From an uncultured Clostridia bacterium (GTDB lineage: Bacteria; Bacillota; Clostridia; TANB77; CAG-508), in NCBI GenBank assembly GCA_963931155.1, contig OZ006978.1, positions 815,469-847,468 on the forward strand: a stretch of 32,000 bases of DNA, in the 5' to 3' direction. How positions within the stretch are numbered: the first letter of the stretch is position 1; every line of letters starts with the position of its first letter. The notes beneath the pieces are model-generated. The model was not told where the DNA came from. It did not search any database and saw nothing but the letters and a program-made list of their open reading frames with translations. The position numbers were made by a program, and so were the translations under genes. This document shows, piece by piece, positions 1-32,000 of this stretch.

Positions 1-3000
1 CAGCTTATTTGTTAATAGATCCTGCTCTCCCTGAAGAAAGAATACAATATATGCTTTCTAATGCGAAATCTAATTTATTAATTACCACTTCGACTATGAA
101 TATTGACTTCACTAATAAATTATTTATAGATAAATTCAATTTTAATTATAAAGAAAAAGAAGTTTGTATTAATGTTGATAATGAATCACTTTTTTGTGTT
201 ATTTACACTTCTGGTTCTACCGGTTTACCTAAAGGTGTAGCCTTAAAAAGAAGTGGAGTTATAAATATGCTAAATAGTTATAAAAAGCTTTTATACACAG
301 ACACATGTCAAAACTTTTTAAGTACAAGTACTGTTGCTTTTGATATGTTTATTGTGGAAAACTTTGTTTCTATTTTATCTGGCAAAACTGTTATTTTAGC
401 AAATGAAGACGAGCAAAAAGTACCTATATTTACTAGTAAGCTTATTGAAAATTATGATGTAGATTTTATATTAAGTACACCTTCTAAACTAGATTTATTA
501 TTATCTGATAGCCAAACAGCTAAATGTTTAGAAAATGTTAAAGTAATTCAATTAGGAGGAGAAGTTTTTAAACCATCATTATATACTAAACTTTCTACAT
601 ATACCAAAGCTAAAATTTTTAACGGCTATGGTCCTTCTGAGTGCACAGCATGTACTACAAACACACAAATAACTAGCGATATTAATATTACTATAGGTAA
701 ACCTTTTCTAAATACAAGAGTTTATATATTAAATGATGATTTAAATATTCTTCCTATAGGATATAATGGCGAAATGTATATTGCAGGGAAAAGCGTTGGA
801 AAAGGCTATATAAATAATGAAGAATTAACTAAAAAAAGCTTTATTAATGATATATTTTCTGGTGGAATAATGTATAAAACTGGCGATTTAGCTAGATACG
901 AAAGTTCTGGAAATTTAGTATATTTAGGTAGAAGAGATTCTCAAATCAAATTACATGGACTTAGAATAGAATTAGAAGAAATAACCAATAAAATTTTAAA
1001 AATTAATAATATAACAAATGCAGTTTCTATTATAAAACAAGTAAACAATATTGATTGTATTTGTTCATATGTTGTTACATCTTCTGATGTCTCTAAAGAA
1101 ACAATACTTGAAGTATTAAAAAAGGAATTGCCTTACTACATGGTTCCATCACATATTGTGTTTTTATCGGAATTACCTATAACTATAAATGGCAAAATTA
1201 ATTTAAGAGCATTGCCTGAGATTGATATTAAGGAGACAAAGTATATTGCTCCAGTTAGCAATACCGAAAAAATCTTAGAAAAAATATGGAAAGAACTTTT
1301 AAATATAGAGAAAGTCAGCATTAATTCTAGTTTCTTTGATTTAGGAGGAGATTCTTTGTGCTCTATAAAATTAGTTTCTGAAGTTTACACAAATTTCAAA
1401 ACTAAAATCAATATCAAGGACATATTTAATTATCCAACTATACGCGAGTTAGGAAAATACATTGATTCTAATATAGCTAATGTTTCTAATGAGGAAATCA
1501 TTAATAAGGCTCCTGTAAGTAGTTCATATCCTCTTAGCTCTGCTCAAAAAAGGATTTATGTTACAGTTAATATGGAGCCTAACAACACTAGTTACAATAC
1601 TCCTGGAGCTATTGTTTTTGATAAATGTCCAGATGTAGAAAAATTAAAAGAAGTTATAAACACTCTTTTGAATAAGCATTGTTCTTTTAAAACATTTTTC
1701 ACTTTGGAAAACTCTGATGTAGTTCAAAAGGTTGTGGATAAAGTTGATTTTCATTTAGATGTAATAAAAAATGAAAAAAAGGATTTTGAAAAACTTCTTG
1801 AGGAATTTGTTAAACCTTTTGATTTATCCACACCTCCTTTATTCAGAGGTAAATTATACATATTTGATGACAATTCATCTGCACTACTAGTTGATATGCA
1901 TCATATTATTTGTGATGGTCATTCTGTTAGTATTTTTATTAATGAATTTTGTAAATTATATAATAACTCACAAATTGAAGACAATACTAACTTAGATTAT
2001 ATCGATTATGCTGTATGGGAAAATAATAATATAAAATCTGAAAAATATAGTTTAGATAAAAAATATTGGGTTAATCAATTTAAGGATGAATTACCTACTT
2101 TAAATATGCCTACCACATATTCAAGACCGGGTATACAATCATTTGAGGGTAGTAAAATAAATAAAACTGTTTCTATAAATAATAAAATAGAAGAATTTTG
2201 CAAAAAAAGCAATGTAACACCATTTATGTTTTTATTATCTGCTTATTACATTTTACTATATAAATACACAAATCAGAATGATATCATTGTTGGAAGTCCT
2301 ATAATTGGCAGAAAAAATAAATCTTTATATAACATAATTGGAATGTTTGTAAATACTTTAGCATTAAGAGCTAAAATAGATTCAAAATCTTCGTTTGAAG
2401 ACTTTTTAAGAATTATATCTTTAAATTGCTTTAATGCATTTGACCATCAAACATATCCTTTTGATGAACTAGTAAAATCTTTAGATATTCCTAGGGATGT
2501 TAGTAGAAATCCACTTTTTGATACAATGCTTACATATCAAAATAATGAAAACGTGGAAATCAATTTGGATGGTGTAAAATCAAGTCACATGGCTTATGAT
2601 AATCATACTTCGAAATTCGACTTTTCTATTGAACTTATACCAAATGATAATGATTTAAACATTACATTGGAATATTGTACTAAATTATTTAGCAAAGAAT
2701 TTATGGAAGTTTTTCTAGAACATTATGTTAATATTCTAGATATTGTTATGTATAATCCTAAGATTTTAATTTCTGAAATTTTAATGCTAACAGAAAAAGA
2801 AAAAAAGACTATTCTTATCGATTTTAATAATAATACACTAAAATATCCTTCTAATAAATCAATAATAGAATTATTTATGGAAAAGGTTTCCGAGTATCCT
2901 GAGAATATTGCTCTAATATTTAAAGATAAACACTTAACTTATAAAGAACTAAATGAAAAATCAGACAAATTAGCAGGATATCTACAATCATTAGGTGTTA

Positions 3001-5816
3001 AAAAAGGTGATATTGTTCCAACTTTACTAAATAGGTCTATAGATCTTATTGTATCCATTCTAGCCATATTAAAATGTGGTGCTATATACTTACCTATTTC
3101 AATACTCCTTCCTAATGAAAGAATAGACTATATACTTAATTCTAGTAATGCAAAGTTAATTATTACTAGTAAACCAATTAATAAAAAGGATTTTCAGAAA
3201 ATTAATATTATTAATATAGAGGATATTCAACTCGACATTAATGTGAACGTACTTGATATTATAAAAACTGATCCAGATGATGTTATTTATACTATTTATA
3301 CATCTGGCTCAACAGGAAATCCTAAAGGTGTACAGGTTACAAATAAAAATTTAAATAATTTTATACATTCATTTAATAATTTGTATAAAAACAAAGTAAA
3401 TTATAAAGACATATGTTTATCATCTACTAATATTTCATTTGACGTAAGTATTTGGGAATTTTTCTTTACTTTACTAAATGGTGCTACTTTATATTTATAT
3501 CCACATGAAAATATAGATGATTTAATAGATTACTGTAAAACTATGATAGAAAATAAAATTACAATGGCATATATTCCACCAAATATATTACAAGAAGTAT
3601 ATTCGATTATACAAAACGAAAAGCTAGCATTAACTAAAATATTAATAGGTGTAGAGCCTATAAAAAATGAAGTTATGCAACAATATTTTAAATTAAATCC
3701 ACAAATGCAAATTATTAATGGATATGGTCCTACAGAAACAACTATATGCTGTACAGCTTTTGAGGTTGAAAAAGATAATGATGAATACTCAACTATTCCT
3801 ATTGGAAAACCTTTACACAATTTATCTGCATATGTTTTAGATGCAGATTTGCAACCTACTCCTATAGGAGTGTATGGAACTTTGTATATAGTTGGTGATA
3901 ATGTAAGCAAAGGATATCTTAATAGCTCAGATTTAACTAAAAAAAGCTATATGCCTTGTATTTTTAATAAATCAAAAATTATGTATAATACTGGTGATAT
4001 TGTTAAATGGCTTCCAAATGGAAATTTAATTTTTAGTGGTAGAAATGATGATCAATTAAAAATTAAAGGACATAGAATAGAAATAAATGAAATAATAAAT
4101 GCCGTATTGCAATATCCTACAATAAATAAATGTCAAGTTATTGTAAAAGAGCATAATAATAACAAATACCTTGTTGCATTTTTTACGGCAAACAAAAAAA
4201 TTATAACAAATGATTTACGAATGTTTTTAGGTTTAAAACTTCCGTTTTATAATATTCCTAATATAATGATTCAATTAGACCAATTTAAGCTAACTGCCAA
4301 TGGAAAAATTGATTTTAAATATTTAAAGAATTACACAATTACATTTGGTACTAAATATGAAGCACCAAGAAATGACTTAGAGAAACATTTAGTCAGTTTA
4401 TGGAAACAGTATTTAGGAATAGAAAAAATAGGAATCACAGATAATTTCTTTGAATTAGGTGGAGATTCACTAATAGCAATTGAACTACAAATTGAAATAT
4501 TTAAACTAGGGTATAACATATCTTATTCTGATATTTTTACTCATCCTACTATTAAAGAATTATCAGCTAAAGCCAATACTAAAGAAACTGAAAAATTAGC
4601 TTTAGATAAATATAATTATTCAACAATTAATAAAAAGATTAGCAAAAATGCTCTTCCTATTTCAACTTCTGAAATACATGAAGCTAAATCTGGAAACATC
4701 TTACTTACAGGCGTTACAGGATTTGTTGGAATACACATTTTAGACAAGCTAATTACAGATACTAATTCTACAATTTATTGTTTAATTAGAAAGAAAAATA
4801 ATATGGATATATTGAAAAGACTTGTTCAAACTTTACACTTCTACTTTGGAAACAAATATGATAATGAAATTGATAAAAGAATTAAGGTTATTGAGGGCAA
4901 TATTGCTGAAGATAGATTTAGTCTTTCTTTAAATCAATATAATGAACTCGGAAAAAATATATCTTATGTTATAAATTCTGCTGCCATAGTAAAACATTAT
5001 GGAAACCAAAATTTGTTTGACCAAACAAATATAAAAGGTGTGCAAAATATTATTGATTTCTGTAAAGACTTTAAAGTAAAATTATATCATATTTCAACAC
5101 TTAGTGTTTCTGGAAATGTATTTGCAGAAGACAGCTATACTACTACAGATTTGGAACATAAAACTGTGTTTAAAGAAAATAATTTATTTGTAAAACAAAA
5201 CTTATCTAATATATACATACATACTAAATTTGTTGCAGAAAGATTGATATTGGAAAATATTAATAATGATTTTAAAGCAACTATTATAAGACTTGGAAAC
5301 ATTACAAGTAGATATTCTGATGGAAAATTCCAAATTAATGTTTCTGAAAATGCTTTTGTAAATAGATTAGTTTCATTTATGAAATTACAAAGCATACCAG
5401 ATTATTTAAGTGAAGGATATCTTGAATTTACTCCGGTAGACATATGTGCAGAAGCTATTGTAAAAATTATGGGACACAATTTTCCTTATACAATTTTTCA
5501 TTTGTATAACAATAATCATGTAGTTATGAATAAAATGATATCATATTTAAAAGATTATGGTATTAATATTAATATAGTAAATAACGAAAAATTTATAGAT
5601 CTAGTAAATGCTTCATTAAAAAATGATAAATCTATGCTATCTGGTATTATTAATGATTTTGATTCAAACAAAAAATTAATATACGAATCAAATATTGAAT
5701 TAAATAATGAATTCACTAATGAATTTTTAAAAAAAATAGGATTTGTATGGCCAGAAATTAATGAAGATTATATCTTTAAATATTTCGACTATCTAAAAAA
5801 TATTAATTATATTTAA
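1..5816 (+). CDS. Non-ribosomal peptide synthetase, 5'-truncated by the window edge; visible architecture (A)-T-C-A-T-R with a terminal thioester reductase
   Basis: The frame is open to the left edge. Codons GCT TAT before the TTG used by the ORF track give AYLLIDP, an internal adenylation motif. A1 motifs: YTSGSTGLPKG (aa 66-76), NGYGPSE, YKTGDLA, GRRDSQIKLHGLRIELEEI, NGKINLRAL. Carrier 1: FFDLGGDSL (Ser449, nt ~1353). Condensation: MHHIICDGHS (nt 1896-1925). A2 motifs: YTSGSTGNPKG (aa 1097-1107), NGYGPTETT, YNTGDIV, GRNDDQLKIKGHRIEINEI, NGKIDFKYL. Carrier 2: FFELGGDSL (Ser1487, nt ~4467). Reductase: LLTGVTGFVG Rossmann motif and YIHTK (YxxxK). Approximate domain spans: A1 <1-1223, T1 1251-1457, C 1515-2783, A2 2841-4328, T2 4362-4568, R 4695-5813. 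Stop TAA at 5814-5816. Confidence 0.93.
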   Translation, partial: AYLLIDPALPEERIQYMLSNAKSNLLITTSTMNIDFTNKLFIDKFNFNYKEKEVCINVDNESLFCVIYTSGSTGLPKGVALKRSGVINMLNSYKKLLYTDTCQNFLSTSTVAFDMFIVENFVSILSGKTVILANEDEQKVPIFTSKLIENYDVDFILSTPSKLDLLLSDSQTAKCLENVKVIQLGGEVFKPSLYTKLSTYTKAKIFNGYGPSECTACTTNTQITSDINITIGKPFLNTRVYILNDDLNILPIGYNGEMYIAGKSVGKGYINNEELTKKSFINDIFSGGIMYKTGDLARYESSGNLVYLGRRDSQIKLHGLRIELEEITNKILKINNITNAVSIIKQVNNIDCICSYVVTSSDVSKETILEVLKKELPYYMVPSHIVFLSELPITINGKINLRALPEIDIKETKYIAPVSNTEKILEKIWKELLNIEKVSINSSFFDLGGDSLCSIKLVSEVYTNFKTKINIKDIFNYPTIRELGKYIDSNIANVSNEEIINKAPVSSSYPLSSAQKRIYVTVNMEPNNTSYNTPGAIVFDKCPDVEKLKEVINTLLNKHCSFKTFFTLENSDVVQKVVDKVDFHLDVIKNEKKDFEKLLEEFVKPFDLSTPPLFRGKLYIFDDNSSALLVDMHHIICDGHSVSIFINEFCKLYNNSQIEDNTNLDYIDYAVWENNNIKSEKYSLDKKYWVNQFKDELPTLNMPTTYSRPGIQSFEGSKINKTVSINNKIEEFCKKSNVTPFMFLLSAYYILLYKYTNQNDIIVGSPIIGRKNKSLYNIIGMFVNTLALRAKIDSKSSFEDFLRIISLNCFNAFDHQTYPFDELVKSLDIPRDVSRNPLFDTMLTYQNNENVEINLDGVKSSHMAYDNHTSKFDFSIELIPNDNDLNITLEYCTKLFSKEFMEVFLEHYVNILDIVMYNPKILISEILMLTEKEKKTILIDFNNNTLKYPSNKSIIELFMEKVSEYPENIALIFKDKHLTYKELNEKSDKLAGYLQSLGVKKGDIVPTLLNRSIDLIVSILAILKCGAIYLPISILLPNERIDYILNSSNAKLIITSKPINKKDFQKINIINIEDIQLDINVNVLDIIKTDPDDVIYTIYTSGSTGNPKGVQVTNKNLNNFIHSFNNLYKNKVNYKDICLSSTNISFDVSIWEFFFTLLNGATLYLYPHENIDDLIDYCKTMIENKITMAYIPPNILQEVYSIIQNEKLALTKILIGVEPIKNEVMQQYFKLNPQMQIINGYGPTETTICCTAFEVEKDNDEYSTIPIGKPLHNLSAYVLDADLQPTPIGVYGTLYIVGDNVSKGYLNSSDLTKKSYMPCIFNKSKIMYNTGDIVKWLPNGNLIFSGRNDDQLKIKGHRIEINEIINAVLQYPTINKCQVIVKEHNNNKYLVAFFTANKKIITNDLRMFLGLKLPFYNIPNIMIQLDQFKLTANGKIDFKYLKNYTITFGTKYEAPRNDLEKHLVSLWKQYLGIEKIGITDNFFELGGDSLIAIELQIEIFKLGYNISYSDIFTHPTIKELSAKANTKETEKLALDKYNYSTINKKISKNALPISTSEIHEAKSGNILLTGVTGFVGIHILDKLITDTNSTIYCLIRKKNNMDILKRLVQTLHFYFGNKYDNEIDKRIKVIEGNIAEDRFSLSLNQYNELGKNISYVINSAAIVKHYGNQNLFDQTNIKGVQNIIDFCKDFKVKLYHISTLSVSGNVFAEDSYTTTDLEHKTVFKENNLFVKQNLSNIYIHTKFVAERLILENINNDFKATIIRLGNITSRYSDGKFQINVSENAFVNRLVSFMKLQSIPDYLSEGYLEFTPVDICAEAIVKIMGHNFPYTIFHLYNNNHVVMNKMISYLKDYGININIVNNEKFIDLVNASLKNDKSMLSGIINDFDSNKKLIYESNIELNNEFTNEFLKKIGFVWPEINEDYIFKYFDYLKNINYI

Positions 5817-5831
5817 TGAAAGGAGTTTATT

Positions 5832-7640
5832 ATGTCATCTTCAACTTTTTATACTGCGGCACTATCAATTTGTAGTATTTTTCTTGGCATTATATTAGCA
5901 ATAATTTTAACATCTAGACAAAAGAAATCTGTTAATGTTACCTTTTCTTTTGTAATTATATGTTTAATAATATGTTGTATAGGACAACTATTTTCGCTTA
6001 TTTTTGCAGACAAATGGCATATAGCACCTGTTTATTTTGATTACTTTGTTTATATAGGTACTTGTTTTTTGCCTGTTGCGTTTTTATTGTTTAGTATTGC
6101 TTTTTCAAAAACAAGGTTCAAGTTTAAAAAACAATATCTATTATTATTTATAGTTCCAATTATTTCTTTATTAGTAATATGGACAAATGATATACATCAC
6201 TGGTTTTATGTTACTTATAGTGTATATACTGCTGGCACAACTTTTGGTTTTTATTTTTACATACATTCGTTTTATTCGTATTTATTACTATTTGTAGCTT
6301 TAATATATTTAATAAGATATACAATTAAGAATGCCGGATTCTTTTCTAAACAGTCATTATTAATTATATTAGGTTCTTTAATACCTATATGCATAAATTT
6401 TGTAGGTTTCTTAGGTGTTCCTATGACAATATATTTAACACCTATATCATTTACAGTTTCAATACTGTTCTTTACATTAGCTATATTAAAATTTAAATTT
6501 CTATCTCTTACACCTATAGCTCTTCAAGCAATTGTAGATAGAATTTCTGATGGATATATAGTAGTAGATGAGGATTTTTATATAATTGATTTTAATAAAA
6601 CATTTATAAATTTATCTAATTTTAATAGTAATAAATTAAGAAATACTAATTTTTTTAATAAGGAAACAAAAAAAAGAATTTCAAAAAATGACTTAACTAT
6701 TATAAAAGATTTGATTATAAAATCTAGAAATGAAGTTAAAACTCACTCCTTACAAATAAAATTGTTAGGACTAGATAGATATTTTATCATAGAAATTACT
6801 AGCATTTTTTCAGACAATTATTTACTTGGCACTTTAATTTTATTTAAAGATATAACTCAACATATACACGATTTGGAGCAAATACAAAATAACCAAAACC
6901 TTTTAATGCAAAGAGAACGTCTAGCTTCTCTTGGTCAATTAATTGGAGGTATAGCTCATAACTTAAAGACACCAATAATGTCAATTTCAGGTGCTGCCGA
7001 AGGTTTAACAGATTTAATAAAAGAATATGATACATCTATTGGAGATAATGAAGTAACTAATGAAGACCACCATGCAATTGCAAAAGATATGTCTGATTGG
7101 GTAGAAAAAATCAAATCTTATACAGAATATATGTCAGATGTTATTACTGCTGTTAAAGGGCAAGCTGTTACCTTATCAGAAAATGATAATATTTCTTTCG
7201 ATATGGATGAACTTGTTAAACGTATAGATATACTAATGAAACATGAATTAAAGAACGCTTTAGTTCAACTGAATGTTCAAATGAAAATAGATGAGCATAC
7301 AACATTACATGGTGATATAACGAGTTTAGTTCAAGTTATTAATAATATGATATCAAATAGTATTCAAGCATATAATGGAAAGCCTAATAAATCAATAGAT
7401 TTAATAATAGATAAAAAAGATAATAACATTCTAATTGTGGTTAAAGATTATGGCTCTGGACTTCCTAAAGAAGTACAAGATAAGTTATTTAAAGAAATGA
7501 TTACTACAAAAGGTAAAAATGGTACTGGTCTTGGTTTATTTATGTCATATTCTACAATAAAAGCTCATTTTAATGGAGATATTACTTTTAGTACATCTTC
7601 AAAAGGAACAACTTTTAATATAACAATACCTATGAATTAA
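5832..7640 (+). CDS. Sensor histidine kinase with an N-terminal multi-pass (7TM-type) membrane domain, a PAS-like region and a HisKA/HATPase_c core
   Basis: ATG at 5832 lies 6 nt after AAAGGAG and only 15 nt after the NRPS stop. About 220 aa of repeated hydrophobic segments come first. H-box: RERLASLGQLIGGIAHNLKTPI (His376). N-box: NNMISNSIQA. G1: DYGSGLP. G2: GKNGTGLGLFMS. Confidence 0.88.
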   Translation: MSSSTFYTAALSICSIFLGIILAIILTSRQKKSVNVTFSFVIICLIICCIGQLFSLIFADKWHIAPVYFDYFVYIGTCFLPVAFLLFSIAFSKTRFKFKKQYLLLFIVPIISLLVIWTNDIHHWFYVTYSVYTAGTTFGFYFYIHSFYSYLLLFVALIYLIRYTIKNAGFFSKQSLLIILGSLIPICINFVGFLGVPMTIYLTPISFTVSILFFTLAILKFKFLSLTPIALQAIVDRISDGYIVVDEDFYIIDFNKTFINLSNFNSNKLRNTNFFNKETKKRISKNDLTIIKDLIIKSRNEVKTHSLQIKLLGLDRYFIIEITSIFSDNYLLGTLILFKDITQHIHDLEQIQNNQNLLMQRERLASLGQLIGGIAHNLKTPIMSISGAAEGLTDLIKEYDTSIGDNEVTNEDHHAIAKDMSDWVEKIKSYTEYMSDVITAVKGQAVTLSENDNISFDMDELVKRIDILMKHELKNALVQLNVQMKIDEHTTLHGDITSLVQVINNMISNSIQAYNGKPNKSIDLIIDKKDNNILIVVKDYGSGLPKEVQDKLFKEMITTKGKNGTGLGLFMSYSTIKAHFNGDITFSTSSKGTTFNITIPMN

Positions 7641-7664
7641 ATTTCATAGGTGTTGTTTTTTTTT
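7629..7664 (+). terminator. Rho-independent terminator overlapping the kinase stop codon
   Basis: Stem CCTATGAA (7629-7636), loop TTAAAT, stem TTCATAGG (7643-7650), then TGTTG and a run of nine T. Confidence 0.75.
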
Positions 7665-7725
7665 CTTGATTTTTCGGCAAATTTAGTTAAATTTAACCAT
7701 TTTTCGAATTTTTATAGGTTTTATC

Positions 7726-7754
7726 TTGATTTTTTTTATAAGTATGAATATAAT
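7726..7754 (+). promoter_or_regulatory. Sigma-A-type promoter for the HD-GYP response regulator gene
   Basis: TTGATT (7726-7731), 17-nt spacer, TATAAT (7749-7754), about 28 nt upstream of the ATG at 7782. Confidence 0.55.
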
Positions 7755-7781
7755 TATTCTATAAGAAGAGGTGAAACATTT

Positions 7782-8843
7782 ATGAGAAAAAATGAACATG
7801 CTACTCCTTTAAATGGATATAAAATAATAGCAGTAGATGATGAAGAAGGAATAGTAGATTCTTTATCAATATTTTTAAAAAGATCTGGCTATTCTTTTAC
7901 GGGTGTAACTGATCCAATGGAAGCTATTGAAAGAGTCAAGCAAGAACATTTTGATTTGATGATACTAGATTTCATAATGGAACCTATTCATGGAGATAAA
8001 GTTGTAGAAGAAATACGTAAGTTTAATAAAGAATTATATATTTTGTTATTAACTGGTCATAAAGATTTAGCTCCACCTCTTGAAACTATTAGAAAATTAG
8101 ATATTCAAGGTTATTGTGAAAAAAGCGATAAATTCGATCAACTTTTACTTTTAATTGAATCTGGTATTAAATCAATCGCTCAAATGAACGAAATTAAACG
8201 AATTAATATTGAGCTTGCTAACACTTATGATAAATTAGAGAAAGCATATTTAGACAGTATTCAAACTTTAAGGTATACAGTTGAAGCAAAAGATCCATAT
8301 ACTAGAGGTCATTCTGATAGAGTTTCTGAATATTCAGTTTTATTAGGAGAAACATTAGGTTTATCTGATGATGATATTAAAACTTTACGAGTTGGTGGAT
8401 TATTTCACGATATTGGAAAAATCGGTATTCCAGATGCAATTTTATTGAAAGATTCTAAATTAACAGATGATGAATATTCTGAAATAAAAAATCATCCTTC
8501 TATAGGTGCACATATTATGTGTAATGCAGAAGTTTTTAAAGATATAATTCCTATAGTAAAACATCATCATGAAAGATACGATGGTCGTGGTTATCCATCT
8601 CAATTAAAAGGAGAAGATATTCCTTATTTAGCTAGAATTACTGCAGTAGCAGATGCATTTGATGCTATGACTTCTAAAAGAACATATAGAAATTCTTTAC
8701 CTATAGATGTAGTTAAAACTGAGATAGAAAAAAATCTTGGTACACAATTTGATCCTGAAATTGGAAAAGTATTTTTAGATATTTTAAACAAACAATATTC
8801 AAAAATTGAAGAAATACAACAGAAATATGTAAATAATTTATAA
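7782..8843 (+). CDS. Two-component response regulator: receiver domain fused to an HD-GYP domain (predicted c-di-GMP phosphodiesterase)
   Basis: I moved the start to ATG 7782, preceded by AGAGGTG. The track's upstream extension from 7650 is low-complexity with no SD. Receiver: IIAVDDEEG and DLMILD (Asp63). HD-GYP: GHSDRV, GGLFHDIGKIGIP, HHERYDGRGYP. Confidence 0.9.
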   Translation: MRKNEHATPLNGYKIIAVDDEEGIVDSLSIFLKRSGYSFTGVTDPMEAIERVKQEHFDLMILDFIMEPIHGDKVVEEIRKFNKELYILLLTGHKDLAPPLETIRKLDIQGYCEKSDKFDQLLLLIESGIKSIAQMNEIKRINIELANTYDKLEKAYLDSIQTLRYTVEAKDPYTRGHSDRVSEYSVLLGETLGLSDDDIKTLRVGGLFHDIGKIGIPDAILLKDSKLTDDEYSEIKNHPSIGAHIMCNAEVFKDIIPIVKHHHERYDGRGYPSQLKGEDIPYLARITAVADAFDAMTSKRTYRNSLPIDVVKTEIEKNLGTQFDPEIGKVFLDILNKQYSKIEEIQQKYVNNL

Positions 8844-8906
8844 TTTTAACTTTTTTATATAAATCTTAATTTTTTACATTATGATTTTTTCATGTAGTTT
8901 ATTAAT

Positions 8907-8954
8907 AAAGCTAAAACCTATTTAATAATTATGGCTATACTGGGTTTTAGCTTT
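8907..8954 (+). terminator. Possible terminator hairpin after the response regulator gene
   Basis: AAAGCTAAAACC(TA) pairs with (T)GGGTTTTAGCTTT around a roughly 20-nt loop. The T-tail is weak (TTTGATTT). Confidence 0.4.
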
Positions 8955-9021
8955 TGATTTATTGTTATATGATGATGTTAGCGTAATTTTTCGAAAAAAC
9001 AAATTAATATTGGAGGAAATA

Positions 9022-9732
9022 ATGAGTTTTTCTAATATAAAAAAAATAACTTTAGATAATATACATGGACATTGGCATAAACTTGCAATTACAACTTTAT
9101 TATATTTAATATTTTCATTTGTTCCACTTTTTATACCTATTGCTGGTTTTATATTTTTATTTGTTTTTTCAACTCCAATTACATATGGATATATATTATC
9201 TTTAATTAAAATAATAAATAATGAAGAAGTTTCAATTATTGATTTTTTATTAATTGGATTTAAAAGTACTGTTAAAGCTTGGTGTGTTATTGGAAATTTA
9301 TTTGTAAGATTATTTATTCCAATTTTAATTTTATTTGGATTTGCTGTTTTAGTTGCATATAACTCATTTCCAATTTTAGAGGCATTAAAGAACCATACAT
9401 TAACTTTAGATATTGAAATTTCTCCACTTATAAATATTGGTTTTTTAGGGTATATTATTACTTTTATATTTGTATTATATAAATTCTTGTCATATTTCCT
9501 ATGTTATTATTTAATGATTGATTATCCTAATGAAAGCGGTACTTACATTGTTAGTAAAAGTGCTTCATTAATGAAGGGCAATATTTTAAGACTAATAGGA
9601 TTTTTCTTCTCTTTTATAGGATGGTTCATTTTGTCTATATTAACTTTGGGAATTGGATTACTTTTTTTTATTCCGTATTTGTATATATCTATTTATTATT
9701 TTTATAAAAATTTATCTCCAGAAAAATCATAA
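9022..9732 (+). CDS. DUF975-type polytopic membrane protein
   Basis: ATG 9022 lies 5 nt after GGAGG (9012-9016). The N-terminus MSFSNIKKITLDNIHGHWHKLAI followed by multiple TM segments is typical of the DUF975 family. Confidence 0.7.
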   Translation: MSFSNIKKITLDNIHGHWHKLAITTLLYLIFSFVPLFIPIAGFIFLFVFSTPITYGYILSLIKIINNEEVSIIDFLLIGFKSTVKAWCVIGNLFVRLFIPILILFGFAVLVAYNSFPILEALKNHTLTLDIEISPLINIGFLGYIITFIFVLYKFLSYFLCYYLMIDYPNESGTYIVSKSASLMKGNILRLIGFFFSFIGWFILSILTLGIGLLFFIPYLYISIYYFYKNLSPEKS

Positions 9733-9753
9733 TATTTCTGGAGATTTTATTTA
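9714..9753. terminator. Terminator hairpin between the convergent DUF975 and tex genes
   Basis: ATCTCCAGAAA (9714-9724) pairs with TTTCTGGAGAT (9735-9745), followed by TTTTATTT on the plus strand. Confidence 0.7.
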
Positions 9754-9755
9754 TT

Positions 9756-11939
9756 CTATACTTTCATACTTAAACTAACTTTTTGTCTATCAGTATCTAT
9801 TCCTATAACTTTTACTTTTACTATGTCTCCAACAGATACTATATCTGATGGATTTTTTACATAGCTATTACTCATTTCTGATATATGTACTAAACCATCA
9901 TGTTTTACTCCAACATCCACAAATGCTCCAAAATCAGTTACGTTTCTTACTGTTCCTGTTAGTACTTGACCTTCTCTTAAATCTTCAAATTTTAAAACAT
10001 CTGCCCTAAGTATTGGCTTTGGCATTTCCTCTCTTGGATCTCTGCCAGGTTTTGAAAGTTCTTCTATTATATCTTTTAATGTCATTTCACCCACATTTAG
10101 TTCCTTAGCTGTATTTTGTATATTAACTTTGGATAATTTTTCTTTTATTTCTTTGATTTTTTCTTTATCTACTAAATCTTCTTTATTATATCCAATACTA
10201 TCTAATAGGTTTTCAGCTATCTTATAACTTTCTGGATGAACAGCCGTTGTTTCTAATGGATTTTTTCCATCTGTTATACGAATAAATCCTGCACATTGCT
10301 CGAATGTTGCTTTTCCAAGTTTTGGTACTTTCAATAACTCTTTTCTTTCTTTTAGTTTTCCATGCTCATCCCTATATTTCACTATATTATTAGCAATTGT
10401 TTTATTTATTCCTGAGATATATTGTAGTAATGAAGGTGTGGCTGTATTAACATCAACACCAACTTTATTTACAGCGTCTTCTACCACACCAGTTAAGCTT
10501 TCAGAAAGCATTTTCTGGTCTACATCGTGTTGGTATTGCCCAACACCTATTGATTTTGGATCTATTTTTACTAGTTCTGCCAACGGGTCTTGCAATCTTC
10601 TTGCTATTGAAATAGCACCTCTTAAAGAAACATTAATATCAGGATATTCTTCTGTTGCTAGTTTTGAAGCAGAATATACAGATGCCCCAGCTTCTGATAC
10701 TATTGCATAGTGAACATCTTTTCCAAATTCTTCTTTTGCTTTTCTTATTACATCTGCAACAAATATTTCTGATTCTCTTGAGGCTGTTCCATTTCCTATT
10801 GCAAACATATTTACATCATATTTTTTTATTAATTCTAATAGTTTTTTAGTTGAATTTTCAATATCATTTTGTGGCTCTGTTGGATAAATTGTTGTTGTTT
10901 CTAATACTTTTCCTGTTTCATCTATTACTGCTATCTTGCACCCTGTTCTATATGCAGGATCAAACCCTATAACTGTTAAATTTTTTATTGGAGCACCTAA
11001 AAGCAATTGTTTAGCATTTTTTCCAAATACCTTTATTGCCTTTTCTTCAGCTTTTGCTGTTAAGTCAGAACGTATTTCTCTATCAATAGATGGCTCTATT
11101 AATCTTTTCCAGCTATCTTGTATTGTATTTTTTAAATACTCCTCATATTGAGTTTGACCTTTTATTATATCCTTTTCAACATAATTTAATATTTTATCTT
11201 CATTTTTATCTATTTTTACTTTTAAGAAATCCTCTTTTTCTCCTCTATTTATAGCTAGTATTCTATGGCTCGGTAATTTATTTATGCTTTCATTAAAATC
11301 ATAATACATTTCGTAACTAGACTTTTCCTCTGGATCTGTTGCTTTAACCTCAATAATTCCTTCTCTGTAGCATATACCTTTAATTTTTTTTCTATATTTA
11401 GGATTATCAGAAATATTTTCTGCAATAATATCTAGTGCTCCTGCTATCGCATCTTCTACGTTTGCAACAACTTTATCCTTGTCTGTATTTTCAATATCCT
11501 TTGTTACAAATTCTTGTGCTATTTCAATTATAGGTCTTGTATCCTCTTGAATAAATATTATTTCTGCCAATGGTTCTAATCCTTTTGCCTTAGCAACCGT
11601 AGCTCTTGTTTTTTTCTTTGGTTTGTATGGTCTGTATATATCTTCAACTTCTGCAAGTGTTTTTGCATCTTCTAAAGATTTGGTTATTTCTTCTGTTAAT
11701 TTCCCTTGCTCTTCTATTGATTTTATAACTTCTTCTTTTCTTTTTTCTAAATTTCTTAAATAATTTAGCCTTTCACCAAATTCTCTTAAAACTTCATCAG
11801 ATAATCCTCCTGTAACTTCTTTTCTATAACGAGCTATAAAAGGTATTGTATTACCTTCATCTATTAATCTTATTGTTGCTTCAACTTGACTTGTCTTTAT
11901 TTTTAATTCTTCTGCTATATTGTTTATAATTTTGTCCAT
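9756..11939 (-). CDS. tex: Tex-like transcription accessory protein (YqgF/RuvC-like fold, HhH motifs, C-terminal S1 domain)
   Basis: N-terminus MDKIINNIAEELKIKTSQVEATIRLIDEGNTIPFIARYRKE is the Tex signature. C-terminal S1 domain: GQVLTGTVRNVTDFGAFVDVGVKHDGLVHISE. I chose the start at 11939 because GGAGG lies 6 nt upstream. The track start at 11951 is itself part of that SD (ATGGAGG). Confidence 0.93.
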   Translation of the reverse strand: MDKIINNIAEELKIKTSQVEATIRLIDEGNTIPFIARYRKEVTGGLSDEVLREFGERLNYLRNLEKRKEEVIKSIEEQGKLTEEITKSLEDAKTLAEVEDIYRPYKPKKKTRATVAKAKGLEPLAEIIFIQEDTRPIIEIAQEFVTKDIENTDKDKVVANVEDAIAGALDIIAENISDNPKYRKKIKGICYREGIIEVKATDPEEKSSYEMYYDFNESINKLPSHRILAINRGEKEDFLKVKIDKNEDKILNYVEKDIIKGQTQYEEYLKNTIQDSWKRLIEPSIDREIRSDLTAKAEEKAIKVFGKNAKQLLLGAPIKNLTVIGFDPAYRTGCKIAVIDETGKVLETTTIYPTEPQNDIENSTKKLLELIKKYDVNMFAIGNGTASRESEIFVADVIRKAKEEFGKDVHYAIVSEAGASVYSASKLATEEYPDINVSLRGAISIARRLQDPLAELVKIDPKSIGVGQYQHDVDQKMLSESLTGVVEDAVNKVGVDVNTATPSLLQYISGINKTIANNIVKYRDEHGKLKERKELLKVPKLGKATFEQCAGFIRITDGKNPLETTAVHPESYKIAENLLDSIGYNKEDLVDKEKIKEIKEKLSKVNIQNTAKELNVGEMTLKDIIEELSKPGRDPREEMPKPILRADVLKFEDLREGQVLTGTVRNVTDFGAFVDVGVKHDGLVHISEMSNSYVKNPSDIVSVGDIVKVKVIGIDTDRQKVSLSMKV

Positions 11940-12099
11940 TTTAACCTCCATTTACTTGCATTTACATTTTAACAAAATTTCACTTAATAAACTATATCCT
12001 CTTTTCTCTTATTCCCTAGCAAGTTTTAGTTTCTTATTGTATTTAACACCAAAATAATATATAATGTCAATACATATTATAAAATAAGGAGGAAATTAT

Positions 12100-12774
12100 A
12101 TGGGAATAGCTTCTTTTGTAGTCGGCCTATCTTGTTTAATGTTATCACCTTTTTTTAATGTATTTCTTGTTTTGCCATCAATTCTTGGTCTAGTTCTAGG
12201 AATAATTGATACAATTGTAAAAACTAAAAATAAGCAATCTAAAGGTTTATCAATTGCAGGAATTGTTCTTTCATCAATAGCTTTAGTCGTATGCGCAATA
12301 CTTACTATAGGAATATATGCCTTAAGTAATTACTCTACTACTTCTACAAATACCTCTGTAGAACTTATATCATCTGATATATACTCTAGTGTAGGCAATT
12401 CTGCTACATCTGATAACATTAAAGTAGATTTTAAAAATGTCGATTTAAATTTTAAAAAATACAATGATTATGCATTTATTCCTGGTGGATATACAATTTT
12501 AAAAGCTGATTTTGAATTTGAGAATGTAGGAAATACTTATTCTCTAGTATCTTATAATGATTTTAAATGTTATGCAGATGATTTTTCTTGTGATGAGTTC
12601 TATTATGTAGATAATTACTTTTTTTCTGAATCTTTAGCTCCTGGCGAAAAATATACTGCATCAGTTTATTTTGAAGTTCCAAAAAGTGCTACTTCAATAG
12701 ACCTTGAATATGACTCAAATCCTTCTAAAGAAGGAAAAATAATATTTAATGTAAAAAATAATACTGAAAAATAG
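12100..12774 (+). CDS. Membrane-anchored protein with a DUF4190-like N-terminus and a DUF4352-like extracellular domain
   Basis: AAGGAGG lies 7 nt upstream. There are two or three TM segments (GIASFVVGLSCLMLSPFF, SIAGIVLSSIALVVCAIL), then a beta-rich domain (ILKADFEFENVGN ... ASVYFEVPK) typical of DUF4352. Confidence 0.6.
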   Translation: MGIASFVVGLSCLMLSPFFNVFLVLPSILGLVLGIIDTIVKTKNKQSKGLSIAGIVLSSIALVVCAILTIGIYALSNYSTTSTNTSVELISSDIYSSVGNSATSDNIKVDFKNVDLNFKKYNDYAFIPGGYTILKADFEFENVGNTYSLVSYNDFKCYADDFSCDEFYYVDNYFFSESLAPGEKYTASVYFEVPKSATSIDLEYDSNPSKEGKIIFNVKNNTEK

Positions 12775-12789
12775 TTTGTTAAAAAATAA

Positions 12790-12832
12790 AAAAACAAATC
12801 AATTTATAAATTATTAAATTGATTTGTTTTTT
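12790..12832. terminator. Bidirectional terminator between convergent genes
   Basis: AAAAACAAATCAATTTA pairs with TAAATTGATTTGTTTTT, flanked by an A-run and a T-run. Confidence 0.8.
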
Positions 12833-12834
12833 TA

Positions 12835-14415
12835 TTATTCTATTCCTAAATACTCATCATATGTTACTTCTCTATCAACAACTGTATCATTCTTTATATC
12901 AATTATTCTATTTGCTACAGTTTGAGTTAATTGATGGTCATGTGATGTAAATAATAATATTCCTTTATATTTCATTAAGCCTTCATTTAATGCTGTTATG
13001 CTTTCCATATCTAAGTGATTTGTAGGTTCATCAAAAATTAATAAGTTTGCTCCTGAAAGCATCATCTTAGAAAGTACACATCTTACTTTTTCTCCTCCAG
13101 ATAGTACTTTTACTTTCTTTAAAGCTTCTTCTCCAGAGAACAACATTCTTCCTAAAAAGCTTCTTACATAAGTTTCATCTGGATCTTTAGAATACTGTCT
13201 TAGCCAATCAGTTATTGTTAAGTCAGATTCAAATAAATAATTATTATCCTTAGGGAAGTAATTAGTTGTTATTGTTGTTCCATATTTAATTGTTCCTGAA
13301 TCTGGTTCCATTTCTCCTGCTAAAATTTGAAATAATACTGTTTTTGCATTTTCATTATCTGCTAAAAAAGCTATTTTATCATTTGGTTTTACTACAAAAG
13401 ATACTTTGTCTAATATTTTTTCTCCATTTATTGTTTTTGAAATATTTCTTACCTCTAATATATCTTTTCCTGGTTCTCTATCTGGCTTAAAATCAATATA
13501 TGGGTACCTTCTGTTTGATGGTTTAATTTCATCTAGTTGGATTTTCTCTAATGATTTCTTTCTAGATGTAGCTTGTTTTGATTTTGAAGCATTGGCACTA
13601 AATCTTGCAATAAATTCTTGTAACTCTTTTATTTTTTCTTCTTTTTTCTTGTTTGCATCTCTCATTTGTTTTAATGCTAATTGGCTTGATTCATACCAAA
13701 AATCATAATTTCCTGGATAAACTGTTATTTTTCCAAAGTCTACATCTGCAATATGTGTACAAACTTTGTTTAAAAAATATCTATCATGTGATACAACAAT
13801 AACAGTATTTTCAAAATTAATTAAAAATTCTTCTAACCATTTAATACTCTTTAAATCCAAGTCATTTGTAGGCTCATCAAGAAGTAGAATGTCTGGATTT
13901 CCGAACAATGCTTGTGCTAATAATACTTTTACTTTATCTTTTGGTTCTATTTCTTTCATTAATTTATAATGCTTTTCTGAATCAATTCCTAAATCGTTTA
14001 AAAGTACTGCACTATCTGATTCTGCATTCCATCCATCTAATTCTGCAAACCTTTCTTCTAATTTAGCTGCTTTCATGCCATCTTCCTCTGAGAAATCTGG
14101 TTTTGCATATATTGCTTCTTTTTCCTTCATTATATTATACAATTCTTGGTTTCCCATAATAACAGTATCCATAACAGTATGCTCTTCATAAGCAAAGTGA
14201 TCTTGTTTTAATACTGAAATTCTTTCTTGTTTTTCTTTTGATACTTCTCCCTTGCTAGGCTCTATTTCTCCAGATAACACTTTTAAAAATGTAGACTTCC
14301 CAGCACCGTTAGCTCCTATAATTCCGTAGCAACATCCTTTATTAAACTTTATGTTTACATCTTCAAACAAAGTTCTTTTTCCAAATCTAATTGTAACTCC
14401 AGTTGCTGTTAACAT
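12835..14415 (-). CDS. ABC-F family ATPase (two ABC cassettes, no transmembrane domain)
   Basis: Walker A: GANGAGKST. Signatures and Walker B: LLLDEPTNDLD and LSGGEKVR ... LIFDEPTNHLD. A charged inter-domain linker (KKKEEKIKELQEFIARF) is present. SD GGGGGA lies 6 nt upstream. Confidence 0.9.
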   Translation of the reverse strand: MLTATGVTIRFGKRTLFEDVNIKFNKGCCYGIIGANGAGKSTFLKVLSGEIEPSKGEVSKEKQERISVLKQDHFAYEEHTVMDTVIMGNQELYNIMKEKEAIYAKPDFSEEDGMKAAKLEERFAELDGWNAESDSAVLLNDLGIDSEKHYKLMKEIEPKDKVKVLLAQALFGNPDILLLDEPTNDLDLKSIKWLEEFLINFENTVIVVSHDRYFLNKVCTHIADVDFGKITVYPGNYDFWYESSQLALKQMRDANKKKEEKIKELQEFIARFSANASKSKQATSRKKSLEKIQLDEIKPSNRRYPYIDFKPDREPGKDILEVRNISKTINGEKILDKVSFVVKPNDKIAFLADNENAKTVLFQILAGEMEPDSGTIKYGTTITTNYFPKDNNYLFESDLTITDWLRQYSKDPDETYVRSFLGRMLFSGEEALKKVKVLSGGEKVRCVLSKMMLSGANLLIFDEPTNHLDMESITALNEGLMKYKGILLFTSHDHQLTQTVANRIIDIKNDTVVDREVTYDEYLGIE

Positions 14416-14491
14416 TTAGTTTCCCCCTAACTTCATAAATTTAATTTATATTTTATGTATTTTTATTTAATATTGTTTTACTAATTTATAA

Positions 14492-15442
14492 TTAGTCTAG
14501 CATACCTTTTTTCTTTAACCATATACTTGCTATTATTCCAATTAATAAAGAGAAAAAGACTATTAATATAAATCCAAATGGACTATTTTGCAATGGAACT
14601 CCAACATTCATTCCCCAGTAACTTGCTATCATTGTAGGTATAGCCAATATAATTGTAATTGATGTTAAATATTTCATAACACCATTTAAGTTGTTAGAAA
14701 TAATTGAAGCATAAGCATCCATTGTGCTTGCTAAAATGTCTCTATATATTTTTGCCATTTCTATAGCTTGTTTATTTTCTATAATTGAGTCCTCTAATAT
14801 ATCTTCATCTTCTTCATACAATTTTATTAAATTGCCTCTCATGGTTTTTTCCATTACAACTTCATTTGATTTTAATGATGTTGTAAAATAAACAAGACCT
14901 TTTTCTAAACTTAGTAACTTTAAAAGTTCTTTATTTTTCATAGAATTTTTTAATACATTTTCTGCTATTTCTGTTTCTTTGTTTATTTTCTTTAATAAAT
15001 TCAAAAACATTTCAGAATTTGAATACATTATTTGTAATAACATTCTACTTTTTTTGTATGTTACTATAGTCTTCATTTTATTTTTTACTAAGCTTTCCAA
15101 TATAGGATTTTTATTTAAAGAAACTGTGATTATATAATCATCTCTTACAAAAATTACTCCTATTGGAATTGTACTATATACCTTTGCTCCATACTCTATT
15201 CCCATAATTGGTGTATCAATAATAAATAATATAGTATTGTCATCATCTTCTATATCAATTCTGGCCTTTTCTTCTGGATCTAGGGCATATCTAATAAAGT
15301 CTTCTTGTATATTTATATTTTCACATACGGTTTTAATCTCTTCGTCACTCGGTGAAACCATGTTTATCCAATTTCCTCTCATGTATTCTTTTGTTTCTGT
15401 AGTTATATTTGTTTCTATGTCTGTACTATACATTTTAAACAT
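14492..15442 (-). CDS. corA: CorA-family magnesium/cobalt transporter
   Basis: YWGMNVGVP (GMN signature) precedes the last TM segment. I placed the start at 15442 (MFKMYSTD) because AAGGGGTGA lies 5 nt upstream. The track start at 15475 has no SD. Confidence 0.88.
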   Translation of the reverse strand: MFKMYSTDIETNITTETKEYMRGNWINMVSPSDEEIKTVCENINIQEDFIRYALDPEEKARIDIEDDDNTILFIIDTPIMGIEYGAKVYSTIPIGVIFVRDDYIITVSLNKNPILESLVKNKMKTIVTYKKSRMLLQIMYSNSEMFLNLLKKINKETEIAENVLKNSMKNKELLKLLSLEKGLVYFTTSLKSNEVVMEKTMRGNLIKLYEEDEDILEDSIIENKQAIEMAKIYRDILASTMDAYASIISNNLNGVMKYLTSITIILAIPTMIASYWGMNVGVPLQNSPFGFILIVFFSLLIGIIASIWLKKKGMLD

Positions 15443-15465
15443 CGTTATCACCCCTTCAAGACAAT

Positions 15466-15494
15466 ATATTAACATAATTTAGAAATAATTACAA
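15466..15494 (-). promoter_or_regulatory. Candidate corA promoter
   Basis: On the minus strand: TTGTAA, 17-nt spacer, TAATAT. The leader is short, leaving no room for an M-box. Confidence 0.45.
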
Positions 15495-15511
15495 CTAAAT
15501 TCGAAAAAATA

Positions 15512-15540
15512 TTGACAAAAACCGTCTGTAGAATTATAAT
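15512..15540 (+). promoter_or_regulatory. Consensus sigma-A promoter for tRNA-Lys(CUU)
   Basis: TTGACA (15512-15517), 17-nt spacer, TATAAT (15535-15540), 30 nt upstream of the tRNA. Confidence 0.8.
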
Positions 15541-15570
15541 ATTAATGTTACTATATAAATAATTATTTAT

Positions 15571-15646
15571 GCGCCATTAGCTCAGTTGGTAGAGCAGTTG
15601 ACTCTTAATCAAATGGTCGGAGGTTCGAATCCTCTATGGCGCACCA
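15571..15646 (+). tRNA. tRNA-Lys (anticodon CUU), CCA encoded
   Basis: Acceptor GCGCCAT/ATGGCGC, D arm GCTC-AGTTGGTA-GAGC, anticodon loop CTCTTAA, T arm GGAGG-TTCGAAT-CCTCT, 3' ACCA. There is one G27:A43 mismatch in the anticodon stem. Confidence 0.9.
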
Positions 15647-15693
15647 GTGCTATATTTGATTAAAATAAATTTAACAGAATATATACAAAAATT

Positions 15694-15735
15694 AAGTCAG
15701 AACCACGTGTATAACACGTGGTTCTGACTTTTCTA
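15694..15735. terminator. Bidirectional terminator shared by the tRNA and the VanW gene
   Basis: GTCAGAACCACGTG / CACGTGGTTCTGAC is a perfect 14-bp stem (15696-15728) with TTTTCT downstream on the plus strand. Confidence 0.85.
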
Positions 15736-15756
15736 ATTATTTTTATGCAATTTCTA

Positions 15757-17289
15757 TTATTTTAGTTTTTCCCCTTTTTTTATAATCATAGGCAATGAAT
15801 CATAAGAATCTTTGGATAATAAAGTTTTAGAGACAATTTTCCCATTTGATTTTAATATTCTATATGTTTCACAAGTACAACCTTCATATCCATTTTGCAT
15901 TATTACTTCTTCCCCATTTTTTAAATTAGAATCATATTCATACTTTGTTGTATATGGTATATATGTTTTTACTACAGATTGTATTTCTACTTTGTATTCC
16001 TTTTTTTCTTCAATACCGTAAATACTCATTTCACAAATTCCATTTTTAGCTTTAGCTTCTATTTTAATTGGATATGTTCTTGTATTTTTAAATTTAAAAT
16101 CAATTCCTCCCCATGTTACAGTTGCATCTCTTCCTTCAGCCACATATGATGTTAAAAATTGATGATTTGTTCTATCTACTATTTCTAAATTTGCAAGCAA
16201 TGCTACATTATATAATGTTGATGAAGTTTGACAAACTCCTCCACCTACATCTTGAATAACCTTACCTCCAGCATATGCACCTGCTTCCTTATATCCTTTA
16301 GTAATTGTTCTTTCCCCAACTGTTTTGTTATAAGAAAATACCTCTTCAGGCATTAAAATTACTCCATTTATTTTTTTAGTAGATAATTCCACATTATTGC
16401 TTCTATTTCTATTGGTCGGATTATATCTTGTTGTATAAGTTGCAAGTTTATTAGGGAAAGCTTCCTTGCCTAATTCTTTTAAAGTTATATTCGGTTTTGT
16501 TATTTTTAATGGTATCATATATTCTTTTTCATTTTCTGCTAATAATTGTTTTGCTTCTTCCATTGATATAGCAAAGTCTATTCCTGTTATATCTGCATGT
16601 ACAGTAGTTGGATTTTCTGAAATATAAGCATCTTGAGCCTCTTTATAGATTTCACTTCTTATTTGAACTAAATCTATGCTACTAGGCTTTATAGTTTCTG
16701 TGGGGAATTCAATCATATTCTCATTACTTTGTATATCTTTTATTTTATTAATTATTTCTTTTTCTAATTCTGTCTTATTAATTTGCTGTCCCTCAGTTCC
16801 CTTTACAATAACTAAATTTTCTCCTTCAATATAATAACTATTGTCTTTAAAAGCATTAGGCATTTTAGCAGAAATATCTGTTATCTTTTTATCTAAAACA
16901 CCTTCTTTATAATTGAAATTACATTCTAACTTTTTCCCAAATAATTTTGCAAATAATATCCCATAATTATTTGTAATTATATTTCCATTTTTTCCCACAT
17001 TATATGCTTTATCAATAGCTGAATCTATATCAAAATTTCCATCAATTTGGTTAGCGTTTATACATGTCTCATATTTATCTTTCTTTAATATTATATCTTC
17101 TTTTAACTTTTCATTTAAAATATCAGTTAATTTTTTTCTTGCTTCTTCTTTTGTTAAATTACTCACATCTATATTCATTATAGCAATATTACTATAAATT
17201 CTTTCATTATTCATATTTGTTAATGCAAAAATTACTGAAAAAAATATTAATAATAAAACTATCAAGCTAATTAATATAGGTTTATACAT
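15757..17289 (-). CDS. VanW-domain protein with an N-terminal membrane anchor and a C-terminal G5-like domain
   Basis: N-terminal TM: PILISLIVLLLIFFSVIFAL. VanW core: FSYNKTVGERTITKGYKEAGAY ... GGGVCQTSSTLYNVALLANLEIVDRTNH. The C-terminal beta-rich region looks G5-like. SD AAGGAGA lies 7 nt upstream. Confidence 0.85.
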   Translation of the reverse strand: MYKPILISLIVLLLIFFSVIFALTNMNNERIYSNIAIMNIDVSNLTKEEARKKLTDILNEKLKEDIILKKDKYETCINANQIDGNFDIDSAIDKAYNVGKNGNIITNNYGILFAKLFGKKLECNFNYKEGVLDKKITDISAKMPNAFKDNSYYIEGENLVIVKGTEGQQINKTELEKEIINKIKDIQSNENMIEFPTETIKPSSIDLVQIRSEIYKEAQDAYISENPTTVHADITGIDFAISMEEAKQLLAENEKEYMIPLKITKPNITLKELGKEAFPNKLATYTTRYNPTNRNRSNNVELSTKKINGVILMPEEVFSYNKTVGERTITKGYKEAGAYAGGKVIQDVGGGVCQTSSTLYNVALLANLEIVDRTNHQFLTSYVAEGRDATVTWGGIDFKFKNTRTYPIKIEAKAKNGICEMSIYGIEEKKEYKVEIQSVVKTYIPYTTKYEYDSNLKNGEEVIMQNGYEGCTCETYRILKSNGKIVSKTLLSKDSYDSLPMIIKKGEKLK

Positions 17290-17401
17290 AATAATATCTC
17301 CTTTATATATTGTATCCCTATAAATTAGATAATATTACAATATATGCATACATGTAACTAGTTTGCTTAAATAAGATTTTACAAAAAAACCTATTTTTCT
17401 C

Positions 17402-17430
17402 TAGACAATTATTGCCTTTTTATATATAAT
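17402..17430 (+). promoter_or_regulatory. Candidate promoter for the XRE-S24 repressor gene
   Basis: TAGACA (17402-17407), 17-nt spacer, TATAAT (17425-17430). Confidence 0.55.
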
Positions 17431-17461
17431 AAATTAAATTTTAAGAGAGAGGTTTTAACAA

Positions 17462-18049
17462 ATGATAGGTTATATGATATCTAGAATACGAAATGACAAA
17501 AATGTTGCAAAATCAGAGCTATCTAGACGTACAAATATTAATATTGGGCATATTTCACACATCGAAAAAGAAGAAAGAAACCCAAGTCACAGAGCATTAA
17601 AAGCAATTTGTAGAGCTCTTGAAGTACCTTATCAACCACTAATGTATACATATGATAAGGTATTTACAGAAGAACAAATAAATTTGGATATGCAAAATCA
17701 TATTGCTTATGATAAAGTTCTAGCCGTAAATTCATTAGACTCTTTTATTACATGCCCATTAGACTTGCCTAGTGCCTCATTAGCTGTTAAAATAGCTGAT
17801 AAGTCTATGGAACCACAATTGGAAAAAGATTCTTATGCCTTTGTTGAATTTAATTCACCACTAGACAATAAGGATATTGGGATTTTTGAATATCAAAACA
17901 AAGTTATTATAAGAAGATATATTGCTAGAAAAGATACAATAGTTCTACATCCTGATAATAAAGACTTTTCAGATATTGTTTTGACCCCAGATGATGATTA
18001 TAATATTATTGGTAAAATTATTGGTACAGATACAGGTTTAATTTTTTAG
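17462..18049 (+). CDS. CI/LexA-like repressor: XRE-family HTH fused to an S24 peptidase-like domain
   Basis: HTH region: KSELSRRTNINIGHISHIEKEERNPSHRALKAICRALEV. C-terminal S24-like region: KIADKSMEPQLEKDSYAFVE ... VIIRRYIARKD, with Ser and Lys candidates. Confidence 0.7.
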   Translation: MIGYMISRIRNDKNVAKSELSRRTNINIGHISHIEKEERNPSHRALKAICRALEVPYQPLMYTYDKVFTEEQINLDMQNHIAYDKVLAVNSLDSFITCPLDLPSASLAVKIADKSMEPQLEKDSYAFVEFNSPLDNKDIGIFEYQNKVIIRRYIARKDTIVLHPDNKDFSDIVLTPDDDYNIIGKIIGTDTGLIF

Positions 18050-18157
18050 AAAAATTTTTTAATTTTTTTAAAAAAACTATTGAATATTTTGTTTTTTAAT
18101 AATATAATTTAGTATATTATAAATGATTTTGTTAACAAGAGATAAAAGGAGAATGAA

Positions 18158-18637
18158 ATGGAGTTAGTAAAAGATATATTTTTTAATACAGATAAATTAA
18201 TAGAAAATACAACAGTAAAAATTTCATATACAGGAAAGTTATTTCAGGAAGGATCTGAGGAAGTATATGTACATTATGGATATGGACCAAATTGGAATAA
18301 TGTAACTGAAAAGCAAATGGAAAAAACCGAGTTAGGATTCCAAGCTGAAATAGAATTATCTTCAGATGAAACATTAAACTTATGTTTTAGAAATTCAAAT
18401 AATGAATGGGATAATAATGATTCTAAAAATTATACTTTTGAAATTGAAAAACCAGAAGAATTATCTTTAGTTGTAAAAGAGGAATCAAGTATTCAATCTC
18501 CTCGTAGATTAAGAAAAACTTATTTATGGAGTAAGAAAATTCGTTTAGCTGTATATAAAATTATAACTTATTTACCAAAGATTATATCAGGAAATTATAA
18601 AAGAAAAATTAATAGTGAAAATGATACAAATTCATAA
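18158..18637 (+). CDS. Small protein with a putative starch/glycogen-binding module (CBM25/53-like); otherwise hypothetical
   Basis: GGAG lies upstream. The pattern VYVHYGYGPNWNN ... FQAEIEL ... LCFRNSNNEWDNNDSKNYTF resembles starch-binding modules. This is recalled from memory and not verified. Confidence 0.45.
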   Translation: MELVKDIFFNTDKLIENTTVKISYTGKLFQEGSEEVYVHYGYGPNWNNVTEKQMEKTELGFQAEIELSSDETLNLCFRNSNNEWDNNDSKNYTFEIEKPEELSLVVKEESSIQSPRRLRKTYLWSKKIRLAVYKIITYLPKIISGNYKRKINSENDTNS

Positions 18638-18657
18638 ATAAAATCAAATAATGAAGT

Positions 18658-18690
18658 AAAGGTCTATATGAAATGTAGACCTTTATTATT
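18658..18690 (+). terminator. Terminator hairpin
   Basis: AAAGGTCTA (18658-18666) pairs with TAGACCTTT (18676-18684), followed by a T-rich tail. Confidence 0.6.
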
Positions 18691-18712
18691 TATAAAGGAA
18701 GGTATTTGAATT

Positions 18713-19099
18713 ATGCTATGTGCTAATTGCGGTCAGAAAATTTTAAATAAAAGGAAATTTTGTAGTCTTAAATGTCAAAAAGAATTTCAATATAATAATT
18801 ATATTCTTAAATGGAAACAAGGAGAAATTAATGGCATAAGAGGCGAATATCAAATATCAATGTATATAAAAACATATCTTTTTAAAAAATATAATAATAA
18901 ATGTGCTAGATGTGGTTGGGGAGAGAAAAATAAATATACTAATACAATTCCACTTGAAGTAGAACATATAGATGGGAATTATAAAAATAACAAGGAAGAA
19001 TATTTAATTTTGTTGTGTCCAAATTGTCATTCTTTGACCGCAACATATAAAGGAGCGAATTTAAATCATGGTAGAAAATCAAGAAAAAAATATAGTTAA
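18713..19099 (+). CDS. Free-standing HNH endonuclease with an N-terminal zinc-ribbon
   Basis: CANCGQ...CSLKC and CARCGW cysteine pairs are present. HNH core: EVEHIDGNYKNNKEEYLILLCPNCH. The 3' end overlaps the next gene by 32 nt. Confidence 0.8.
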   Translation: MLCANCGQKILNKRKFCSLKCQKEFQYNNYILKWKQGEINGIRGEYQISMYIKTYLFKKYNNKCARCGWGEKNKYTNTIPLEVEHIDGNYKNNKEEYLILLCPNCHSLTATYKGANLNHGRKSRKKYS

Positions 19100-19824
19100 T
19101 AAGGTTGTTATTGTAACAGGGGGCTCTAGAGGAATAGGTGCTGAAATAGTAAGAACATTGGCTAGAAATGGTTATTTAGTTATATTAAATTATAATAAAT
19201 CAAAACAGTGTGCTAAAAATGTGGAAAACGAATTAAAAAAAGATGGATTTTTTATAGATGTTTTTAAAGCAGATGTATCAAAAAGAGATGAAGCAGATAA
19301 TTTAATAAAATTTACGATAAAAAAATATGGCAAAATTGATGTTTTAATAAATAATGCCGGAATATCACAAACAAAAATATTTACAGATATAACAGATGAA
19401 GATTGGAAGCATATGCTAGATGTTAATCTAAATTCAGCATTTTATTGCTCTAGAGAAGCTGTTAAAAATATGATTCATAATAAATCCGGTTTGATAATTA
19501 ACATCTCATCTATATGGGGAGTTACTGGTAGTAGTTGTGAGGTACATTATTCTACAGCCAAAGCTGGATTAATTGGTTTTACAAAAGCATTAGCTAAAGA
19601 ACTTCGGACCTTCAAATATTAGAGTTAATGCTATTGCACCTGGAATAATAGATACTGATATGAATAAAGAATATTCAAAAGGTGATATAGATGGGATAAT
19701 GGAAGAAATACCTTTAGAAAGAATTGGTACTACTGAAAATATAGCTAAATGTGTTTGTTGGATGATTGATGATGATTATACAACAGGAGAAGTCGTGTCT
19801 ATAAACGGTGGATGGGATATTTAA
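19068..19824 (+). pseudogene. FabG-like short-chain dehydrogenase/reductase disrupted by a +1 frameshift near 19605
   Basis: Frame A (19068-19622) carries VIVTGGSRGIG, NNAG and YSTAK, then ends KELRTFKY*. Frame +1 continues to TAA 19822-19824 as NIRVNAIAPGIIDTDM ... GEVVSINGGWDI. Removing one C from CTTCGGACC restores KELGPSNIRVNAIAPG. Confidence 0.8.
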
Positions 19825-19828
19825 ATAT

Positions 19829-19861
19829 AAAAAAAGAACTAGAAATTCTAGTTCTTTTTTT
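19829..19861. terminator. Bidirectional terminator between the SDR gene and the 3' end of the tRNA operon
   Basis: GAACTAG / CTAGTTC stem flanked by an A-run and a T-run (AAAAAAGAACTAGAAATTCTAGTTCTTTTTT). Confidence 0.8.
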
Positions 19862-19864
19862 ATT

Positions 19865-20179
19865 TGGAGCCACTTGTCCGACTTGAACGGACGACCTACT
19901 GATTCATACTACTATAATTTTCATTACCACAAATGTGTTTGTAGTCTGGACTTTCTCTTTACCATAGCTGACGCCTTAGGTACATCGTATAAAGTCTCTA
20001 CACTCAAAGATTTAAAATCTTTTAGCTCGGGATTAGCATATAATAATTACTTAGCCTTCCCCGAATTAGCGATGTCCACTATGTACGTTTCCATATATAG
20101 GTGCAAGATAGTTCAAAATAAAACTCAATGTTTTATCTATCCCACAAGTCAGTTGCTCTACCAACTGAGCTAAAGTGGC
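19865..20179 (-). tRNA. tRNA-Thr (anticodon UGU) interrupted by a group I intron after position 36
   Basis: Minus-strand exon 1 (20179-20144): GCCACTTTAGCTCAGTTGGTAGAGCAACTGACTTGT. Exon 2 (19904-19865): AATCAGTAGGTCGTCCGTTCAAGTCGGACAAGTGGCTCCA. Joined, they form a canonical 76-nt cloverleaf: acceptor GCCACTT/AAGTGGC, anticodon stem ACTGA/TCAGT, loop CTTGTAA, T arm GTCCG-TTCAAGT-CGGAC. Confidence 0.88.
19905..20143 (-). ncRNA. Group I self-splicing intron (IC3-like, 239 nt, no ORF)
   Basis: All classic conserved elements are present on the minus strand: P AATTCGGGGAAGG (20055-20067), Q AATCCCGAGC, R GTGTAGAGACT (19993-20003), S AAAGAGAAAGTCC. P1 is a 10-bp helix in which exon TGT plus intron GGGATAG pairs with CTATCTTGCA, placing a U:G wobble at the 5' splice site. 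P2 is capped by a GAAA tetraloop. The last intron base is G (omega-G). Blocks such as CCTAAGGCGTCAGCTATGGTAAAGAGAAAGTCCA closely resemble the Anabaena tRNA-Leu and Azoarcus tRNA-Ile introns as I recall them. Confidence 0.85.
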
Positions 20180-20183
20180 ATTT

Positions 20184-20258
20184 TGGTGACCCCGACGGGA
20201 ATCGAACCCATGTCTCCGCCGTGAAAGGGCGATGTCTTAACCGCTTGACCACGGGGCC
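20184..20258 (-). tRNA. tRNA-Glu (anticodon UUC)
   Basis: Minus strand: GGCCCCGTGGTCAAGCGGTTAAGACATCGCCCTTTCACGGCGGAGACATGGGTTCGATTCCCGTCGGGGTCACCA. The anticodon loop is CTTTCAC. Confidence 0.92.
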
Positions 20259-20295
20259 AGATTCTTACTAGGACCTTTGTAAGTCCTAGTTTTTT

Positions 20296-20371
20296 TGGTG
20301 AGCCATCGCGGATTCGAACCGCGGACAACTTGATTAAAAGTCAAGTGCTCTACCACCTGAGCTAATGACCC
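20296..20371 (-). tRNA. tRNA-Lys (anticodon UUU)
   Basis: Minus strand: GGGTCATTAGCTCAGGTGGTAGAGCACTTGACTTTTAATCAAGTTGTCCGCGGTTCGAATCCGCGATGGCTCACCA. The anticodon loop is CTTTTAA. Confidence 0.92.
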
Positions 20372-20409
20372 AAGTAAGTACTCACGTATACTTTGTAAAC
20401 GCAAGTATT

Positions 20410-20438
20410 ATTTTAAACTATTTTCATTTATTTGTCAA
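20410..20438 (-). promoter_or_regulatory. Sigma-A promoter of the tRNA Lys-Glu-Thr operon
   Basis: On the minus strand: TTGACA (20438-20433), 17-nt spacer, TAAAAT (20415-20410). An AT-rich UP-like region lies upstream. The promoter sits about 38 nt ahead of tRNA-Lys. Confidence 0.75.
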
Positions 20439-20521
20439 TACAATTTCAAAAATTTTGTGTATTTTTTGTGAATTTTTACAATATTTTTATAAATTTTTTT
20501 ACATTAAATAAAAATTATCTA

Positions 20522-20560
20522 AAAAACATATCTAAATAAAATATATTAGATATGTTTTTT
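20522..20560. terminator. Terminator hairpin downstream of the DUF1858 gene
   Basis: AAAAACATATCTA pairs with TAGATATGTTTTT around a 12-nt loop. Confidence 0.7.
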
Positions 20561-20571
20561 AGATTTATTCC

Positions 20572-20757
20572 CTATTTATTTATTTCTTTTAATAGTTCAT
20601 TTACATCTATTCCATGAACTTCGCAGGCTTCTTCTAATGTTTCAGCTTGTGATGCAGGGCATCCTAAACAATGCATTCCTGCTTCCATTAATATTTCTGC
20701 TTTTTCTGGGGCAATTTCTAATAATTCTCCTATTTTCATGTCTTTATTTATTTCCAT
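20572..20757 (-). CDS. DUF1858-domain small protein (hybrid-cluster-protein-associated redox disulfide family)
   Basis: 61 aa with the family hallmark [27 protein letters not shown] lies upstream. Confidence 0.8.
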
Positions 20758-20871
20758 TTTCTTCTTCCTTTCTTTTTATTATATAAAAGTATCATTTTAC
20801 TTTCTAAAAATTCTTTTTTCGACTTTTTTTGTAGCCTATTTTAAATTTTACCATAAATTTTACAAAAAGTA

Positions 20872-20900
20872 TAGACATTTTTCTAAATTTGTTATATTAT
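20872..20900 (+). promoter_or_regulatory. Candidate promoter for the plus arm of the T4SS-like locus
   Basis: TAGACA (20872-20877), 17-nt spacer, TATTAT (20895-20900). Alternatively TATATT at 20893 with a TG-extended -10. Confidence 0.35.
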
Positions 20901-20920
20901 TGGAAAAAATTAGGAAGGCG

Positions 20921-21073
20921 GTGTTTGATTTTAATAAAATTGATTTATTTTTTATCATTCTTATTATTCATCTTTTTACTTCACTTTATTCACTTTATTT
21001 GTTTTTTAATAATGTTTTATTTCATAATAGTCAAGGTGCAAAATTAAAAATTAAATCTAAATTTTTTAATTAA
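20921..21073 (+). CDS. Possible 50-aa single-pass membrane peptide (GTG start); speculative
   Basis: AGGA lies 5 nt before GTG 20921. The translation VFDFNKIDLFFIILIIHLFTSLYSLYLFFNN... has one hydrophobic helix and a basic tail. Support comes only from position ahead of the coupling-protein gene. Confidence 0.2.
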   Translation: MFDFNKIDLFFIILIIHLFTSLYSLYLFFNNVLFHNSQGAKLKIKSKFFN

Positions 21074-21121
21074 TTTAATTCTGTATTAGGAGGTTTTATT
21101 ATCAAACGTTTTTTATTCATT

Positions 21122-22831
21122 ATGTTGTTTTCTTTTGTTTACTGTTTCATAGGTTATTTATTATTTAATACCATTTTAACATCAAACAAGGTTATAATTA
21201 CTTATGGAGTTCATCCTTTTAATATATGTACGCAAAATCCAACTCTATGGCTGTATATAAAATATACTTTTATTATTTCATATGTCTTTTCATCCTTTAT
21301 AATAGGCAATCTTGTTTATCTTTTTCTTAAAGAATTTTTTAATTTCATTCTTTCATTGCTTAAGAAAATTCTTTTTAAATTCCAAAAAAGAAATATTGAA
21401 ATCTCCAAACATTTACAAAACAACAATGAAATATCTCTATTTATTGGCAATAATTCAGAAACCCAAACTCCCGTATATGTTTCTCAAAGTAGTTTATATC
21501 AAAATATTTTAATTACTGGTACAATTGGTACAGGAAAAACTTCTAGTGCAATGTATCCTTTTACTAAACAATTAATGCATTTTAATAGCAATAATAATTT
21601 AAATAAACTTGGTATGCTCATATTAGATGTAAAAGGAAATTATCATTTAAAAGTTTTAGATTTCTCTAAGGAATTTAATAGAGAAGATGATGTTATTGTT
21701 ATTAGAGTAAATGGAAAATACAAATATAACCCACTTCATAAACCTGATCTTAAACCATCTGTCATTGCCAATCGACTTAAAACCATATTATTATTATTTT
21801 CTCCTAACAATTCCGAATCTTTTTGGTTAGATAAAGTAGAACAAGTTTTAACAGAAGCAATTAAGTTGTGTAGACTATATAATGATGAATATGTAACTTT
21901 TGAAGAAATTCATAAATTGATTTCCTATGAAAATTATTACAAAGAAAAAATTGAGATTTTAAAAAGCAAATTCAGATTAAACGTTTTTTCTAAAGAAGAT
22001 TTATATAATTTACTTTCTTCCCTTACCTTTTTTCAAAAAGAATTCTTTTCTTTGGATCATAGAACTTTGTCTATTTTAAAATCTGAAATAACTAGAATTA
22101 CCAACGTTTTTGTATCTGATTATGAAATATATAATACTTTTAACCCTCCTAAGGATAAATTAAATTTTTTAGGTTTTGAACAACTATTAAGTGAAGGAAA
22201 AATTGTTGTATTGGATATTAGTGTTTCAAAATATAAAGCTTTATCTAAAATAATTGCCACTTATCTAAAATTAGATTTTCAGACAGAAGTATTAAATAGG
22301 CTTTCTAACAATTTTAGATATTCTAAAAGAAGTGTTGCTTTTATCTGTGATGAATTTCATGAATATTGCACAATTTCTGATAGTGAATTTTTTGCCCAAA
22401 GTAGAGAAGCAAAATGTATTAATATAATATCCACTCAAAGCTATACTTCTATTTTAAATGCTTTAAATAATAAATCAGCTACAGAAGTTATTATACAAAA
22501 TTTAGTTAATAAAATTTGGCTTAGGACCGATGATTTATTTACAATAGAATCTGCCCAAAAACAAGTTGGCAAAGAAGATAAAGAAAAACTATTTAAAAGC
22601 ATTTCTGAAAATGCTTCAGAAACCAATTATAGTTATATAACTCATTCTCTAAATTCATCTAATTCTAATATTTCCGAAAGTATTTCCACTCAAGTAAGTT
22701 ATGAGTATAAGTATGATACCAATTTTTTCACTCAAGAATTAGAAACCTTCTCTTCTTTAGTTTTTCTTTCTAATGGAGAAAAAATTTTAGAGCCACAAAA
22801 GATTAATTTAAAACCATATTTTAAATTATAA
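21122..22831 (+). CDS. Type IV coupling protein (VirD4/TraG/TraD-like ATPase) with an N-terminal membrane anchor
   Basis: Two N-terminal TM segments. Walker A: ILITGTIGTGKTSS (nt ~21518-21544), then LILDVKGNY. Walker B: AFICDEFHEY (nt ~22349), then IISTQSY. The true start may be the non-canonical ATC 21101 or ATT 21098, directly behind AGGAGG 21088-21093. Confidence 0.7.
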   Translation: MLFSFVYCFIGYLLFNTILTSNKVIITYGVHPFNICTQNPTLWLYIKYTFIISYVFSSFIIGNLVYLFLKEFFNFILSLLKKILFKFQKRNIEISKHLQNNNEISLFIGNNSETQTPVYVSQSSLYQNILITGTIGTGKTSSAMYPFTKQLMHFNSNNNLNKLGMLILDVKGNYHLKVLDFSKEFNREDDVIVIRVNGKYKYNPLHKPDLKPSVIANRLKTILLLFSPNNSESFWLDKVEQVLTEAIKLCRLYNDEYVTFEEIHKLISYENYYKEKIEILKSKFRLNVFSKEDLYNLLSSLTFFQKEFFSLDHRTLSILKSEITRITNVFVSDYEIYNTFNPPKDKLNFLGFEQLLSEGKIVVLDISVSKYKALSKIIATYLKLDFQTEVLNRLSNNFRYSKRSVAFICDEFHEYCTISDSEFFAQSREAKCINIISTQSYTSILNALNNKSATEVIIQNLVNKIWLRTDDLFTIESAQKQVGKEDKEKLFKSISENASETNYSYITHSLNSSNSNISESISTQVSYEYKYDTNFFTQELETFSSLVFLSNGEKILEPQKINLKPYFKL

Positions 22832-22848
22832 TTAATTAAAGGAGGTAC

Positions 22849-23208
22849 ATGTTTATGCTTGTTAAATTTAATAAATTAATTTTCTTTATTCTTTTTACTT
22901 TACTCTTATTATTTATTTTTTATTTTTTTACATATAGTACAGTTTTTGCTGGTCTTTTTGATAATACACCTGAATTAGTAACAACTTTGAATAATGCTTT
23001 TGAAGATATTGAAGGCTGGCTTCTTACTCTTGCTACACCTGCGGCTGCCGTTGCAGTTGGTGTTGGTGTTTTTATGAAAAAGTTTAGTTTTGGTGATGAA
23101 GAAAGAATTCGTATTGCTAAAAAATTAATTAGAGGTTCTCTATTTTCTTATGCTTTTATCTTAGCAATAAACTTAATTTTATCTGCTATTCAATCCTTAA
23201 TAAAATAA
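22849..23208 (+). CDS. Small secreted or membrane protein with VirB2/TrbC/Maff2-like topology (signal peptide plus two hydrophobic helices)
   Basis: GGAGG at 22841-22845. ATG 22855 (9-nt spacing) is a likelier start than 22849. Signal-like N-terminus: LIFFILFTLLLLFIFYFFTYSTVFA. Helices LLTLATPAAAVAVGVGVFM and SLFSYAFILAINLILSAI are separated by a charged loop, KKFSFGDEERIRIAKKLIRG. Confidence 0.4.
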   Translation: MFMLVKFNKLIFFILFTLLLLFIFYFFTYSTVFAGLFDNTPELVTTLNNAFEDIEGWLLTLATPAAAVAVGVGVFMKKFSFGDEERIRIAKKLIRGSLFSYAFILAINLILSAIQSLIK

Positions 23209-23225
23209 TTCTACTGGAGGTTTAA

Positions 23226-24116
23226 TTGGAAGAAACAATATCTAATTCTGCAAATATTTCGCAAATAATAATCGATACAATAAATACTTTATTAAGCACA
23301 CTTTTTTCTTCTATAGATAATAGTGTTTATGATTTGTTAGACAAATTAGCTTTTATAAATATAAATATATTTGATGACTCTTTACTTGAAAAATTATTTG
23401 GGTATAACTCAAGTAATGGTATTTTAATAATTGCAAATTCATTACTTTTTGCTGTTTGTTTATATTATTGTTTTAAACTACTATATGCACATTTAACTGG
23501 AATTTCTATAGATAACCCTTATCAATTTATTTTTAAATTATTAATATTTGGATGTATAATTAATGCTTCTTATTTTATTTGTGAATTTTTTATTTATTTT
23601 ACATCCCTTATTTCCGATGCAATACTTGGAGTTGGAAAATTTGTTTTAAATGAAGATATAACTTTTTCTAATTTAATTCAAAATCTTAACTCTTCTATTT
23701 CAGTCGATACTACAACTCTAAATGTGTTTTCTTTTGATGGTTTGCTTAAAAGCCTGTGTTCTATTAGTTTTATTAATTTAATTCTTTCATATTCTCTTCG
23801 CTATATAATGATTAAAGTATTAATTCTTATTACTCCTTTTGCTATACTTACTCTTATAAATTCTTCTACTGCATGGTTTTTTAAGGCTTGGCTTAAAATA
23901 TTTTTATCATTACTTTTTATTCAACCTTTTATTTCAATTATTTTGTTAATATTCTTTTCTCTTGATTTTAGCAGTTCAAATATCACATCAAAAATATTAT
24001 GTATTGGAGCCATGTATGCTTTAATAAAATCTAATTCTTATGTTCAACATTTTATTGGTGGAATTTCTACTAGTGTTTATACTAATATGAAATCATTAAG
24101 AACTAAATTTAGGTAA
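23226..24116 (+). CDS. Polytopic membrane protein (VirB6/TrbL-like by position and topology)
   Basis: TTG start lies 6 nt after GGAGG (23215-23219). At least 6 hydrophobic segments are present. No catalytic motif was seen. Confidence 0.4.
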   Translation: MEETISNSANISQIIIDTINTLLSTLFSSIDNSVYDLLDKLAFININIFDDSLLEKLFGYNSSNGILIIANSLLFAVCLYYCFKLLYAHLTGISIDNPYQFIFKLLIFGCIINASYFICEFFIYFTSLISDAILGVGKFVLNEDITFSNLIQNLNSSISVDTTTLNVFSFDGLLKSLCSISFINLILSYSLRYIMIKVLILITPFAILTLINSSTAWFFKAWLKIFLSLLFIQPFISIILLIFFSLDFSSSNITSKILCIGAMYALIKSNSYVQHFIGGISTSVYTNMKSLRTKFR

Positions 24117-24145
24117 AGCATAAATTCGCTCGAATGGAGGTTACA

Positions 24146-24430
24146 ATGAATTTTATTTTTCCACAAAATTATAATTTAAATAGTAAATTTCTTGGTTTTA
24201 TTGACTATACAACTATTATTTTAAATGTTATTTGGGGTATTTTTATTTTTGCATTTGTTTATTTCCTTATTCCAAATATTACTTTAAAAGTATGTATTTT
24301 TATAATCTTGTTCTTTCCTTTTACTTTATTTAGTATAATTGGATTTAATCATGAAAAAATTTTATATGTTTTAAAATATTTATATTTTTATATAAAACGT
24401 CCAAAATTATATTTATACAAAAAATATTAA
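24146..24430 (+). CDS. 94-aa two-TM protein (VirB3/TcpE/PrgI-like by size, topology and position)
   Basis: I chose ATG 24146 because GGAGG lies 5 nt upstream. The track start at 24134 is part of that SD. Hydrophobic hairpin: TTIILNVIWGIFIFAFVYFLI and VCIFIILFFPFTLFSIIGF. Confidence 0.4.
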   Translation: MNFIFPQNYNLNSKFLGFIDYTTIILNVIWGIFIFAFVYFLIPNITLKVCIFIILFFPFTLFSIIGFNHEKILYVLKYLYFYIKRPKLYLYKKY

Positions 24431-24463
24431 TGATAAACTTTAAATATTTTGTCGTTTTATAGA

Positions 24464-24492
24464 TTGTAAATTCATCTTTATAATGATATAAT
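24464..24492 (+). promoter_or_regulatory. Promoter of the dnaD/dnaI-like operon
   Basis: TTGTAA (24464-24469), 17-nt spacer, TATAAT (24487-24492). GGGGGG SD at 24511-24516. Confidence 0.6.
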
Positions 24493-24525
24493 CATGTCTA
24501 TACTTTTATAGGGGGGATTTATTAA

Positions 24526-25494
24526 ATGAAACTTGAAAATGCAGATGTATCATCACTTTTCTCAAATACTCTAATACCTGATATATTTTTCTCAGAATAT
24601 TTATCAGAAGCAAACGGTGACTTTATAAAAGTATATTTATATATGATATTTTTATCTAAATATAATAAAGATATCAAAATAAATGATTTATCTAAAAAAC
24701 TAGTACTCCCTGTTAAAACAATACAAGATGCTGTAAAGTATTGGGAAGAGCAAGGTTTAATTACTAAGAAAAATACTGGTTATATTATTAATAATATTCA
24801 AGAAATTGAATTACATAAATTATATAAACCTAAAACGGCCTTGTCTGCAGATCAACTTCAAAAGTCTACAGAAAATCAAAAACGTGCAAAGGCAATTGAT
24901 TTTATTAATAATAAATATTTTTCTGGCTTAATGCCTACTACATGGTATCCAGAAATTGAACTTTGGTTCAAAAAATACAATTTTGATGAAGAAGTTATGA
25001 TTGCGCTTTTTGGTTATTGTTTTGATAAGTCTGCCCTTCATAAAAATTATGTTCAAACCGTTGCGGAAGCATGGTCTCAAAATAATATTAAAACTTTTAA
25101 TGATTTAGATATTTATTATGAAAAACAAGAAAAATTAAAACTTATTGCAAAAACAATTTCAAAAAAATTAGGGCTTTCTAGAAGTCTTACACAATACGAA
25201 TTTGCATATATAGAAAAATGGAATATTGATTTTGGATATGGTTTAGATGTAATTGAAATTGCTTTAAAAAGAACAACCTCAAAAGCAAACCCTAATTTTG
25301 ACTATCTAGATAAATTATTAACAGATTGGCATGATAGAGGTTTTAAGACACCTACTGAAGTTCAAAGTTTCTTATCAGAAATGAAGAATAAAAATAAAAG
25401 TATAAAAAAACTTGAAAAAGATACAGGTTACGATAAATATGATCAAAGATCTTATTCAGATTTAGATAACCTTTATATAAATTTAAAAAAATAA
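24526..25494 (+). CDS. DnaD-domain replication initiation protein (B. subtilis DnaB/DnaD-like, two DnaD-type C-terminal repeats)
   Basis: A winged-helix-like N-terminus (FIKVYLYMIFLS ... IQDAVKYWEEQGLI) is followed by two repeats ending in the DnaD-type pattern: YVQTVAEAWSQNNIKT and NFDYLDKLLTDWHDRGFKTPTEV. Confidence 0.75.
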   Translation: MKLENADVSSLFSNTLIPDIFFSEYLSEANGDFIKVYLYMIFLSKYNKDIKINDLSKKLVLPVKTIQDAVKYWEEQGLITKKNTGYIINNIQEIELHKLYKPKTALSADQLQKSTENQKRAKAIDFINNKYFSGLMPTTWYPEIELWFKKYNFDEEVMIALFGYCFDKSALHKNYVQTVAEAWSQNNIKTFNDLDIYYEKQEKLKLIAKTISKKLGLSRSLTQYEFAYIEKWNIDFGYGLDVIEIALKRTTSKANPNFDYLDKLLTDWHDRGFKTPTEVQSFLSEMKNKNKSIKKLEKDTGYDKYDQRSYSDLDNLYINLKK

Positions 25495-25518
25495 ATTGAA
25501 ATAATTGGAGGCTTTTTT

Positions 25519-26523
25519 GTGAATTCTATTTTAAAAAACATTTTAAATCAATACAATCAAAAGAAGTCTAAAGCCGAATATGAGGCTGAGATTAGAAAAC
25601 AAAAGTTATATAAAAATTATCCCGAACTTCAAGAGATTGATAATAATTTAACAACACTTGCTATTTCTACTGCTAAATCATTAATTAATAATAATGATAA
25701 ACAATTACTTGATAATCTTAATAAAAATATAACTCAATTAAAAGAAAAGAAAAAAAAGATTCTGAAATCTTTAAATCTTTCAGAAGATTACTTTTCACCA
25801 CATTATGAATGTCCAATATGTAAAGATTCTGGATATATTACAAACTCAGATTATACTACTTCTATGTGTAGTTGCTTAAAACAAAGATTATATGATGAAC
25901 AATATAATAAATCAAATATTTCAAATTTAGATATACAGAATTTTAATAATTTTTCAGATTTATTATATTCAGATATTCCAGATAAAAATAAATATCATAC
26001 AGATTTATCACCTAGGGAGAACATAAATTTAATAAAAAATATCTGTATTGATTTTATAAAAAATTTTGATGATAAAACTAAGAATAATCTTTTATTTACT
26101 GGAAATACTGGACTTGGAAAAACTTTTCTTTCTAGTTGCATTGCAAATGAACTAATTAAATCAGGTAAAAACGTACTTTATCAAACAGCACCTGTAATGC
26201 TAGATTCTATTATTGATTATAGATTTGGAAAGACTAAAGATTATAATATTTTAGATAGTATATTAAATGTAGATTTATTAATTATTGACGATTTAGGAAC
26301 TGAATGTATTAACAATATGAAATTTACTGAACTATTTAATATTATTAATACTAGGTTATTAAATCAAAATAAAATAACTAAAACTATCATATCTACTAAT
26401 TTAAGTTTAAAAAATCTATATGCAACTTATGATGAACGTATAGTTTCAAGAATTGTTGGAAATTACGATATATGTTATTTTTTTGGTGATGATATTAGAT
26501 TTAAAAAAAGGAATATTTCTTAA
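25519..26523 (+). CDS. DnaI/DnaC-type helicase loader (N-terminal zinc-binding motif plus IstB-like AAA+ ATPase)
   Basis: GTG start lies 7 nt after GGAGG (25507-25511). Zinc motif: CPICKDSGY ... CSC. Walker A: FTGNTGLGKTFL. Walker B: LLIIDDLG. Sensor region: IISTNL ... DERIVSRI. Confidence 0.8.
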   Translation: MNSILKNILNQYNQKKSKAEYEAEIRKQKLYKNYPELQEIDNNLTTLAISTAKSLINNNDKQLLDNLNKNITQLKEKKKKILKSLNLSEDYFSPHYECPICKDSGYITNSDYTTSMCSCLKQRLYDEQYNKSNISNLDIQNFNNFSDLLYSDIPDKNKYHTDLSPRENINLIKNICIDFIKNFDDKTKNNLLFTGNTGLGKTFLSSCIANELIKSGKNVLYQTAPVMLDSIIDYRFGKTKDYNILDSILNVDLLIIDDLGTECINNMKFTELFNIINTRLLNQNKITKTIISTNLSLKNLYATYDERIVSRIVGNYDICYFFGDDIRFKKRNIS

Positions 26524-26537
26524 AATATTCCTTTTTT
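26504..26537. terminator. Bidirectional terminator between the convergent dnaI-like and gyrA genes
   Basis: AAAAAAGGAATATT pairs with AATATTCCTTTTTT around loop TCTTAA. It overlaps the dnaI-like stop codon. Confidence 0.8.

Positions 26538-32000: not shown

Follow-up and report, generated by a model that had tools for sequence, protein, structure and literature searches.

The window analysed here, a stretch of 32,000 nt from an uncultured, very AT-rich gut bacterium of the Clostridia with a G+C content of 25%, carries on its minus strand a tRNA cluster in the order Lys-Glu-Thr, the last gene of which, encoding tRNA-Thr(UGU), is interrupted by an intron at position 36/37. On the plus strand lies a gene for a putative HNH endonuclease that was overlooked in the first reading of the window. 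The features of the locus are:

20410-20438, minus strand: promoter-like site TTGACA-17-TAAAAT upstream of tRNA-Lys (11/12 in a consensus scan; sites of this kind no more frequent regionally than expected from shuffling)
20184-20371, minus strand: tRNA-Lys(UUU) and tRNA-Glu(UUC), upstream in the same cluster (default ARAGORN, Rfam scan)
20144-20179, minus strand: tRNA-Thr(UGU) exon 1, 36 nt, tRNA positions 1-36, 3' end being the anticodon UGU, ACTGACTTGT (ARAGORN -i)
19905-20143, minus strand: group I intron (IC3-type), ORF-less, 239 nt (RF00028 score, covariation among 70 copies, alignment with the intronless locus L260)
19865-19904, minus strand: tRNA-Thr(UGU) exon 2, 40 nt, tRNA positions 37-76, starting AATCAGT, CCA encoded (ARAGORN -i)
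19830-19862, no strand assigned: A/T-flanked hairpin AAAAAAAGAACTAGAAATTCTAGTTCTTTTTTT directly 3' of the tRNA (read from the sequence)
18713-19099, plus strand: free-standing gene for a putative HNH endonuclease, 128 aa, 59% identity to the intron-encoded protein of L193

The interrupted gene as a whole runs from 20179 to 19865 on the minus strand. When applied with its intron search, ARAGORN calls tRNA-Thr(tgt) i(37,239) on this strand, and joining of the two exons at the predicted junction ...CTGACTTGT|AATCAGT... yields 76 nt with a canonical tRNA-Thr(UGU) cloverleaf and an intact anticodon stem (27-31/39-43), which bears out the earlier proposal that a 36-nt and a 40-nt half make up this tRNA. 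The spliced sequence is identical to that of 22 intronless metagenome alleles, exon 1 is the same in loci L001-L006, and the locus is identical across six independent metagenome assemblies. Default ARAGORN, that is, without the intron option, does not call the tRNA-Thr gene in the window, just as the first-pass annotation had anticipated for standard tRNA finders. It had also stated that ORF callers report a spurious 121-aa ORF across the gene; the ORF (19808-20173, plus strand) does exist, but is absent from the public gene calls for the locus. The codon read by this tRNA is in high demand, with ACA accounting for 222 of the 403 Thr codons in ten long ORFs of the window.

The cluster and its flanks (VanW, LexA-like, CBM and SDR genes) are syntenic in seven related species. 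The Lys-Glu-Thr order recurs at more than 75 intron-bearing loci and at 94 intronless loci (84 with these three genes alone and 10 with partial or extended forms), while in Bacilli and Mollicutes the intron is located in the main Val-Thr-Tyr-Gln-Lys... tRNA operon. The promoter-like site upstream of tRNA-Lys is weak evidence for a start of transcription because the regional count of such sites does not exceed shuffled expectation; nor was this expectation exceeded in the promoter and terminator scans of the DNA surrounding operon and HNH gene. The hairpin directly 3' of the tRNA is likely a two-way terminator, which the terminator scan passed over because its stem has too few G-C pairs.

The intron begins with GGG and ends with G. 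Rfam model RF00028 (Intron_gpI) matches the minus strand from 20131 to 19927 over the full model length with 57.6 bits (E 5.7e-14; G+C content of the match region 36%), and thus above the gathering score of 50 bits. A whole-window Rfam scan at the gathering threshold did not find the intron because of its speed filters, whereas a scan of 700 nt did. All four P/Q/R/S motifs quoted in the first-pass annotation are present, so that its assignment to group I is borne out by motifs and score alike: P4 is formed by AATTCGGGGAAGG paired with AATCCCGAGC, and P7, pseudoknotted with P3, by GTGTAGAGACT paired with AAAGAGAAAGTCC. The structural elements are, in transcript order on the minus strand:

20137-20146, minus strand: P1 5' strand, U34 G35 U36 with the seven 5'-terminal bases of the intron, paired with 20102-20111 (compensatory changes at three pairs)
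20102-20111, minus strand: internal guide sequence CUAUCUUGCA, the 3' strand of P1 (TTGCAC invariant in alignment A1)
20079-20100, minus strand: P2 hairpin with GAAA tetraloop at 20088-20091 (compensatory changes at 8 of 9 pairs; GAAA invariant)
20027-20064, minus strand: P4 (UCGGGG/UCCCGA) enclosing P5 (P4 invariant, P5 covarying)
19948-19998, minus strand: P7 (G-bulged A-GACUUU / AAAGUCC) enclosing the 3' strand of P3 and P8 (P7 invariant; compensatory changes in P3 and P8)
19905-19945, minus strand: P9 three-way junction of P9, P9a and the GAAA-capped P9b (all three helices covarying)

The 5' splice site lies directly after U36 within a P1 of 10 bp, and the wobble pair U36:G76 (pre-tRNA numbering) that the earlier annotation had placed there is found in 68 of 68 homologues, G76 corresponding to window position 20104; likewise, the GAAA tetraloop of P2 and the terminal G (window position 19905, G275 of the pre-tRNA), both part of the same proposal, are invariant in 70 sequences. 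The two U residues of the guide sequence can also pair with A37 and A38 (P10). Motifs resembling GAAA receptors occur in P5 (CUAAG...UAUG) and in P8, which holds the 11-nt receptor CCUAAG...UAUGG. L5 is the site at which longer relatives of the intron carry an endonuclease ORF. The copy in the window has one A-C mismatch in P2. For P9, the three-way junction was preferred to an alternative pairing, ACUACAA/UUAUAGU, because the junction covaries.

Comparative analysis of 70 non-redundant intron copies and 100 modelled pairs supports this fold. The pair cells are paired in 97.7% of cases, a value that falls to 35-40% when partners are slid by 1-3 columns, and 51 of the 100 pairs exhibit compensatory changes; in a shuffle test none of 500 replicates attained the observed values for four of five measures; for the fifth, which counts further pair types, 4 of 500 did so. 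No variation is seen in P4, P6 and P7, while every peripheral helix covaries, the covarying helices including P3, P5, P6a, P8 and P9. Moreover, alignment with the syntenic intronless relative L260 stops at 19904 and resumes at 20144, that is, exactly at the predicted junctions.

The same intron is far from confined to this genome. Uncultured Clostridia, Bacilli and Mollicutes of the gut carry it at site 36/37 in at least 113 species-level genomes, 120 such genomes being represented among the matches listed. The survey of this site, which had been proposed at first pass, gives no support to the idea that such an intron is rare in gut Firmicutes. In three genomes, the neighbouring tRNA-Tyr gene contains a copy of the ribozyme with 92-100% identity, inserted at UGU|AA. 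The intron family is also abundant in viral contigs; a blastn search of the gene against GenBank phage records, which represent cultured phages, yielded a match limited to the 36-nt exon.

The HNH gene is located 766 nt from tRNA-Thr on the opposite strand, within a 1.15-kb block whose orientation is the reverse of that in all seven closest relatives. Its product aligns over the full length with the intron-encoded protein of L193 (59% identity, E 9e-57) and is predicted to consist of an N-terminal treble-clef zinc finger followed by an HNH motif. The Pfam HNH model scores the window protein at 20.6 bits, just below the cut-off of 21.4, and matches 36 of 41 homologues at E-values up to 1e-3 (best 1e-6); H85, N93, N104, H106 and the cysteines C64/C67/C102/C105 are invariant in the family, and dN/dS of the gene is 0.10-0.33. 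Sequence and profile searches of the PDB gave no significant match, the sole match in NCBIfam was sub-threshold and to the HNH region of IscB, and a single-sequence AlphaFold model (pLDDT 37) was discarded.

Three lines of evidence connect this protein family with the intron: (i) in 14 relatives an HNH ORF of 136-154 aa lies within L5 of the intron itself, its last residues being read from the ribozyme core; (ii) free-standing homologues follow tRNA-Thr at a distance of 36-250 nt in about 50 further loci; and (iii) the family is also encoded within viral tRNA-Tyr introns. An intact homologue is present at 50 of 98 intron-bearing loci (39 free-standing and 11 embedded) and at 1 of 104 intronless loci, a comparison that draws on two different collections and ignores shared ancestry, and the Fisher p of ∼2e-18 for the association is to be read with the same two limits. 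The remaining intron-bearing loci either are devoid of the HNH gene (29) or contain remnants only (19), with the ribozyme intact in both groups, and remnants adjoin 22 intronless alleles. The single intronless locus with an intact gene, L290 (coverage ∼1.9x), has a good ribosome-binding site for it beside an uninterrupted tRNA-Thr; the intron is therefore not strictly required for the enzyme to be tolerated. As far as can be judged from sequence, the linkage, together with the occurrence of free-standing, intron-embedded and decayed stages, fits collaborative homing.

We thus consider it highly probable that the locus represents a chromosomal Lys-Glu-Thr operon with an IC3-type intron at 36/37 that owes its mobility to an HNH partner. 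From the conserved fold we infer that the intron is an active IC3-type ribozyme. P1, with its U36:G wobble, would arise from pairing of the guide sequence with the UGU anticodon and the seven bases that open the intron; the attack after U36 would come from a free guanosine bound in P7, the terminal G (19905) would next occupy the same site, and the exons, held for joining by the anticodon stem and a P10 of 2 bp, would be ligated to give a normal 76-nt tRNA. The fold is presumably braced by the GAAA tetraloops L2 and L9b, predicted to dock into the 11-nt-type receptors in P8 and P5. Intronless tRNA-Thr(UGU) genes are the most likely substrate of the HNH enzyme (18713-19099), with cleavage expected at the insertion site of the intron or close to it. 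Intron and nuclease gene would thereupon be copied in together, and the intron would keep the enzyme from cutting the tRNA gene of its own host.

Alternatively, the intron may splice while the HNH gene has nothing to do with its mobility, being an independent selfish or defence nuclease that favours the neighbourhood of tRNA genes. The intact gene beside the intronless tRNA-Thr of L290, the remnants at 22 intronless alleles, the 29 intron-bearing loci from which the gene is missing, and the inverted position of the window gene, 766 nt away, would all agree with such independence, for which a precedent exists in SegB of phage T4, a free-standing endonuclease encoded within a tRNA cluster (PMC2330249). 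Nevertheless, the very same protein family is intron-encoded in 14 genomes with C-terminal residues contributed by the ribozyme core, is found within viral tRNA-Tyr introns, and is represented by intact copies about 50 times more commonly beside intron-bearing than beside intronless alleles, so that we regard an unrelated nuclease as unlikely. Less probable still is a true group I intron that does not splice by itself and depends on a protein, be it a chaperone of the host or the HNH protein acting in the manner of a maturase. The intron is indeed very AT-rich with helices that are short, purifying selection acts on the HNH gene even in cases in which the intron seems fixed, and endonucleases can gain another function, possibly that of a maturase (review PMC3984707). 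An obligate role of the HNH protein is, however, difficult to reconcile with the intact ribozymes at the 29 loci without the gene and the 19 with remnants, and both the two tetraloops with matching receptors and the complete core pairings recur in the small Azoarcus relative, which self-splices robustly (PMC13168695).

Two further readings concern the tRNA gene itself. Genes resembling TrwB/TraG and T4SS pilins at 21122-23208, and the abundance of the intron family in viral contigs, might indicate that the interrupted tRNA is part of an integrated phage or a conjugative element and not of the core genome. Yet cluster and flanks are syntenic in the seven related species, the same cluster occurs at the 94 intronless loci, and it is the main tRNA operon that hosts the intron in Bacilli and Mollicutes; an origin from a prophage or conjugative element was rejected on the grounds of synteny and appears very improbable. 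Finally, the intron could be a non-splicing relic and the tRNA-Thr gene a pseudogene, with another copy decoding ACA. The mismatch in P2 would be in line with decay, and at 7 of 120 intronless metagenome loci a tRNA-Thr(UGU) gene with the same 5' half is part of another cluster, Thr-Tyr(-Gly-Thr); second copies are therefore conceivable. Against this stand the invariant core and the helices kept by compensatory changes in 70 diverged copies, exons equal to those of working intronless alleles, and a locus that is the same in six independent assemblies. Furthermore, no second intact tRNA-Thr(UGU) was found in any locus examined (stretches of up to ∼10 kb). Hence, hardly any weight can be given to the relic.

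With the preferred reading of an HNH-mobilized intron in a chromosomal operon, it is tempting to speculate further that tRNA group I introns form a large and active population in the chromosomes and phages of gut Firmicutes, with a single HNH endonuclease family as its driving force, and that the locus captures the proposed birth pathway of mobile introns with every stage visible. These stages would be a free-standing nuclease next to an ORF-less intron (Clostridia, including the window), an ORF that lies within L5 and extends into the ribozyme core (Bacilli, Mollicutes), decayed nuclease remnants, precise intron loss, and jumps to a tRNA-Tyr host at UGU|AA. We consider the chances of this broader scenario to be evenly balanced. 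The linkage of intron and HNH gene in free-standing, embedded and decayed form across hundreds of related loci offers a natural series for the collaborative-homing model. Since default tRNA finders miss the gene, many uncultured members of the Clostridia, Bacilli and Mollicutes of the gut will seem, from their genomes, to lack tRNA-Thr(UGU), the decoder of their commonest Thr codon ACA, and estimates of completeness and codon capacity will be wrong unless the tools are intron-aware. If the interrupted gene is the sole copy of tRNA-Thr(UGU), these bacteria rely on a ribozyme for translation. The compact, very AT-rich and well-supported ribozyme and the presumably tRNA-gene-specific nuclease are also candidate tools.

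As for known systems, the tRNA-Thr intron type has been catalogued before, and the apparently new part is its HNH partnership. The first-pass annotation knew of no tRNA-Thr(UGU) host in low-GC Firmicutes, but novelty of the host fails because the Williams 2020 preprint (bioRxiv 10.1101/2020.01.27.920355) already lists tRNA-Thr hosts, including one at 36/37. There, the bacterial tRNA group I intron hosts are raised from 4 to 21 cases, the seed alignment includes Thr.5Ug (36/37), Thr.3Ug and Thr.2Ug, and the four classical bacterial tRNA intron types are all marked IC3 according to the group I intron database. The window intron would fall under class Thr.5Ug of that scheme, since it shares Thr isotype, loop position, U-1 and terminal G; the Thr.5Ug seed Rba53, in contrast, is GC-rich, has a P1 (ggU/A) that implies the anticodon GGU, and is 47% identical, while identity to the seed Mti5.Thr.3Ug is 59%. 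The text of the preprint, in the part accessible to us, has no mention of an HNH partner and no phylum breakdown. A literature search for an HNH gene partnered with a tRNA intron found nothing comparable, and the partnership of the tRNA-Thr intron thus appears to be undescribed so far.

The resemblance to the IC3 introns of Azoarcus and cyanobacteria that had been noted at first pass is confirmed by a core-wide alignment with the Azoarcus tRNA-Ile2 and Synechococcus tRNA-Leu seeds (52% identity to either), in which the P4, P7 and P8 strings are shared. Like the tRNA-Ile(CAU) intron of Azoarcus sp. BH72 (IC3, Ile2.5Ug), the window intron is small and ORF-less, occupies the same tRNA position, has a guide sequence that pairs with the anticodon triplet, a 3' exon of 40 nt, a GAAA loop on P2 and a P8 of the form CCUAAG-GC-loop-GC-UAUGG, and the core strings AAUUCGG.GAA, GUGUAGAGACU and AGUCCAG are nearly identical. 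It differs in host (tRNA-Thr(UGU) of Clostridia as opposed to tRNA-Ile of a betaproteobacterium) and length (239 as opposed to 205 nt), in its P1 extension, a long hairpin whose internal loop UUUGAA is conserved, in its three-way P9 junction, and in being far more AT-rich. With the tRNA-Leu(UAA) intron of cyanobacteria and plastids (Leu.3Ug; 52% identity to seed Sel1) it has in common the IC3 core, the motif GGUAAAG.G..AGUCCA and a three-way P9 with a GAAA-capped arm, whereas Leu.3Ug is inserted at 34/35 in another tRNA of another phylum. The endonuclease of the tRNA-fMet intron of Synechocystis belongs to the PD-(D/E)XK family and not to the HNH proteins. Host tRNA and phylum of that system (Bonocora and Shub 2001, ref 105 in PMC3984707) likewise differ from those of the window.

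The closest parallels in terms of mobility are those on which the concept of collaborative homing was built (PMC3984707, PMC6083498). As a model of the origin of mobile introns it rests so far on two phage examples (PMC3984707), namely F-CphI beside the psbA intron of cyanophage S-PM2 and T4 mobE with the I-TevIII intron (PMC3984707, PMC6083498). The window locus shares with both a group I intron that is ORF-less (or has a defunct ORF) and a free-standing endonuclease gene adjoining the interrupted gene. Unlike those of F-CphI and mobE, however, the interrupted gene is not a protein-coding gene of a phage but a tRNA gene on a bacterial chromosome, and the enzyme combines HNH with an N-terminal treble-clef finger, in contrast to the Endo VII-type motif of F-CphI, its cleavage specificity being putative. 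In addition, relatives with an intron-embedded ORF exist here, which is the end state that the collaborative-homing model predicts.

The tRNA-Thr(UGU) gene that the first-pass annotation had described on the minus strand, split into 36, 239 and 40 nt, is borne out by the sequence and by ARAGORN with intron search, in which the joined exons form a 76-mer with a canonical tRNA-Thr(tgt) cloverleaf and the 239-nt intron follows position 36:

20179-20144, minus strand: exon 1, the 36-nt 5' half, with 3' end ACTGACTTGT
20143-19905, minus strand: insert of 239 nt, first bases GGG, last base G
19904-19865, minus strand: exon 2, the 40-nt 3' half, first bases AATCAGT, last bases CCA

By default, ARAGORN reports only the neighbouring tRNA-Lys and tRNA-Glu, as had been anticipated for standard tRNA callers. 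When 19700-20400 was scanned with Rfam, RF00028 (Intron_gpI; gathering score 50 bits) matched 20131-19927 (minus strand) over the full model length with 57.6 bits and an E-value of 5.7e-14; a scan of the whole window at the gathering threshold listed no intron, a filter effect, since the shorter scan scores the intron above that threshold. The 121-aa ORF noted earlier on the opposite strand (19808-20173) does exist, but it is not among the gene calls of public assemblies at the same locus. Of the 403 threonine codons counted in ten long window ORFs, 222 are ACA, and tRNA-Thr(UGU) is therefore in heavy demand; a second intact copy was found in none of the fetched locus sequences among the matches listed.

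The insert is most likely a self-splicing ribozyme of type IC3, a reading of splicing that draws on the family; the sequence, the fold and its conservation are what the analysis itself shows. Our hand-drawn fold model comprises the following elements, in pre-tRNA numbering (window coordinate = 20180 minus position):

34-43 / 69-78: P1
44-62: P1 extension hairpin
80-101: P2, with GAAA loop 89-92
105-110 / 193-198: P3
116-121 / 148-153: P4
125-144: P5, with a CUAAG...UAUG receptor-like motif
154-178: P6 and P6a
182-189 / 226-232: P7, with bulged A
199-219: P8, CCUAAG...UAUGG
235-272: P9, P9a and P9b, a three-way junction with GAAA capping P9b
275: terminal G

Imposed on an alignment of 70 intron copies (pairwise identity below 96%), the model yields standard pairs in 97.7% of pair cells, compared with 35-40% when partners are slid by 1-3 columns, and both-sided changes occur at 51 of 100 pairs. 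The observed values were reached in 0 of 500 shuffles for four of five measures, and in 4 of 500 for the count of further pair types. P4, P6 and P7 are invariant, as expected for the catalytic core, and covariation is seen in every peripheral helix. The U:G wobble proposed at U36 in P1 is present in 68 of 68 informative sequences; P2 of the window copy contains one A-C mismatch. An unpaired UUUGAA (20112-20117, minus strand; pre-tRNA 63-68) separates the P1 extension hairpin from the guide strand, with 90-100% conservation at four of its six positions across the 70 sequences. By analogy with the family, the guide sequence CUAUCUUGCA would select U36, and guanosine attack and exon ligation would proceed by the standard two-step path, with the anticodon stem, together with a P10 of 2 bp (A37 A38 with guide UU), holding the exons.

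Searching 185,579 species genomes with a pattern for tRNA-Thr(UGU), guide sequence and P4 strand gave at least 120 loci. Among the matches listed, 113 of 120, representing at least 113 species genomes, carry a tRNA-Thr(tgt) gene with an intron between positions 36 and 37, mostly of 205-245 nt, in uncultured gut Clostridia, Bacilli, Lachnospiraceae, Oribacterium, Erysipelotrichaceae and Mollicutes from rabbit, human, ruminant, chicken and mouse. More than 75 of these listed loci have the Lys-Glu-Thr arrangement of the window, and about 25 the order Val-Thr-Tyr-Gln-Lys..., the main tRNA operon of Bacilli and Mollicutes genomes. In one Clostridium sp. CAG:780 scaffold (L222), parts of the intron and of exon 2 of the tRNA-Thr gene are repeated in tandem, giving a 437-nt 'intron', which may be a misassembly. 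A metagenome scan for uninterrupted genes with the same first 48 nt likewise returned at least 120 loci; among those listed, 94 of 120 share the Lys-Glu-Thr setting and 22 encode a tRNA identical to the predicted spliced product of the window. In one intronless locus (L260), with the same gene order and flanks about 80% identical to the window, the alignment ends at 19904 and restarts at 20144. These breaks coincide exactly with the predicted junctions, and related bacteria thus differ by the exact presence or absence of the intron.

The window (25.4% G+C) encodes Tex, GyrA, CorA, an ABC-F protein, a VanW-like protein and a LexA-like repressor, and is therefore bacterial chromosome. Public metagenome assemblies contain 22 contigs that encode the protein of 19068-19622, and in all six of the seven fetched metagenome loci that span the tRNA gene, gene and intron are identical to the window. 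The nearest species-representative genomes among the matches listed, labelled "uncultured Clostridia bacterium" or "uncultured Clostridium sp.", are 92-93% identical to the window across the gene, and the neighbouring genes follow the same order. A short-chain dehydrogenase gene (19068-19824, plus strand) is frameshifted into 184-aa and 54-aa parts, its NIRVNAIAPG motif continuing in the +1 frame; the metagenome copies L001-L007 have the same split, so it is not a read error. Adjoining the tRNA cluster, 21122-26523 (plus strand) holds genes for a TrwB/TraG-like coupling protein and a T4SS-pilin-like protein, two ORFs without family match and, further on, DnaB_2-domain and DnaI/IstB-like genes; these could be a conjugative-element remnant or housekeeping replication genes. 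A 1935-aa ORF (9-5816, plus strand) starts close to the window edge.

The main interest of the locus lies in the linkage of the intron to a nuclease. At 14 loci among the matches listed, mostly from Bacilli and Mollicutes, the intron is 618-630 nt long (e.g., at L193 5020-5720) and contains, in L5, an ORF for an endonuclease of 136-154 aa where intact, with an N-terminal treble-clef finger and an HNH motif; some copies are frameshifted, and one 336-nt intron retains only an ORF remnant. For its C-terminal residues, ...SLYANPEL, the embedded protein is translated through the P5, P4 and P6 strands within the ribozyme core, and protein and ribozyme thus share this stretch of sequence. A homologue overlooked in the first-pass annotation is encoded free-standing in the window (18713-19099, plus strand; 59% identity over the full 128 aa, E = 9e-57) and terminates just ahead of this tail. 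Pfam HNH matches 36 of 41 homologues; taken alone, the window protein reaches 20.6 bits, where the cut-off is 21.4. The dN/dS of the gene is 0.10-0.33 (39 homologues), and judged by its sequence it is under purifying selection.

Among the matches listed, tblastn locates an HNH homologue in 72 of 120 genome loci: 14 within the intron, about 50 on the same strand 36-250 nt downstream of tRNA-Thr, and two on the opposite strand. If decayed copies are disregarded and a locus must extend 600 nt or more downstream to be counted, the gene accompanies 50 of 98 intron-bearing but 1 of 104 intronless loci listed (Fisher p ~2e-18, which overstates the certainty because two different collections are mixed and shared ancestry is ignored); short remnants occur at 22 further listed intronless loci. 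The sole intact exception, L290 (1206-1720; contig coverage ~1.9x), has an intronless tRNA-Thr(UGU) with the HNH gene and its AGGAGG site 64 nt downstream, and is thus a counter-example to the intron being needed for tolerating the enzyme. Compared with all seven closest relatives among the matches listed, the window has a 1.15-kb block with the HNH and dehydrogenase genes (18681-19825) in inverted orientation; of the seven relatives, two (L188, L199) have the HNH gene on the same strand, 64 nt downstream of tRNA-Thr, and five lack it or retain only a remnant.

At three loci, an adjacent tRNA-Tyr(GUA) gene is interrupted after U35 (ACUGU|AAAUC) by a 226-238-nt intron having the same guide sequence as the tRNA-Thr intron:

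L184 5543-5860, minus strand: tRNA-Tyr(GUA) with intron
L187 960-1281, minus strand: tRNA-Tyr(GUA) with intron
L193 4701-5010, minus strand: tRNA-Tyr(GUA) with intron

The ribozymes match the tRNA-Thr intron of their own genome at 92-100% identity, which independently supports intron mobility; judged by sequence, the intron seems to have moved recently into a new host tRNA gene at a UGU|AA site.

The same family, with core strings AATTCGGGGAA, AATCCCGAGC, GTGTAGAGACTT and AAGAGAAAGTCC, was recovered by pattern scan from at least 120 IMG/VR viral contigs; 6 of 9 loci tested exceed the RF00028 gathering score. Among the matches listed, the interrupted tRNAs are Arg(UCU), Leu(UAA), Phe(GAA), Asn(GUU) and Lys(UUU), as well as Thr, Tyr, Ser and a suppressor-like tRNA (UUA, L068). 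According to a 2014 review (PMC3984707), every phage intron known by then lay in a protein-coding gene. Four viral contigs encode full-length homologues of the window HNH protein (57-60% identity); in the first two, the gene lies within a tRNA-Tyr(GUA) intron of about 580 nt:

L074 3838-4221: HNH homologue
L123 2321-2707: HNH homologue
L106 10047-10433: HNH homologue
L028 1309-1683: HNH homologue

Intron-bearing viral contigs also contain a ROOL RNA (305 bits), a tmRNA and, adjoining the interrupted tRNA-Arg genes, abiF RNA motifs (L123 3256-3875; L074 5530-5937; L083 2004-2040; L021 959-995).

Group I introns of bacterial tRNA genes are of a classical kind, and so is the intron itself. tRNA-Thr does not occur as a host in the text of the 2014 review (PMC3984707). 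Williams 2020 (bioRxiv 10.1101/2020.01.27.920355), screening 80,413 genomes, extended the host/position types from 4 to 21; it gives the four classical bacterial types as all IC3 in the group I intron database, and its alignment includes the seeds Thr.5Ug, Thr.3Ug and Thr.2Ug, so that the suggestion of a new tRNA-Thr host falls at catalogue level. Compared with sequences printed in that seed alignment, the window intron shares core strings with, and is 52% identical to, both the Azoarcus tRNA-Ile2 and the Synechococcus tRNA-Leu introns, consistent with the core likeness initially perceived; with Mti5.Thr.3Ug, core strings are likewise shared and the identity is 59%. The Thr.5Ug seed is GC-rich, its P1 implies anticodon GGU, and at 47% identity it is, by sequence, of another lineage.

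The possibly new part is the intron-nuclease linkage: our literature search turned up no account of the partnership with the HNH gene, of its stages or of a spread to tRNA-Tyr. By analogy, the product of the HNH gene is most readily understood as a putative homing endonuclease of the intron that acts from outside it. The L5-embedded form would then be the fused end state of a homing cycle, and HNH remnants and intronless alleles its later stages. Collaborative homing is known from cyanophage F-CphI with psbA and from T4 mobE (PMC3984707, PMC6083498), and it is to these systems that we liken the free-standing HNH gene predicted here beside an ORF-less intron.
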